The notes beneath the pieces were generated by a model. That model was not told the origin of the DNA and ran no database searches. It saw only the letters and a list, made by a program, of their open reading frames with translations. DNA of 64,000 nucleotides from an uncultured Verrucomicrobiae bacterium (GTDB taxonomy: Bacteria > Verrucomicrobiota > Verrucomicrobiia > Chthoniobacterales > JAATET01), in assembly GCA_963719495.1 (NCBI GenBank), contig CAVRCI010000005.1, positions 160,001-224,000 of the forward strand. The letters are read 5' to 3'. Each line of letters opens with the position of its first letter. The first letter of the stretch is position 1. Below are positions 1 to 64,000 of this stretch, in pieces. The translations under genes were made by a program, and so were the position numbers.

Positions 1-1
1 C

Positions 2-2734
2 GAACTCCGCCGCGACGTCAACGTCCTCACCGGCCAGCTCGTCTCCAACCTCCCCAACGCCGTCACCGCGCTCCCGCCGGACAATTACGCCGGCTCCATC
101 ACCCTCGACGCCCCCGACCTTTCCACCCTCGTCCCCGGAGTCGGACCCCTCGTCCGCGGGTCCGTCACCGGCTCCGGCCAGCTCGATTACGCCAACCCCG
201 ACCTCGGCGCCAACCTGCAGATCGCCGCCCGGCAGCTTAACTTCCAGGACCTCCAACTCGCCAACGCCGACCTCGCCGTCACCTTCTCGAAAAAACTTCC
301 CCCCCGCGGCGAGAATCAGCCGATCACGAGCGACCTCACCACCAGCCTCGGCGGACGCGCCGCCCGCATCACGTTCCGAAACTACGAAGCCGACGAAGCC
401 CTCATCGAACTCGCTTCGACCGAACAATCCGTCGCGTTGAAAAAACTCGAGCTGAATTACCAAGGCAACTTCATCCGACTCGAAGGCAGCTACGAGGTTC
501 CCGCCGACCCTCAGCAGGTCAACCTCGACCTCCTCGAACTCAAACTCCAAATCGACGCCCCGCGACTCGAAGATTTCGTCCGCGACACCCGCGGCTCCGT
601 CCTCTCGGGCTCGCTCAAAGCCAACGCCGACGTCCACCGCGAAGGCGGCAAGTTTCAAGGCGGCCTCACGGTCGAAGCCACCCAACTCGCCGCCCAGGGA
701 TTTGCCATCCCCGGCATCACCATCGACGCCCCCATCGCCGACGACGTCGCGAATCTCGAAACCTTCGAGATCAACCTCGGCCCAGCCAACTCCATCGAGG
801 CCACCGGCACCGTCAATCTCACCGCCCCCTACGCCTACTCGGGTGACCTCACCATCGACCTCGCCGACCTCACCGCCCTCGTCCCCGCCGACCGCAATCC
901 CAGCAACCTCGGCGGCAAACTCCACCTCACGTGGACCGGCTCCGGCGAAGCCGAAACGTTCGATCACTCCGGCCAATTCGCCGTTCAACTCACCGACGCC
1001 CGCACCGACCAATTCACCGACTTCGACGCCGAGGCGACCGGCAGCTACACCCCGACCGAGCTCACCATCCCCACCCTCACCGCCACCCTCGGCGCCGAGA
1101 AACTCCTCACCGGCCACGTCAATCTCCCCCTCGACCTCCGGAACCAGGACCAGCCCATCCCCCGAGACCGTCCCCTCGACCTCGCCCTCTCGACCCCCAC
1201 CCTCACCGTCGCCCAGCTCGCCAGCCTCGCGAACCAACCCGCCCCGCCCGCCGCCGGATCCGTCCAGCTCGACCTCACCGCCGACGGAACGCTCGACGCC
1301 CTCGACGCCAACCTTCACCTCACCGGCACCGACCTCCAGCCCGCCGACTTCCCGCAATTCGAGCCCGCGAAACTCGACCTCCGCCTCACCGTCGCCAAAG
1401 GCGACGCCCGCTTGGCCGCCGCCATCACCCAACGCCGCCTCGAACCCATCACCATCGAAGGCAACGTCCCCTTCATCCCCGGCGAACCGCTCGACCCGGG
1501 CGCGCCCATCAACCTCCGCTTCGACATCCCCAAGATCGACCTCGCCTTCCTCCCCACGCTCACCCCAGCCATCCGATTCGTCGACGGCCAGGCCTCCGCC
1601 CGCATCGACGTCACCGGCACCATCCGAGAGCCCATCCCCGCCGGCACCGCCGCCCTCCAAATCAAGCGACTCACCCTCGCCGGCGAAGGCCTCCCCGAGC
1701 TCGACACCGTCGACACCCGCTTCGCCTTCACCCGCGAAAAAATCGCGATCACCAACTTCACCGGCCGCGTCTCCGGCGGCGAACTCACCGTCAGCGGTGC
1801 CGCGGACATCCGCGACCCCCGATCCCCCCGGCTCGATTTCGCCGTCGAGGGAGACTCACTCCTCCTCTTCCGCAACCCCGACCTCCTCGCCCGCGCCAAC
1901 GCCAACCTCACCCTGAGCGGCCCGTTGAACTCGGCCAAACTCGCCGGCCACCTCGGCCTCGTCGACAGCCGCCTCTTCAAACAAATCGTCGTCCTCCCCT
2001 TCGGCGCTCCCGGCAAGCGCTCCGCCCCGAAGGCCCCCTCCGGCACGCCGCCCCGACTCAGCTTCCCCGATCCGCCGCTCCGCGATCTCGCCTTCGACGT
2101 CACCATCGGCACCGACACTCCGTTCCTCATCCGCGGCGACCTCGCCAACGGCCGCGCCACCGCCGACCTCCACCTCGGCGGCACCGGACTCGACCCACGC
2201 CTCGAAGGCCGCGCCAACGTCGCCGACCTCATCGTCACCCTCCCCTTCAGCACCCTCGACATCGAATCCGGCGGCGTCTTCTTCAACCCCGACGACCCGC
2301 TCAACCCGATCCTCAACCTCCGCGGCCGCTCCGAACTCCGCGAATACGTCATCACCGTCCTCATCTCCGGCACCGCCAACGACCCCGAGGTCACCTTCAC
2401 CAGCAACCCGCCGCTCCCCCCCGAAGACATCGTCGCCCTGCTCTCCACCGGCGCGACCGCCAAAGAACTCACCGGCGGCACGGACGTCATCGCCGGCCGC
2501 GCCGCCCTCCTCATCCTCCAGCAAGTCTACCAACGCTTCTTCCCCGCCAAGCCCGGCGAGAAGGACAGCTTCCGCGATAAATTCGACCTCGAAGTCGGCG
2601 CCATCGACCCGAAGACCGGCAAGCAAAGCCTCTCCGCCCGCTACCGCCTCACCCCCGCCTTCCACCTCATCGGCGACCTCGACGTCAACGGCGACTTCCG
2701 CGGCCGGTTGCGCTACGTCCTTCGGCTCAAATGA
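2..2734 (+). CDS. tamB: TamB/AsmA-like translocation and assembly module protein (5' truncated by window edge)
   Basis: Frame open from base 2; long beta-rich protein with C-terminal DUF490-like segment (ITVLISGTANDPEVTFTSNPPLPPEDIVALL); adjacent to an Omp85 gene. Confidence 0.8.
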   Translation, partial: ELRRDVNVLTGQLVSNLPNAVTALPPDNYAGSITLDAPDLSTLVPGVGPLVRGSVTGSGQLDYANPDLGANLQIAARQLNFQDLQLANADLAVTFSKKLPPRGENQPITSDLTTSLGGRAARITFRNYEADEALIELASTEQSVALKKLELNYQGNFIRLEGSYEVPADPQQVNLDLLELKLQIDAPRLEDFVRDTRGSVLSGSLKANADVHREGGKFQGGLTVEATQLAAQGFAIPGITIDAPIADDVANLETFEINLGPANSIEATGTVNLTAPYAYSGDLTIDLADLTALVPADRNPSNLGGKLHLTWTGSGEAETFDHSGQFAVQLTDARTDQFTDFDAEATGSYTPTELTIPTLTATLGAEKLLTGHVNLPLDLRNQDQPIPRDRPLDLALSTPTLTVAQLASLANQPAPPAAGSVQLDLTADGTLDALDANLHLTGTDLQPADFPQFEPAKLDLRLTVAKGDARLAAAITQRRLEPITIEGNVPFIPGEPLDPGAPINLRFDIPKIDLAFLPTLTPAIRFVDGQASARIDVTGTIREPIPAGTAALQIKRLTLAGEGLPELDTVDTRFAFTREKIAITNFTGRVSGGELTVSGAADIRDPRSPRLDFAVEGDSLLLFRNPDLLARANANLTLSGPLNSAKLAGHLGLVDSRLFKQIVVLPFGAPGKRSAPKAPSGTPPRLSFPDPPLRDLAFDVTIGTDTPFLIRGDLANGRATADLHLGGTGLDPRLEGRANVADLIVTLPFSTLDIESGGVFFNPDDPLNPILNLRGRSELREYVITVLISGTANDPEVTFTSNPPLPPEDIVALLSTGATAKELTGGTDVIAGRAALLILQQVYQRFFPAKPGEKDSFRDKFDLEVGAIDPKTGKQSLSARYRLTPAFHLIGDLDVNGDFRGRLRYVLRLK

Positions 2735-2742
2735 TCGCCAAC

Positions 2743-2964
2743 TTACGAAACAATTGCCCGATGCACGATGCGGCGAATGTGCGGGTAGGAAATCAAGTGA
2801 GCCAGACCTTCGTCGTCCTCGATCACGAGCGCAAACTTCGTGGCCAAGGCATGATCCGGCGTCGGAATCGACCAAGCGAGATCTTCCGCTACCTCGACCG
2901 CAAACGGTTCGAACGGGGCAGCTTGCAGCAGCGCTCGGATTTGCTCTTTCACGAGGAAACCCAT
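2743..2964 (-). CDS. Small conserved-looking hypothetical protein (~70 aa)
   Basis: KEQIRALLQAAPFEPFAVEVA...SIPTPDHA pattern resembles a small-protein family I recognise from PVC bacteria; fills the tamB-tamA gap; start is ATG 2964 or GTG 2952. Confidence 0.6.
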   Translation of the reverse strand: MGFLVKEQIRALLQAAPFEPFAVEVAEDLAWSIPTPDHALATKFALVIEDDEGLAHLISYPHIRRIVHRAIVS

Positions 2965-2993
2965 ACCTCGAAACTCCGGAATCCGCAACGCGC

Positions 2994-5054
2994 ATGAGCC
3001 ACTGGAGATTCTTGGCGCTCTCCGCGTTCTTCGCGGTCCAAACGCATTCCCACGCCGCAACGGTCGAGTTTCGAGGCAACGAACTTCTCGCCGATTCCAC
3101 TCTCAGCGAGAACGTCGCCGAGCAGATTATCCAGATTGAATCCGAAGGCCTCACCCCCGCCCGAGCCGATGACCTGACTTACTTCACCGGCCTGACCTAC
3201 CGCGACAACGGCTTCCTGGCTCCTACCGTCACGCCGCAAACTTCCGGAGACACCCTCACACTCCACATCAACGAAGGTCCACGCACCGAGCTCGTTGCGA
3301 CGCCCATCAAGGGCGCGACCGCCTACAGCGAAACGAAACTCGAGGATTACATCCTTGGGCCAACCCGTGAGAACGTCACCGGCGACGACCTCCCCTACGT
3401 CCCGGCTCAACTGTCCGCGGGCCTCGCCAATCTCCGTGGTCTCTACCTGAGCGACGGCTACCTCGACGTCGAGATCGATGAACCTAGGATTACCTTCAAC
3501 GTCCCCCGCACCGAGGCCCGCGCAACGATCACGATCCGCGAAGGCAAACCCTACACCTTCGGCCCGATCACCATCCTCGGCAGCACCGCCGTCCCCGCCG
3601 AAACGATCCGCGAAGCCATCGCCGACCTCATCACCCAACCCTACAGCGAAGCCCGCGTCCGCCTGATCGAAGAACGAATCGCCTACGAATTCCAAAAAGC
3701 GGGCTATTACGAAGCGCGCGTTTCAAGGAGCGGCGATTTGCAATCGCCGACCCAACCCAAAGGCGAAGCCTCAAATCTACCCACCAGTCACCAATCACCA
3801 GTCACCAATCACCAGCTCCAAATCCCCCTCACCCTCACAATAACCCCCGCCCCCCCATTCCGCTTCGGCCAGGCGACCGTCACCGGCACCACCCGCCTCC
3901 GCCCATCCTTCGTCCGCAAACGCTTCGGCACCCTCACCGGCAAGCTCTACAACCCCGACGCCCTCAACCGCATCTTCCAGCGCCAACTCGGCACCGGCCT
4001 CTACAACCAACTCCGAGTCCGCCAACTTCCAACCTCGCCACCCCCCACCCCCGGCACCGTCGACTTGGCGATCGAAGTCGAGGAAGCCCCCAGCCAGGAA
4101 ATCGGATTCTCCGTCGGCTACGGGACGTTCGAAGGCGCGGGCGGCGGCATCCGCTTCGTCGAGCGCAACCTCTTCGGCACCGGTCGCCCGCTCACCGCCT
4201 CCATCGAGGCCACCCAGCGCACCTTCGGAGCCGACCTCACCCTCGACGACCCCTGGTTCCTCGAACGCGACGACCTCGCCCTCCAGCTCCGCGCCTACGC
4301 CCTCACCCGCCGCCTCGAAGGCTACACGAAGAACGAACTTGGCTTCCGCCCCGAGCTCACGCTCACCGTCACCCCCCGCTTCACCACGTCCGCCTTCCTC
4401 CTCACCAAGGGCGTTTCCATCGACGACGAAGGCATCAGCGACGACCTCATCGGCCGCACCCCCTACCTCGCGAACAGCGTCGGCCTCACCGCCGTTTACG
4501 ACACCCGCGACAACCCGCTGAACCCCGACCAGGGCTTCGTCCTCGGCACCACCGCCGACGCGGCCACCCGCGTCCTCGGTAGCGACGTCAGCTTCGCCCG
4601 CATCACCGCCCGCGCCGCCTACTACCTCCCGATCGGCGACACCCTCCTCGCCTTCGGAGTCCGCGGCGGCATCATGACCCCGATCGAAGGCGATTCCGGC
4701 GTGCCCATCGACGAACGATTTTTCAACGGCGGCGCGTCCTCCGTCCGCAGTTTCGCCGACCGCGAACTCGGCCCCCACAACAACGGCTACCCGACCGGCG
4801 GCCAGACCTTCACCGTCTTCAACCTCGAATACGTCATCCCCGTTATCGACTCGCTCAAAGCCGCCGTCTTCGTCGACGCCGGCAGCGTCGGTCAATCGAC
4901 CAGAGACTTCGGCATCCTCCGCACCGGCGTCGGGGCCGGTCTGCGCTACGACCTCCCCATCGGCCCCATCCGCCTAGACGCCGCCCTCAACCCCAACCCG
5001 CGCCCCGGCGAAGCCATCGGAGCCATCCACTTCACCATCGGTCTGGCCTTTTAA
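2994..5054 (+). CDS. BamA/TamA (Omp85) family outer membrane protein
   Basis: Signal peptide, POTRA-like repeats, ERFFNGGASSVRSF motif, GLRYDLPIGPIRLD, C-terminal Phe. Confidence 0.9.
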   Translation: MSHWRFLALSAFFAVQTHSHAATVEFRGNELLADSTLSENVAEQIIQIESEGLTPARADDLTYFTGLTYRDNGFLAPTVTPQTSGDTLTLHINEGPRTELVATPIKGATAYSETKLEDYILGPTRENVTGDDLPYVPAQLSAGLANLRGLYLSDGYLDVEIDEPRITFNVPRTEARATITIREGKPYTFGPITILGSTAVPAETIREAIADLITQPYSEARVRLIEERIAYEFQKAGYYEARVSRSGDLQSPTQPKGEASNLPTSHQSPVTNHQLQIPLTLTITPAPPFRFGQATVTGTTRLRPSFVRKRFGTLTGKLYNPDALNRIFQRQLGTGLYNQLRVRQLPTSPPPTPGTVDLAIEVEEAPSQEIGFSVGYGTFEGAGGGIRFVERNLFGTGRPLTASIEATQRTFGADLTLDDPWFLERDDLALQLRAYALTRRLEGYTKNELGFRPELTLTVTPRFTTSAFLLTKGVSIDDEGISDDLIGRTPYLANSVGLTAVYDTRDNPLNPDQGFVLGTTADAATRVLGSDVSFARITARAAYYLPIGDTLLAFGVRGGIMTPIEGDSGVPIDERFFNGGASSVRSFADRELGPHNNGYPTGGQTFTVFNLEYVIPVIDSLKAAVFVDAGSVGQSTRDFGILRTGVGAGLRYDLPIGPIRLDAALNPNPRPGEAIGAIHFTIGLAF

Positions 5055-5100
5055 ATCTCACATTCGCGTCCATTCGCGTGTTTAGCGGGCAACGAATTGA

Positions 5101-6216
5101 TCACCGCCCCGCCCGCCGGCTCGGACTCTTCCCCCGCTCGGCCCGCCGAGCGATCCCGTCCAACACCGCCGAAACCTGACGAAATTCCTCGCGCGCCACC
5201 ACCAGCGTCCGTTCCAACTCCCGCCGACGCTTCTCCTCGATCTTTGCGCGCTTCTTCGTCAGCCGCCGAAACCCCCACGCCGCCTGCCGCTTCGCCCGAT
5301 TTGTCGCCTTCTTCATCTCGACCAAAGCCCGCCCGAGTTCCGCCGTCATCCGTCTGAGCGTCCCCACCGGCAACCCAGCCGCATCCCCGCCATCCCCCAT
5401 TTCCACCCGACCCGCCGCCGCCTCGAGCCGCTCGAGATCACCCGATTGGTAAGCCGCCTGCACCTCGTGCCACAGCTCCCGCTCACGCGCGCTCAACTCC
5501 GCCTTCCCGTCCGGGTGCAGCCGACGCACCAACTTTCGGTAGAGCGTTTTCAACCGACGGTCCACCGGCACCTCCGCCGAAACCTCGTCCCCTGCCCGTC
5601 GCGCTCCACCCAACCTCGCCCGCTCGCGATCCAACGCCTCATCCAGATTCGGCGCCCGCCGTCCCGTCATGGTTTCATACATCGATCCCATGAAGTCATA
5701 CTGCTCCCGAAATTCCCGCTGCTTCCGCGCCGACATCGAATCGAACTCCGCCACGTCGAAATCCGGCGGCAAATCCCCGTCACCAAACATACCCCGCGGC
5801 CCTTCATCCCGCCCGTCCTCTCGGGAACCATCCTCCGCGCTCTCGTCCCCCTCACCCCGAGCTTCCCGCTCTCGTCCCGCCATCACGCGCCGGTAAGCCG
5901 TCACCTCCGAACACTCCGTCCAGCGCATCTCATCCTCGATTTCTTCTAAAACCCACCCCTTCTCCGCAACTCCACTCTCGAGCTCCCGAATCTCTGTCAT
6001 GAGCACTCCGAACGTCCGCGCTTCCCACTCCGCGAAGGCGGGCACGTCGCGCGTCTCGAAGACCTCCATTCCCTCCCGCAATTTTCCCAACTCCCGTTCC
6101 GCCGCTCGGTAAGCTCGCAACTCCGCCTCCCGGATCGGGCTTTCATCCACCCACACGAGCCACCAACCCGACCGATCCACGCCCGTTTTCCGGGAATTTC
6201 TCCGTTTCGCCGCCAC
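5101..6216 (-). CDS. J-domain (DnaJ-like, class C) coiled-coil protein
   Basis: LKTLYRKLVRRLHPD J-domain motif within coiled-coil regions. Confidence 0.75.
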   Translation of the reverse strand: MAAKRRNSRKTGVDRSGWWLVWVDESPIREAELRAYRAAERELGKLREGMEVFETRDVPAFAEWEARTFGVLMTEIRELESGVAEKGWVLEEIEDEMRWTECSEVTAYRRVMAGREREARGEGDESAEDGSREDGRDEGPRGMFGDGDLPPDFDVAEFDSMSARKQREFREQYDFMGSMYETMTGRRAPNLDEALDRERARLGGARRAGDEVSAEVPVDRRLKTLYRKLVRRLHPDGKAELSARERELWHEVQAAYQSGDLERLEAAAGRVEMGDGGDAAGLPVGTLRRMTAELGRALVEMKKATNRAKRQAAWGFRRLTKKRAKIEEKRRRELERTLVVAREEFRQVSAVLDGIARRAERGKSPSRRAGR

Positions 6217-6321
6217 CCCTCACACCTCACCCAATCTTCCGCCCGACCGCAACTCCTTCCCCAGAGCCCCCGCTTTTATCGTTCCCGCCGACGCCCAATC
6301 TGATTCCGTAAAGCCCGTCCC

Positions 6322-7173
6322 ATGTTCCGCCGCCACGTGATCACCGTCCCCATCCTCCTCGTCGGCGGCTACCTCGCCATTTGCGTCCTCCTCTACTTCC
6401 GCCAAGACAGCCTGATCTTTTTCCCGCGCCGCGCCACGGAGGCCGAACTCGATCCCGCCGCCCGCGCCGCCGGATTCTCGGCCTGGGTCAACGCCCAGGG
6501 CGATCGAATCGGGTGGCAATCCGCGTCCGGCAACCCCGCCGACGCCCTCCTCATCTGCCACGGCAACGGCGGCTACGCGCTGCACCGGAATTATTTCGCC
6601 TACTCCACCACCGCCACCAGCGGCACGCTCCCACCCAAAGTCTTCCTGCTCGAATACCCCGGCTACGGCGCGCGCCCCGGCACCCCCTCCGAGGCCAGCC
6701 TTACCGCCGCCGCCATCGAAGCCGTCGACACCCTCGCCGCCGAACCCAACCGCCGCCTCACTCTCCTCGGTCAATCCCTCGGCTCCGGTGTTGCCAGCGC
6801 CGCCGCCCACGCGCGCCCCGCCGCCATCGACGCCCTCATCCTCGTCACCCCCTTCGACTCCCTCGTCCACGCCGCCCACTCCCACTACCCCTGGCTCCCC
6901 GTCCCGTGGCTCATCCGCCACCGCTTCGATTCCGTCAAAAATCTAAAAGCGTTCCCCGGCCCCACCGCCTTCCTCGTCGCCGCCGACGACCAAACGATCC
7001 CCGCCACCCTCGGCCAGTCGCTCTTCGACACCTACCCCGGCACCAAACGCCTCTGGCTCATCCCCGAAGCCCACCACAACGACACCGACCGCCTCCTCGC
7101 CGACTGGCCGACGATCTGGACGTGGCTCCAAAACAAGCCAAAATCGAAATTCCAAAATCGAAAATCCCCGTGA
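6322..7173 (+). CDS. Alpha/beta hydrolase with N-terminal membrane anchor
   Basis: HGNGG, EYPGYG, GQSLG nucleophile elbow, Asp and His (AHHND) triad candidates. Confidence 0.9.
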   Translation: MFRRHVITVPILLVGGYLAICVLLYFRQDSLIFFPRRATEAELDPAARAAGFSAWVNAQGDRIGWQSASGNPADALLICHGNGGYALHRNYFAYSTTATSGTLPPKVFLLEYPGYGARPGTPSEASLTAAAIEAVDTLAAEPNRRLTLLGQSLGSGVASAAAHARPAAIDALILVTPFDSLVHAAHSHYPWLPVPWLIRHRFDSVKNLKAFPGPTAFLVAADDQTIPATLGQSLFDTYPGTKRLWLIPEAHHNDTDRLLADWPTIWTWLQNKPKSKFQNRKSP

Positions 7174-8189
7174 TCATCCGCACCACCGCCTACCCCCGCG
7201 CCGGCCTCATCGGCAATCCCTCCGACGGCTACTTCGGCAAGACCATCGCCTTCGCCTTCACGAATTTCTCGGCCACCATCGAACTCTGGGAATCGCCCGA
7301 TCTGGAACTCCTCCCCTCCCGCCGCGACCACTCCGTCTTCGCCAGCGTCGCCGACCTCCACGAAGACGTCAAAAAACACGGCTACTACGGCGGCTTCCGC
7401 CTCCTCAAAGCTTCCGTCAAAGCCTTCTACGACTACTGCCAATCCCGCGGCATCAAGTTCGACGACCGCAACTTCACGATGCGCTACGCCTCCGACATCC
7501 CGAACCGGGTCGGCCTCGCCGGCTCCAGCGCCCTCATCACCGCCTGCATCCGCGCCCTCATGGGATTCTACAACGTCACCATGCCCCGCCACGCCCTCGC
7601 CAGCGTCGTCCTCTCCGTCGAGAACACCGAACTTGCCATCCCCGCCGGCCTCCAGGACCGCGTCGCCCAAGCCTACCAGACCCTCACCTACATGGACTTC
7701 TCCCGCGACCTCATCGAAGGCCGCGGCTACGGCCACTACGAGCCCCTCGACACCACTCTCCTCCCCCCCGTCTACGTCGCCTACCGCGAAGACCTCTCCG
7801 AAGGCACCGAAGTCTTCCACAACAACCTCCGCGCCCGCTGGCTCGCCAACGACCCCGAAGTCGTCGACGCCATGGCCCACTGGGCCGACCTCACCACGCA
7901 ATTCCGCGACGCCCTCCTCGCCAAAGACCACGCCACCATCCACCGCGTCATCGATGCAAACTTCGACAAACGCGCCAGCCTCTACGACGTCGGCGAAGGC
8001 AACCGCGACATGATCGCCACCGCCCGCCGCACCGGAGCCAGCGCCAAATTCGCCGGCAGCGGCGGAGCCATCGTCGGCACCTACGAAGACGAAAAAATGC
8101 TCGCCGAGCTGGAGAAAGCCTTCGCTCCGAAATCCATCCGCGTCATCCGCCCAACCATCGCCCCACCCCTCCCGCGAGAGATGAAATGA
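7170..8189 (+). CDS. GHMP kinase, glucuronokinase-like
   Basis: GTG start overlaps previous stop; RAGLIGNPSDGYFGKTI, IPNRVGLAGSSA (GHMP ATP loop), AGLQDRVAQ, KFAGSGGA. Confidence 0.85.
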   Translation: MIIRTTAYPRAGLIGNPSDGYFGKTIAFAFTNFSATIELWESPDLELLPSRRDHSVFASVADLHEDVKKHGYYGGFRLLKASVKAFYDYCQSRGIKFDDRNFTMRYASDIPNRVGLAGSSALITACIRALMGFYNVTMPRHALASVVLSVENTELAIPAGLQDRVAQAYQTLTYMDFSRDLIEGRGYGHYEPLDTTLLPPVYVAYREDLSEGTEVFHNNLRARWLANDPEVVDAMAHWADLTTQFRDALLAKDHATIHRVIDANFDKRASLYDVGEGNRDMIATARRTGASAKFAGSGGAIVGTYEDEKMLAELEKAFAPKSIRVIRPTIAPPLPREMK

Positions 8190-8322
8190 GTCCAAGGTCC
8201 CAAGTCGGAAAGTCATTTTTGAATCGCTGGTGCGATTGAGCTCAAGGAGCGGCGGGTTGACTTCGTCGGTCTCCGCTTCGCTCCGGCTCCAGCCGCCCAT
8301 CCAACCCAAGCGCGAAGCGCCA

Positions 8323-8418
8323 CTTCCGACCTTCCGACCTTCCGACTTTCCGACTTTCCGACTTTCCGACCTTCCGACCTTCCGACTTTCCGACTTTCCG
8401 ACTTTCCGACCTTCCGAC
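8323..8418 (+). repeat. Octamer tandem array (C/T)TTCCGAC x12
   Basis: Read directly; degenerate units also at about 8515-8552. Confidence 0.95.
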
Positions 8419-8427
8419 CCACCGACG

Positions 8428-8517
8428 TTGACTCGCTCGCTCCCGCTCGTCTCGCCCTCCGGGCTGCACCGCAGAGCCGATGCAGTCGGCCCCGAGCCTT
8501 CCCAGGCTCCGGTGCTC
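8428..8517. repeat. 90-bp structured dispersed repeat, copy 1
   Basis: Aligns without gaps to 54647-54736. Confidence 0.85.
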
Positions 8518-8557
8518 TGACCTTCAGACTTTCCGACATTTAGACCTTCGACCAAAA

Positions 8558-9391
8558 ATGAAAGCCATCATCCCCGCCGCCGGCCTCGGCACCCGCTTCC
8601 TCCCCATCGCCAAATGCGTCCCCAAGGAGATGCTCCCCGTCGGTGACCGGCCCGTCATCCACTACGTCGTCGCGGAAGCCGCCGCCGCCGGATTCGACGA
8701 GATCCTTCTCATCCTCAGCCGCGGCAAGGAAATGATCGCCCAATACTTCACGCCCCACCCCGAACTCGAACGCCACCTCGAACGAACCGGAAAAACCGCC
8801 GCCCTCGAAGCCGTCCGCGCCACCAGTCAGTTCGGGACCATCCACTCGATCTACCAGCCCGAGATGCGCGGCCTCGGCGACGCCATCCGGCTCGCCCGCT
8901 CGTTCGTTGGTCGCGACGAAGCCTTCGCCGTCCTCCTCGGCGACACCATCATGCACCGCGCCTCCCCGCTCCCCGCCATGCGCGCCGCCTGGGACCGCCA
9001 CCACAAATCCAGCGTCTGCCTCGAACCCTGCCCCCCCGACCGCGTCTCCCGCTACGGCATCGCCGGCGGACGCCAATTCGACCCCGACACCTTCGACCTC
9101 GACCACCTCGTCGAGAAGCCCGCCCCCGACGCCGCCCCCCAACTCACCGCTCCCGACGGCACACCGCTCCCGCCCCACGCCTTCGCCGCCCGCTACCTCT
9201 TCGCCACCTCGATCTTCGACGACCTCGACGCCACGCCCCCCGGCCACGGCGGCGAAATCCAACTCACCGACGCCATGAAACCCCTCCGCGCCCGCGACGG
9301 CCTCCTCGGCGTCCGCTGGCCCGGCCAACGCCTCGACATCGGCAACCCCACCGGCCTCATCGAAGCCGCCATCGCGATGGACAAGGACTGA
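8558..9391 (+). CDS. galU: GalU-like UTP:sugar-1-phosphate uridylyltransferase
   Basis: AAGLGTRFLP...PKEMLP, LVEKP, GEIQLTDA motifs. Confidence 0.85.
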   Translation: MKAIIPAAGLGTRFLPIAKCVPKEMLPVGDRPVIHYVVAEAAAAGFDEILLILSRGKEMIAQYFTPHPELERHLERTGKTAALEAVRATSQFGTIHSIYQPEMRGLGDAIRLARSFVGRDEAFAVLLGDTIMHRASPLPAMRAAWDRHHKSSVCLEPCPPDRVSRYGIAGGRQFDPDTFDLDHLVEKPAPDAAPQLTAPDGTPLPPHAFAARYLFATSIFDDLDATPPGHGGEIQLTDAMKPLRARDGLLGVRWPGQRLDIGNPTGLIEAAIAMDKD

Positions 9392-9512
9392 CAAAGTCTC
9401 TCGCGGTCACGCGACAGACCCGGACGCCAGCCGACCATCGAGTTTTTTACCATCCATTCCCGCCGCTCCGCCCGAACTCCCGGTGACTTTCCTTGCGGCC
9501 CATGCGGCCAAC

Positions 9513-9527
9513 TGGCACGTTCCCTGC
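9513..9527 (+). promoter_or_regulatory. Candidate sigma-54 (-24/-12) promoter
   Basis: TGGCACGTTCCCTGC has GG-N10-GC spacing, about 30 nt upstream of ATG 9559. Confidence 0.55.
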
Positions 9528-9558
9528 GTTCATTGTCGCAACCAACCGAATAAAAATT

Positions 9559-9975
9559 ATGCCCGAAGAAGCCACCAATCTCATCACCGGAACCGATCCG
9601 GCCGAAATCAACCTCGAAGCCAGCAAGGCCCACGCCGAAGCCGCTGGGGATACGGCCAAAACAGCCGCCCAAGACATCTACTCCAGCACGAAGGGCAAGG
9701 CCGAAGCCGCGATCGGAAAAGGGAAGGAGCAACTCTCCAAAGCCGCCCAGGATCTCTCCGATGCGGGGAAAGCCAAGTATGAAGACCTGAAAGCGAAGGC
9801 GACCGTGAAGGGCGAGGAATACAAAGGCAAAGCGCAGGACGCTCTCGGGGAAGCGCAGGCCAAGGCCAAGGTCATCCAGTCGGATTCCGAGCAATACATC
9901 CGCGATAATCCGCTGCAGGCCGTCGGCATCGCCCTCGGCGTTGGCTTCGTTCTCGGAATCGTCCTCCGCAAGTAA
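9559..9975 (+). CDS. DUF883/ElaB/YqjD family tail-anchored stress protein
   Basis: Ala/Lys-rich helical repeats; C-terminal YIRDNPLQAVGIALGVGFVLG. Confidence 0.85.
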   Translation: MPEEATNLITGTDPAEINLEASKAHAEAAGDTAKTAAQDIYSSTKGKAEAAIGKGKEQLSKAAQDLSDAGKAKYEDLKAKATVKGEEYKGKAQDALGEAQAKAKVIQSDSEQYIRDNPLQAVGIALGVGFVLGIVLRK

Positions 9976-10029
9976 ATCGTTTCCGACCCCCGGTGGATCC
10001 TCCGCGATCCACCGGGGTCCTTCGTTTCA

Positions 10030-10479
10030 ATGACACCAGATCCCGGAGTTCCTCCGAACCCAGCCGAGCCCGAATCCGGCTTCGTCACCGATTGCATTCG
10101 GTTGTTCGGGTCGTTCTCGCGTCACTTTTCCGCGATTTTCTCGCTCGCCGGGCTGGAGATGAAGGAAGCCGTCGGGCTCTACGTCCGCATCATCGTCATG
10201 CTCTTGGCGGCGTTGGTGTTCCTCCTCCTCGGCTACGTATTCTTCATTCTCACCGCCGCCTTCGCGATCGCCTGGCTCTTCAGCGTCGCTTGGGTCTGGA
10301 TCGCCCTCGGATTCACCGTTATCCACTTCCTGATCGCGTTCGTTTGCGCCTTGGCCGCCAAACGGCACTTCCGCACCCCGGTCTTCGGGACCACATCGTC
10401 CGAGTTTCGGAAGGATTTTCAGCTCTTGAGCCAACACGACACCACGCCCGCACCCGCCGCGAGCGTGCCATTCCCATGA
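10030..10479 (+). CDS. YqjE-like (holin-family) two-TM membrane protein
   Basis: Two TM helices; conserved position after a DUF883 gene. Confidence 0.7.
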   Translation: MTPDPGVPPNPAEPESGFVTDCIRLFGSFSRHFSAIFSLAGLEMKEAVGLYVRIIVMLLAALVFLLLGYVFFILTAAFAIAWLFSVAWVWIALGFTVIHFLIAFVCALAAKRHFRTPVFGTTSSEFRKDFQLLSQHDTTPAPAASVPFP

Positions 10480-10847
10480 CGCGCGCCGAAATTCTCCTCG
10501 AACTCGAAGCGAGCCGCCGTGCGATCAGCCGCGACTATCACGGTGTCCGCGAAGCGGCGAACGTCCCCAAGAGGCTCAAATCGACGTTTAAAAAGCACCC
10601 CGTCCCCTGGCTTGGGGGTGCAGCCGCCATCGGTTGGCTCCTGTCGGGACGCGGTCGCAAGCAAAAGAAAGTGATGGTCGAACGCCAGGTCGACGCCGAC
10701 GGTAACGTCGTGAAGGAAAAGGCCAAAAAGCTCGGCATTTTCACGATTCTGCTCTCGATCCTTCGAGTCGTCATCCCCGTGGTGAAGCCCGCCGTGTTGG
10801 CCTTCACCGCCAAGAAATTCGCCGACGTCGCCGGAAAACTGAACTGA
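10476..10847 (+). CDS. YqjK-like hypothetical protein
   Basis: ATGA overlap; HPVPWLGGAAAIGWLL motif; third gene of a yqjDEK-like cluster. Confidence 0.6.
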   Translation: MTRAEILLELEASRRAISRDYHGVREAANVPKRLKSTFKKHPVPWLGGAAAIGWLLSGRGRKQKKVMVERQVDADGNVVKEKAKKLGIFTILLSILRVVIPVVKPAVLAFTAKKFADVAGKLN

Positions 10848-11126
10848 CTCCAGAGTCCGTGGAATCGGCTTCCAGCCGATCACCAAACCAAAAATCGGCC
10901 GAAGGCCGGTTTCGATCCGACCGCCTGGAGTTGGACGTCCAAAGGAAGCTCGATGGGTTCCACGCGAGCGCACGCCGCCCACACTGCGACGATCCGACCA
11001 GCAAACAAGACCCCGCTCGTGACCCCGCGACAGCGGCCAGAACCCGCAAAGATCGCTTTCCGTCCCAACGCGCAGCGCGAAAATCGCTCGCGGATCGCCC
11101 TCCGCTTCGTCAGAACTAACAGGCTC

Positions 11127-12422
11127 ATGCGCATCGTGTTCGCCTCCCTTGGTTCGCTGGGCGACCTCCATCCGCTGCTCGCCCTGGCCGCCGCCACCCG
11201 CGACCGGGGCCACGATCCGCTGATCGCCGCGTCCGAAATCTACCGCGACGACATCGGGAAGGTCGGCTTCGCCTTCCACCCGATCCGGCCCGACTTCGAA
11301 TTCGAATCCGGTCTCGTCGCCCGCCTTTTCGATCCCGTTCGCGGCCCCCAGCGCCTCATGCGGGAGCAGGTTTTCCCCAGCGTCCGCGAGACCTACGCCG
11401 ACCTCGTCGCCGCCACCGACAACGCCGACCTCCTCGTCGTCGGCGAACTCCTTTACGTCGCACCACTCGTCGCCGCCAAGCGTAAAATCCCGTGGATAAA
11501 CGCCGTCCTCGCCCCCACCTCGTTCCTCTCCGCCTACGATCCCTGCGTGCTCGCCCCCGCCCCGGCCCTCCACCCCCTACGACACCTCGGGACCTGGCCG
11601 CACCGACTGATCTTCGCCCTCGGTCGCCGGGTCACGTCCCGCTGGAGCGCACCGCTCACCGCCTTCCGCCGCGAACTCGGATTTCCGCCCGCCGGCAGTC
11701 CGATCTTCGACGCCAAACACTCCCCGTCCCTCACGCTCGCGCTCTTTCCGGAATTTCTCGCCGCCCCCCAGCGGGACTGGCCCACCAGCACCCGGCAGAC
11801 GGGATTCGTCTACTTCACCCAGTCCGCCCAGCCGGACGTCGTCCGTCGAATCGAGAAATTCAAAGCCGCCGGCGACCCACCCATCGTTTTCACCCTCGGT
11901 TCCTCGGTCGTCCACATCGCCAGGGAGTTTTACGATTGGGCTGCCCGCGTCGCCTCCGATCTCGGCCGCCGCGCCATCCTCCTCACCGGCAAAAACGCCG
12001 TCCCCGCCGATCTGCCGCCGTCGCTCCTCGCGATCGACTACGCCCCACTCGAACACGTCCTGCCCGGAGCGGCCGCCGTCGTCCACCAAGGCGGCGTCGG
12101 CACCTGCGCCGAGGCGCTGCGCTGGGGCGTCCCGTCGCTCGTCATCCCCTTCGGATTCGACCAACCCGACAACGCCAAACGCCTCCACCACCTCGGCGTC
12201 GCCCACGTCCTCCCCCGCCGCAAACTCTCCGCCGCCCGCCTCGCCGCCCACCTCCGCACTCTCCTCGCCGACGACCGCGTCCAAGCCAAAGCGCGATCTT
12301 TAAGCACCCAAATCGATCCCACCGCCGCGCTCGACGATTCCATCAAAGCGTTGGAAACTCTCGCCGCCGTCCCGACACCACCCACCGCGTCAACGCCACC
12401 CGCCACTCCGTCCCTCCGGTAG
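11127..12422 (+). CDS. GT1 family glycosyltransferase (RhlB/sterol glucosyltransferase-like)
   Basis: GSLGDLHPLLALA, VHQGGVGT, PFGFDQPDNA. Confidence 0.9.
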   Translation: MRIVFASLGSLGDLHPLLALAAATRDRGHDPLIAASEIYRDDIGKVGFAFHPIRPDFEFESGLVARLFDPVRGPQRLMREQVFPSVRETYADLVAATDNADLLVVGELLYVAPLVAAKRKIPWINAVLAPTSFLSAYDPCVLAPAPALHPLRHLGTWPHRLIFALGRRVTSRWSAPLTAFRRELGFPPAGSPIFDAKHSPSLTLALFPEFLAAPQRDWPTSTRQTGFVYFTQSAQPDVVRRIEKFKAAGDPPIVFTLGSSVVHIAREFYDWAARVASDLGRRAILLTGKNAVPADLPPSLLAIDYAPLEHVLPGAAAVVHQGGVGTCAEALRWGVPSLVIPFGFDQPDNAKRLHHLGVAHVLPRRKLSAARLAAHLRTLLADDRVQAKARSLSTQIDPTAALDDSIKALETLAAVPTPPTASTPPATPSLR

Positions 12423-12437
12423 CCTCAGTAACGACCC

Positions 12438-14228
12438 ATGCCCGAAGAGACCACACCACCCGTCAGCCGACTCACCTCCCTCCGCCGCGCCGCCGCCGTC
12501 TTCCGAACGATTCGCCCCTACCGCGTCCGTTTCGCCGGGGCCATCGTCGCGCTCGTCGTCGCCACCGGCTTCGGACTCACGTTCCCCTACCTCACCGGCC
12601 TGCTCCTCGACGCCGCCAGCGGGAACAGCGACGCCACCAACTGGACCGGCAGCATCAATTCCATCGCCCTCGTCCTCCTCGGCACGCTGGCGATCCAGGC
12701 CGCCTTCTCGTTCTTTGCAAGCTACTGGTTCTACAGTTGCGGCGAGACGGCCACCGTCGACCTCCGCCGCGAAATCTTCGCCCGCCTGATCGGCCTCCCG
12801 ATGGACTTCTTCGGCCAACGCCGCGTCGGCGAACTCTCCAGCCGGATGACCTCCGACCTCACCCTCCTGCAGGACACGCTCACCATGACGGTCCCGCAAT
12901 TTCTTCGCCAATGCCTCCTCATGTCGGGCGGCCTCACGCTCGTCGCGGTCACTTCGATCAAACTCACCGGCTTGATGATCTGCACCTTCCCGGTCCTCAT
13001 CCTCATCGCCATCCTCTTCGGCAAGCGCGTGCGCGTGCATTCCCGCGAGGCCCAGGACCGCATGGCCGACACAGTCACCACCATCGAGGAATCCCTCCAA
13101 GGCATCGCGAACGTCAAAGCCTTCGGCAACGAAGCCTTCGAACTCCGCCGCTACACCGATGGCCTCCAGGCCTTCCTCCGCGTCATCCTCCGCACCGCCC
13201 GCCTCCGCGCCGCGATGGTCTCGTTCATCATCTTCGGCATCTTTGGCTCCATCGTCGTCGTCTTCTGGTATGGCGCGCAGCTCATGCAAACCGGCCAGCT
13301 GACCTTCGGCGAATTCACCCGCTTCATCCTCTACACCACCTTCGTCGGCGGCTCCGTCGCCTCGTTCGCCGACGTCTTCTCACACGTCCAAAAAACCCTC
13401 GGCGCCACCGAGCGAGTCCGCGAACTCCTCGACGAAACCCCCGAAATCCTCGCGACCGCCGACCCCACCCCCGCCCCCCGCGTCCGCGGCGACGTCCACT
13501 TCGACGCCGTCGATTTCCGCTACCCGTCCCGGCCCGAGATTCCCGTCCTCCGCGACCTCACCCTCCGCGCCGCCGCCGGCGAAAAGATCGCCCTCGTCGG
13601 CCCCAGCGGAGCCGGCAAATCCACCATCGTCTCGCTCCTCCTCCGCTTTCACGAACCCGACGCCGGCGCCATCCGCATCGACGACCGCCCCACCACCGAC
13701 TTCACCCTCCCCGCCCTCCGCGACCAGATGGCCATCGTCCCCCAGGAAGTCCTCCTCTTCGGCGGCACCATCGAGGAGAACATCCGCTACGGCCGGCCAA
13801 CCGCGACCAACGAAGAAATCCTCGCCGCCTCCCGCCAGGCGGCCTGCCACGAATTCATCGAACGCTTCCCCGAAGGTTACGCCACCCTCGTCGGCGAACG
13901 CGGCGTCAAACTCTCCGGCGGCCAACGCCAGCGTATCGCCATCGCCCGCGCCCTGCTCAAGGATCCCGCCATCCTCATCCTCGACGAGGCCACCAGCGCC
14001 CTCGACTCCGAAAGCGAGCACCTCATCCAACGGGCTCTCAATGCCCTGCTCGAGAACCGCACCGCCATCATCATCGCCCACCGCCTCGCCACCGTCCGCA
14101 AGGTCGACCGCATCTACGTCATCGAAGACGGCACCGTCCTCGAATCCGGCAACCACGACGAGCTCATCGCCAAACCCGACGGCCACTACCGCCGCCTCGC
14201 GGAAATGCAGTTCGCCACCCAGGAATAA
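12438..14228 (+). CDS. ABC exporter, fused TMD + ATPase (MsbA/ABCB-like)
   Basis: Six TMs; GPSGAGKS, LSGGQRQR, ILDEATSALD, AHRL. Confidence 0.95.
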   Translation: MPEETTPPVSRLTSLRRAAAVFRTIRPYRVRFAGAIVALVVATGFGLTFPYLTGLLLDAASGNSDATNWTGSINSIALVLLGTLAIQAAFSFFASYWFYSCGETATVDLRREIFARLIGLPMDFFGQRRVGELSSRMTSDLTLLQDTLTMTVPQFLRQCLLMSGGLTLVAVTSIKLTGLMICTFPVLILIAILFGKRVRVHSREAQDRMADTVTTIEESLQGIANVKAFGNEAFELRRYTDGLQAFLRVILRTARLRAAMVSFIIFGIFGSIVVVFWYGAQLMQTGQLTFGEFTRFILYTTFVGGSVASFADVFSHVQKTLGATERVRELLDETPEILATADPTPAPRVRGDVHFDAVDFRYPSRPEIPVLRDLTLRAAAGEKIALVGPSGAGKSTIVSLLLRFHEPDAGAIRIDDRPTTDFTLPALRDQMAIVPQEVLLFGGTIEENIRYGRPTATNEEILAASRQAACHEFIERFPEGYATLVGERGVKLSGGQRQRIAIARALLKDPAILILDEATSALDSESEHLIQRALNALLENRTAIIIAHRLATVRKVDRIYVIEDGTVLESGNHDELIAKPDGHYRRLAEMQFATQE

Positions 14229-14253
14229 TCACCCGCCGCGTGCTTCGATCCGT

Positions 14254-14619
14254 TCAAGTCGGATCGAACCAATCGAAGATCCCCGAAAGATCGAGATCCG
14301 GCCATTCCAGCCACGACAGGTCGATGTCCGGCCACTCGAACCCCGCCCCGTCCGCGAGATCGGCCAGCATCGCCGCCCGCATCGTGGCGTAATCGCACAC
14401 CTCGCCCGCCGCCTCGTGCAACGCCTTGAAATCCTCCGGCGTCGAATAAAAGCAATACGCCCAACAGTGGATGTCCACCGGATAGCCGCGCCTCGTCGCC
14501 GCCCGGCCAACCTCGCCGGGCTTGTAATACTTCCGCTTCCCGTGCCGGGCGACCAACTCCTCGCCGACATCGCTAACGAATCTGCGTTTATCCGATGGCT
14601 CCAAATGACAGGCCGACAC
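14254..14619 (-). CDS. Hypothetical protein
   Basis: Protein-like composition, fills the intergenic gap convergent to the ABC gene. Confidence 0.6.
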   Translation of the reverse strand: MSACHLEPSDKRRFVSDVGEELVARHGKRKYYKPGEVGRAATRRGYPVDIHCWAYCFYSTPEDFKALHEAAGEVCDYATMRAAMLADLADGAGFEWPDIDLSWLEWPDLDLSGIFDWFDPT

Positions 14620-14799
14620 GGCGCGAGAATGGCCCCGCTACGACCGCAGAGCAATTCCGCATCACCCCGTAAGCCACCAAGTCACCAGCACCCACGCCAA
14701 CCTTCCCTTTGCACGATTCGCGAGGAGTTGTATGATTCGTAAAAGCACGAAATCTCAAAGCGCGGCCTCCCCCCGGCCCGCGGACCCCTCGTCCCCGCA

Positions 14800-15672
14800 A
14801 TGAAAATCCGTCCCTACATCCACTCCATCGGCATCTGTTTCTCTGCCGCCCTGTCCATCTTCGGCGGTCACGCCGTGCAAGCCACCGGCGGCAATCTCAA
14901 AGACGCTTCCAAGAAAAAAAACCGCGCCAGCCAAAGCGAACGCGAAAAGGCCGAGGACGGGATCACCAGCACCCCCGGCCAATATTTCAATCCAGCCAAG
15001 CGCGGCGGCGAACGGTACCCTTGGAAAACCGGCATCGTCACCACCACGTTTTGGGTCGGCGAAAAACCTTCGCAGAACAACCCCGTCCCCAATCACCAGA
15101 GTTCGTGGGACCGCGACTGGGCGAAGAACTACGGCGGCACCGACACGCCGGACAAGGAACGCCGGAATTCCGAGTTCATCCCCGCCTCGTTCAAGCCGCG
15201 TCAAAACCCCTTCTACATCGCACTCCCCTACAACGACAAAACCATCCATGGCCACAAAAAGGAGGCCGCGAGCGTCATCCCGTGGTTCAAAGACAACTAC
15301 GCCGGACCGCACGAATCCGTCTGCAAGGGACGTTGGATCGCCATCCGCTTTCAGGGAAAAATCGCCTACGCCCAGTGGGAGGACGTGGGCCCCTTCCGGA
15401 CGGATCATTGGGAATACGTCTTCGGCAACGAACGACCGAAGCCAAATCTGAACAAAGGAGCCGGCCTCGACGTCTCACCCGCCGTCCGTGACTACCTTGG
15501 AATGAGCGGCACCGACGTCACCGACTGGAAATTCGTCGAATTCGAAGAGGTCCCGCCCGGCCCGTGGGCGCGCTACGGCGACAACAACACCTTCGTCCAG
15601 CATCGCCGCATCATCGACGCCGCGACCATCACGGCGGACGACGTCGCCGAGGGTGAGACCACGCTGAACTGA
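14800..15672 (+). CDS. Secreted hypothetical protein, possible double-psi beta-barrel (RlpA-like) domain
   Basis: Signal peptide; WEDVGPF...AGLDVSPAV resembles DPBB D-x-GP...DLS motifs. Confidence 0.65.
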   Translation: MKIRPYIHSIGICFSAALSIFGGHAVQATGGNLKDASKKKNRASQSEREKAEDGITSTPGQYFNPAKRGGERYPWKTGIVTTTFWVGEKPSQNNPVPNHQSSWDRDWAKNYGGTDTPDKERRNSEFIPASFKPRQNPFYIALPYNDKTIHGHKKEAASVIPWFKDNYAGPHESVCKGRWIAIRFQGKIAYAQWEDVGPFRTDHWEYVFGNERPKPNLNKGAGLDVSPAVRDYLGMSGTDVTDWKFVEFEEVPPGPWARYGDNNTFVQHRRIIDAATITADDVAEGETTLN

Positions 15673-15684
15673 GTTCAGAAAAAA

Positions 15685-15766
15685 TACCGGCGGAGGGGAT
15701 CGAACCCACACTCCGTAAGGAACACGATTTTGAGTCGCGCGCGTCTGCCAATTCCGCCACGCCGGC
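15685..15766 (-). tRNA. tRNA-Leu(CAA)
   Basis: GCCGGCGTGGCGGAATTGGCAGACGCG...CT-CAA-AA...long variable arm...GGTTCGATCCC; CCA not encoded. Confidence 0.95.
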
Positions 15767-15846
15767 CGTGAACAGGAAAAGATGCGCAACGGTCAGTCGA
15801 AAGACAACCGCAATCTAGCGGCGAAAGCCGCTCCATCGTAGCAACC

Positions 15847-15887
15847 TGTCATCCTGAGCGCAGCGAAGGATCTCTGGCATACACTCC
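15847..15887 (+). repeat. TGTCAT-type palindromic repeat (single copy)
   Basis: TGTC-ATCCT-GAGCGCAGCGA-AGGAT-CTCTGGCATACACTCC. Confidence 0.9.
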
Positions 15888-15893
15888 ACCCGC

Positions 15894-15928
15894 CACCATT
15901 CACCATTCACCACTCACCACTCACCATT
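15894..15928 (+). repeat. Heptamer tandem repeat CACCA(T/C)T x5
   Basis: Read directly. Confidence 0.9.
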
Positions 15929-15972
15929 CCCTTCCCCTCCCCCGGCGACAATGACACACTCGCCCACGATCC

Positions 15973-16893
15973 ATGGTCGCCTTCGTCATTCGCCGCCTCG
16001 CCGCCCTGGTCGTCGTCCTCTTCCTCGTCGTCTCCGCGACGTTTTTCCTCATCCGGCTCTCCCCCGGTGGTCCGTTCGACTCCGAGCGTAAGATCCCCGA
16101 AGCCATCGAGAAGCAGCTCCTCGCCAAATACAAACTCGACGGCACCCTCTGGCAGCAATACAGCGGCTACCTCGGCGATCTCGTTCGCGGCGACCTCCGG
16201 CTCTCGACCAAATACCGCAGCCGCTCCGTCAACGAGATTCTCGCCCAGACCCTTCCCGTCACGTTCGTCCTCGGCTCCGCGGCCTTCCTGATCGCGTCCA
16301 TCGGCGGCGTCTGGCTCGGAGCGTTCGCCGCCGTCCGCCACCACACCTGGGGCGACGCCGGCTCCATGCTCTTTGCCCTCCTCGCGATCTCGCTCCCCGC
16401 CTTCGTCACCGGCCCGCTCGCCATCCTCGTCTTCGCCCTCGGCCTCGGCTGGTTCCCCGTCGGCGGTTGGGGCGGCCTTTCCCACCTCGTCCTTCCCGCC
16501 ACCATCCTCGCCGCCCCCTACGTCGCCTACATCGCCCGCCTCATGCGCAGCAGTATGCTCGACACCCTGCACCAGGACTTCGTCCGCACCGCTTACGCCA
16601 AAGGCCTCGGAGCCCGCACCGTCCTCTACAAACACGCCCTCCGCGTCGCCATCCTCCCCGTCATCTCCTTTCTCGGCCCCCTCGCCGCCCACCTTCTCAC
16701 CGGCTCCATCGTCGTCGAAACCATCTTCAACATCCCCGGAGCCGGCGGATTTTTCGTGAATTCGATCCAAAACCGAGACGGCTTCCTGCTCGGCGGCGTC
16801 GTCATCGTCTACTGCGTCCTGCTGGTCGTCTTCAACCTCATCGTCGACATTGCCTACACCCTGCTCGACCGGAGGATCGCACTCGATGGCTGA
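15973..16893 (+). CDS. oppB: Oligopeptide ABC transporter permease OppB
   Basis: PGGPF, FVRTAYAKGL EAA loop, GSIVVETIFNIPG. Confidence 0.9.
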   Translation: MVAFVIRRLAALVVVLFLVVSATFFLIRLSPGGPFDSERKIPEAIEKQLLAKYKLDGTLWQQYSGYLGDLVRGDLRLSTKYRSRSVNEILAQTLPVTFVLGSAAFLIASIGGVWLGAFAAVRHHTWGDAGSMLFALLAISLPAFVTGPLAILVFALGLGWFPVGGWGGLSHLVLPATILAAPYVAYIARLMRSSMLDTLHQDFVRTAYAKGLGARTVLYKHALRVAILPVISFLGPLAAHLLTGSIVVETIFNIPGAGGFFVNSIQNRDGFLLGGVVIVYCVLLVVFNLIVDIAYTLLDRRIALDG

Positions 16894-17779
16894 TCCCCGC
16901 GCCTGGCGTCGCCTCCGCTCCAATCCCGTCGCCATCGCGTCCGCCGCGATCCTGACCTTCGTGGTCCTGGCGGCCATCTTCGGCCCGCTCTTCGTCCCGG
17001 AGTCCTACCGCGACCCCAGCACGCTCCAATACGCCGCGCCGTCCTGGGCGCACCCGTTCGGCACCGATCTCAACGGCCGCGACGTTCTCTACCGCGTCCT
17101 CACCGGCACGCGCCTCTCCCTCATCGTCGGCCTCTGCGGAGCCGTCGTCAGTCTCTTCATCGGCACCGCCTACGGCCTGATCGCCGGCTACGTCGGCGGT
17201 CGCGTCGACGCCGCGATGATGCGATTCGTCGACGTCCTGTATTCCATCCCCCGCCTCATCTTCATCCTCATCGCGATCAACGCCTTCAACGGTTACCTCG
17301 AACAATTCGCCGCCGAGCGCGGCTGGGATTGGTTCGTCGGCTACTCCCGCATTTTCATTCTCATCGTCTCCCTTGGCGTCATCGAATGGCTCACCATGGC
17401 CCGCATCGTCCGAGGCCAGGTCCTCGCATTGAAGACCCGCCAATACGTCCTCGCCGCTCGCTCCCTCGGCCAATCCCACTTCGCAATCCTCATCCGCCAC
17501 CTCCTCCCGAACCTCCTGGGAATCATCATCATCTACCTCACCCTCACGATCCCCTCAGTCATCATCGACGAATCCTTCCTCTCCTTCCTGGGTCTGGGAA
17601 TCCAACCCCCCATGGCCAGCCTGGGCTCGCTCCTCGCCGATGGAGCCGGAGCGATCAATCCAGTGAGAAGCTTCTGGTGGATGATCGTCTTCCCCGCCGC
17701 CGCCATGGCCGCCACCCTCCTGGCGCTCAACTTCCTGGGCGACGCCCTGAGAGATGCCCTAGATCCAAGGGGCAAATAA
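16886..17779 (+). CDS. oppC: Oligopeptide ABC transporter permease OppC
   Basis: HPFGTDLNGRD, ESFLSFLGLG, NFLGDALRDALDP. Confidence 0.9.
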   Translation: MADPRAWRRLRSNPVAIASAAILTFVVLAAIFGPLFVPESYRDPSTLQYAAPSWAHPFGTDLNGRDVLYRVLTGTRLSLIVGLCGAVVSLFIGTAYGLIAGYVGGRVDAAMMRFVDVLYSIPRLIFILIAINAFNGYLEQFAAERGWDWFVGYSRIFILIVSLGVIEWLTMARIVRGQVLALKTRQYVLAARSLGQSHFAILIRHLLPNLLGIIIIYLTLTIPSVIIDESFLSFLGLGIQPPMASLGSLLADGAGAINPVRSFWWMIVFPAAAMAATLLALNFLGDALRDALDPRGK

Positions 17780-17812
17780 AAGGGGACGAAGTCCCCGCCC
17801 CATCCCCCAACC

Positions 17813-18243
17813 TGTCATTCTGAGCGAAGCGAAGAATCTCTGGCATACACTCCTCACTCCATGCGCGACCACGACTACTGGGTCTACATCCTCACCAACA
17901 AAAGCCAATCGACCCTCTACACCGGCGTAACCAGCCAACTCGGCGTCCGCCTAGCCCAGCACAAAACCGGCGAAAAGCCCGGCTTCACCACCCGCTACCA
18001 CCTAGACCGCCTCGTCTGGTTCGAGCACTTCCGAGACATCCGCGACGCCATCACCTGCGAAAAGCGCCTTAAAGGCTGGCGACGGGAACGAAAGATCGAG
18101 GTGATCGAGCGAACGAACCCAAAGTGGCACGACCTGAGCCGGGACCTCTACGAAGAGCCGCCTGTCCCACCTGCGGAGAACGACGCCGAATATCTGTGGA
18201 CGAGAGTGTAAGCCAGAGATCTTTCGCTTCGCTCAAGATGACA
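17813..18243. mobile_element. Putative repeat-flanked GIY-YIG element (inverted TGTCAT repeats at 17813-17852 and 18204-18243)
   Basis: Inverted repeats abut both ends of the nuclease ORF; mobility is inferred. Confidence 0.6.
17861..18211 (+). CDS. Stand-alone GIY-YIG nuclease family protein
   Basis: YWVYILTN...LYTGVT...R...H...EKRLKGWRR...NPKWHDL. Confidence 0.92.
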   Translation: MRDHDYWVYILTNKSQSTLYTGVTSQLGVRLAQHKTGEKPGFTTRYHLDRLVWFEHFRDIRDAITCEKRLKGWRRERKIEVIERTNPKWHDLSRDLYEEPPVPPAENDAEYLWTRV

Positions 18244-18289
18244 TAATTAAGAGGGGATCCCGGAGGTCGCGAAAGCGTGTCGTCCAACC

Positions 18290-18333
18290 TGTCATGCTGA
18301 GCGAAGCGAAGCATCTCTGGCTGACACTCCTCA
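18290..18333 (+). repeat. TGTCAT-type palindromic repeat
   Basis: TGTC-ATGCT-GAGCGAAGCGA-AGCAT-CTCTGGC. Confidence 0.9.
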
Positions 18334-18384
18334 CCGCCCGGCACCACCCCAACCGCCGCCACGCCTGACACCACCCCCTGCCCC

Positions 18385-19440
18385 CTACCCCCGCATCCCC
18401 GGCAAAATCGCCGGCAAAATCTCATCCAACTCATCCACCACCACAAAATCCCCCGGCTTGCTCATCGTCCGAATCATCGCAATCACCGAATCCCAAAACG
18501 CCACCCCCTCCGCGTTCTTTCGGTTGAAAACCACCACCGGCTTCCCCTCCATCAGCGCGTTCCCCTGATGCTTGAAGATCATCAAAGCCAGCAGCTCCTG
18601 CACCGTCCCCGCCCCGCCCGGGAAGATCACGAACGCGTCCGAATTTTCGATCATCACCTCCATCCGGGTGTAAATGTCCGGCCGCAGCCAGAAGCACGAC
18701 AGCCCGTCCGGAAGCCCTTCCAGCCGAATGATGTGCGGCACGTTCGAACCCGCCGTCCAGCCCCCCGCCTTCACCGCCCCCCGCACCACCGCGCCCATGA
18801 TCCCCGACCGCCCTGCCCCGGAAACGCAACCAATCTTGTTCTCAGCTAAAATCCGACCCAATGCCTCACCGTCGGCCAAATAATTCGGCTCATCCAAGGA
18901 AGCCGAACAGAACACGCAGGCGCTCCCGATGTAGTCCGCGGGAATTGGCGTCTCCATGATCGTCACCTCGGCGTCCTCGAATTTGTGCCGCCCCGCCTCC
19001 GGATGCCCGGTCATCCGAATGAGATCCAGCTGCTCGAGCACCGCTTCCGCCGAGTCGACCATGTGCAGATACAGGTCATACTCCTGCTGCACGGTCCCCA
19101 TCGCTTTCAGATGCGCCAGCACGTCAAAGAGCGAATCCCACGACCCGTCTTCGTTGAGAATCACCGTCGGCTTGCCAGCCAAATTCTGATCCAGCGTTTG
19201 AAACCCCACGAAGATCGAGATCGCCTTGAACATGTCCTCGAGCGTCGCCCCCGGAGTGAACACGAACGCGTCCGACTCGATGATCTTCTTCTCGATGTTC
19301 GCCAGCGATATCCGCTGATCCCCATTCGAATTGTAAATGTCCCACCCCTTCGCAAACAGGAGGTAAAGCAGGCGGGCGCGGGAAGCCCGGTTTGGGTCAT
19401 CCGCACCCGTCACCGTCCCGGAGAGTCTAATTTTTGGCAT
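18385..19440 (-). CDS. LOG/SLOG family protein (nucleotide phosphoribohydrolase-like), duplicated architecture
   Basis: CVFCSAS, SGAGRSGIMGAV, FPGGAGTVQEL; N-terminal half repeats SDAFVF..PG...KPTVILN. Confidence 0.85.
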   Translation of the reverse strand: MPKIRLSGTVTGADDPNRASRARLLYLLFAKGWDIYNSNGDQRISLANIEKKIIESDAFVFTPGATLEDMFKAISIFVGFQTLDQNLAGKPTVILNEDGSWDSLFDVLAHLKAMGTVQQEYDLYLHMVDSAEAVLEQLDLIRMTGHPEAGRHKFEDAEVTIMETPIPADYIGSACVFCSASLDEPNYLADGEALGRILAENKIGCVSGAGRSGIMGAVVRGAVKAGGWTAGSNVPHIIRLEGLPDGLSCFWLRPDIYTRMEVMIENSDAFVIFPGGAGTVQELLALMIFKHQGNALMEGKPVVVFNRKNAEGVAFWDSVIAMIRTMSKPGDFVVVDELDEILPAILPGMRG

Positions 19441-19637
19441 ACGTCTTATGAAGTCAGCGTCACGGTGGAGCAGCTATCACGCCGAAATCAGCGCACCGGG
19501 GAAAACAGGGTTGCGTTCGGCGGTCTCCGCTTCGCTCCGGCTCCAGCCTGTCCCGCCGGGCATCCTTGCCCGGCGGCCGCACGCCACGAATCGACCGTTT
19601 TCACAAAACCCACCGCCGCCAACTCGATCCGCGCCCA

Positions 19638-21599
<1,962 letters not shown>

Positions 21600-21710
21600 T
21601 TAAGAATTAAGCCATTCCCACGCCACGGCACGCCACCGAAGGGTCCGGAAAAAGCCCGGGGAGCCCATCCCCACTTAAAACTTAATTCTTAAGTCTTAAA
21701 ACTTCACCCG

Positions 21711-21800
21711 TCCTCCCTTCGCCGGCATGACCCGGATCAGGTTCAAAGGGTCGTCGGAAATCAGGTCCCAACCTCTCAGCCACATGCGGCTCCCCCGTTT
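21711..21800 (-). ncRNA. TPP riboswitch
   Basis: Minus strand GGGGAGCC...GGCTGAGA...CCCTTTGAACCTGATCCGGGTCATGCCGGCGAAGGGAG, upstream of thiC. Confidence 0.95.
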
Positions 21801-21806
21801 CCGTTG

Positions 21807-21834
21807 AAAATAGGCGTGACGCCCCCCGCGTCAA
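21807..21834 (-). promoter_or_regulatory. Candidate sigma-70 promoter for the riboswitch-thiC transcript
   Basis: TTGACG-N16-TATTTT immediately 5' of the aptamer. Confidence 0.5.
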
Positions 21835-21860
21835 TCGTCGACTTTTTGCAACCTCACCCC

Positions 21861-21888
21861 AATCCGAAATCCGAAATCCGAAATCCGC
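21861..21888 (+). repeat. Heptamer tract AATCCG(A/C) x4 at the 5' end of the GT9 gene
   Basis: Read directly. Confidence 0.9.
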
Positions 21889-21922
21889 AATTCTAGTCGT
21901 TTGCCACAAGCAGCTCGGCGAC

Positions 21923-22852
21923 ATGGTTCTGCTCGAACCCGCCCTCGCCCGGCTCGCCAGCGCGTCCGGTCGTCCCGTCGAACTCCTCACCCGCAGCGGC
22001 CACGCTCCGCTGATCTCGCTCATGGAGGGCGTCCGCACGACCTCCCGCGCCTGGCTCCGCCGCTTCGACGCGGTCTACTGCTACGACCACCTCGACAAAT
22101 CCGCCCTTCACGCGATCTCTGCCTTCGCCCCAAAAAAGAATCTCCTCCTCCGCTCGCCCGCCGAAATCACCAAGCTCCACCGCATCGCCTTCGACGAAAT
22201 CCGCGCCCCCGGCATTGGCGATAAATTCCTCTCCGACTACAACTGGACCTACACCCCCGCCGACACCCCAGCCCCCTATCGCCTCCCCCGTCTCAACCTT
22301 CCACCCGACGCTTGGGCCCCGCCCGACGCCCCCCACGGCGACTACCTCGTCCTCAACTCCACCGCCGGCTGGAAGAGCAAACGCTGGAAGTCCTCCGCCT
22401 GGGCCGAAGTCCTCCAGCACCTCCTCGACCAGGGCGTTCCCCGCATCCTCGTCACCAGCGGCGGCCAGGATTGGCAAATCGAGCACGCCCGCCGCATCAC
22501 CGAGACCGTCGCCGACCCCCGCGTCACCGGACTCGGCGGCCAAACGAAGCTCGGGGAATTCCTCCACCTCGTTTCGCGCGCCAAAATGATCCTCGGCGTC
22601 GACGGAGCCGCCTCCCACCTGGCCAACGCCTTCGGCGGCCGCAGCCTCACCCTCTTCTTCCGCACCAACCCCCACAACTGGCACCACCCCACCCCCACCA
22701 GCCAAGCCATCCTCGCCGACCACGACGAAGAAACCGACAGTTACGAAATCAACCCGGAAGAAGTCACCAAAGCCGCCACCCAACTCTGGAAAGCCACCAA
22801 CCAAGCGCCGAAGGCATCCACCCCGGAGGGCGAGGCTCCCGCCGAGCCGTGA
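21923..22852 (+). CDS. GT9 (heptosyltransferase-like) glycosyltransferase; true start uncertain
   Basis: KSKRW, GGQTKLGEF, GVDGAASHLA; N-terminal ILVVCHKQLGD lies upstream of the first in-frame ATG. Confidence 0.85.
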   Translation: MVLLEPALARLASASGRPVELLTRSGHAPLISLMEGVRTTSRAWLRRFDAVYCYDHLDKSALHAISAFAPKKNLLLRSPAEITKLHRIAFDEIRAPGIGDKFLSDYNWTYTPADTPAPYRLPRLNLPPDAWAPPDAPHGDYLVLNSTAGWKSKRWKSSAWAEVLQHLLDQGVPRILVTSGGQDWQIEHARRITETVADPRVTGLGGQTKLGEFLHLVSRAKMILGVDGAASHLANAFGGRSLTLFFRTNPHNWHHPTPTSQAILADHDEETDSYEINPEEVTKAATQLWKATNQAPKASTPEGEAPAEP

Positions 22853-22880
22853 CTCCCCACCCCAGACTTCCGCAAAACCG

Positions 22881-23621
22881 CTAATCGCCCGAAGAAGCAA
22901 CCACCCCATCGTCGACGTAGATCTCCCGGTTACTCGCCTGAAACTCCGCCTTGAGCTGCACCTTCAGGGCCGACAAATCCACGAGTTCCCAGTCCACCAA
23001 CCGAAACTTCGACCCACTCTCGCCGTTGTGCGCAAACCCAACGAGCAGATGCACCGCATCCTCCCGCACCTTGCTCGTAGCCGACCGCGGCTCGAAGTAA
23101 AACGTCCGCAATGAGCTGTCCCGGCTCCCGTCCCTAAATAATTTCGGATCGAGGTAAAACGTCCGCCCATCCGGCGAGACGAGCCGCAAATCCGGATACC
23201 CCGACCGCTGCTCCTTCCCCTCCTCCGTCGTCGGCACCTCACACGTCCAGCCGTCCACCGCCCCGATCACCTCCCGCAGCTCATCCTCCACGTAGCGGCT
23301 CGCCTCGTTCACCCGCCCAACCTCGTGAATTGGGTGACTCTCGTGGTTCAAGCGCTTCACCGTCTCGTCGATCGCCGCCCCCAGCTCCTCCAACACCTCC
23401 CCATCCCGCGCCGCATCGACCGGCACAATCCGATGCCCCGTCGTCGCCGCAATCACGTCCCCAAACGGAATCCCCTCCAACCCGTCCCGGTTATCCAACA
23501 ACCAAGGAATCAAAGCCTCCACATCCCCCGCCATCGGCTTCGGTCGAGAACAACCCACTAAAAAGACCCCAATCAGCCCAACGAGAATCAACCTTTCCCA
23601 TCCCCCCAGATCCGCGTCCAT
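22881..23621 (-). CDS. Putative lipoprotein with PD-(D/E)XK-like motif
   Basis: Lipobox-like VFLVGC; GYPDLRL...FYLDPK. Confidence 0.65.
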   Translation of the reverse strand: MDADLGGWERLILVGLIGVFLVGCSRPKPMAGDVEALIPWLLDNRDGLEGIPFGDVIAATTGHRIVPVDAARDGEVLEELGAAIDETVKRLNHESHPIHEVGRVNEASRYVEDELREVIGAVDGWTCEVPTTEEGKEQRSGYPDLRLVSPDGRTFYLDPKLFRDGSRDSSLRTFYFEPRSATSKVREDAVHLLVGFAHNGESGSKFRLVDWELVDLSALKVQLKAEFQASNREIYVDDGVVASSGD

Positions 23622-23722
23622 CCGCGTCCATTTGCTTCGCTCCACTCTCCCCTTCGGCACTGTCTTCGACAGGCTGCCTCGCTCCGCTCGGCTGTGGTTT
23701 TGTATCAATCGTATGAACCGCA

Positions 23723-24955
23723 TCATCCGAGTTCCAGAGCCCGACGAACCGCCGCCACCGCCCCATCCGCATCCTCCGTGGTCCGCGCATGCACCCGCAT
23801 CACCCGGTCGCCCACCTCGACCCGGTCACCCACCTTCGCGATCTCGCTGAACCCCACCGCAAAATCCACGTCATCACCCGCGGTCCGCCGCCCCGCCCCC
23901 AGCCGCACGCTCGCCCGCCCGACTTCACCCGCGTCCAACCGCCGAATCGTTCCCGCCGTATCCGCCAGCACGTCCCGAATCTCCGGTGCCGCGTGCACCT
24001 CGTCCATCCGCGTGAGCGCCGAGGCGTCGCCGCCCTGCGCCTCGACCAGCTCCACAAATTTCTCCCAAGCCGCCCCCGAAGCCAGCAACCCCGCCAGTTC
24101 CTCCCGTGAGCTTTGCGAAACTTTTGCCGCCAGATCCAAAGTCAGCGCCACGAGATCCTCCGCCCCCCCGCCGCGCAACACCTCGACCGACTCCGCCACC
24201 TCCAGCGCGTTCCCCACCGTCCGCCCGAGCGGCTGATCCATCGCCGACAGCAGGAACGAAGTCCGCACCCCATTCGCCTCCGCCGTCGCCCGCAGCGACT
24301 CCGCCAATTCCTCCGCCTCCCCCCGCGTCTTCATGAACGCACCGGACCCAAACTTCACGTCGAGCACCAGCCGGTCCAGCGACTCCGCCAATTTCTTCGA
24401 AAGAATACTCGCCACGATCAGCGCTTGCGAAGGCACCGTCCCCGTCACGTCCCGCAGCGCGTAAAGCCGCTTGTCCGCCGGACAAAAGCCCCCCGTTTGT
24501 CCCGCCATGAACACCCCGATCCGCTCCAACTGCGCCATCGCCGCCGCCTCCGACAAATTCACGTCAAACCCCGGGATCGACTCCAATTTATCCAAAGTTC
24601 CCCCCGTAATCCCCAGCCCCCGACCCGACACCATCGGCACCCACACCCCGTCGCAAGCCAGCAGCGGAGCCAGAATCAACGACACTTTGTCGCCGATCCC
24701 ACCCGTTGAATGCTTATCAACGATCGGCGGCGCACCCGACGGGTAGGAAAAAACGCTCCCGCTGTCCCGCATGGCTGCCGTCAACGCCGCCGTCTCGCCC
24801 GTGGTCATTCCCCGGAAAAAAACCGCCATCGCGAGCGCGCTCATCTGATAGTCCGGCACCTCGTTCCGCGTGAACGCGGCGATCAGCTCGGCGATTTCCG
24901 CCCCCGTCAGTTCTTCACCATCTCGTTTGCGCTCGATCAGCTGGGGCACGTGCAT
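23723..24955 (-). CDS. deoA: Thymidine/pyrimidine-nucleoside phosphorylase
   Basis: DKHSTGGIGDK, SGRGLGITGGTLDKLE, LDVKFGSGAFM. Confidence 0.95.
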   Translation of the reverse strand: MHVPQLIERKRDGEELTGAEIAELIAAFTRNEVPDYQMSALAMAVFFRGMTTGETAALTAAMRDSGSVFSYPSGAPPIVDKHSTGGIGDKVSLILAPLLACDGVWVPMVSGRGLGITGGTLDKLESIPGFDVNLSEAAAMAQLERIGVFMAGQTGGFCPADKRLYALRDVTGTVPSQALIVASILSKKLAESLDRLVLDVKFGSGAFMKTRGEAEELAESLRATAEANGVRTSFLLSAMDQPLGRTVGNALEVAESVEVLRGGGAEDLVALTLDLAAKVSQSSREELAGLLASGAAWEKFVELVEAQGGDASALTRMDEVHAAPEIRDVLADTAGTIRRLDAGEVGRASVRLGAGRRTAGDDVDFAVGFSEIAKVGDRVEVGDRVMRVHARTTEDADGAVAAVRRALELG

Positions 24956-24980
24956 CGCCCAACCCTGCCGCCCCTGGCGC

Positions 24981-25011
24981 AAAAAGAAAAGCACCCGCCG
25001 AAACGGGTGCT
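24981..25011 (-). terminator. Intrinsic terminator after rpmA
   Basis: GCACCCG/CGGGTGC stem followed by a T-tract on the minus strand. Confidence 0.75.
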
Positions 25012-25108
25012 CTTCCTGAACAAAACAACCCGCTGAACGGGCTGTAAAATCGTGGCATCGGCTTCCAGCCGATCACCAACTCAAACGCGAAGCGCCTAAT
25101 CGAGAAAC

Positions 25109-25369
25109 CTAACCCGCCACAGCCTCGGCCAACTCGACGTTCACGCGGCGACCCGCACGGTCGAACTTAACGCGCCCATCGACGAGCGACCAGATCGTGT
25201 AATCGCGGCCCAAGCCGACGTTCGCGCCCGGCAGGAACTTCGTCCCACGCTGACGGATGATGATGTTGCCCGGCCCGACGACCTCGCCGCCGAATTTCTT
25301 CACGCCCAACCGCTTGCTGCGGCTGTCGCGGCCATTCTTGACGCTTCCCTGTCCCTTCTTATGTGCCAT
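25109..25369 (-). CDS. rpmA: 50S ribosomal protein L27
   Basis: [24 protein letters not shown]. Confidence 0.99.
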
Positions 25370-25381
25370 GAGTCGAGTTGG

Positions 25382-25705
25382 TTATTTGTCGGACTTGGTC
25401 GTCAACGACGTGATCTTGAGTTTCGTGAGGCGGCGGCGATGGCCGACCGTCCGGTGGTAGCCCTTGCGGCGCTTGTATTTGAAGGCCACGACCTTCTCAC
25501 CTTTGAATTGATCGACGACCTCGGCGGTGACCTTGGGTCCGTCGAGCAGCGGCGAACCGAGCTGCACGTCGTCGCCATCGGCGAACATGAGAACGTCAAA
25601 GTCGATGGAAGACCCGGCGTCGACGTCGAGTTTCTCCACGTCGATCGTGTCCCCTTCCGCGACCCGGTATTGCTTACCGCCCGTTTTGATAATTGCGTAT
25701 GCCAT
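25382..25705 (-). CDS. rplU: 50S ribosomal protein L21
   Basis: [15 protein letters not shown]...KYKRRKGY...GHR. Confidence 0.99.
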
Positions 25706-25834
25706 ATAGAATCCTGCGCCTTCGCGAGCCGGGGAAGATGTCACCGGTCGGCGGGCGAGACAAGGTATAAAAATATTTTTCTGACTTGCCACGCCGCACC
25801 ACCGCTGACACCTTCCACCTCCCATCGCGGAAAT

Positions 25835-25918
25835 GCTCGGGTGGTGAAATGGCAGACACGTACGTTTGAGGGGCGTATGCCGCAAGGCATGGGGGTTCAA
25901 GTCCCCCCCCGAGCACCA
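25835..25918 (+). tRNA. tRNA-Leu(GAG)
   Basis: GCTCGGGTGGTGAAATGGCAGACACG...TT-GAG-GG...GGTTCAAGTCCC...CCGAGCACCA. Confidence 0.97.
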
Positions 25919-25930
25919 TCCGAAAAAAGC

Positions 25931-26021
25931 GCGAGCTTCCAGGGGACCGCGAGCTTCCAGGGGACCGCGAGCTTCCAGGGGACCGCGAGCTTCCAGCTCG
26001 CAGTGTCGAGCTTCCAGCTCG
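25931..26021 (+). repeat. 18-bp tandem repeat x3 plus two GAGCTTCCAGCTC REP-like hairpins
   Basis: GCGAGCTTCCAGGGGACC at 25931, 25949 and 25967; then GCGAGCTTCCAGCTCGC. Confidence 0.9.
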
Positions 26022-26104
26022 GCACCCGTATCTAAAACGCGAAGCGTCAAACACCCCACCCTTGACGCCCCAGCCCACCACAAGTTAAGAACCACTCAAT
26101 CTCT

Positions 26105-26233
26105 ATGAGCCACTCACCCAAATCCACAATCCCCACCGCACTGGTCAACCGGTTCGTCGCGTGGTGCCTGGATTCCGTGAACCTCCGTCCGATGGTCATC
26201 GTCAGCCCAGGAGGCCCGACCGCGAGCAGCTGA
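26105..26233 (+). CDS. Candidate 42-aa leader peptide
   Basis: ATG...TGA ORF MSHSPKSTIPTALVNRFVAWCLDSVNLRPMVIVSPGGPTASS ending 28 nt before a terminator. Confidence 0.45.
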   Translation: MSHSPKSTIPTALVNRFVAWCLDSVNLRPMVIVSPGGPTASS

Positions 26234-26260
26234 TTTCCGAAAGCAAAAAGCCCCCTTTCC

Positions 26261-26300
26261 GAAAAGCCCCGCTCGCCAACCGCGAGCGGGGTTTTTCGTT
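26261..26300 (+). terminator. Intrinsic terminator/attenuator upstream of the nucleotidyltransferase-rtcB pair
   Basis: GAAAAGCCCCGCTCGC-CAACC-GCGAGCGGGGTTTTTCGTT. Confidence 0.85.
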
Positions 26301-26353
26301 TGGCACCTTTCACCACCCGCCACAAGTCACCCGCCACTCACTCATCACCAACC

Positions 26354-27124
26354 ATGAAAAACCACGAAGCCATCCTCTCCGCCCTCGCCCGCATCGAACG
26401 GGCGCACGGCGTTCGCGTGCTCCTCGCCGTCGAATCCGGCAGCCGGGCTTGGGGCTTCGCGTCCCGTGACAGCGACTTCGACGTCCGCTTCATCTACGCG
26501 CACGCCCCGGAGTGGTATCTGTCCGTCGACGAACACCGCGACGTCATCGAAGTCCCGATCTCCGACGACCTCGACGTCACCGGCTGGGATCTCCGCAAGG
26601 CCCTCAAGCTCCTGCGCAAATCCAACCCCTCGCTCCTCGAGTGGATCAAATCCCCGATCGTCTACCGCGCCGACCCCGCGTTCACGCTCACGTTCGGCCT
26701 GCTCGCGTCCGAGTTCCATTCGCCCGACCGCCTCTTCCGTCACTACCTGCGGATGGCCCGCGGAAACTTCAAGGATCTGGCGCGCGCCGACGGTGTGCGG
26801 CTGAAAAAATACCTCTACGTCCTCCGCCCGATCCTCGCCTGCCGTTGGATCGAGCGGAGTCTTGGCCCCGTCCCCATGCGCTTCCAAACCCTCGCCGACA
26901 CCCTCCTCGACGACGCGAACCTGCGTTTCCACGTCGCCGTCCTCGTCGCGCGCAAACGCGCCGGCGAAGAGCTCGACCTCGCTCCCCGCATCCCCGCGCT
27001 CCACACCTTCATCGAAAGCGAACTCATCCGGTTGGAGAAAATCGCGCCCGCCGAGCCACCCCAGCCCGACAGCCTCTTCCTCAACCAATTCTTCCAGGAC
27101 TACTGCCTCCCAACCGCCGCGTAA
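26354..27124 (+). CDS. Pol-beta superfamily nucleotidyltransferase (RlaP/YcgL-like)
   Basis: AVESGSRAWGFASRDSDFDVRFIY, GWDLRKAL, NPSLLEW, KKYLYVLRP. Confidence 0.9.
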   Translation: MKNHEAILSALARIERAHGVRVLLAVESGSRAWGFASRDSDFDVRFIYAHAPEWYLSVDEHRDVIEVPISDDLDVTGWDLRKALKLLRKSNPSLLEWIKSPIVYRADPAFTLTFGLLASEFHSPDRLFRHYLRMARGNFKDLARADGVRLKKYLYVLRPILACRWIERSLGPVPMRFQTLADTLLDDANLRFHVAVLVARKRAGEELDLAPRIPALHTFIESELIRLEKIAPAEPPQPDSLFLNQFFQDYCLPTAA

Positions 27125-27129
27125 CCACG

Positions 27130-27165
27130 ACCGATAAAACGTAACGGCCGTTACGTTTTATCGGT
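27130..27165. repeat. Perfect 36-bp spacer-less palindrome
   Basis: ACCGATAAAACGTAACGG|CCGTTACGTTTTATCGGT. Confidence 0.95.
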
Positions 27166-27212
27166 AAGCGCGGGACCCGCCTCACCCGAATCGAGCATTC
27201 CACGACCCTCCG

Positions 27213-28421
27213 ATGACAACCACTTTTCAACCCCTTTCCACGCCCGCCCCCTGGCGACAGTGGGGCCACGACCTCGACGCCAACGCCGTCGAGCAAATGG
27301 CCAACGCCTGCACCCTCCCGGTCGCCGTCGCCGGAGCCCTCATGCCGGACGCCCACCTCGGTTACGGACTCCCCATCGGCGGCGTCCTGGCCACGGAGGA
27401 CGCCGTGATTCCCTACGCCGTCGGCGTCGACATCGCCTGCCGGATGCGGCTCACCGTTTACGATCTCAAGCCCAGCCTGATCGCCGGACAGCGCGACCGC
27501 TTGGCGAAAATCATCGAATCCGAGACCCGCTTCGGCGTCGGCGTCGTGTTCAAGGACCGCCGCGACCACAACGTGATGGACGACCCCGACTGGGAGGCGA
27601 TCCCGCTCACGAAGAGACTCCGCGACAAAGCCTGGGGCCAACTCGGCACGAGCGGCAGCGGCAATCACTTCGTGGAATTCGGCACCTTCACCGTCAACGA
27701 CCCGACCCTCGGCCTCGACACCGACCGGAGCTACGTCGCCCTGCTCACCCACAGCGGCTCCCGCGGCACCGGCGCGCAGATCTGCGCCGAATACAGCAAG
27801 CGCGCCATGGCCCGCCACCCCAACCTGCCGAAAAACCTCAAGCACCTCGCCTGGCTCCCGCTCGACGAAGCCGACGGCGCGGAATACTGGACCGCCATGA
27901 ACCTCATGGGCCGCTACGCCGCCGCCAACCACGCGTGCATCCACCACCACATCGCCCGCGCCCTCGGCGAGAAACCCCTCCTCGACGTCGAAAACCACCA
28001 CAACTTCGCGTGGAAGGAGACCCACACCATCGACGGCCAACCCCGCGAACTCATCGTCCACCGCAAAGGCGCGACCCCGGCGGGCGAAGGCGTCCTCGGC
28101 GTCATCCCCGGCAGCATGACCGCGCCCGGATTCCTCGTCCGAGGCAGAGGCGAACCCACGTCCCTGCGCAGCGCCTCCCACGGCGCCGGCCGCGTCATGA
28201 GCCGCACCCAAGCCAAGCAATCCTTCACTTGGAGCGGGACCAAGAAGATCCTCGCCGACCACGGAGTCGAACTCCTCAGCGCCGGCATCGACGAAGTCCC
28301 TGGAGTCTACAAAGACATCCACCAAGTCATGGCCGCCCAGACCGACTTGGTCGACACCCTGGCCCGCTTCGACCCCAAGCTCGTCAAAATGTGCCCCGCC
28401 GGCGAACGCCCCGAAGACTGA
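27213..28421 (+). CDS. rtcB: RtcB family RNA 3'-phosphate/5'-OH ligase
   Basis: MPDAHLGYG, GVDIAC, SGNHFVE, HSGSRG, HHN, HRKGAT, HGAGR, DEVPGVYK. Confidence 0.97.
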   Translation: MTTTFQPLSTPAPWRQWGHDLDANAVEQMANACTLPVAVAGALMPDAHLGYGLPIGGVLATEDAVIPYAVGVDIACRMRLTVYDLKPSLIAGQRDRLAKIIESETRFGVGVVFKDRRDHNVMDDPDWEAIPLTKRLRDKAWGQLGTSGSGNHFVEFGTFTVNDPTLGLDTDRSYVALLTHSGSRGTGAQICAEYSKRAMARHPNLPKNLKHLAWLPLDEADGAEYWTAMNLMGRYAAANHACIHHHIARALGEKPLLDVENHHNFAWKETHTIDGQPRELIVHRKGATPAGEGVLGVIPGSMTAPGFLVRGRGEPTSLRSASHGAGRVMSRTQAKQSFTWSGTKKILADHGVELLSAGIDEVPGVYKDIHQVMAAQTDLVDTLARFDPKLVKMCPAGERPED

Positions 28422-28426
28422 AATCG

Positions 28427-28472
28427 GGGGAGCGCACGCGTCCCGCGTGCGAGATGCGGCGTCCCGCCGCAT
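28427..28472. repeat. GGGAGCGCAC-type double-hairpin REP-like element (relatives at 30077-30124 and 42103-42150)
   Basis: GCACGCG-TCC-CGCGTGC followed by GATGCGGCG-TCC-CGCCGCATC. Confidence 0.8.
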
Positions 28473-28502
28473 CACCCGGCAATGCGCCAGCGAGCCGAAC
28501 CC

Positions 28503-28943
28503 TCACTTCTCCAAAGCCACCAAACGCCACTCCACGTCCCCACCCTCCAAGACACTCAACCACGCATACCCCGCCCGCACCCCTTTGTTCGGCTTCCCCA
28601 CCGTTCCTGGATTCAAGATCCGCACCCCATCGACGACCTCGTCCCGCGGAACGTGAGTGTGCCCGTGCAGCAAAAAATTCACCTCCCCCAGCCGCTTCGG
28701 CGGCGCGTGAATCAACCGAAAAGTCCGCCTGCCCCGTTCCAAAGTCACCTCCTCCGGCCACCCCTCGAACGAATCCCGGTTCCCCTTTACCACGACCACC
28801 GGAACCCCCAATTCCCGCAATCGCTCCACGATCGCCGGATCCTTCACGTCACCCAGGTGCCAGATTTCCTCCGCACCCGCCAGGTCCGCCAACACCGCGT
28901 CCGGCAATTTGTCGTGAGTATCCGCAATGACCGCGATTCGCAT
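28503..28943 (-). CDS. Calcineurin-like metallophosphoesterase (YfcE/Vps29-like)
   Basis: IADTH, HLGD, GNRD, HGHTH, NPG. Confidence 0.92.
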   Translation of the reverse strand: MRIAVIADTHDKLPDAVLADLAGAEEIWHLGDVKDPAIVERLRELGVPVVVVKGNRDSFEGWPEEVTLERGRRTFRLIHAPPKRLGEVNFLLHGHTHVPRDEVVDGVRILNPGTVGKPNKGVRAGYAWLSVLEGGDVEWRLVALEK

Positions 28944-28997
28944 GATGAGATGAACTAATCGGTGAAAACCCCCGCAAACTATGAGTCAATAGCCCCC

Positions 28998-30071
28998 ATG
29001 TCCACGCCCGCGCACGCCTACGTCGAAAACCTCAACGCCTACCAGACCGGCAAGCCCATCGACGAAGTCGCCCGCGAAATGGGCCTCGACCCCACCGACA
29101 TCATCAAGCTTGCGTCGAACGAAAATCCGCTCGGCCCGTCACCCAAAGCCCTCGCCGCCATGCACGGCGCGCTCGCGCAATCCCACCTCTACCCCGACGG
29201 CGGCGGCTATGCCCTCCGCAACGCCATCGCCGACTCCGTCGGTCTCGACCGCGCCAACATCCTCCTCGGCAACGGCTCGAACGAAATCATCGAGCTCATC
29301 GCCCACGCCTACCTCGACCCGACCACCGAGATCATCGCGCCCCGCCACGCCTTCATTTGCTACCGCCTCGCCGCCCAGCTCTTCGGCGCGACCACCATCG
29401 AAACCGCCGATCCGGGTTACACCGCCGACCTCGACGCCATCCTCGACGCCATCACGCCCCGCACTCGAGTCATCTTCCTCGCGAACCCAAACAACCCCAC
29501 CGGCACGCTCGTCGGCCAAGCCGAGATCGACGCCTTCATGGACCGCGTCCCCGCCGACGTGCTCGTCGTCTTCGACGAAGCCTACTACGAGTTCCTCGAC
29601 ACCCCCCCCGACACGCTCGAATTCGTCCGCGAAAGCCGCAACGTCACCATCCTCCGCACCTTTTCAAAAATTCACGGCCTCGCCGCCCTCCGCGTCGGTT
29701 ACGCCATCTCGCCCGAGCCCCTCTCCCAACTCCTCGAAAAGACCCGCCAACCCTTCAACGTCAACTCGCTCGCCCAGGTCGGTGCCCTCGCCGCCCTCCA
29801 CGACGACGAGCACCTTGCCCGCACCCGCGAAATCACCAACGAAGGCCGCGCCACCCTCGAAAACGAATTCGCCGCCCGCGGCCTCGAATACGTCCCCAGC
29901 ACCGCAAATTTCGTCCTCGTCAACGTCGGCGACGGAGCCGCCGAGTTCCAGGCGCTCCTGAAGCAAGGCATCATCGTCCGCCCCATGGGAGTCTACGACC
30001 TCCCGGCCTGGATCCGCGTCTCCGTCGGAACGCCAACCGAAAACCAACGTTTCATCGACGCCCTCGCCTAG
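28998..30071 (+). CDS. hisC: Histidinol-phosphate aminotransferase
   Basis: KLASNENP, NPNNPTG, DEAY, RTFSKIHGLAALRVGY. Confidence 0.95.
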   Translation: MSTPAHAYVENLNAYQTGKPIDEVAREMGLDPTDIIKLASNENPLGPSPKALAAMHGALAQSHLYPDGGGYALRNAIADSVGLDRANILLGNGSNEIIELIAHAYLDPTTEIIAPRHAFICYRLAAQLFGATTIETADPGYTADLDAILDAITPRTRVIFLANPNNPTGTLVGQAEIDAFMDRVPADVLVVFDEAYYEFLDTPPDTLEFVRESRNVTILRTFSKIHGLAALRVGYAISPEPLSQLLEKTRQPFNVNSLAQVGALAALHDDEHLARTREITNEGRATLENEFAARGLEYVPSTANFVLVNVGDGAAEFQALLKQGIIVRPMGVYDLPAWIRVSVGTPTENQRFIDALA

Positions 30072-30176
30072 CGCATGGGGAGCGCACCCGTCCCGGGTGC
30101 GAGCGGCGGCGTCCCGCCGCCGCCTCACTTCCACGCTTGCAAAGAATGCCTCAGCCCCCACCCTGCCAGCCCGTTC

Positions 30177-31661
30177 ATGACCTTCACCGAAAACCTCAGC
30201 CGCGAATGGTTCTCCAACGTCCCGCGCGACCTCCTCGCCGGCCTCGTCGTCGCCCTCGCACTCATTCCCGAGGCTATTGCCTTCTCGATCATCGCCGGCG
30301 TCGACCCGCAGGTCGGCCTCTACGCCAGTTTCTGCATTGCCGTCACGTCCGCCTTCGTCGGCGGCCGCCCCGGCATGATCTCCGCTGCCACCGGCGCGAT
30401 GGCCCTTCTCATGATCACGCTCGTCCGCGAGCACGGCCTCCAATACCTCCTCGCCGCCACGTTGCTCACCGGCGTTCTTCAGATCATCTGCGGCGCGCTC
30501 AAGCTCGGTGACGCCCTCAAATTCGTCTCCCGCAGCGTGATGACCGGCTTCGTCAACGCCCTCGCCATCCTCATCTTCCTCGCCCAGCTCCCCGAATTCA
30601 AAAACCAAGGCCCGCTCATGTATGCGATGGTCGCCGCCGGCCTCGCGATCATCTACATCCTCCCCCGCTTCACGAAAGCGATCCCCTCCCCGCTCGTCTG
30701 CATCGTCGTCCTCACGCTCGTTTCGGTCTTTGCCAACCTGGACCTCCGCACCGTCGGCGACATGGGCAAACTCCCCGCCACCCTCCCGATGTTCCTCCTC
30801 CCGCAGGTCCCGCTTAATTGGGAAACCCTCGCCATCATCCTCCCCTACGCCATCCCGCTCACCATCGTCGGTCTCCTCGAATCCCTCATGACCGCGACCA
30901 TCGTCGACGACCTCACCGACACGGAAAGCGGAAAAAACCGCGAGTGCGTCGGCCAGGGCGTGTCGAACGTCGTCGCCGGATTCTTCGGCGGCATGGCCGG
31001 CTGCGCCATGATCGGCCAGACCGTCATCAACGTGAAATCCGGCGGCCGCGGCCGACTCTCCACCTTCGTCGCCGGCGTCCTTCTCCTCATCCTCATCGTC
31101 GCGTTCGGCGCTTGGGTGAAGATCATCCCCATGGCCGCCCTGGTCGCGGTCATGATCATGGTCTCCATCGGCACGTTCAGTTGGGACTCGATCCGCAACC
31201 TGCGGACCTACCCGAAGACGTCGAGCCTCGTGATGATCACGACCGTCGCCGTCGTCGTCCTCACCCACAACCTCGCCATCGGCGTCGGCGTCGGCATCCT
31301 CATGTCCGCCATCTCCTTCGCCCGCAAGGCCGCCCTCCTCATGCGAGTCGGCACCGAGCTCAGCGAAGACGGCGAGCACCGCACCTACTTCGTCGAGGGA
31401 AACCTCTTCTTCGTCTCCGCCGGAGCCTTCGCCCGGGCCTTCAACTTCCGCGAGGTCCTCACCAAGGTCACCGTCGACGTCACGAGCGCGCACTTCTGGG
31501 ACATCAGCTCCGTGGCGGCACTCGACAAGGTCGTCCTCAAATTTCGCCGCGACGGCGCCGAGGTCGAGGTCATCGGACTCAACGAAGCCAGCGCCACCCT
31601 CGTCGGCCGCGTCGGCGTGAGCGACAAAGAGGGTGCCGAAGGCGACCTCCCCAGCCACTGA
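30177..31661 (+). CDS. SulP family anion transporter with STAS domain
   Basis: [30 protein letters not shown]-terminal STAS domain. Confidence 0.95.
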
Positions 31662-31667
31662 ATGGTC

Positions 31668-31760
31668 GTCCGCAGATTACGCAGAAAGTCACAGATCTTA
31701 TTTCAATTCATTCCCTTTTCACCCGCATCAAATCTGCGTCCCTCTGTTTAATCTGCGGAC
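31668..31760. repeat. Imperfect inverted repeat with ~9-nt internal periodicity
   Basis: GTCCGCAGATTA...TAATCTGCGGAC arms. Confidence 0.75.
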
Positions 31761-31776
31761 AAACCTCACCCCTCGT

Positions 31777-32634
31777 ATGAATCAAATTCTCACGTGCACC
31801 GACGGCTCGACCTACGCGCCCAGCATCTACGACCACACCGCCTGGGCCGCCCGGCACACCCCCAACTCCGCGGTCCACGTGCTGCACACGCTCGACCATC
31901 ACCGCGAGCACGCCGATCTCGCCGACTTCAGTGGTCACGTCGGGCCGGAATCCCGCGACGACCTTCTCCGTGACCTCGTCTCGCTCGAGGAGCAAAAATC
32001 CCGCGTCGCCCGCGAGCGCGGCAAGCTCATCCTCGCCGAAGCCGAGCGCCACCTCCGCGCCGCCAGCGTCGGCCGGATCACGACCGAGCAACAGCACGGC
32101 TCCCTCGTCGACATCGTCACGCGCCTCGAGACGAAAGCCGACCTCGTCGTCATGGGCAAACGCGGCGAATCCGCCGACCACGCGTCCGGCCACCTCGGCT
32201 CCAATCTCGAACGCGTCATCCGCGCCAGCAACCGCCCCGTCCTCGTCGCCTCCCGCGAATTCAAGCCCATCGACCGTTTCCTCGTCGCCTACGACGGCGG
32301 CCCGAGCGTCGAAAAGGCCATCACCTTCCTCGTCGATCACCCGCTCCTCCAAGCCACTGAATGCCACCTCCTCCGCGCCGGCCGCATCGACGAAAAAGCC
32401 GAATACTACCTCCAAGCCGCCGCCGAAAAACTTCGCGCCGCCGGCTACGAAGCCACCACCGAGGCCATCGCCGGCGATCCGGAGGAAGTCATTGCCAGAG
32501 CCGTCGAGACCCACGGGATCAACCTCCTCGTCATGGGCGCCTACGGCCACAGCCGCCTCCGCCAGCTCGTCGTCGGCAGCACCACCACCGCCATGGTCCG
32601 CACCTGCCACATCCCCGTCCTCATGTTCCGCTAA
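31777..32634 (+). CDS. Tandem universal stress protein
   Basis: DLVVMGKRG...GSNLE; LLVMGAYGHS...VGSTT; follows the SulP gene. Confidence 0.93.
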   Translation: MNQILTCTDGSTYAPSIYDHTAWAARHTPNSAVHVLHTLDHHREHADLADFSGHVGPESRDDLLRDLVSLEEQKSRVARERGKLILAEAERHLRAASVGRITTEQQHGSLVDIVTRLETKADLVVMGKRGESADHASGHLGSNLERVIRASNRPVLVASREFKPIDRFLVAYDGGPSVEKAITFLVDHPLLQATECHLLRAGRIDEKAEYYLQAAAEKLRAAGYEATTEAIAGDPEEVIARAVETHGINLLVMGAYGHSRLRQLVVGSTTTAMVRTCHIPVLMFR

Positions 32635-32831
32635 GGCCGAAGGCCGCCGTCCCCCCCGGGGGGCGGGGCTCCCGCCGAGCCGTGACTGTCACCAACACCG
32701 CACCGACCCACTCAAACCACCCGCCACACCCCGAGTGCCGTCACCCCGCCGGCGGAGCCATCTCCCCCTTCGACCTCTTGTGCACCTCCGCGGTCGGTTT
32801 GTCAGTCGCGCTCTTGCCCCGCGCGAGTCCA

Positions 32832-34265
32832 CTAGGGAATCCGGGCAACGGGAGTCGGCGGCGCCGTTAATCGCCGGATCACGCCGTCACTTTTGTTCAA
32901 AACATATACGTTCCCCCGCGAGTCGCTTCCGAAACGAAGGTCGGCCCTCGGCGCCCCGGCATTTTCGCTTTTGATCACGTCCAAAAACGTCGTCTCCACG
33001 CCATCCCGGCCCACGCGAAGCCGCGTGATCGGAGCCGTGCCACTGGTCAGGGCAAAGTCTGCGTCGATGAAATAGACAATCCCCTTCGGTATATCCCCGA
33101 AGACGAGCTTCCCGTTCAGCTCCGGCAGACCCCCGCCGCGGTAGACCGTCCCAGTCGTCGTCGCGCTCGCCCCCTCGTGCCCATATTCCGCGATCGGGTA
33201 GACGAACCCACTCTCCGTGCCATCGGCCCGCCGATTCGCCCCAATCTTGGCTCCGTCGACGAATTGAAAATCCCCCTCGCGCTCGCTCCAGCCGTAGTTT
33301 GCGCCCGCGAACCCGACGTTGATTTCCTCGACCGCGTTCTGGCCGATGTCCGAGATGAACATCCGCTTTTTACCGCCCCGGTCCCAGCGGAACCTCTGCG
33401 GGTTCCGCAACCCGTAGGCCCAGATCTCCGGTAGCGCTCCCGCCGCTCCCACGAACGGATTATCCCCGGGGATGCCGTAGCGGCCGTTCGCCGAATCGCG
33501 ACCGAGCGGATCGATCCGGAGGATTTTTCCAAAGACCCGCCCCAGGTCCTGCGCCAGCTTCTGCGGGTCGCCACCCGCCCCGCCATCGGCAATCCCCGCG
33601 TAGAGCATCCCGTAGTCCCGGTCGCCCGGCGAAGCGTTCGAATGGAAGGCAATCAGCCCCGCGTTGTGGTTCCCGTAAGGCTGTCGAATGCGAAGCACTT
33701 CGCGGAAGGGCTCGTCCCCGTCCGCCGCCGCGAAGGGCCGCGCCGTCGGATCCGCGCAAGTCCATTCCGTCAGCACCGTGTCGAACGCGTCACCCGAACG
33801 CGGCTCGAAATCCGCCGCACGAAAATCCGAACCCGAACTCGCGATCGTGTAGAACTTCCCGTAGCCCGGCGCGCCCTGCTTCAAAAAGTCCGGGTGAAAG
33901 GCCGCGCTCTGAAACCCCGCTTCCGAATTCGTCCGCAACTGGAACCCCGGCACGTCACGAAGATCCAGATACGAGGTCACCGTCCCCCCGTCCGCACTCA
34001 CGAAATACATCGGGCCGAGCTGATCGACGACGTAGAGTTCGCCGCTCGGCGAGGCGTCGAGTTGGCTCACTCGCGGTGCCCGTCCGTCCACGTCCGGGAT
34101 CCGGGCGAAATCAACCAGATCGGCCACCGTGCGCGACTTGCGGATTCTCGGTTGAAACGGGTTGTCCGCCCGCATCGAGCCAACGAAACCGAGGGTCATC
34201 CCCGCGCACAGCAACCCAATTCCAGCCAATCGACTCACGACACGACCTCCGCCAGCTACGTTCAT
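32832..34265 (-). CDS. PQQ-dependent sugar dehydrogenase (GSDH) family, secreted
   Basis: NHNAG, GKILRIDP, IWAYGLRNP, DIGQNAVEEIN, GANYGW. Confidence 0.9.
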   Translation of the reverse strand: MNVAGGGRVVSRLAGIGLLCAGMTLGFVGSMRADNPFQPRIRKSRTVADLVDFARIPDVDGRAPRVSQLDASPSGELYVVDQLGPMYFVSADGGTVTSYLDLRDVPGFQLRTNSEAGFQSAAFHPDFLKQGAPGYGKFYTIASSGSDFRAADFEPRSGDAFDTVLTEWTCADPTARPFAAADGDEPFREVLRIRQPYGNHNAGLIAFHSNASPGDRDYGMLYAGIADGGAGGDPQKLAQDLGRVFGKILRIDPLGRDSANGRYGIPGDNPFVGAAGALPEIWAYGLRNPQRFRWDRGGKKRMFISDIGQNAVEEINVGFAGANYGWSEREGDFQFVDGAKIGANRRADGTESGFVYPIAEYGHEGASATTTGTVYRGGGLPELNGKLVFGDIPKGIVYFIDADFALTSGTAPITRLRVGRDGVETTFLDVIKSENAGAPRADLRFGSDSRGNVYVLNKSDGVIRRLTAPPTPVARIP

Positions 34266-34423
34266 GGCGGCAGCGTTGCGGAAATCGCCGGACTTGCAAG
34301 TCGGCTTTCCCCCGAAAACCGAACGGATTTACCCCAACAACATCATCTTTACACGACCGCAACGCCCGTGCGTTGCGAAAAGCTATCGACGCAAAGATCT
34401 CCCCCCGCCAAATTGCACGACTC

Positions 34424-34585
34424 ATGAACAAAAAACTCCTCCTCACCATCCACGTCTGCGCGGCGCTCCTCCTCACGCTCACCTTCAACGCTTGCGAAAA
34501 GAAGGGACCCATGGAGAAAGCTGGCGAAAACATCGATGAAGCGGCCGAAAACGTCTCCGACGACGTGAAGGACGCGACGAATTGA
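34424..34585 (+). CDS. Small lipoprotein
   Basis: Lipobox-like FNAC; EKKGPMEKAGENIDEA motif. Confidence 0.75.
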   Translation: MNKKLLLTIHVCAALLLTLTFNACEKKGPMEKAGENIDEAAENVSDDVKDATN

Positions 34586-34748
34586 CGAGCCTTCGGGCGC
34601 GTCATCGGTCCTTTCCGCACCCGCCTCGCGGGAAGGACCACCCTTTTTTAACTCGGCGAAAGATATCGGAGATCTCCGGGTGTCCGATTCTTTTGCGTCC
34701 GGATCGTTGCCGACCCCCGATACAGGCTCATACCAACCTCGAACTTCC

Positions 34749-34910
34749 ATGGATATTTTACGCATCATACTCGCCATCTTCCTCCCGCCCCTCGGCGTTT
34801 TTCTCCAGGTCGGCATGGGCAAACACTTCTGGATTAACCTACTTCTGACGCTCTTCTTTTGGGTTCCCGGCCAGATTCACGCCATCTACATCATTCTCAA
34901 GGTCAAGTGA
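34749..34910 (+). CDS. YqaE/Pmp3 family membrane proteolipid
   Basis: IILAIFLPPLGVF...FWINLLLTL..VPG.IHA. Confidence 0.92.
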   Translation: MDILRIILAIFLPPLGVFLQVGMGKHFWINLLLTLFFWVPGQIHAIYIILKVK

Positions 34911-35191
34911 GCCTGCGCACCAAAGTCGTCGACGCACTCCCCTTCGGCGAACCTCAGGATCAGCTTAGTATGGTCCTCAGGACCGCCACGGCCTTTGCGG
35001 CCAGTGTCCTGCTACGGAAGCTTCTCAAGGTCGTTTGGGAAAAGTCATCGGGCCGCAACGCGCCAACAAACCCGTCCATCCCGGGCGTCGGCTGGCGTGA
35101 AGCCATCCTCTGGGGCGTCCTCACCGGCGCTCTGGCCGGAACGGTCAAAGTCGTAGCCCGCCGAGGCACCGATCGTCTGAGCAGCAGATAA
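34907..35191 (+). CDS. DUF4235-like small membrane protein
   Basis: GTGA overlap; WEKSSGRNAPTNP...WREAILW. Confidence 0.7.
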   Translation: MSLRTKVVDALPFGEPQDQLSMVLRTATAFAASVLLRKLLKVVWEKSSGRNAPTNPSIPGVGWREAILWGVLTGALAGTVKVVARRGTDRLSSR

Positions 35192-35322
35192 AGCGCGCCG
35201 CGCAACCGACAAGATCAGGTAGGGAAGCCGCGCCGCCGGGTTCCCTGACCGTCTCCCAGCGGCACCGATCTCTCAGCAAGGTCCCACCACGCCGACCAAG
35301 CTCCCGGCCCCCACTCAAAACG

Positions 35323-35358
35323 AAAAACGGCGCGTGAGGTGAACCCCACGCGCCGTTT
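35323..35358 (-). terminator. Intrinsic terminator after pnp
   Basis: AAACGGCGCGTG/CACGCGCCGTTT stem. Confidence 0.8.
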
Positions 35359-35380
35359 CCGTTGAGTGATGGAGCGAAAC

Positions 35381-37528
35381 TTACGCTTCCGCCGTAGCAG
35401 CAGGCTCCGACGTCTCGGCCTCGTCGCGATCTTTCATCGCGGCCTTGCGGCTGAGCTTCACGCGGCCCTTGTCGTCGACGCCGATGCACTTGACCCAGAT
35501 CGCGTCGCCCTGTTTGACGACGTCTTCGACGCGGTTGACGCGGAAGTCGGCCAGCTCCGAGACGTGGACGAGTCCATCCTTCCCGGGCAGCACTTCGACG
35601 AAGCAACCGAAGTCTTTGATCGAGACAACCGTGCCCTGATACATCTCGCCAACCGTGATCTCCTTGGTCATGCCGGTGATGATTTCCTTCGCGCGGGCGA
35701 GGCTGTCGCCGTTGTTCGAGTAGATGTGGACCGATCCGTCGTCGTCGATGTTGATCTCGGCTCCGGTCTCGGCAACGATTCCCTTGATCGTTTTGCCGCC
35801 AGGTCCGATGAGAAGGCCGATTTTGTCGGCCGGAATTTTGACCGTCTCAATGCGCGGCGCGTATTGGTTCATCTCCGTCCGGTGCGTCGACAGCGTCTCC
35901 GCCATGTGCGCGAGCACCTGCGTGCGGCCTTCCTTCGCGAGTTTCACGGCCTCAGCCATGATCTCGTGACTGATGCCCGCGAGCTTGAGGTCGAGCTGGA
36001 AACCGGTGACTCCGACGTCCGTGCCGCAGAGCTTGAAGTCCATGTCGCCGTAGTGATCTTCGCTACCAAGAATGTCCAAAATTGTCGTGTAGCGGGCCAA
36101 TCGCCCGTCGCCGCCGAATTCGGTGACCAAGCCAACCGAGATCCCCGCGACCGAGCGCTTGAGTGGCACACCGGCGTCGAGGAGTGCGAGACAGCCGGCG
36201 CAAACGCTGGCCATCGAGCTGGAACCGTTCGACTCCATGATCTCGCTCGTCACGCGAATCGCGTAGGGGAATTCCGATTCGTCGGGAATGACTGGCGCAA
36301 CCGAGCGCTCGGCGAGCGCTCCGTGACCGATTTCACGACGGCTCTGACCGCCAAAGCGGCCCGTCTCGCCGACCGAGAACGGCGGAAAATTGTAGTGCAG
36401 CATGAACCGCTTGCGCGTCTCGCCGCCACCGTAGGCGTCGATCATCTGGGCTTCGTCGGTGGTGGCCAGCGTCGTCAGAGCGAGCGACTGGGTCTCGCCG
36501 CGGGTGAAGAGCGACGAACCGTGCGAGCGGGGCAGCAGCCCGACTTCGGACGACAGACCGCGCAGATCGTTCACGCCGCGACCGTCGCAACGCTCCTTGC
36601 GATCCAGGATGCTGATGCGGAACGCTTTTTTCTCGAGGTAATCGAAGGCCTGTGAAATTTCGAAAGATCCCGCTTCGGGGAAACGCTCGACGATGGCTTT
36701 GGAAACTTCTTCCCGAAGCGCGCCAACGGCCTTGGCCCGGGCGACTTTGCCCGAGGTGTAGAGCGCGGATTCGATCCGGTCGCCGGCCACCTGGTAGGCG
36801 ACTTCCATCAACTCGTCCTTTACGGTGAAGAGCGGGACCTCGCGCTTGACCTTGCCGCACTCGGCGGCGAGTTGCTTCTGCGCCTCGACCAGCTTCATGA
36901 CGTGGCCCTTGGCGAAATCGAGTGCCGCCATGAAGTCCGCTTCGGGGAGTTCTTTGGCTTCGCCCTCGATCATAATGACCTCTTCGCCCGTGCCGACGTA
37001 GACGAGGTCGAGATCGCTCTCGAACCGCTCGGAGTGCAGCGGATTCACGATGAACTCACCGTTCACCCGACCCACGCGCACGGCACCGATCGGGCCGGCG
37101 AACGGGATGTCGGACACGCACAACGCGGCGGATGCGCCGTTGATGCTGAGAATGTCGGGGTCGATCTCGCCGTCGGCGCTCAGCAAAATGCTGATGATCT
37201 GCGTGTCGTAGAGGTAGCCCTTCGGGAAGAGCGGACGCAGCGGACGATCCGTCATGCGGGCCGTGAGGGTCTCCTTCTCGGAGGGACGGCCCTCACGCTT
37301 GAAGTAGCCGCCGGGGAACTTGCCGACCGCGGCTGCTTTCTCGCGGTAATCGACCGTGAGGGGGAACCAATCCTGGCCGTCCTTGATCTTGGTCGCCGAG
37401 ACGGCGCTGACGAAAATGATGGATTCGCCGGAGCGAACGGTGACCGATCCATCGGCCAGTCGGGCGATTTTGCCGGTTTCGAAGGTGATTTCTTGATTGC
37501 CCACCTGGGCGCTTGCGGAATGTGACAT
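35381..37528 (-). CDS. pnp: Polyribonucleotide nucleotidyltransferase
   Basis: [33 protein letters not shown] and S1 domains. Confidence 0.99.
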
Positions 37529-37582
37529 GGGTGTTTTTTTCTTTCAGAATTCACGCCGCCCTGTGCGACGCGATGGGTGGAT

Positions 37583-37632
37583 GAAACTCGAGAAGCCCCA
37601 GCTAACAAATGCCGGGGCTTCCCACGAGTTTC
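37583..37632 (-). promoter_or_regulatory. Long intergenic hairpin between rpsO and pnp (possible RNase III site)
   Basis: GAAACTCG..GAAGCCCC / GGGGCTTC..CGAGTTTC; position analogous to the E. coli rpsO-pnp processing stem. Confidence 0.5.
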
Positions 37633-37650
37633 GAGATGGATGCTGCCGCG

Positions 37651-37911
37651 TTACTTGCGGAGCGAGAGAGTCTTGAGGACGGCCTGGTAACGTTCCTCGG
37701 CCGTGCGCTTGAGGTAATCGAGCAGTTTGCGGCGCTGGGCGACCATCTTGAGGAGGCCGCGCCGGGACGAATGGTCCTTCGCGTGAATCTTGAGGTGCTC
37801 GGTGAGTTCGTTGATGCGCTTGGTCAACAACGCAATCTGCACGTCCGCGCTGCCGGTGTCTTTTTCGTGAAGCTGCAACGCGGTCGCTTCGGGTGTCTCT
37901 GTATTTGCCAT
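37651..37911 (-). CDS. rpsO: 30S ribosomal protein S15
   Basis: [13 protein letters not shown]...[13 protein letters not shown]. Confidence 0.99.
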
Positions 37912-38005
37912 GAATCGTCTTTGGGTCGGTCGGCGAACGTGCCACGGCCCCCAAGGGGGATCAAGGGAATTCGAGAGTAATGAAAACGCGCCGCACCCTC
38001 CCCCT

Positions 38006-38131
38006 TGTCATGTTGAGCAAAGCGAAACATCTCTGACTTCTCACCGCATCTCATCGGCAAACGAAGCGCCCTGCTCCCTGCGTCGGTCGCAAAGCGTGAG
38101 CCAGAGATCCTTCACCCCGTTCAGGATGACA
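38006..38131. repeat. Inverted doublet of TGTCAT-type repeats
   Basis: 38006-38037 forward; 38100-38131 reverse. Confidence 0.9.
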
Positions 38132-38254
38132 TTGAACGAACACGCACAATGACAGGGGCCGCGAGAGTCGCGCAGGCGCCCCGTTGGCCAGCGCCCCCCA
38201 AGCAGGATGCTTGCGCTCCGAAATCGCCCAGCTTAAACCGAAAGCCCCCTCCCC

Positions 38255-39871
38255 ATGCTTGCCGTCATCCTCCTCGCCACCGTCGTCCTCACGGCAATCG
38301 CCTACCGATTCTACGGGCGCTTCCTCGAGCGCCAGACCGGCGTCGACGACGCCAATCCGACTCCGGCCCACACCGTGAACGACGGCGTCGACTACGTTCC
38401 GACGCGCGCGTCCGTCGTTTTCGGTCACCACTTCTCCTCCATCGCCGGGGCCGGGCCGATCGTCGGCCCAATCATCGCGGCTGCGGCGTTCGGCTGGGGG
38501 CCAGTGTGGTTGTGGGTGCTCTTCGGGGCGATTTTCGTCGGCGGCGTTCACGATTTCGGCTCCACGATCATGTCGCTGCGCTACGGCGGAAAATCGATCA
38601 TCGCCGCCGCGCGCGACATCGTCGGCGAGCGGACCGGCAAGCTCCTCCTGCTCTTCGTCCTGCTCACGCTCATTTACGTGATCATCGTTTTCCTCGACCT
38701 CACGGCCGCGGGCTTCGTGAGCACGCCGGCGGTCGCGACGGCCTCGGGTTGGTTCGTGCTCATGGCGCTCGCATTCGGATTGGTCATCACCCGCACGAAC
38801 CTGCCCTACGGCGTCGCCATCGCGATTTTCGTCGCGCTCACCTACGCCGGCCTGGCGATCGGGCACTATTTCCCGGCACCGGATCTCGGGAAGGACGCGT
38901 GGATTTGCATCGTTCTCATCTACTGCTTCGCCGCCGCGATTCTGCCCGTCGGCTGGCTCATGCAGCCGCGCGATTTCCTGAGCGCGACGTTTCTCTACGC
39001 GATCCTCGCACTTGGATTGATCGGCGCGCTGGTCAGCCATCAGGACTTCGAACTCGATTTCTTCACCGGCTTCCGAAGCGAAAATCTCGGCCTGCTCGTG
39101 CCATTTCTCTTCATCACCGTTGCCTGCGGAGCCTGCAGCGGCTTTCACAGCATGGTCGCCAGCGGGACGACTTCGAAGCAGCTGAATTGCGAGACCGACG
39201 TCCGCCGCGTCGCCTACGGCGGAATGCTCGTCGAAGCCGTGCTCGCGACCTTCGCCCTCGGCTGCGTCGCCGTCGTCGGCGGGATGAAAGGCAGCGCGAT
39301 CGACACGTTCGCCAACGGGGCGGCGGTCTTCTTCGGAGCGCTCGGGGTGCCGCAGAAGCTCGGGGTGGAATTCGCCACGCTGGCCGTGAGCACCTTCCTA
39401 CTCACGACGCTCGACACCTGCACGCGGCTGGCGCGTTTTCTCGTCGAGGAGCTCTTCGGCTGGCGGGGCCTTGCCGCCCGGCTCGTCGCCACGGCGGTCA
39501 TCGTCGGCGTCGCCGGATCGCTCGCCGCGCAGAAATTTACGAGCCTCAGCGGCGAACTCGTCCCGGCCTGGAAAGCCCTCTGGCCGCTCTTCGGCGCGAC
39601 GAACCAACTGCTCGCCGCCCTCGCACTCGTCACCATCACCGTCTTCCTCCGCAGCCGCCGCATCGCCATCTGGTTCGCCGCGCTCCCCGCCGCCCTCATG
39701 ATCGCGATGCCGCTGACCGCCATGATCACCATGGCCCTCGATTCGCGGATGGACACGATCCTGCGCGTCGCGGCCATCCTGCAACTCGCACTCGGACTTT
39801 ACGTCATCGCCATGGGCGTCCGCTACCTCGTCCAATCCCGGGAGACGTCGCCCGCCGCCGTTGGCGCTTGA
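38255..39871 (+). CDS. cstA: Carbon starvation protein A family transporter
   Basis: DGVDYVP, GHHFSSIAGAGP, CGACSGFH, LWPLFGATNQLL. Confidence 0.95.
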   Translation: MLAVILLATVVLTAIAYRFYGRFLERQTGVDDANPTPAHTVNDGVDYVPTRASVVFGHHFSSIAGAGPIVGPIIAAAAFGWGPVWLWVLFGAIFVGGVHDFGSTIMSLRYGGKSIIAAARDIVGERTGKLLLLFVLLTLIYVIIVFLDLTAAGFVSTPAVATASGWFVLMALAFGLVITRTNLPYGVAIAIFVALTYAGLAIGHYFPAPDLGKDAWICIVLIYCFAAAILPVGWLMQPRDFLSATFLYAILALGLIGALVSHQDFELDFFTGFRSENLGLLVPFLFITVACGACSGFHSMVASGTTSKQLNCETDVRRVAYGGMLVEAVLATFALGCVAVVGGMKGSAIDTFANGAAVFFGALGVPQKLGVEFATLAVSTFLLTTLDTCTRLARFLVEELFGWRGLAARLVATAVIVGVAGSLAAQKFTSLSGELVPAWKALWPLFGATNQLLAALALVTITVFLRSRRIAIWFAALPAALMIAMPLTAMITMALDSRMDTILRVAAILQLALGLYVIAMGVRYLVQSRETSPAAVGA

Positions 39872-39902
39872 TTTCCCCTCCCCCGCGGGCTGGACTTGCA
39901 CG

Positions 39903-40865
39903 ATGAAACTTCTTCTCCTCGCCGCGCTCGCGATCTCGTCGACCCTGACCCTCGCGCTCGCCGACGAAAGCGCGAACGACCTCGCGAAACAGCGCGGCCT
40001 CGACGACCAGAACACCATCGTCGAGAGCGCCGGAGACCTCGCTGATCAGATCGGCGACGCCATCCCGACGAAGGACCTGGAGGAAAGCGCCTCGACCCTC
40101 GCCGACCAGCTCGGTGAGGCGATCAGCCCGGAAGACAACGAAGAAAGCGCCGCTGAACTCGCGGACCAAACCGGCGGCACCATCAGCACGACCGACTCGG
40201 AGGAGAGCGCCCGCGAACTCGCCGAGCGACAGAACCTCGAGACCACCCCGACCCCCGACCCGGCGGCGACCCCGGCGGCCACGTCCGAAGTCGCCGGAGT
40301 CAACGGCACGATCAGCGCCGTGGTCGCGACCACCGACGGCAAGGTCTACATTGGCGGACGCTTCAACCGCATCGGCAACGAACCCATCGGCAACCTCGCG
40401 CGACTCGACGCCGACGGCACCCTCGACAAAACGTTCGTCGCCGACGCGGCTGCGGGCGTCGAAGGAACCGTCTTCGCCCTTGCCATCGACGCGCAGGGCG
40501 GCTTGATCGTCGGTGGGTTTTTCAATCAGGCCCACGGCACCGAGGTCAAAAACCTCGCCCGCTACCTACCCAGCGGCGAACTCGATTCGAAATTTTCCAC
40601 CGCGGGCGGCCCGAACGGCAAAGTCCTCGCCCTCGCGATCCTCTCCGACGGCACCATCGTCGTCGCCGGTCAGTTCTCGAGCTTCGCCAACGAAGAGCGC
40701 GGTAACATCGCCTACCTCTCCGCCACTGGCCAGCTGGCCGCCACGACCCCCGAGGTCGACGGCACCATCCTCGCGATCACCAGCCTCCCGGACGGCGGAG
40801 TGTTCGCAGGCGGGAAATTTGAAACAACCGACGGCCCCCGCAACGTGCTCCGCCTCGCGAAGTAA
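39903..40865 (+). CDS. Secreted protein with ESAxxLAxQ repeats and delta-60-type beta-propeller repeats
   Basis: Signal peptide; DGKVYIGGRF...LARLDADGTLDKTF repeats. Confidence 0.8.
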   Translation: MKLLLLAALAISSTLTLALADESANDLAKQRGLDDQNTIVESAGDLADQIGDAIPTKDLEESASTLADQLGEAISPEDNEESAAELADQTGGTISTTDSEESARELAERQNLETTPTPDPAATPAATSEVAGVNGTISAVVATTDGKVYIGGRFNRIGNEPIGNLARLDADGTLDKTFVADAAAGVEGTVFALAIDAQGGLIVGGFFNQAHGTEVKNLARYLPSGELDSKFSTAGGPNGKVLALAILSDGTIVVAGQFSSFANEERGNIAYLSATGQLAATTPEVDGTILAITSLPDGGVFAGGKFETTDGPRNVLRLAK

Positions 40866-40874
40866 TCGCCGCTC

Positions 40875-41354
40875 CTACCCGCGTCGCTCGAGAAAAAAGG
40901 CCTTCAGAATCCCCGCGCACTCCGCCGACCGCACCCCGCTCGTCACCTCCGCACGATGATTCAATTCCGTCGTCTGCAGCAGGTTGATCCACCCACCCGC
41001 CGCGCCACCCTTCGCGTCGGAGCACCCGAAGATCACCCGCCGCAGCCGCGCGTGCACGATTGCCCCCGCGCACATCGGGCACGGCTCCTTCGTCACGTAG
41101 AGATCGCAATCCGTCAGCCGCCAATCTTCCATCACGGCCTCGGCCTGAGTGATCGCGAGCATTTCCGCGTGCGCCGTCGCGTCCTTGATCGTCTCCACCT
41201 GATTCCACGCCCGCGCAATGATCCGCCCCTCGCGCACGACCACCGCCCCGATGGGCACCTCGGCCGCCGCGTAAGCCCGCCGGGCCCCCCGCAGCGCCTC
41301 GCGCATGAAATAGCTGTCACTCTCCAGATCAATCCTCGCGTCCGCATCTTCCAC
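40875..41354 (-). CDS. tadA: tRNA adenosine(34) deaminase
   Basis: EVPIGAV, HAE, EPCPMC. Confidence 0.93.
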   Translation of the reverse strand: MEDADARIDLESDSYFMREALRGARRAYAAAEVPIGAVVVREGRIIARAWNQVETIKDATAHAEMLAITQAEAVMEDWRLTDCDLYVTKEPCPMCAGAIVHARLRRVIFGCSDAKGGAAGGWINLLQTTELNHRAEVTSGVRSAECAGILKAFFLERRG

Positions 41355-41401
41355 GCAATCCGATCTAGTCGAACCCGCCCCCGCCCGCTAACACAAAACA
41401 C

Positions 41402-42052
41402 GTGAGCCGCCGACCCACCCTCATCGCCCCCTCCATCCTCGCCTCCGATTTCGCCCTCCTCGGCGACGAGGTCGCCAGCGTCACCGCCGCCGGCGCCGAT
41501 TGGATCCACTGCGACATCATGGACGGCCATTTCGTCGACAACATCTCGTTCGGCCCCGCCCTCGCCGAGGCCGCCGCCCGCCACACGTCCCTCCCGATCG
41601 ACGTCCACCTCATGATCGACCGGCCCGATCATTACTTCGGACGCTTCGCCGATTTTGCCGCCACCATCACGGTCCACGTCGAAGCCGATCACGACATCGC
41701 CGACACTTTGAAAAAAATTCGGGCCGCCGGGTGCCGAGCGGGTCTGGCCCTCAGTCCGCCGACCGACTTCGAAGCCATCGAACCCTACGCCGACCTCCTC
41801 GACCTCGTCCTCGTGATGACCGTCAATCCCGGCTTCGGCGGCCAACCGTTCCTGTCCGAGACCCTCGACAAAGTCCGCGCAGCGACCCACCTCCGCGCCG
41901 CCCGCCACCTCGATTTCGACATCGAAGTCGACGGCGGCATCACCGCCGACACCGCGAAAAGCGCCCGCGAAGCGGGAGCCAACGTCTTCGTAGCGGGCAC
42001 CAGCGTCTTCAAAGCCGAGGACCGCGCCGCCGCCATCGACTCACTCCGCTAG
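41402..42052 (+). CDS. rpe: Ribulose-phosphate 3-epimerase
   Basis: HCDIMDGHFV, MTVNPGFGGQ, EVDGGI. Confidence 0.97.
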   Translation: MSRRPTLIAPSILASDFALLGDEVASVTAAGADWIHCDIMDGHFVDNISFGPALAEAAARHTSLPIDVHLMIDRPDHYFGRFADFAATITVHVEADHDIADTLKKIRAAGCRAGLALSPPTDFEAIEPYADLLDLVLVMTVNPGFGGQPFLSETLDKVRAATHLRAARHLDFDIEVDGGITADTAKSAREAGANVFVAGTSVFKAEDRAAAIDSLR

Positions 42053-43282
42053 CAGAGCCAGCGCCTCCCCCACCAAAAAAAGCGACCCGCAAACCAGGCA
42101 TCGGGGAGCACAGGCATCCTGCCTGTCGTGCCGGGCTTCCAGCCCGGCACCCGTTCCAATTCCGTCCGGCGGCTGCCGGACCACTTCCCCCAACGCTGCC
42201 CCCACCGACCCAAAAACCCGCCAATCCACCCCAACCTCCGCGCCAAAAACCCCCGGCTCCGCCCCGCGATCCGACCCCACCGGCACGAACAAAAACTCCG
42301 AAGCGACCCCCTCCAGCTCCCGCAAAATCTCGCCGTAATCCTTATCGCGCAAAGCCCCAAAGATCACCGGCACCCGCGAGTTGTCCCCGAACTCCTCCCG
42401 CCAGGTCCGCACCAACTGCGCCGCGCCCTGCACGTTGTGAGCCCCGTCGAGCACCACGTCGCCCACCCGCTCGAACCGCCCCGCCCACCGCACCTCCGCG
42501 ACCCCCACTCGCACCACCGCCTCCTCGAGTCGGAACCCGGCCACCCGCAACGCCGCCACCGCGACCGCCGCATTTCGCCGCTGATGCCGCCCAACCAGCC
42601 CAACCTCCCAATCGTTCGGAACCTCGACCTCCACGAACTCCACGGTCGCCCCGAGTTCCTCCGCCCGCCGCCGGATCACTGTTCCCGCTTCCGCGACCTG
42701 CTCCGCACTCACCACTGGCACACCCGGCTTGATGATCCCAGCCTTCTCCCCCGCGATCGCCGCCAGATCGGCCCCCAACCACTCCGCGTGATCCATCGCG
42801 ATCGGGGTAATCACACTCACCCGCGGCACCACCACATTCGTCGCGTCGAGCCGCCCCCCCATTCCCGTTTCCAACACCACGACGTCGACCGCCGACTCTG
42901 CGAAGTGCATCAACCCCAGCACCGTCACCAGTTCAAAGTAAGTCGGCGCGTGATCCCATTCCGCCGCCGCCTCCCGCAGCCGGGTCAATCCCGCCGTCAC
43001 GTCGGCTTCACCGATCCACTCGCCGTCCACCCGGATTCGCTCGCGAAAATCGACCAAGTGCGGCGAAGTGAACAGCCCCACCCGCCGACCCGAACGCCGC
43101 AGCACCGCGTCCATCATCGCGCAAACGGACCCCTTCCCGTTCGTCCCCGCGACGTGGAGGAATTCCAGCCGCGTCTCCGGATTCCCCACCGCGTCCAGCA
43201 GACGCCGCGTATTCTCCAAGCCCAGCTTGATGCCGAACCGCTGCGAGCCATTGAGCCAGTCCAGCGACTCGGCGAAGGTCAT
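42041..43282 (-). CDS. folC: Folylpolyglutamate synthase/dihydrofolate synthase
   Basis: GTNGKGS, FTSPHL, ETGMGGRLDATN, DGAHN, GSLFLVG. Confidence 0.95.
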   Translation of the reverse strand: MTFAESLDWLNGSQRFGIKLGLENTRRLLDAVGNPETRLEFLHVAGTNGKGSVCAMMDAVLRRSGRRVGLFTSPHLVDFRERIRVDGEWIGEADVTAGLTRLREAAAEWDHAPTYFELVTVLGLMHFAESAVDVVVLETGMGGRLDATNVVVPRVSVITPIAMDHAEWLGADLAAIAGEKAGIIKPGVPVVSAEQVAEAGTVIRRRAEELGATVEFVEVEVPNDWEVGLVGRHQRRNAAVAVAALRVAGFRLEEAVVRVGVAEVRWAGRFERVGDVVLDGAHNVQGAAQLVRTWREEFGDNSRVPVIFGALRDKDYGEILRELEGVASEFLFVPVGSDRGAEPGVFGAEVGVDWRVFGSVGAALGEVVRQPPDGIGTGAGLEARHDRQDACAPRCLVCGSLFLVGEALALLAE

Positions 43283-44127
43283 TTGTTCCGCAGCGCGAGA
43301 TACGTGATCAGCTGACCGAGCAGCTCCTTCATCTTCGCCCGGTGGACGATGTGATCGACCAGCCCGTGCTTCTCGAGAAATTCCGCCGTTTGAAATCCTT
43401 CCGGCAGATCCTGATGCGTCGTCTCCTTGATCACCCGAGGACCCGCGAACCCAATCATGCTCTTCGGCTCCGCCACGATCACGTCGCCCAGCGAAGCGAA
43501 ACTCGCGCTCACGCCCGCCATCGTCGGATTCGTCAGCACCGGGATGTAAACCAGCCGCGCCTTCGCGTGCCGGGCCAGCGCCCCGCTCGTCTTCGCCATC
43601 TGCATCAGGCTCAGAATCCCCTCATACATCCGCGCCCCGCCGGAAGCGCAGACCACGATCGACGGCATCTTCTTCTTCGTTGCCAGCTCGATCGACCGCG
43701 TGATCTTTTCGCCCACGACCGAACCCATCGAGGCCCCGAGAAAGCTGAAATCCATCACCGCCAGCGCAACCGGCGTTCCGTTGATTTTGCCAACGCCCGT
43801 GATGACCGCGTCCTTCAACCCCGTCCGCTCCTGATAGGTTTTGAGTCGTTCCTCGTAAGCCGCCACGCCCGTGAACTTGAGCGGATCCACCGAGACCATG
43901 TCGGCGTCGGTCTCCTCGAAGGTCCCTTCGTCGATGAGCAACGCCACGCGCTCGCGGCAACCCATCGTAAAGTGGTTTTCGCACTTCGGGCAAACCAACC
44001 GGTTCTCCGCCAATGCGAGTTTGTGAATCATCTCGCCGCACGACGGACAATTTTTGAAGAGCCCCTCGGGGATCTCGCGATTCCGGCTCACCAATGCCTT
44101 CCAAACGGGTTTTCTGAAAATCGCCAT
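43279..44127 (-). CDS. accD: Acetyl-CoA carboxylase carboxyltransferase beta subunit
   Basis: C4 zinc finger, ASMGSVVGEK, SGGARM, GFAGPRVI. Confidence 0.97.
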   Translation of the reverse strand: MAIFRKPVWKALVSRNREIPEGLFKNCPSCGEMIHKLALAENRLVCPKCENHFTMGCRERVALLIDEGTFEETDADMVSVDPLKFTGVAAYEERLKTYQERTGLKDAVITGVGKINGTPVALAVMDFSFLGASMGSVVGEKITRSIELATKKKMPSIVVCASGGARMYEGILSLMQMAKTSGALARHAKARLVYIPVLTNPTMAGVSASFASLGDVIVAEPKSMIGFAGPRVIKETTHQDLPEGFQTAEFLEKHGLVDHIVHRAKMKELLGQLITYLALRNK

Positions 44128-44140
44128 AGATTCTAAATGT

Positions 44141-44863
44141 TTAGCCGCGAGCCACCGTGATCGCGTTCACCGAAGCCGCGCCCGCCTCGACCAACACCCG
44201 CGCGCACTCGTCCAGCGTCGAGCCCGTCGTCAGGATGTCATCCACCAGCAGGATGTGTTTACCGATCACCCGGTCATTGTGGCGCACTTCGAACGCGTCG
44301 CGCAAGTTCCGCATCCGCTGCTTCCGGTCGAACTGCGTCTGCGTCACCGTGTAGCGCCGCCGCCGCAGCAAACGCCCGGTCGGCACGCCCCGCAACCTCG
44401 TCACCCACCGCGCCAGTTCCTCCGCTTGATTGAATTCCCGCTCGCGCTCCCGCGTCGGGTGCAGCGGCACCGGCACCAACACGTCCGGCTCCACGTCCGC
44501 CAGCCGATCGTCGTCCAACGCCTCCGCCAGCCAACGCCCGAGCAATCGCCGCAAATACCGCTCCTTCCCGTATTTGAACCGGTGCACCAGATCCCGCACC
44601 GACCCCGTGCATTTCACCACCGCGATCGCCGCGTCGAAACTCATCTCGTGCCCGCGGCAATTCGGGCACTCCACCTCGTCCATCATCCCATCGAACGGAT
44701 GCGAGCAAACCCCGCACCGCGGCTCGTTCACCCGCCGCACCTCCCGCTCGCAATCCGCGCAAAGCAACACCCCCGGCTCCACCGCCTTCTCGCAAACGAA
44801 GCAGTGCGAGGGAAACGCCAGTTCAGCCAGCGCGTCCGCCCACGGTCGCAAAGTCCCGATCAC
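44141..44863 (-). CDS. comF: ComF family protein
   Basis: Zinc ribbons; VPVPLH..R...R.FNQ; LVDDILTTGST. Confidence 0.9.
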   Translation of the reverse strand: MIGTLRPWADALAELAFPSHCFVCEKAVEPGVLLCADCEREVRRVNEPRCGVCSHPFDGMMDEVECPNCRGHEMSFDAAIAVVKCTGSVRDLVHRFKYGKERYLRRLLGRWLAEALDDDRLADVEPDVLVPVPLHPTREREREFNQAEELARWVTRLRGVPTGRLLRRRRYTVTQTQFDRKQRMRNLRDAFEVRHNDRVIGKHILLVDDILTTGSTLDECARVLVEAGAASVNAITVARG

Positions 44864-45752
44864 GGCGCAGATACCACCAGACGAGCGCCGCGGTGACAAG
44901 CAACGCCCCCAGCGGCACCACCCCCGTCGGCACCATCCCGCTCACCACGTTCGGCCCCACCCACGGCAGCCACGCGTCCTCGGGCTTGATCCGATACTTC
45001 GCAAAAAGATTCAGCGTCTGCTGCCCAAAAATCCACCCCGCGTGCAGCCCAATCGGCAGCCACAGCGACCGCGTCCGCAGACACGCCAACGCGAGAATGA
45101 TCCCAATCACGAACAGCGTCACGCACCCCCAGAAGAAGACCGCCGCGCTGTCCACGCTCGAAAACGCCGACCCCAACAACTCGAATCCGCTCGTCCACGT
45201 CACCGCCTCCCGCGCGATCTCACCCCGCGGTTTGAAGAAATGCACCAGCGCAAACACCGCCGATACGCTCACGATTCCGGTCCATTTCCCAAAATACCGA
45301 ATCGCCAACCCCAGCAGCACCCCGCGAAACAAAAACTCCTCGAACACCGAAACGAAAGTCGCCGTCCCCAGCACCCGCACCAGCGTCGCCACCCCCGCAT
45401 CGTCCCGCACCTTGTAAACTTCCGCCCACAGGTAGACCGCCCCGAGCAGGATCAGCGGTCCGATCGCCAGAGCCACACCCCAACCCACGTCCGGCCATTT
45501 CGCCGGATTCCGCTCGATCCCCAGATCCCGCAAACTCCGAATCCGCAGCCACCAACCCAACGGAAAAATGAAAACCAGCGCCGCGATCTGCGCAATCCGT
45601 CCCCAATAACGAAAGAACGGAAACTTCGCCGCCCCCGGAATCCACCCCGAGTCCGCCAACGCCATCCCCGCCCAGTAAATCGGCGGAGAAAGCACCGCCG
45701 TCACAAAAAGCACTGCAAGGACGAACAAAAGGATCTTCAAAAGAGGATTCAC
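44823..45752 (-). CDS. CPBP family intramembrane metalloprotease
   Basis: EEFLFRG, FALVH, GLHAGW. Confidence 0.88.
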   Translation of the reverse strand: MNPLLKILLFVLAVLFVTAVLSPPIYWAGMALADSGWIPGAAKFPFFRYWGRIAQIAALVFIFPLGWWLRIRSLRDLGIERNPAKWPDVGWGVALAIGPLILLGAVYLWAEVYKVRDDAGVATLVRVLGTATFVSVFEEFLFRGVLLGLAIRYFGKWTGIVSVSAVFALVHFFKPRGEIAREAVTWTSGFELLGSAFSSVDSAAVFFWGCVTLFVIGIILALACLRTRSLWLPIGLHAGWIFGQQTLNLFAKYRIKPEDAWLPWVGPNVVSGMVPTGVVPLGALLVTAALVWWYLRRDRDFATVGGRAG

Positions 45753-45859
45753 GCCCCGAACGCTACCACCCCTGCCAACCGCTCGTCCGCATCCAAAAAC
45801 TGTCAGGTCGAGCGAAGCAGAAAATCCGGGCGCAAGCCCGAATCCCCTCACCCCCCAAC

Positions 45860-45965
45860 TGTCATGTTGAGCAAAGCGAAACATCTCTGGCTCCTCACCG
45901 CATCCCGGCGACAGGCGCGGTTAGTAAGTATAAGCCAGAGATGCTTCGCTTCGCTCAGCATGACA
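45860..45965. repeat. Inverted doublet of TGTCAT-type repeats
   Basis: 45860-45891 forward; 45934-45965 reverse. Confidence 0.9.
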
Positions 45966-46067
45966 GAGGGGGAGAATTGCCCCAACCGCCCGTCCACCCG
46001 CCGCTTCTACTTCAAGGAGCGGCGGCTTCCAGCCGCCGAAGTTCCTGCTAAAACGACCGTGCCACCG

Positions 46068-47384
46068 ATGACCACCGACCCCGACACCGCCACCCTCACC
46101 GCCTGGGATCAAGCCCACACCTGGCACCCCTTCACCCAGATGCGCGCCTGGTGCGCCCCCGAGCACGAACCCCTCGTCCTCGTCGACGGCCACGGCGCCA
46201 TCCTCCGCGACAGCCGCGGCCGCGAATACCTCGACGGCAATTCCTCCATCTGGACGAACATCCACGGTCACCGCCACACCCGCATCGACGCCGCCATCCG
46301 CGCGCAGCTCGAGCGCGTCGCCCACACCTCCTTCCTCGGCGCGACCAACGTCCCCGCCGCCACCCTCGCCGCCCGACTCACCGCGCTCTTCCCGCCCGAC
46401 ACCCTCACCCGCGTCTTCTACTCCGACAACGGCTCCACCGCCATCGAGGCCGCCCTCAAAATGGCCGTCCAGTTCCGCCAACTCTCCGGCGAACCCCATC
46501 GCCACCGCTTCATCGCCTTCGACCACGCCTACCACGGCGACACCGCCGGAGCCGCCAGCGTCGGCGGCATCTCGACCTTCCACGGTCGCTTCGCCGCGAT
46601 GCAGTTCCCCGTCGACCGCCTCGCCAGCCCCGACGATCTCGGTCAAATCACCAACCCCCACGAGATCACCGCCCTCATCCTGGAGCCCCTCGTCCAGGGC
46701 GCGGCCGGCATCCGACTCTGGCCCGTCGGCACCCTCCGCCGGCTCCGGGATTGGTGCGACCACCACGGTGTCTTCCTCATCCTCGACGAAGTCCTCACCG
46801 GCTTCGGCCGCACCGGCACCCTCTTCGCCTGCGAACGCGAGGGCGTCATTCCCGACTTTCTCTGCCTCGCGAAGGGTCTCACCGGCGGCTACCTCCCGCT
46901 CGCCGCCACGCTCACGACCGAGCGCATTTTCGACGCCTTCCTCGGTGAACCCGCCGACCAGCGCACCTTTTACTACGGCCACAGTTACACCGCCAACCCG
47001 CTCGCCTGCGCCGCCGCCCTCGCCAGCCTCGACGTCTTCGAGGAGGAAAAAACCATCGCCGCCCTTCAACCCAAGATCGCCCACCTGACTAATCTCCTCG
47101 CCCCCCTCGCCGACCACCCCCACGTCCGTGAGATCCGCCAATGCGGATTCATCGCCGGCATCGAACTCGTCGAAGAAAAAACAACCGACCGCCCCTACGA
47201 CTGGACCGCCCTCACCGGCAACCAGGTTTGCGTCGCCGCGAGAGCCCACGGCCTCCTCACCCGACCCATCCTCGACACCATCGTCCTGATACCCCCCCTG
47301 TGCACGACGAACACCCAACTCGAAACCGCCGTCCTGGCCCTAAAACGAGCTATCACCGAAACCTGCAACCCAGCCGCCGGGTAA
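46068..47384 (+). CDS. bioA: Adenosylmethionine-8-amino-7-oxononanoate aminotransferase
   Basis: WHPFTQM, YHGDT, DEVLTGFGRTG, KGLTGGYLPL, GHSYTANP. Confidence 0.95.
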   Translation: MTTDPDTATLTAWDQAHTWHPFTQMRAWCAPEHEPLVLVDGHGAILRDSRGREYLDGNSSIWTNIHGHRHTRIDAAIRAQLERVAHTSFLGATNVPAATLAARLTALFPPDTLTRVFYSDNGSTAIEAALKMAVQFRQLSGEPHRHRFIAFDHAYHGDTAGAASVGGISTFHGRFAAMQFPVDRLASPDDLGQITNPHEITALILEPLVQGAAGIRLWPVGTLRRLRDWCDHHGVFLILDEVLTGFGRTGTLFACEREGVIPDFLCLAKGLTGGYLPLAATLTTERIFDAFLGEPADQRTFYYGHSYTANPLACAAALASLDVFEEEKTIAALQPKIAHLTNLLAPLADHPHVREIRQCGFIAGIELVEEKTTDRPYDWTALTGNQVCVAARAHGLLTRPILDTIVLIPPLCTTNTQLETAVLALKRAITETCNPAAG

Positions 47385-47393
47385 GTCTCACTG

Positions 47394-47460
47394 AGGCCGC
47401 AAAAAGGCGCAAAAAGCTCAAAAGTATTTCTCTTGAGCCTTTTGCGCCTTTTTGCGGCCT
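47394..47460. repeat. Long inverted repeat with 9-10-nt periodicity between convergent genes (probable bidirectional terminator)
   Basis: AGGCCGCAAAAAAGGCGCAAAAAGCTCAA / TTGAGCCTTTTGCGCCTTTTTGCGGCCT. Confidence 0.8.
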
Positions 47461-47475
47461 AAAAACTTATTGCGA

Positions 47476-49233
47476 TCAGTGCGCCACCCGCACCTGCCGC
47501 TTCAACTTCCGAAAAGCCAGCCGCCCCTCGGCCCCATCCGCCCCGCGCCACCGGATCACCGTGAAATCACAACTCGGCGAAGCATTCCCCAGCCGATCCG
47601 TCGCCATCACCGACACCCGATTGCGCCCCATCCGCAGCGGAGCCCGGAAGCTCCACGTCCCGTCCGGCCCCACGTTCACCGACCGCGCCACCCGCTTCCG
47701 CCGACCCCGCCGCCGCTTTTCACCGTTTTTCCCCCGCTTCACCTCAGCCCGCGACACCACTTCGTAGTCGATTCGCGCAACCCCCGAAGCGTCGAACGCC
47801 GTGCCCGCGATCTCCGTCGCCCGCCGCGTCGTCACCTGATCCGACCGCCGCGCCGGACTCGTGATTCGCACCACCGGATAACCCGACCGCACGTCCGCCA
47901 CGTAGAGTCCATCGCGCGCGCCAAACGATAGGATGAACACCGCCTGATTCAGATCGTTGAAGGCCGACTGCCCGGCGAAACGGACGTCCGTCACCTCCGC
48001 CAGCCCGTCCGGCGTGGCGAACGAATTTCCCGTCGCGGCCACGAGCACCGGAGCCTCGTCCGCCCGTCTGACCCAGACACTTGGCCGTCGGCGCTCGTTC
48101 GGGTATTCGATCTCCGCGGAAAAGAACACGTCCCCCCGCGAATTCACCACCGGCTGCGACAGACTCCCAAAAACCACGCCCGCCCCGCCGCCCGGCACCG
48201 GATCACCCACCTTCACGATCGGACTCACTTCGACCGGCCGCCCCAGAAAAATCGCCCCAGGCGGCGGCGGCTCGGGGGACGAAAAGAGCGTTTCCGTATC
48301 CGCGTAAAAAGCGATCAACCCGTTCGAACTGACCGAGGGCGCGCCAAAACCCGAATACTCCGCGCCGCCCATCCCTGGCGCCGCCACCTGGGTGACCGCC
48401 ACCATTTTCAACGCCCCGACCGGGCCCGCGTAGAGCGCCGTCCGGAAAAGATCCGCCGAATCCGCCCGCACGTTCGCCGCAAAGATCACTTCTTGATCCG
48501 CGTTGAAACCCAGAAACGCTCCCGGGTCGTTGAAACTCTGCGCCATGTCGCCGAAGATCCGGTCGAAAGTCAGATCGCCCGGCAATCCAAACCCGACCGG
48601 AGCCGGATCGCCTTCCGCGAAGGCCACGGACAGATTGCCCGGCCGCCCGGTCGCGAGGACGGTCGTCAAGGCGTTGTCGTTGGCCTGATCCTCCAGTTCC
48701 AGCTCCACCGCGAGGAAATTCCCCAGCACGTATTCCGGCGTTCCACCGCCATTGAGCACGAGATCCGGCGACTCGGCAAACGGCTGATCCGGGTCCAACG
48801 TCGGCACCAGTCCCCCAGCGTCGACGGCGAAAAATCCCACCTGGAACCCCTCGGATTTCAGTTCGGCGAAAAACGAGACGTTACCCGCCCCGTTGATCGA
48901 CAGTCCACCGAAGTCCCCGAAGGAGAGTCCGCCCGTTCCCGGCGCGGTTTCATCCTCCGCCGCGACGACCGAAAAAGCTCCGCGCTTTCCCGCCCACACC
49001 CGGCCCGAATTCAGATTCAGCGCTTCCCCGAGCAACCCCAGACTCGAATCGTCCCCGATCACGCCCAACGTCAGAGCCCCGTAAGTCTCCCCCCGCGGCC
49101 CCGCATCACCCGTAAAAACAACGCGCGTCGTCTCCGCACCCTCTTGGGCCAGACCCGATCCCGCCCAACCGCCAAGCAACGCACCGACCACGGCCACTTT
49201 CATGATTCCGTCCATGGGAAGACGTTTATTCAT
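47476..49233 (-). CDS. Secreted NxxGxxxF-repeat beta-propeller protein with basic C-terminal Ig-like domain
   Basis: Signal peptide; INGAGNVSF, SSNGLIAF and NSRGDVFF repeats; start uncertain (49233, 49215 or 49203). Confidence 0.7.
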   Translation of the reverse strand: MNKRLPMDGIMKVAVVGALLGGWAGSGLAQEGAETTRVVFTGDAGPRGETYGALTLGVIGDDSSLGLLGEALNLNSGRVWAGKRGAFSVVAAEDETAPGTGGLSFGDFGGLSINGAGNVSFFAELKSEGFQVGFFAVDAGGLVPTLDPDQPFAESPDLVLNGGGTPEYVLGNFLAVELELEDQANDNALTTVLATGRPGNLSVAFAEGDPAPVGFGLPGDLTFDRIFGDMAQSFNDPGAFLGFNADQEVIFAANVRADSADLFRTALYAGPVGALKMVAVTQVAAPGMGGAEYSGFGAPSVSSNGLIAFYADTETLFSSPEPPPPGAIFLGRPVEVSPIVKVGDPVPGGGAGVVFGSLSQPVVNSRGDVFFSAEIEYPNERRRPSVWVRRADEAPVLVAATGNSFATPDGLAEVTDVRFAGQSAFNDLNQAVFILSFGARDGLYVADVRSGYPVVRITSPARRSDQVTTRRATEIAGTAFDASGVARIDYEVVSRAEVKRGKNGEKRRRGRRKRVARSVNVGPDGTWSFRAPLRMGRNRVSVMATDRLGNASPSCDFTVIRWRGADGAEGRLAFRKLKRQVRVAH

Positions 49234-49539
49234 TCCCCGCCATACCATCAACCGCAAACTCAGCGCCCCCCGCGCGGAGCGCGCCGTCGAAGGTAGGGAA
49301 AGCCGCGCCGCGCGTTCCCAAACCATCTCCCAGAACGCCCGAACCACCCCCACCGTCGCCCCGCAAAACAAACCCCACAAACCACCAGAGCAATTTCACA
49401 GTAGCGAGCGGCCTCGGCGAAAGCCGACGAAAGCGGGGCGAGTACGTCTCGTCCTCGCGTTTGGATCAGGAGGGCGGGACGCCCTCCCCCCGCTTGGGTA
49501 AACAACTCGTCCAATTGATTTGAAAATACTCCAGCCCAC

Positions 49540-49575
49540 AAAAAAAAGCGCCCCCCGCACAGCGGGAGGCGCTTT
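49540..49575 (-). terminator. Intrinsic terminator after clpC
   Basis: AAAGCGCC(C)CCCGC / GCGGGAGGCGCTTT stem plus T8 on the minus strand. Confidence 0.85.
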
Positions 49576-49604
49576 CAAATGATCCGGCGAACGAGCGAAC
49601 CGCG

Positions 49605-52100
49605 TCAGCCCTTCTCCGCCTCCGTCAGAACCGCTTCTTCCGGCTCCGCACTCGTCGAGTGAAACTCCAGCTTCTCGCCAGCCCGCACGATCTTGACGGT
49701 CGCACCCTCCTTGATCGTCCCGCGAAGAATTTCCTCCGCCATCTGATCCTCGAGGTATTTCTCCACCGCCCGCCGCATCGGACGAGCGCCGTAAGCTGGA
49801 TCGTAACCCTTTTCGATGAGAAGTTCGTGCGCCGACTCGTCGAGTTCGATCTCGATGTTCTTCGCACGAATCCGGGCGGTCACCTTCTTGACCTCGAGGT
49901 CGACGATGCGCATGAGATCGGGCTTCGTGAGCGTGTGGAAGACGATGATGTCGTCAAGACGGTTCAGGAACTCAGGTTTGAAGACGCGCTTGGTCTCCTC
50001 CATGATCTTTTCCTTCATGTTGTCGTAATTGTCGTCGAGCTTCGGCGCGCCGAATCCAAGCGACGTCTGCTTCTTGATCAATTCGGCACCCACGTTCGAC
50101 GTCATGATGATGATCGTGTTTCGGAAATCGATCTTGCGCCCGAGGCTGTCCGTCACGCGGCCTTCCTCCAAAATCTGGAGGAGCAGGTGCATCACGTCCG
50201 GGTGCGCCTTCTCGATCTCATCGAAGAGCACGACCGAATACGGCCGACGGCGCACGGCTTCCGAAAGCTGGCCGCCCTCTTCGTAACCCACGTAACCCGG
50301 AGGTGAACCGATCAGGCGGGAGGCTGTGAACTTCTCCATGTATTCGCTCATGTCGAGCTGGATGAGAGCGTCCGCGTCGCCGAACATGAACTCCGCGAGG
50401 GTCCGCGCGAGGAACGTCTTGCCGACACCGGTTGGCCCGAGGAACACGAACGATCCGATCGGGCGCTTGGGATCCTTGAGGTCCGCCCGGGACCGGCGCA
50501 GCGCCTTGCTGATCGCCACAACGCCTTCGTCCTGCCCGATCACGCGAGCCCTCACCTCGTCCTCCATCGCGAGGAGCTTCGCGGTCTCTTTCTGCTCCAT
50601 CCGGTTGAGCGGGACGCCCGTCCACTTTGAGAGGACGTGCATGATGTCGTCGTCGGTCACGATGACTTCCTTCTCCTCCTTCCTGGCGCGCCACTCGGCG
50701 AGCACGGTGTCGAGTTTATCCTTCGCCTGCTTCTCGGAATCACGGAGCGCGGCGGCGCGTTCGAAGTCCTGCGCTTTGATCGCGCCTTCCTTTTCAACGC
50801 GGATGCTCTCGATCTCGGCCTCGACGTCCTTGACGTTCGGCGGCCGCGTCATCGCGCCGATCCGAGCGCGGGAGCCCGCTTCGTCCATGATGTCGATCGC
50901 CTTGTCCGGCAGGTAACGCCCGGTCAAATAACGGTCGGAAAGTTTCGCCGCCGACTCGAGCGCTTCGTCGGTGATCGTCGCCTTGTGGTGCGCCTCGTAT
51001 TTCGGGCGGATGCCTTTGAGGATCTGAATCGTCTGATCGACCGTTGGCGGCTCGACCTTCACCTGCTGGAAGCGACGCTCGAGCGCCGAGTCCTTCTCGA
51101 TGTATTTGCGGAATTCATTGAGCGTCGTCGCGCCAATGCACTGCAGTTCGCCGCGGCTGAGCGCCGGCTTGATGATGTTCGAAGCGTCCATCGCGCCCTC
51201 GGCCGAACCCGCGCCCACGATGGTGTGCATCTCGTCGATGAAGAGAATGACGTTCTTCGATTTCCGGATCTCGTCCATCACGGCCTTGATCCGCTCCTCG
51301 AACTGTCCGCGATACTTCGTTCCGGCGACCATCAGCGCGAGATCGAGCGTGATGACCCGCTTCTCGTGCAGCAGCTCCGGCACGTTGCCGCTGATGATTT
51401 CCTGCGCGAGGCCTTCCGCGATCGCGGTCTTGCCAACACCGGCTTCACCAATGAGCACCGGATTGTTCTTCGTGCGGCGGCAGAGGATCTGGATGACGCG
51501 CTCGATCTCGTCGGCGCGACCGATGACCGGATCCAACTCGTCCTTGCGGGCCATCTCCGTGAGATCACGACCGAAAGCACGAAGCGCCGGGGTCTTGCCG
51601 TCCTTCTTGCCGGAGCCACCGACCTCGGCACCCACGGTGTCGCCCTCTTCGTCGGCGGAGAAATTCGGGTCGAGTTCCTTGAGGATCTCGTTGCGGGTGC
51701 GCTCGATGTCGACTTCCAGGCTCTTGAGAACGCGGGCCGCGACGCCTTCGCCCTCACGCAGCAGGCCGAGCAGGATGTGCTCGGTGCCGACGTAGGAATG
51801 CTGGAGCGCTTTCGCTTCCTTGCTCGCGAGCGCGAGCACCTTCTTCACGCGAGGCGTGTAGGGAATGTTGCCGACCATCTTGGTCTCGGGGCCGGAGCCG
51901 ACCTGCTTCTCGACCTCCATCCGCACGGTCTCGAGATCGAGCCCCATCTTTTGGAGCACGTTCACCGCGACACCCTGCCCGAGCTTGATCAGGCCCAGAA
52001 GCAGATGCTCGGTGCCGACGTAGTTGTGATTGAATCGATCCGCCTCTTTACGGGCGAGCGCCAGGACCTGCTGGGCACGGGGTGTGAAATTATTCATCAT
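49605..52100 (-). CDS. clpC: ATP-dependent Clp protease ATPase subunit ClpC
   Basis: Two Clp-N repeats, [11 protein letters not shown] domain, [11 protein letters not shown] loop. Confidence 0.98.
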
Positions 52101-53208
52101 TGGATTCCTCTTCGTCGCTCGGGCGGTTGGTGATCTGGCTCAAATCCGGTTCCGGCAACTCCCTCAACTTCACCCGAATTATCCGCGCTCGCAAGGCGTC
52201 GCGCGCTTCGGCGCTCATTTTTTGTTCGTTCGCTCCCTTCTGCAAATGCCCGGGCTGCGTCTCGATGAACAACTGGTCGATCTCGATGCGCGCCGTATCC
52301 GGAAAAAGCTCGAGGTCGATCCCGAGCTTGATGACCGATAGTAAATTGAGCGCCTCCTTCGAAGTCATCGAATGCGCGTTCGTCAGAATCCCATACGCCC
52401 GCCCGATCTGATCCAGCACGGTCGTCGGCCGCCGCTCGATCAACGTCTCCCGCGCGTTCCCCTCGTGCTCGATGATGTGTTCGATCACCTTCGTCAGTCG
52501 CGCGATGATGTCCTCCTCGCTCTCGCCAAGGGTCGTCTGATTCGACACCTGGAACAAATTCCCCATCGCCTCCGACCCCTCGCCGTGCAGCCCGCGGACG
52601 GCCAGGCCGATCTTGTTGACGGAATTCACGATCTTGTTGATCTGATCGCTCATCACGAGCCCCGGCAGGTGCAGCATCGCCGAGGCGCGCATCCCCGTTC
52701 CGACGTTCGTCGGGCAGGCGGTCAAATACCCCAGCCGGTCGTGGAAAGCATAGTCGAGCTGCTCCTCGAGCTCGGTGTCGGCCTTGGAGGCCAACTCGTA
52801 GGCGTTCTCGAGTTGAAGCCCGCAGCGAATCGCCTGCATGCGGAGGTGGTCTTCTTCGTTGATCATGAAACTGAGGGTCTGCTCGACGTTCATCACGACC
52901 GCGCTCCCCGCCCCCTTCGCGGCGTGCTCGCGGCTGATGAGATGCCGCTCCATCAGCACCTGGCGCTCCAGCGCCGTCAGCTCGGTCAGGTTCTGCGCGT
53001 AGGCCTCCCGCATCTCCGGCAGGGCCTCGATCGCGGGTCGAATGAGACCCAGCACGTGCTGGCGCTCCGCCCGCTTCGCCCAGCCCGGGAACGGGAGGTT
53101 GTTCAGATTCCGCGCCAACCGCACACGGCTGCTCACGACGATCTGACGGTTCGGACCGTCGCCCGACAACCACTCGCCGGCGTTCGCGATGATCTTCGCA
53201 AATTTCAT
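52090..53208 (-). CDS. mcsB: Protein arginine kinase
   Basis: SSRVRLARN, NEEDHLR, LTACPTNVGTG. Confidence 0.95.
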   Translation of the reverse strand: MKFAKIIANAGEWLSGDGPNRQIVVSSRVRLARNLNNLPFPGWAKRAERQHVLGLIRPAIEALPEMREAYAQNLTELTALERQVLMERHLISREHAAKGAGSAVVMNVEQTLSFMINEEDHLRMQAIRCGLQLENAYELASKADTELEEQLDYAFHDRLGYLTACPTNVGTGMRASAMLHLPGLVMSDQINKIVNSVNKIGLAVRGLHGEGSEAMGNLFQVSNQTTLGESEEDIIARLTKVIEHIIEHEGNARETLIERRPTTVLDQIGRAYGILTNAHSMTSKEALNLLSVIKLGIDLELFPDTARIEIDQLFIETQPGHLQKGANEQKMSAEARDALRARIIRVKLRELPEPDLSQITNRPSDEEESNDE

Positions 53209-53696
53209 CCCGTGATCTCCTCTTCGACCCGCTTGATCTCGTCCCGCAACTTCGCCGCGTCTTCGTAATCCTCGTCCGCCACGGCGCGCTCGAGCTCGGT
53301 CCGAAGCGTCTTCATCCGCGATCCGAGCTGGCGGGTCTTCGCCCGCCCCTCCGGCACCTTGCCGAGGTGCTCGGTCCCCTTGTGCATGTTCCCCAGCATC
53401 CCCATCAGACCCTCGGCGAACGTGTCGTAACACGCGCTGCAACCCAGCCGCCCGGTCTTTTTGAAATCGGCCTGCGTGAACCCACACACCGGACACTTCA
53501 CCGTCGCCGGACTCCGCTCGATCTGCTCCGCCGCGCCCAGCCCGTGCAGCAAATCCGCCAACGCAAACCCCGTCGGGTCATCCACCTTGTTGGCCTTCGA
53601 ACACGCGTCGCAGAGATTCACCTTCTGCATCTTTCCGTCGACGATCTCGGTCAAGAAGACGGTGGCCTCTTTCTCGCCGCAAACGTCACACTGCAT
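53205..53696 (-). CDS. mcsA: McsA (CXXC motifs plus UVR domain)
   Basis: Four CXXC motifs; EDYEDAAKLRDEI. Confidence 0.93.
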   Translation of the reverse strand: MQCDVCGEKEATVFLTEIVDGKMQKVNLCDACSKANKVDDPTGFALADLLHGLGAAEQIERSPATVKCPVCGFTQADFKKTGRLGCSACYDTFAEGLMGMLGNMHKGTEHLGKVPEGRAKTRQLGSRMKTLRTELERAVADEDYEDAAKLRDEIKRVEEEITG

Positions 53697-54568
53697 CAGT
53701 TATCAATCGGGGTCCCCGTGGTCCCTGTCAACTCGCGGAATCTCGCCATCAAATCACGCGTCACCGGCCCGGGCCGCCCGTCTCCGATCGGCCGCCGGTC
53801 GAGCTCCGCCACCGGGATCACCTCCGCCGCCGTCCCGGTCAGAAAACACTCGTCCGCCGTGTAAATGTCATACCGCGTCATCTCCGGCTCGGAAATCTCC
53901 AGCCCGGCCGCCGCCGCCAATTCGAACACCACCTCGCGCGTGATCCCGGCCAGCGCCCCCGACGAAATCGGCGGCGTGTAAATTTTCCCCCGCTTCACGA
54001 TGAACACGTTGTCGCCCGTGCATTCCGCCACGTATCCCTGCTCGTTCAGCATCAGCCCCTCGCCCGCGCCCGCGTGCGTCGCCTCGATCTTGGCCAACAC
54101 GTTGTTCAAGTAGTTCAGCGACTTCACCATCGGACTCAACGCCCCGTGGGGGATCCGCCGCGTCGCGCACGTCACGACCTTCAACCCATTCGCATACATC
54201 TCCGCCGGATACAACGTGATCGCCGCCGCGATCACGATCACCGTCGCCCGCGGGCAATGCTCCGGGCTCAACCCCAGGCTGCCCTCGCCCCGCGTCACCA
54301 CCAGCCGCACGTAACCGTCCCGCAACTCGTTGGCCCGGATCGTCTCCAGCACCGCCGCCGCCATCGCCGCCTTGTCCAAGGTTGGCTTCAAACAAATCGC
54401 CCGCGCCGAGTCGAACAACCGCTCCACGTGCTCCTCCAACCGAAACACCCGCCCACCGTAAAACCGGATCCCCTCGAACACTCCATCCCCGTAGAGCAAC
54501 CCATGATCGAAAACGGAAATCTTCGCCTGCTCCCGAGGGAAAAGCTCCCCATCAATGTAAACCTTCAT
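53696..54568 (-). CDS. ilvE: Branched-chain amino acid aminotransferase
   Basis: YGDGVFEG, KSLNY, LAGITR, GTAAE. Confidence 0.93.
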   Translation of the reverse strand: MKVYIDGELFPREQAKISVFDHGLLYGDGVFEGIRFYGGRVFRLEEHVERLFDSARAICLKPTLDKAAMAAAVLETIRANELRDGYVRLVVTRGEGSLGLSPEHCPRATVIVIAAAITLYPAEMYANGLKVVTCATRRIPHGALSPMVKSLNYLNNVLAKIEATHAGAGEGLMLNEQGYVAECTGDNVFIVKRGKIYTPPISSGALAGITREVVFELAAAAGLEISEPEMTRYDIYTADECFLTGTAAEVIPVAELDRRPIGDGRPGPVTRDLMARFRELTGTTGTPIDN

Positions 54569-54646
54569 AGAAAAGCCGTGAATATGCCTCTCACCAAGAG
54601 CGCTGACAAGTGCGGCCACCCTCCAAACGCATTCCACCATTCACCA

Positions 54647-54736
54647 TTGACTCGCTGGCTCCCGCTCGTCTCGCCCTTCGGGCACCATCGCAAAGCCGAT
54701 GGCGTCTGCCCCGAGGCTACCCAGCCTCCGGTGCTC
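54647..54736. repeat. 90-bp structured dispersed repeat, copy 2
   Basis: Aligns without gaps to 8428-8517. Confidence 0.85.
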
Positions 54737-54750
54737 ACTGATCACCAGCT

Positions 54751-55836
54751 CTACGTCACCGCCAACGAACCCAGGAACAAATTCACGTTCCGTTCATTAT
54801 CGTGCAGCGTCGCCACAAACCGCGCGCATTCCCGCTGACACCGCTCCAGCCGCTGCGAATCGTCCAGCAGCCCCCGGATCTCCTCCGCCCACGCGTCGAA
54901 ATTCCCATACCCAAAAACCCCCAGCCCAAACCGCCCAAACAGCTCATCCGAATTCACCGTCAGCGAAGCCAGAGCCGTCTCCCCCAATCCCGCCTGAATG
55001 AAGCTATTTGGCCACCCCTCGTAGGTCGACGTATTCACGAAAATCCGCGCCGCGTCGTAGTGCCTCTGCGCCTCGTGATAAGGCACCCGTTCGATGAACG
55101 TCACGTTCGCGATCCCCGCCGCCCGCGCCGCCACCGACTCCCACAGCTCCGCGTCCTCCCGCACGCACACCATCACGCACTTCGTCCCCGGCAGCCGCTC
55201 CGCCAGATCCAGGAACAGATGCGGCCGCTTGATCGCCTGACACCGCGCGACCCACAGCAGATCCACCGACTTCTCCGCCGTCCGTGGCGCGCTCCGCGGC
55301 AAAATCAGATTTCGATACATCCCGCAATGCATCCCCGCCGCGACAAAAAGATCCGCCTGGTGCTCCGTCATCGCCATCCGCAGATCCGCGTTCCGCACCC
55401 CCCGCTCGAAGACCGCGCCCCGCACCGGATTTTCCCGCCGAAACTCCCCGTTCACCTCCGTATCCAGCCCGCAGATGAAAATCACCCGATACCAGAAAAT
55501 CCCGCGAAACCACTCCAGCACCGTCAGCCACGTCGTCCACCCCAGCACCACCACGAAATCCGGCCGCTCCTCCCGCACGATCCCGATCACCCGCGGCAAC
55601 GCCCCCAACGCATCCCGCAAACCGCCCGTCTGAAACTTCCCCCCATTCCGCAGCCGCACCCCCTCCGCCACCGAATCCTCCTGCCCCACGTCCCCCCCGA
55701 CCACCACGACCTCGTGCCCCCGCGCCGCCAGCTCGCGAGCCAGCAGCGCGACCTGCAACTCCGCCCCGCCCGACACCCGGTCCCGGCTCCGATCCAGGAT
55801 CAGATGCGCGTAACTCGACAGAAAAAGAATCTTCAT
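54751..55836 (-). CDS. GT4 glycosyltransferase
   Basis: SGGAELQ, KRPHLF, TSTYEGWPNSFIQA. Confidence 0.88.
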   Translation of the reverse strand: MKILFLSSYAHLILDRSRDRVSGGAELQVALLARELAARGHEVVVVGGDVGQEDSVAEGVRLRNGGKFQTGGLRDALGALPRVIGIVREERPDFVVVLGWTTWLTVLEWFRGIFWYRVIFICGLDTEVNGEFRRENPVRGAVFERGVRNADLRMAMTEHQADLFVAAGMHCGMYRNLILPRSAPRTAEKSVDLLWVARCQAIKRPHLFLDLAERLPGTKCVMVCVREDAELWESVAARAAGIANVTFIERVPYHEAQRHYDAARIFVNTSTYEGWPNSFIQAGLGETALASLTVNSDELFGRFGLGVFGYGNFDAWAEEIRGLLDDSQRLERCQRECARFVATLHDNERNVNLFLGSLAVT

Positions 55837-56846
55837 CGCACCAAAGCCCCCCCCATCCGCACCCACGGCAAAGCCAAGAAATCCCCCACCGACTCCCGCC
55901 GCAAAGCCTTGAGAAAGCCATCCGCCCGACCCGCCGCCCGCGCCCGGCAGAACAGCGTGTAATTCTGATCCGCGACCACGCCCCGCAAACCCGGCAACCC
56001 CGACCGACCGCGCAAAAACCCCCGCCTCAACTCCGCCACCGCCGCGAAATAGTCCCCCCAGTCCCCCGGCCACCGGCCCGACCACGCCCCGGCGATCATT
56101 TCCACGGCCGCCCCCGCCAGCCCCGGAGCCGCCGCCCGCAGATTCTCCCGCAAGCACTCCGCCACGTCCGCATTCTCAGTTCCCCCAGACCCCCCAAGCC
56201 CCCCAGAATTCGCCACCGCCATGATCGAGCGCCCATGCTGACGATACTTCACCAGCGGCCGCCGCAAAGTCACCACCGGAAATTCCCGCCCCACCCGCGA
56301 CCAAAGATCCAGATCCTCCGAAGCCCGCCGATCCCGGTAACCCCCAAAGCGTTCCACCACCACCTTCCGCCGAAAAAACGCCGAACTGTGCGCAAACGGC
56401 GTCCGGAAATTCAGCTCCCACCGCACCAGATCCGCCGATCCCCCCGTCCGCCAGCGCCCCGCATACCGCCCCCCGTCCGTCACCAACCCCGCGTCCGACC
56501 CAATCAGTGGAACCGCCGGATTCCCCCGCGCAAAAGCGACCTGCTCCGCCAACCGATCCCGCGAGCAAAGGTCATCCGCATCCAGCCGAGCGACAAACTC
56601 CCCCCGAGCCTCCGCCAGCCCTCGATTCAAAGAAGCCACCAGCCCAAAATTTTCCCCATTCCGCAAAATCCGAATCCGCGAATCCCCGACGGCCTCCGCG
56701 GTCTCCGCACTCCCATCCGAAGACCCATCATCCACCACCAAAACCTCGAAATCCCGAAAAGACTGCCCACCCACACTCCCCAAAGCCCCCCCCAAATGAG
56801 CCACCCCATTGAAGACCGGCAAAAGCACCGTCACCACCACACTCAC
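55833..56846 (-). CDS. GT2 glycosyltransferase
   Basis: VLLPVFNG, VDDGSSD, RLDADD, SEDLDLW. Confidence 0.9.
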   Translation of the reverse strand: MSVVVTVLLPVFNGVAHLGGALGSVGGQSFRDFEVLVVDDGSSDGSAETAEAVGDSRIRILRNGENFGLVASLNRGLAEARGEFVARLDADDLCSRDRLAEQVAFARGNPAVPLIGSDAGLVTDGGRYAGRWRTGGSADLVRWELNFRTPFAHSSAFFRRKVVVERFGGYRDRRASEDLDLWSRVGREFPVVTLRRPLVKYRQHGRSIMAVANSGGLGGSGGTENADVAECLRENLRAAAPGLAGAAVEMIAGAWSGRWPGDWGDYFAAVAELRRGFLRGRSGLPGLRGVVADQNYTLFCRARAAGRADGFLKALRRESVGDFLALPWVRMGGALVR

Positions 56847-58045
56847 CCCGCCTTCCCTCCCCATTCGCGTCCATTCGCGTCTATTCGCGGTTCCAACCTC
56901 ACCCCCAACTCCAAAAAAATCTCCGCGTGCCGATTCACCCACCGTCGCTGATCGAACGACCGCCCCGCCCAATCCCGTGCCGCCTGCGAGAACCGCTCCC
57001 GATCCGCAAGAATCCTCTCCACCCCATCCGCCATCGCCCCCGCGTCCGGCGCGTGATCCCCCGTCCAATCATCCGGCACGTCCACCAGAACGCCGCAATC
57101 CTCCGGCACCAGCTCCGGCATCCCCCCGCTCCGCGACCCCACCACCGGCACGCCGCAAGCCATCGCCTCGATCGGCACCGTCGGACACGGATCCTTGTAT
57201 TTCGGATGAAGCAGAACGTCGGCATCGCGATAGATCCCCGGAGCCTCCTCCTGCGTAAACCGCGGCAAAAACCGCACCCGCTCCCCCACCCCGACGCGTT
57301 CCAGATAAGCCGCACACTCCACGTCCGCCCCCGCCCACCGAAGCTCCCCCGCCACCGTCAACCGGGCATCCACCCCCCGCCGAACCAGCTCCACCAGACA
57401 ATCCACCGAACCCCGCAACCTGTAGAACGAATGACAAGTCCCCATCGCCAACAGCCGAGGGGTCAGTCCGTTCATTGGTTCAGAATGATCATTCCCCGGC
57501 GAGAACCGCCCCACGTCCACCGGATTCCAAAGCACTTCGCCCGGCACCGCCACCGATCCCAAATACCGATCCGCCGACCGTCGGCAAAACTCACTCTGAT
57601 AAATCACGTAATCCGCCCGCCCGATGCACCGCCGCATCGGCTCGTTGAACCAAGGATAAAACGCCCCGCACCAAGCCGAATAAGCCACCCCATTCTGATT
57701 CCACACCACCGGCACCCCCCGCCGCTTCGCCCACGCCACCAACTCCTCCACGTGCGGAATCAAGTGCAGCAAACTGCTCACCAAATAAATCACCGAAAAA
57801 CCATCCCGCGCCTCGCCGAAGCGTTCGCGCAAATGCCCCAGCTTCACCCCGCCCCCAATCCGCGTTTCCGCAACCCGGTGCGGCTCCTCGATCCAGCCAA
57901 AATTCAACCCGGCCCGCCCCGGCTCCAAACGATCAAGCCGCCTCCGGTAAGCCCCCGCCCCACGAGCATACATCGCCGTCCGCAGCAACTCCCGCGCCCC
58001 ATACTTCACCGCCGCCGCCGCCGACACCGGCTCCACCACCCTCAC
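56843..58045 (-). CDS. GT4 glycosyltransferase
   Basis: DPCPTVPIEAMACGVPVV, GGMPELV. Confidence 0.88.
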   Translation of the reverse strand: MRVVEPVSAAAAVKYGARELLRTAMYARGAGAYRRRLDRLEPGRAGLNFGWIEEPHRVAETRIGGGVKLGHLRERFGEARDGFSVIYLVSSLLHLIPHVEELVAWAKRRGVPVVWNQNGVAYSAWCGAFYPWFNEPMRRCIGRADYVIYQSEFCRRSADRYLGSVAVPGEVLWNPVDVGRFSPGNDHSEPMNGLTPRLLAMGTCHSFYRLRGSVDCLVELVRRGVDARLTVAGELRWAGADVECAAYLERVGVGERVRFLPRFTQEEAPGIYRDADVLLHPKYKDPCPTVPIEAMACGVPVVGSRSGGMPELVPEDCGVLVDVPDDWTGDHAPDAGAMADGVERILADRERFSQAARDWAGRSFDQRRWVNRHAEIFLELGVRLEPRIDANGREWGGKAG

Positions 58046-58839
58046 GCCCACGGCAAATCCCTCCCGAGCAATGCCGCCAACCGCGAATCGTGCGCCGCGT
58101 AAAACTCGCGCAACCGCCGCTCGGTCTCCGGTCGCATCACCTCCGCGATCTTTCCATCCCGCGCCACCGCCACCGGCGGTAACTCGCGCACCTCCAATCC
58201 CAAATACCGCTGCACCTCGGCCAGCACCTCCTCCGTCCGCGCAAAAAAATCTTCACTTAGCACGAAAAGACACTGCTCCCGCGGCCAGACCGCCAGCCAG
58301 CGCTCCAGGATCCGCGCATACATTCCAATCGCCACGTAACGCACCGGATTCCGATTCACCCGCTCCACCGAATCGATCAAAGGCACCAACCGGTCGTCCG
58401 ACAACCAATCGATCGCCCGCTCCACGACCTCGTCGAATACCCCGGTCTCCGTCCCAAAATTCCGAAACATCCAATAATCCGACCAAGCCCGCCGCACCGG
58501 ATCCCTCAACAAAAAAACAAGCCGCGCCTCCGGAACCACCGCCCGCACGTTCCCCGGCCCATCCGGATGCGAGAAATACTCCACGCTCGCGTCACCAACC
58601 GCAAAGCCACCCGTCCTCAGCGGAAAATTCATCGCCGACCGCAGCCGGCTCCCCGGATAATGTAAAAAATTAGTCGGCTCCTTCCGCGCCCCCCGCCGCA
58701 CACCCGGGTGCCCCGCCAAATAATCGTAAAGCGTCGAAGTCCCACACTTAGGAGCCCCCGCGATCACGAACGAAGGCAAAGCCCGCAACGGAGCGGTCCC
58801 GAGCCGCCAAGCCTTTGCTATCTCTTCCTGCATCGTCAT
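58042..58839 (-). CDS. PAPS-dependent sulfotransferase
   Basis: 5'-PSB GAPKCGTSTL; 3'-PB LRDPVRRAWS. Confidence 0.9.
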   Translation of the reverse strand: MTMQEEIAKAWRLGTAPLRALPSFVIAGAPKCGTSTLYDYLAGHPGVRRGARKEPTNFLHYPGSRLRSAMNFPLRTGGFAVGDASVEYFSHPDGPGNVRAVVPEARLVFLLRDPVRRAWSDYWMFRNFGTETGVFDEVVERAIDWLSDDRLVPLIDSVERVNRNPVRYVAIGMYARILERWLAVWPREQCLFVLSEDFFARTEEVLAEVQRYLGLEVRELPPVAVARDGKIAEVMRPETERRLREFYAAHDSRLAALLGRDLPWA

Positions 58840-59954
58840 TCCCTTCGCGCCTTTACGGCTTCGAGTGACCCTAATTCACCCTCGATCCGCCCCGCGATCC
58901 GATCCGCCACCGCCGCCCAAGTGAACCGCTCAATCGCCATCGCCCGCCCCGCCGCGCCCATCCGCGCCCGCAGATCCGGATCACGCAGCAGACGAATCAG
59001 TTTCTCCGCAAGCCCGTCGACGCCCACCAAAAAACCCGTCTCGCCGTCGATCACGCGTTCAACGTTCCCGCCCACCGGCGTCGCCACCACCGGCAACCCA
59101 AACCCCGCCGCCTCCGCCAGCACGGAAGCCGAAGGATCCATCCGACTCGGCAAACAGAACACGTCCGCATCCCGGTAACAGGCTTCGGTCTCCTCCCGCG
59201 ACAACCGCCCACGCACGGTAATCCCCTCACCCGCGACCCCCGGCGAACACCCCACGATCACCAACTCCGCGTCCGGCAATTCCTTCCGCACCGCCCGAAA
59301 AGCCCGCACCAACTCCGGTCCACCCTTCCGCTCCCAGTCCACCCCTACGAAAAGGACGCGCCGCCCCGGTGCCTTCACCCCGACGTCGCCCCAATCAACG
59401 TTCGAACCCGAGCCAACGTTCATTACCCGAGCCGCCGCCACCCCGTAATCCTCCCGCACCGAGACTGCCGCAAACTCGCTTGAAACAAACGCGCAGGCCG
59501 CGTTCGAATAAAGCCCCCGCTCCATCACCCGCCAACCCTCCGCGACCGGCAACGAGGGCCGCCGCTCCGCGTATCGTCCATTAGCCAGATAAGTGTGATC
59601 CGTGTAAACAAAGTGAGTCACCCCCGGACACGAAGCATCGAATAGAGACTGCGTTTGCAAAGTAAAATCAGCGCCACCCACCTCACGCCGCGACCAATCG
59701 CGAATCGCCCGCAGCACCACCGGCAACCGAGGAAAAAAATCCCGAGGCAGCACCCGCCCCTTCACGATCCGCGAGCCATACCGCACGGCCGCCTCCACCG
59801 TCGCCCGAGCCGTCAGCCAAGCATCCGCCCGCACAATTTCCCGCTCCACGTCCACCTCCCGCCACTCCACGTCCCCCATCCGCTCCCGCAAAGCCGCAAG
59901 CAGAGCCGCATTGATCAAAGAAAACTCCCCAATCCGAAAGTAGACGGCCCTCAC
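58836..59954 (-). CDS. GT4 glycosyltransferase
   Basis: FVGVDWERKGG, EAAGFGLPVVAT, DGETGFLV. Confidence 0.88.
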   Translation of the reverse strand: MRAVYFRIGEFSLINAALLAALRERMGDVEWREVDVEREIVRADAWLTARATVEAAVRYGSRIVKGRVLPRDFFPRLPVVLRAIRDWSRREVGGADFTLQTQSLFDASCPGVTHFVYTDHTYLANGRYAERRPSLPVAEGWRVMERGLYSNAACAFVSSEFAAVSVREDYGVAAARVMNVGSGSNVDWGDVGVKAPGRRVLFVGVDWERKGGPELVRAFRAVRKELPDAELVIVGCSPGVAGEGITVRGRLSREETEACYRDADVFCLPSRMDPSASVLAEAAGFGLPVVATPVGGNVERVIDGETGFLVGVDGLAEKLIRLLRDPDLRARMGAAGRAMAIERFTWAAVADRIAGRIEGELGSLEAVKARRE

Positions 59955-60178
59955 AAGGCACTCCCTCCCCCAACCCCTGTTAGATTGCGGACCACAAACG
60001 CACAGCCGAGTTGAGAAGCCGGCAATGAACGAGCGGCGCCAGCCGTCCCCATCTGGCATTTGGAGGGCGAGGCTCTGCCGAGCCGTGGCTTCCTCGATGG
60101 ATTCTGCGCCACAGGAGGCGATGGTATCGCCAACGACGCGAAACATCTCTGGCTTCTCACCGAACCCAACCCGACCAC

Positions 60179-61273
60179 CTAAGCCCCCACCAAATCTTGA
60201 ACCGCCGCCAAATGCGCCGTCGCCACCACCCGCGTTGAATAGAACTCCTCGACCACAGCCCGAGCCGCATCCCCGGCAACCCGCCGCTCCCCCTCCCCCA
60301 TCCCAATCACCTCGTCCAAAGCCGCCCCCCAAGCCGCCTCGTCGTGACAAAGCCGAACCGCCCCAGCCCCCGCCCGCTCCGCCAAGTCGCGATAACTAGG
60401 CACCGGACTCGCAATCGCCGGCAACCCACAAGCCATCCCGAGCGAAATTTTCCACTCGGTGTGCCCCAGGTTATACGGCGTATCCAAAAACCGAGGCGAG
60501 ACGACCACCCCGCCCTCCGAATATCGATCCAACAAATTTTCGATCCCCGAAAACCGGTGAAACGAATGCGGCACCGCCTCCAGCAACCGATCGAACCGCA
60601 CCCGCACCTCATCCGGCCACGCCCGCAAAGCCGCCAAATCACCGGTCACCAACCGCAAATGCACCCGCTCCCGACAACTAAGCAGAGCCTCCTCCACGGC
60701 CAGAAATTCACAAAGTTTCTCCGCCATCCCGCTCCACCAAAGATTGAGCCGCCCATCCTTGCGCGGACGCCCGCCCTGGCTCCGCGGTACCAAACGAAAA
60801 TCAACGTTGTCTGGGACCCAAACGACGCGCTCATTGTATTCACCGCAAACCCCCGCCAAATGCCGGGACGAAGCGATCACCAAATCGACCTCCCGCGTCA
60901 TCTCGACCGCATCCGCCCGCTGCCGCGCCGTCGGAGCCATCGCCCCAAACCGACTCTCGCCCGCAAACTCAGAGTAGTAATCCACGTTCGCCTCGAAGAT
61001 CACCCGAGTCCCCTGTTCACGCAGCAACGCCGCCAACTCCCGACACCGCTCGCCCATCGACTTGAGAAAGACCACCGCATCGTAAACCCGACCGGGGCGG
61101 TAAAGCTCATAGTCCGCCCGCCCCTTTAATTCCCGCGAAATCCACCGGAACCGCATGAAGCTCATCGGCGAAGCCGAATCATCCCACCCCAGAAACAAAT
61201 GCCACGGCCGCATCCCCAGCCCCAAAGCCGCCACCTCCGGCACCCGCCCATTGATCACAAACCCCACCTTCAT
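60179..61273 (-). CDS. GT-B fold glycosyltransferase
   Basis: KISLGMACGLPAIASP; lies within the GT cluster. Confidence 0.75.
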   Translation of the reverse strand: MKVGFVINGRVPEVAALGLGMRPWHLFLGWDDSASPMSFMRFRWISRELKGRADYELYRPGRVYDAVVFLKSMGERCRELAALLREQGTRVIFEANVDYYSEFAGESRFGAMAPTARQRADAVEMTREVDLVIASSRHLAGVCGEYNERVVWVPDNVDFRLVPRSQGGRPRKDGRLNLWWSGMAEKLCEFLAVEEALLSCRERVHLRLVTGDLAALRAWPDEVRVRFDRLLEAVPHSFHRFSGIENLLDRYSEGGVVVSPRFLDTPYNLGHTEWKISLGMACGLPAIASPVPSYRDLAERAGAGAVRLCHDEAAWGAALDEVIGMGEGERRVAGDAARAVVEEFYSTRVVATAHLAAVQDLVGA

Positions 61274-61316
61274 CAAACGAAACCAAGCGCCGTCAGGCGC
61301 GCCCCAGCCCCCAACC

Positions 61317-61356
61317 TGTCATGCTGAGCAAAGCGAAGCATCTCTGGCTTCTCACC
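61317..61356 (+). repeat. TGTCAT-type palindromic repeat (a partial copy also at 60138-60161)
   Basis: TGTC-ATGCT-GAGCAAAGCGA-AGCAT-CTCTGGCTTCTCAC. Confidence 0.9.
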
Positions 61357-61381
61357 CACATGAAAATCGTCGTCACCACGA

Positions 61382-62215
61382 TCAACATTCCCCGCGATTA
61401 AAAAAACCCGCCACATCCTCCGAGACCAGCTCGCCCCGGCAATACTTCTCCTGTTTCCAATCCTTAGCCTTCGGCCCACCCAAGCGCTCCCGCACCCGAG
61501 CCCACACCTTCCGCCACGACCACGCGTGCCGATCCATGATGTTCAGCCGAGTCTCGCCATCCGCGGCGTCCAGCGAAGAACGCCGCAGAAAACACAGGTG
61601 CAAACAACGAAAATCCGCCTCACCCCAACTCACCTCGTCGTGCAACCCACGCCGCAGCGAAGCATCGAAGCCATCGCGGAAATGAATCGTCCCGCCATTC
61701 AGCCGTTCCACGACATCCCGACCTTCCCACCGCGTAATCAGAGCAAAGTTGTAGAGCTTCGTCATGCTGCGGCAGGGCGGAGCCAAATAACCATCCGCCC
61801 GCCGCGACCCGCCGTCCCCAAGCGCTCGAACGTTGAGCACGTTACCAAAAATCACCCACCAATCATCGAACTCACCCGCCTCGAGCCGCGCGCGAAACCT
61901 AAGCAGCCCAGCCGGATCGTAGATTTCGTCACCGTCGACACCAAAGACCCAAGTCCGCTCCCGGCCGACGTAAGGCAGCAACCGCGCCTGCGATTCCCGC
62001 GAATCCCTAATTTTAGTGACCTCGACCTGCTCGGGGAATTCGCTCCCAAGCTTGGCTAGAATCTCAGCCGTCCCGTCCCGCGAGCCATGATCGCAAATCA
62101 AAAACTTATCGCAGAACCCCAGCGCATTCCGCACCGCCCGCTCGACGAACCGATCCTCGTCTCGCACCAGCATCGATCCAATGATCGTCACAGGTTTGAT
62201 CTCAGCGGACGCCAC
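61382..62215 (-). CDS. GT2-like glycosyltransferase
   Basis: LVRDED, DHGSRDGT, VDGDE. Confidence 0.85.
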   Translation of the reverse strand: MASAEIKPVTIIGSMLVRDEDRFVERAVRNALGFCDKFLICDHGSRDGTAEILAKLGSEFPEQVEVTKIRDSRESQARLLPYVGRERTWVFGVDGDEIYDPAGLLRFRARLEAGEFDDWWVIFGNVLNVRALGDGGSRRADGYLAPPCRSMTKLYNFALITRWEGRDVVERLNGGTIHFRDGFDASLRRGLHDEVSWGEADFRCLHLCFLRRSSLDAADGETRLNIMDRHAWSWRKVWARVRERLGGPKAKDWKQEKYCRGELVSEDVAGFFNRGEC

Positions 62216-63083
62216 TTAGGAATTCCTCCAAATCGTGCAGCCAATACGTCCGCCCCGTTAACTTCAGATAAAAGAGGAAGTCCGGATTGAATTTTCCCTT
62301 GCGCAAAATTCCACTCCAAAACAGCGGGTAGGGCCCGTGGTAATAATGATGAACCCCCATCAACGTCCCGTCCACGGCCTCGCGCGCCAAATCCCCCATG
62401 ATCCGTTTGACCGCGCACCGGTAAATGTCCGTCGTGAACTTTAGCGGGCCCAGCTTTTTCGGATAAGGAACCGCGGCCATCTTGCGACCATCAACCCGGT
62501 AGCAATTTGCCTTCAGCCGATCCGGCAAATCCGTCGCGGGAGCCCCGCCAACCCGCTCGAAATTCCACGACGTCTGCCCGTTCTCCGGAAGCTGCGCGAT
62601 CAGCCGGTCGAGGATCTCGCGCAAATCCGCCAGCTTCCAAATCGCCGGGTGCAAAGCAAACTTCCACTCCGCCCCCCGCGAGCAGCGGTCCAGAGCAAAG
62701 CCATCGCGGCTCACCTTCTCTCCGTAAGCCACCCGGCCCTGACCGTATCCCGAAAGCGAAATCGTCACAGCCCCCAGTTCACTTAGCATTTTGGGAATCG
62801 TCCGATTCAAATGCCGCGCGCAGCACCAGGTCAGCGGCGGATGATCTTCGAGGATGAGGTAAGCCGCGTCGAATCCTTCGGCCATGAGATCGTCGCAAGC
62901 GGATCGCGTCACTTGCATCCAGCTCTGCGGATTATCCCGCAGCGGCAAGCCCGCCGAATGATCCGACAAACCGCAGTAACGAATCTCCGGAGCCTTGGCC
63001 CAATATTCCCGGATGCGCGCCTCGGTGAACGCAGCCAAGGCGCGATACCGCTCGATGGTCGAGATGAGAATGCAAACCTTCAC
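62202..63083 (-). CDS. Hypothetical protein, possible GT-A fold enzyme
   Basis: YLILEDH and SWNFE motifs; in the GT cluster; start uncertain. Confidence 0.55.
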   Translation of the reverse strand: MKVCILISTIERYRALAAFTEARIREYWAKAPEIRYCGLSDHSAGLPLRDNPQSWMQVTRSACDDLMAEGFDAAYLILEDHPPLTWCCARHLNRTIPKMLSELGAVTISLSGYGQGRVAYGEKVSRDGFALDRCSRGAEWKFALHPAIWKLADLREILDRLIAQLPENGQTSWNFERVGGAPATDLPDRLKANCYRVDGRKMAAVPYPKKLGPLKFTTDIYRCAVKRIMGDLAREAVDGTLMGVHHYYHGPYPLFWSGILRKGKFNPDFLFYLKLTGRTYWLHDLEEFLSGVR

Positions 63084-63115
63084 CTTATCAAATTCAGCAC
63101 CAAGAGCCGACTGGC

Positions 63116-64000
63116 TTAGATCCGCCCCGATTCCGCCATCAAGCGTTGCAAGATTTCGACGAATTCCAGCGTCATCCGGTCCCCCGAAGGAATCTGCCCC
63201 AGCAGCCGCCGCCGCAAACCGTCCAGCCCGCTCACGGACTCCCGAATCGCCCCGCCGACATCGTCGCGAAAGCCAACCCCGTAGCGAAGCCCCGCCTCCA
63301 CGATCCCACCCCCATCTTCGTGGTAAATCAGCGGCAAACCGCACTGCGCCCCCTCGACGTGGTGCATTCCGCATGGCTCCCACCGCGACGCCGTGAGGTA
63401 AAGGTGGCATTCGCGCAATTTCTCAGCCAGCGGCCGCCCACTCAGCGGCCCCAACGTCTCCGTCGCCCGCCAGTCGATCTCCGCCGGCCAACGACCGATC
63501 ACCCGAAATTCCACGCCCGGCAGTTCCCCCGCCGCCAACAGCCGATCGACCTCCTGATACACGTCGAAACCCTTCAACCAATTGTCCGACCAGTGGTGCG
63601 TCACGATCCGAATCGGCTCGCCGTCCTCGGGGATCGCCGCCCCAAGCGGATGGAAAACCCGCGCGTCCGCCCCATTGTAGATGACCCCGTGCGACTTCGC
63701 CGGGTCGAACCACCGCTCCAGAAAATAATCCCTCAGCCACTCCGCGATAAAAACCGTGTGATCCGCCAGTTCGTTCGTCCGCCGCAGCAACTCGTCGATA
63801 TCGTCCGTCCCCTTGCGTTGATCGCACTCATTGATCCGGTGCAAAATCGGCACCGTCGGCTGCGAGCGGCGAAAGACCTCGAGTTCGCGCAGACCAAACC
63901 GCTTCGCCGGGTGATCATTCCGCGGATCGATCACCACCACCGCGTCCGGATCCGACCGCAGGTCATAGACGACCCGCCAGCCCCGAGCCCACATCGCCGC
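63116..64000 (-). CDS. GT4 glycosyltransferase (5' truncated by window edge)
   Basis: ASRWEPCGMHHVEGAQCGLP. Confidence 0.85.
   Translation of the reverse strand, partial: AAMWARGWRVVYDLRSDPDAVVVIDPRNDHPAKRFGLRELEVFRRSQPTVPILHRINECDQRKGTDDIDELLRRTNELADHTVFIAEWLRDYFLERWFDPAKSHGVIYNGADARVFHPLGAAIPEDGEPIRIVTHHWSDNWLKGFDVYQEVDRLLAAGELPGVEFRVIGRWPAEIDWRATETLGPLSGRPLAEKLRECHLYLTASRWEPCGMHHVEGAQCGLPLIYHEDGGGIVEAGLRYGVGFRDDVGGAIRESVSGLDGLRRRLLGQIPSGDRMTLEFVEILQRLMAESGRI

Follow-up and report, generated by a model that had tools for sequence, protein, structure and literature searches.

Small single-domain GIY-YIG nucleases paired with hairpin repeats have been described as the Ssn family. According to the available portion of Chenal et al. 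2025 (PMC11893778), SsnA of Neisseria meningitidis, a 94-aa GIY-YIG protein (cd10448), binds the NTS hairpin on one strand and in ssDNA only, cuts a few bases upstream, requires Y6, Y17, and E64 for cleavage, and does not bind RNA. Binding and cleavage of ssDNA hairpins were demonstrated there for four Ssn homologues, 42% of Ssn homologues have SRM repeats on both sides, and the NTS-ssnA-NTS layout was likened, as a hypothesis, to IS200/IS605 and REP-associated transposases. The sole in vivo role tested for SsnA, within the same portion, is reduced integration of NTS-bearing transforming DNA, and the 29 genomes that define SRM include no Verrucomicrobiota. The nuclease–hairpin pairing itself is already published in that paper, as are the layout and the RAYT/REP analogy, so the association that a preliminary description of our locus had proposed is not new. 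In literature mostly outside subscription journals, we found no paper testing the mobility of Ssn cassettes.

CGTC REPs were defined by Di Nocera et al. 2013 (PMC3733652), who noted a TGTC variant and, in the available portion of their text, no transposase gene flanked by these repeats. For the hairpin itself, the available part of Kimoto and Hirao 2026 (PMC13037366) describes the GCGAAGC core as a very stable DNA mini-hairpin that forms with GNA triloops only, and a related tetraloop form whose RNA counterpart is far less stable. Here we compare with these systems a nuclease gene and its repeats in a 64 kb window (the whole stretch of DNA analysed) of a 4.54 Mb Verrucomicrobiota genome, G000.

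A nuclease gene between two outward-facing repeats

The locus and its neighbours comprise the following features.

16850..17779, + strand: oppC-type ABC permease gene, left neighbour, with orthologues in 5/5 congeners
17813..17852, + strand: left repeat, 40 nt, with TGTC tag, 21-nt hairpin, and CTCTGG tail; head faces away from the gene
17861..18211, + strand: ssn-like gene for a 116-aa single-domain GIY-YIG nuclease (Pfam, protein model, and residues)
18204..18243, - strand: right repeat, inverted, head at 18243; overlaps the TAA stop of the gene (18209-18211)
18290..18329, + strand: third repeat copy, just outside the cassette, within DNA absent from congeners at the same site
18385..19440, - strand: SLOG/LOG-family gene, right neighbour, which adjoins oppC directly in G001, G003, and G004

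The whole cassette spans 431 bp and places the nuclease gene between two outward-facing TGTC repeats. The left repeat begins 48 nt and ends 8 nt upstream of the ATG (at 17852, where 9 nt had been given in the preliminary description), and the inverted copy does overlap the stop codon, as reported. Beyond the TAA the frame stays open up to a TGA within the head of the right repeat, where many homologues end; the in-frame TAA ends the window ORF nine codons before that TGA.

The 116-aa ORF (17861-18211, +) was recognized correctly as GIY-YIG: PF01541 is its sole Pfam match (E 2.5e-14), and residues Y9, Y20, R30, H34, and E67 are all intact. Its predicted structure (pLDDT 85) consists of one GIY-YIG domain and a loose C-terminal tail of low confidence from about residue 99. 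The best PDB fold matches of the model are 1zg2 and then Slx1, with no close solved relative in the PDB, and an NCBIfam search gave no family above cut-off. No other small GIY-YIG gene was found in the genome; the one further GIY-YIG match, in a 515-aa frame, is likely UvrC.

Judged from these sequence features, the window nuclease is very probably an Ssn family member. The Y9/Y20/E67 spacing equals that of SsnA Y6/Y17/E64, matched by spacing and not by alignment, and Maricaulis alexandrii, SsnA/cd10448-positive in Supplementary Data 4 of PMC11893778, encodes four small GIY-YIG proteins that are 41-53% identical to the window protein, an indirect comparison. Like the Ssn proteins in the available account, it is a small (<150 aa) single-domain GIY-YIG protein with GTC-tagged hairpins on both sides of its gene; unlike Ssn as published there, proteins of the window type have a tail of 15-25 residues that often reads into the right repeat.

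The system also resembles REPtrons (a RAYT gene with GTAG REPs and REPIN dimers) in having a gene between inverted hairpins, dispersed inverted dimers of ~100 bp, and an ssDNA hairpin as likely substrate, but it has no HUH/Y1 domain and its tag is TGTC, not GTAG. We rejected a RAYT identity for it, with no Y1 domain at the locus, no GTAG tag, and no Y1 match within 2.5 kb of a repeat.

Elsewhere in the window, a tRNA-Leu(CAA) gene lies at 15685-15766 (-), 80 bp ahead of the repeat copy at 15847, and a TPP riboswitch lies at 21697-21806 (-), upstream of a 645-aa ORF (19638-21575) that presumably is thiC.

The repeat contains a covarying mini-hairpin

The preliminary description had pictured a strictly compensatory 5-bp stem around an 11-nt loop. 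That loop does not stand, as its interior is made up of two adjacent G·A pairs and, inside these, a 2-bp stem that covaries and closes a GNA triloop (a GCGAAGC mini-hairpin); the left repeat at 17813..17852, for example, has 5 bp, tandem G·A, 2 bp, and a GAA loop. Strict compensation applies within the window, whereas genome-wide the outer stem is perfect in 152/200 copies. In DNA, G·A pairs in tandem form a stable motif.

Covariation was assessed in 165 copies gathered by their ends alone, against shuffles that ignore kinship among copies. Watson-Crick pairing is found at outer pair 7-23 in 151 copies (at most 83 in shuffles) and at outer pair 8-22 in 153 (at most 99). The inner pair 12-18 is Watson-Crick in 161 and alternates between G-C and A-T (at most 132 in shuffles), and pair 13-17 is paired in 163 (at most 158). 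Between the outer and inner stems, G·A occurs in 157 and A·G in 159 of these copies. In the 198 copies retained genome-wide, the stem base is A-T in 188 and T-A in 184 (AT at positions 1-2). Their triloops are GAA in 133, AAA in 26, GGA in 23, and GCA in 5, loops that the collecting pattern favours; GNA loops occur in 161/198, and the copies with an AAA loop (26/198) are expected not to form the mini-hairpin.

ViennaRNA predicts 5 bp, a 2x2 loop, 2 bp, and a triloop, and folding as RNA is favourable too. Strand asymmetry of folding was not reproduced by ViennaRNA, with near-equal DNA energies for the two strands (-1.9 vs -1.7 kcal/mol), so that this asymmetry rests on the literature. Rfam, sigma-70, and terminator scans gave no match covering the repeats.

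The core of most copies, GC-GNA-GC, is like the d(GCGNAGC) mini-hairpin, and the loop abundance GAA > GGA > GCA parallels the stability order reported for such mini-hairpins (available part of PMC13037366). Unlike d(GCGNAGC) itself, it here caps a longer stem via tandem G·A, and some copies have AC/GT or AT/AT as inner stem or AAA as loop.

The window repeat is probably a TGTC-tagged CGTC-type REP. Members of that superfamily have an unpaired CGTC, TGTC, or CCTC tag and a stem of 8-9 bp around a 4-5 nt loop. With CGTC REPs, as far as the available portion of PMC3733652 describes them, it shares the TGTC tag variant, AT at stem positions 1-2, a short unpaired tail, and inverted dimers, and it matches their family 2 in size (a 21-nt palindrome of 8 + 5 + 8) if the two G·A pairs are counted. 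It differs from them in that 2/8 stem positions are G·A, in its CTCTG tail (mostly CCA in CGTC REPs), and in its accompanying nuclease gene, since CGTC REPs were reported there without a dedicated enzyme.

By the same sequence comparison, the repeat is SRM-like and falls outside the strict published SRM pattern. It shares with the Ssn/SRM system, in the available portion of PMC11893778, AT at the stem base then C after the hairpin, and hundreds of dispersed copies; unlike SRM/NTS, with an 8-bp Watson-Crick stem and a 4-nt loop, it carries tandem G·A and a GNA mini-hairpin cap. The published SRM pattern matched 0/200 copies at 0 or 1 substitution and 84 at 2, whereas 24/24 control NTS expansions matched; it also misses plain CGTC hairpins at two homologue loci, L006 and L043.

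Repeat copies in the window and the genome

The nine full copies listed in the preliminary description are all present in the window, each with a perfect 5-bp outer stem, although the positions given there for reverse copies are their low coordinates. Their heads lie at 15847+, 17813+, 18243-, 18290+, 38006+, 38131-, 45860+, 45965-, and 61317+. What had been taken as a partial copy at 60138 is indeed a repeat, and is a degenerate full-length one with its head at 60122. Searching with one repeat pattern gave 6 matches in the window vs 0 in 100 shuffles. Outside the cassette region, the window holds:

15847..15886, + strand: single repeat copy, with a decayed copy at the matching site in congener G001
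38006..38131, no single strand: inverted dimer of 126 bp whose heads point outward, a candidate for a non-autonomous unit; G001 has an empty site here
45860..45965, no single strand: inverted dimer, 106 bp, accompanied by a further, degenerate copy at 45801; again an empty site in G001
60122..60161, + strand: degenerate full-length copy, 5' half decayed, 4 substitutions
61317..61356, + strand: single repeat copy (pattern match)

A run of CACCATT-type heptamers at 15890-15925 directly follows the first of these copies, and a similar run is found on contig C13 near 630360.

Across the genome, 200 pattern matches were found at ≤3 substitutions, two of which (C2:527935 and C14:45825) were dropped as chance-like, so that the genome-wide count proposed in the preliminary description comes to 198 copies in 4.5 Mb. 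At ≤1 mismatch there are 179 matches vs 0 for the reversed pattern. The tag is TGTC in 150 and CGTC in 9 of 159 copies, the only two tags that the pattern admitted. Inverted pairs with heads outward number 32 and are 93-226 bp long with diverse spacers; 23/32 measure 93-104 bp, mostly ~96 bp.

Several features of individual copies were also observed. BIME-like tandem arrays of repeat-bearing units occur at C2:177442-178998, C11:54950-55656, and C8:131819-132207, with periods of 278, 204, and 105 bp and 5.6, 3.5, and 3.7 copies, respectively, that are 91-93% alike; the C11 array site measures 1421 bp here vs 449 bp in G001. Three identical copies (C2:782341, C3:48065, and C7:160540) have an AT/AT inner stem, a GCA loop, and identical flanks, and so likely either lie within some larger element that is itself repeated or result from recent copying as a single unit. 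A subgroup with a replaced 5' stem arm (a broken outer stem) and its own shared leader nevertheless recurs at many sites (C1:135925, C2:792886, C5:51172, C7:95743, C7:150405, C8:115149, C9:40001, and C11:55670). In most copies of this genome the ~12 nt before TGTC are C/A-rich (CCAAACC-like), which is not seen in the cassette flanks of other genomes; such a leader may here be duplicated together with the repeat.

The cassette is conserved across Verrucomicrobiota

The homologue search gave 489 candidates, 383 of them at E 1e-20 or better. In line with the expectation that homologues should be flanked by cognate repeats, 13/30 homologue loci, all from Verrucomicrobiota and with 50-73% identity, likewise have this repeat, at 42-45 nt upstream of the ATG, above the background of the hairpin scanner (25 matches in 800 kb, or 0.03 per kb). 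An inverted right copy follows at 408-414 bp in 12 of these 13 loci and a decayed one in the 13th (L028), giving a conserved cassette length of 408-431 bp. In 37/119 homologous proteins the ORF reads through the right repeat to the head TGA, so that the repeat encodes a C-terminal motif. Y20, R30, and H34 are invariant in 30 aligned proteins, and Y9 and E67 are conserved in at least 90%.

Counting that of the window, 13 complete cassettes occupy eight gene contexts in Verrucomicrobiota, three of them with a short flank on one side, and similarity among independent sites ends at the TGTC heads. Two genomes carry two cassettes each, and frameshifted or stopped gene copies exist among the homologues. 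One context is common to five records/species with flank identities of 73-86%; because this site is kept in five species, it reflects long residence and not rapid hopping. The protein tree places the window protein as sister to, not nested in, 13 other cassette proteins (support 91/89), so no direction of horizontal acquisition can be read from it.

Among the other 17, more distant, loci, six have a GTC-tagged hairpin near the gene, several with G·A after the fifth pair, and the scanner found none near the gene in 11/17. Five homologues from Planctomycetota, Armatimonadota, Acidobacteriota, and Nitrospirota (L036, L040, L042, L004, and L050) have hairpins with G·A after the fifth pair, but with differing inner stems and loops; the G·A hairpin type is broad, as it is seen in distant homologues of four further phyla.

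Empty sites and copy-number contrast

The nuclease gene was not found in five congeners, two of which are only 79% and 88% complete, or in 16 family members; for G001-G005 this was confirmed by family or profile search. The gap between oppC and the SLOG gene is 82-88 bp in G001, G003, and G004 vs ~614 bp here, with no repeat remnant between the two genes in these three congeners. The empty-site check suggested in the preliminary description therefore had a positive outcome: the cassette site is empty in 3/3 syntenic congeners (G002 and G005 are not syntenic there). At ≤1 mismatch, the five congeners hold 3, 1, 8, 0, and 1 repeats vs 179 in G000.

Other repeat sites behave similarly. Mapping drew on 800 kb of G001 plus 35 kb of G003, and 18/146 G000 repeat sites were mappable on both sides, all 18 between conserved gene blocks. 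At 17/18 the congener has no repeat and the G000 gap is longer; the remaining one (window 15847) holds a decayed copy in the congener. Of the 13 congener copies, 5 occupy a site where G000 also has a copy or a remnant and 8 do not, so the repeat family is older than these species and turning over, and empty sites may be losses.

Exact insertion junctions were not obtained from the congeners, whose intergenic DNA is too diverged to align. Target-site duplication was detected (score ≥30) at 1/144 repeat sites vs 3/600 random and 0/600 swapped controls, and no significant direct repeats surround the 13 cassettes, a 9-of-10 match beside the window cassette being within the score range of the others. 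The one flanking duplication, of 69 bp, surrounds a single repeat at C13:117121, a site of 307 bp vs 44 bp in G001.

In an order-wide survey of 201 genomes, whose tallies include one unpublished genome (G158), the homologue is present in 14/16 genomes with ≥5 exact copies, 4/13 with 1-4, and 17/172 with none. Repeat abundance thus follows gene presence, as had been anticipated, only in part: 15/16 genomes with ≥5 copies belong to one family, within which the comparison is 13/15 vs 8/15 among kin that are not independent, and two genomes, G044 (39 exact copies, 98% complete) and G205 (9 exact copies), have no close homologue even by profile search. Both have distant GIY-YIG genes only, without flanking repeats. 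G044, from the same order, has 50 copies at one mismatch, mostly inverted dimers; its orphan repeats were either left after gene loss or accompany a gene in bases absent from the assembly. No clear relation was seen between copy number and closeness to the window protein (rho 0.40, p 0.08, n 20).

A possible route of repeat spread

The sequences show the cassette and its constant layout in homologues, the covariation within the hairpin, the empty sites, and the copy-number contrast, and a role of the nuclease in spreading the repeat appears likely because the empty sites and copy numbers fit it. The probable explanation, in our view, is an Ssn-family enzyme that cuts the folded ssDNA repeat and promotes its spread via host repair. 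Once single-stranded, at a replication fork or in recombination, the TGTC strand would fold, with a 5-bp stem followed by two sheared G·A pairs and capped by a GNA mini-hairpin, and the enzyme would bind this strand and hydrolyse it a few bases 5' of the tag, as SsnA does; by analogy, we consider these steps highly probable.

The later steps seem reasonably probable. As the heads of the cassette and the ~96-bp inverted dimers face outward, cuts at the two heads would mark the ends of these units, on opposite strands. GIY-YIG enzymes hydrolyse DNA with no covalent intermediate and cannot rejoin the freed ends. The enzyme would therefore start the event by hydrolysis and would not join strands as RAYT can, and spread would need host repair synthesis, which from the freed 3'-OH would copy or capture units at new intergenic sites without target duplication. 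This route fits both the absence of target duplication and the fact that the intergenic gaps are longer and ragged. The RAYT role assigned to the GIY-YIG protein in the preliminary description accordingly gains from the conserved nuclease–repeat pairing, from the empty sites and copy numbers, and from there being no RAYT-like gene linked to the repeat, but it is unproven for a hydrolytic enzyme and in view of two genomes with many copies and no gene.

Three other explanations were weighed against Ssn-promoted spread. The enzyme might be a domesticated host tool that cuts ssDNA hairpins to modulate recombination or to keep out incoming ssDNA, much as SsnA acts in Neisseria transformation; the repeats would then spread through gene conversion and through duplication in place, and the cassette itself would move rarely and passively. 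The only in vivo role tested for SsnA in the available text (PMC11893778), lower integration of NTS-bearing transforming DNA, agrees with this, as do the single-copy gene, the site held in five species, and the local duplication of repeat-bearing units seen in three tandem arrays. Yet the gene is absent from all 16 family members searched, and its eight contexts, its presence as two cassettes in each of two genomes, and its frameshifted or stopped copies look more like a selfish element; a host tool is unlikely.

Spread of the repeat in trans by another enzyme, either Y1/RAYT-like HUH or a host factor, with the GIY-YIG gene as a captured passenger, is less probable still. It could draw on the 12 Y1_Tnp-family matches in the genome and on the repeats without gene in G044 and G205, but none of these matches is at the cassette locus, the nearest repeat to any of them is 2,566 bp away, and the repeat beside a RAYT elsewhere that would have counted against the preliminary reading was not seen, all 12 being ≥2.5 kb from a repeat. 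Nor, in the available portion of Di Nocera 2013 (PMC3733652), is any transposase gene flanked by CGTC repeats, and the fixed spacing and ORF read-through into the right repeat (37/119) indicate long co-inheritance. It is scarcely credible that the repeats act at the RNA level, as terminators or stabilisers, and stand beside the gene by chance. Every one of the 18 mapped sites is flanked on both sides by conserved gene blocks and RNA folding is favourable, as such elements would have it, but no terminator-like or Rfam match covers the repeats, SsnA is without RNA binding in the available text (PMC11893778), and this explanation is already largely refuted by the geometry conserved in 13 homologue loci against 0.03 matches per kb.

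Implications

The cassette is real and conserved, and is likely a variant of the published Ssn system. To the nuclease–hairpin pairing already in PMC11893778, it adds a mini-hairpin repeat type missed by the published pattern, together with a contrast in occupied sites and copy numbers that speaks for mobility: 179 copies where the gene is present vs 0-8 in five congeners without it, and the empty syntenic site, support, without proving, Ssn-driven movement and repeat creation.

More tentatively, and with the balance leaning against it, the ~410-bp TGTC-ssn-GACA unit could be an autonomous mobile element, among the smallest known, in which a hydrolytic GIY-YIG enzyme would mobilise itself and ~96-bp non-autonomous dimers via mini-hairpin-capped ends, without transposase chemistry or target duplication. 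It would then be the missing mobiliser of CGTC REPs, in a mini-hairpin subtype invisible to the published motif.

Because this repeat type escapes the published search pattern, Ssn–repeat associations, and with them ssDNA cleavage specificities, are likely under-counted. An Ssn enzyme that recognizes a mini-hairpin-capped target would, if true, represent a new specificity for the ssDNA tool set.
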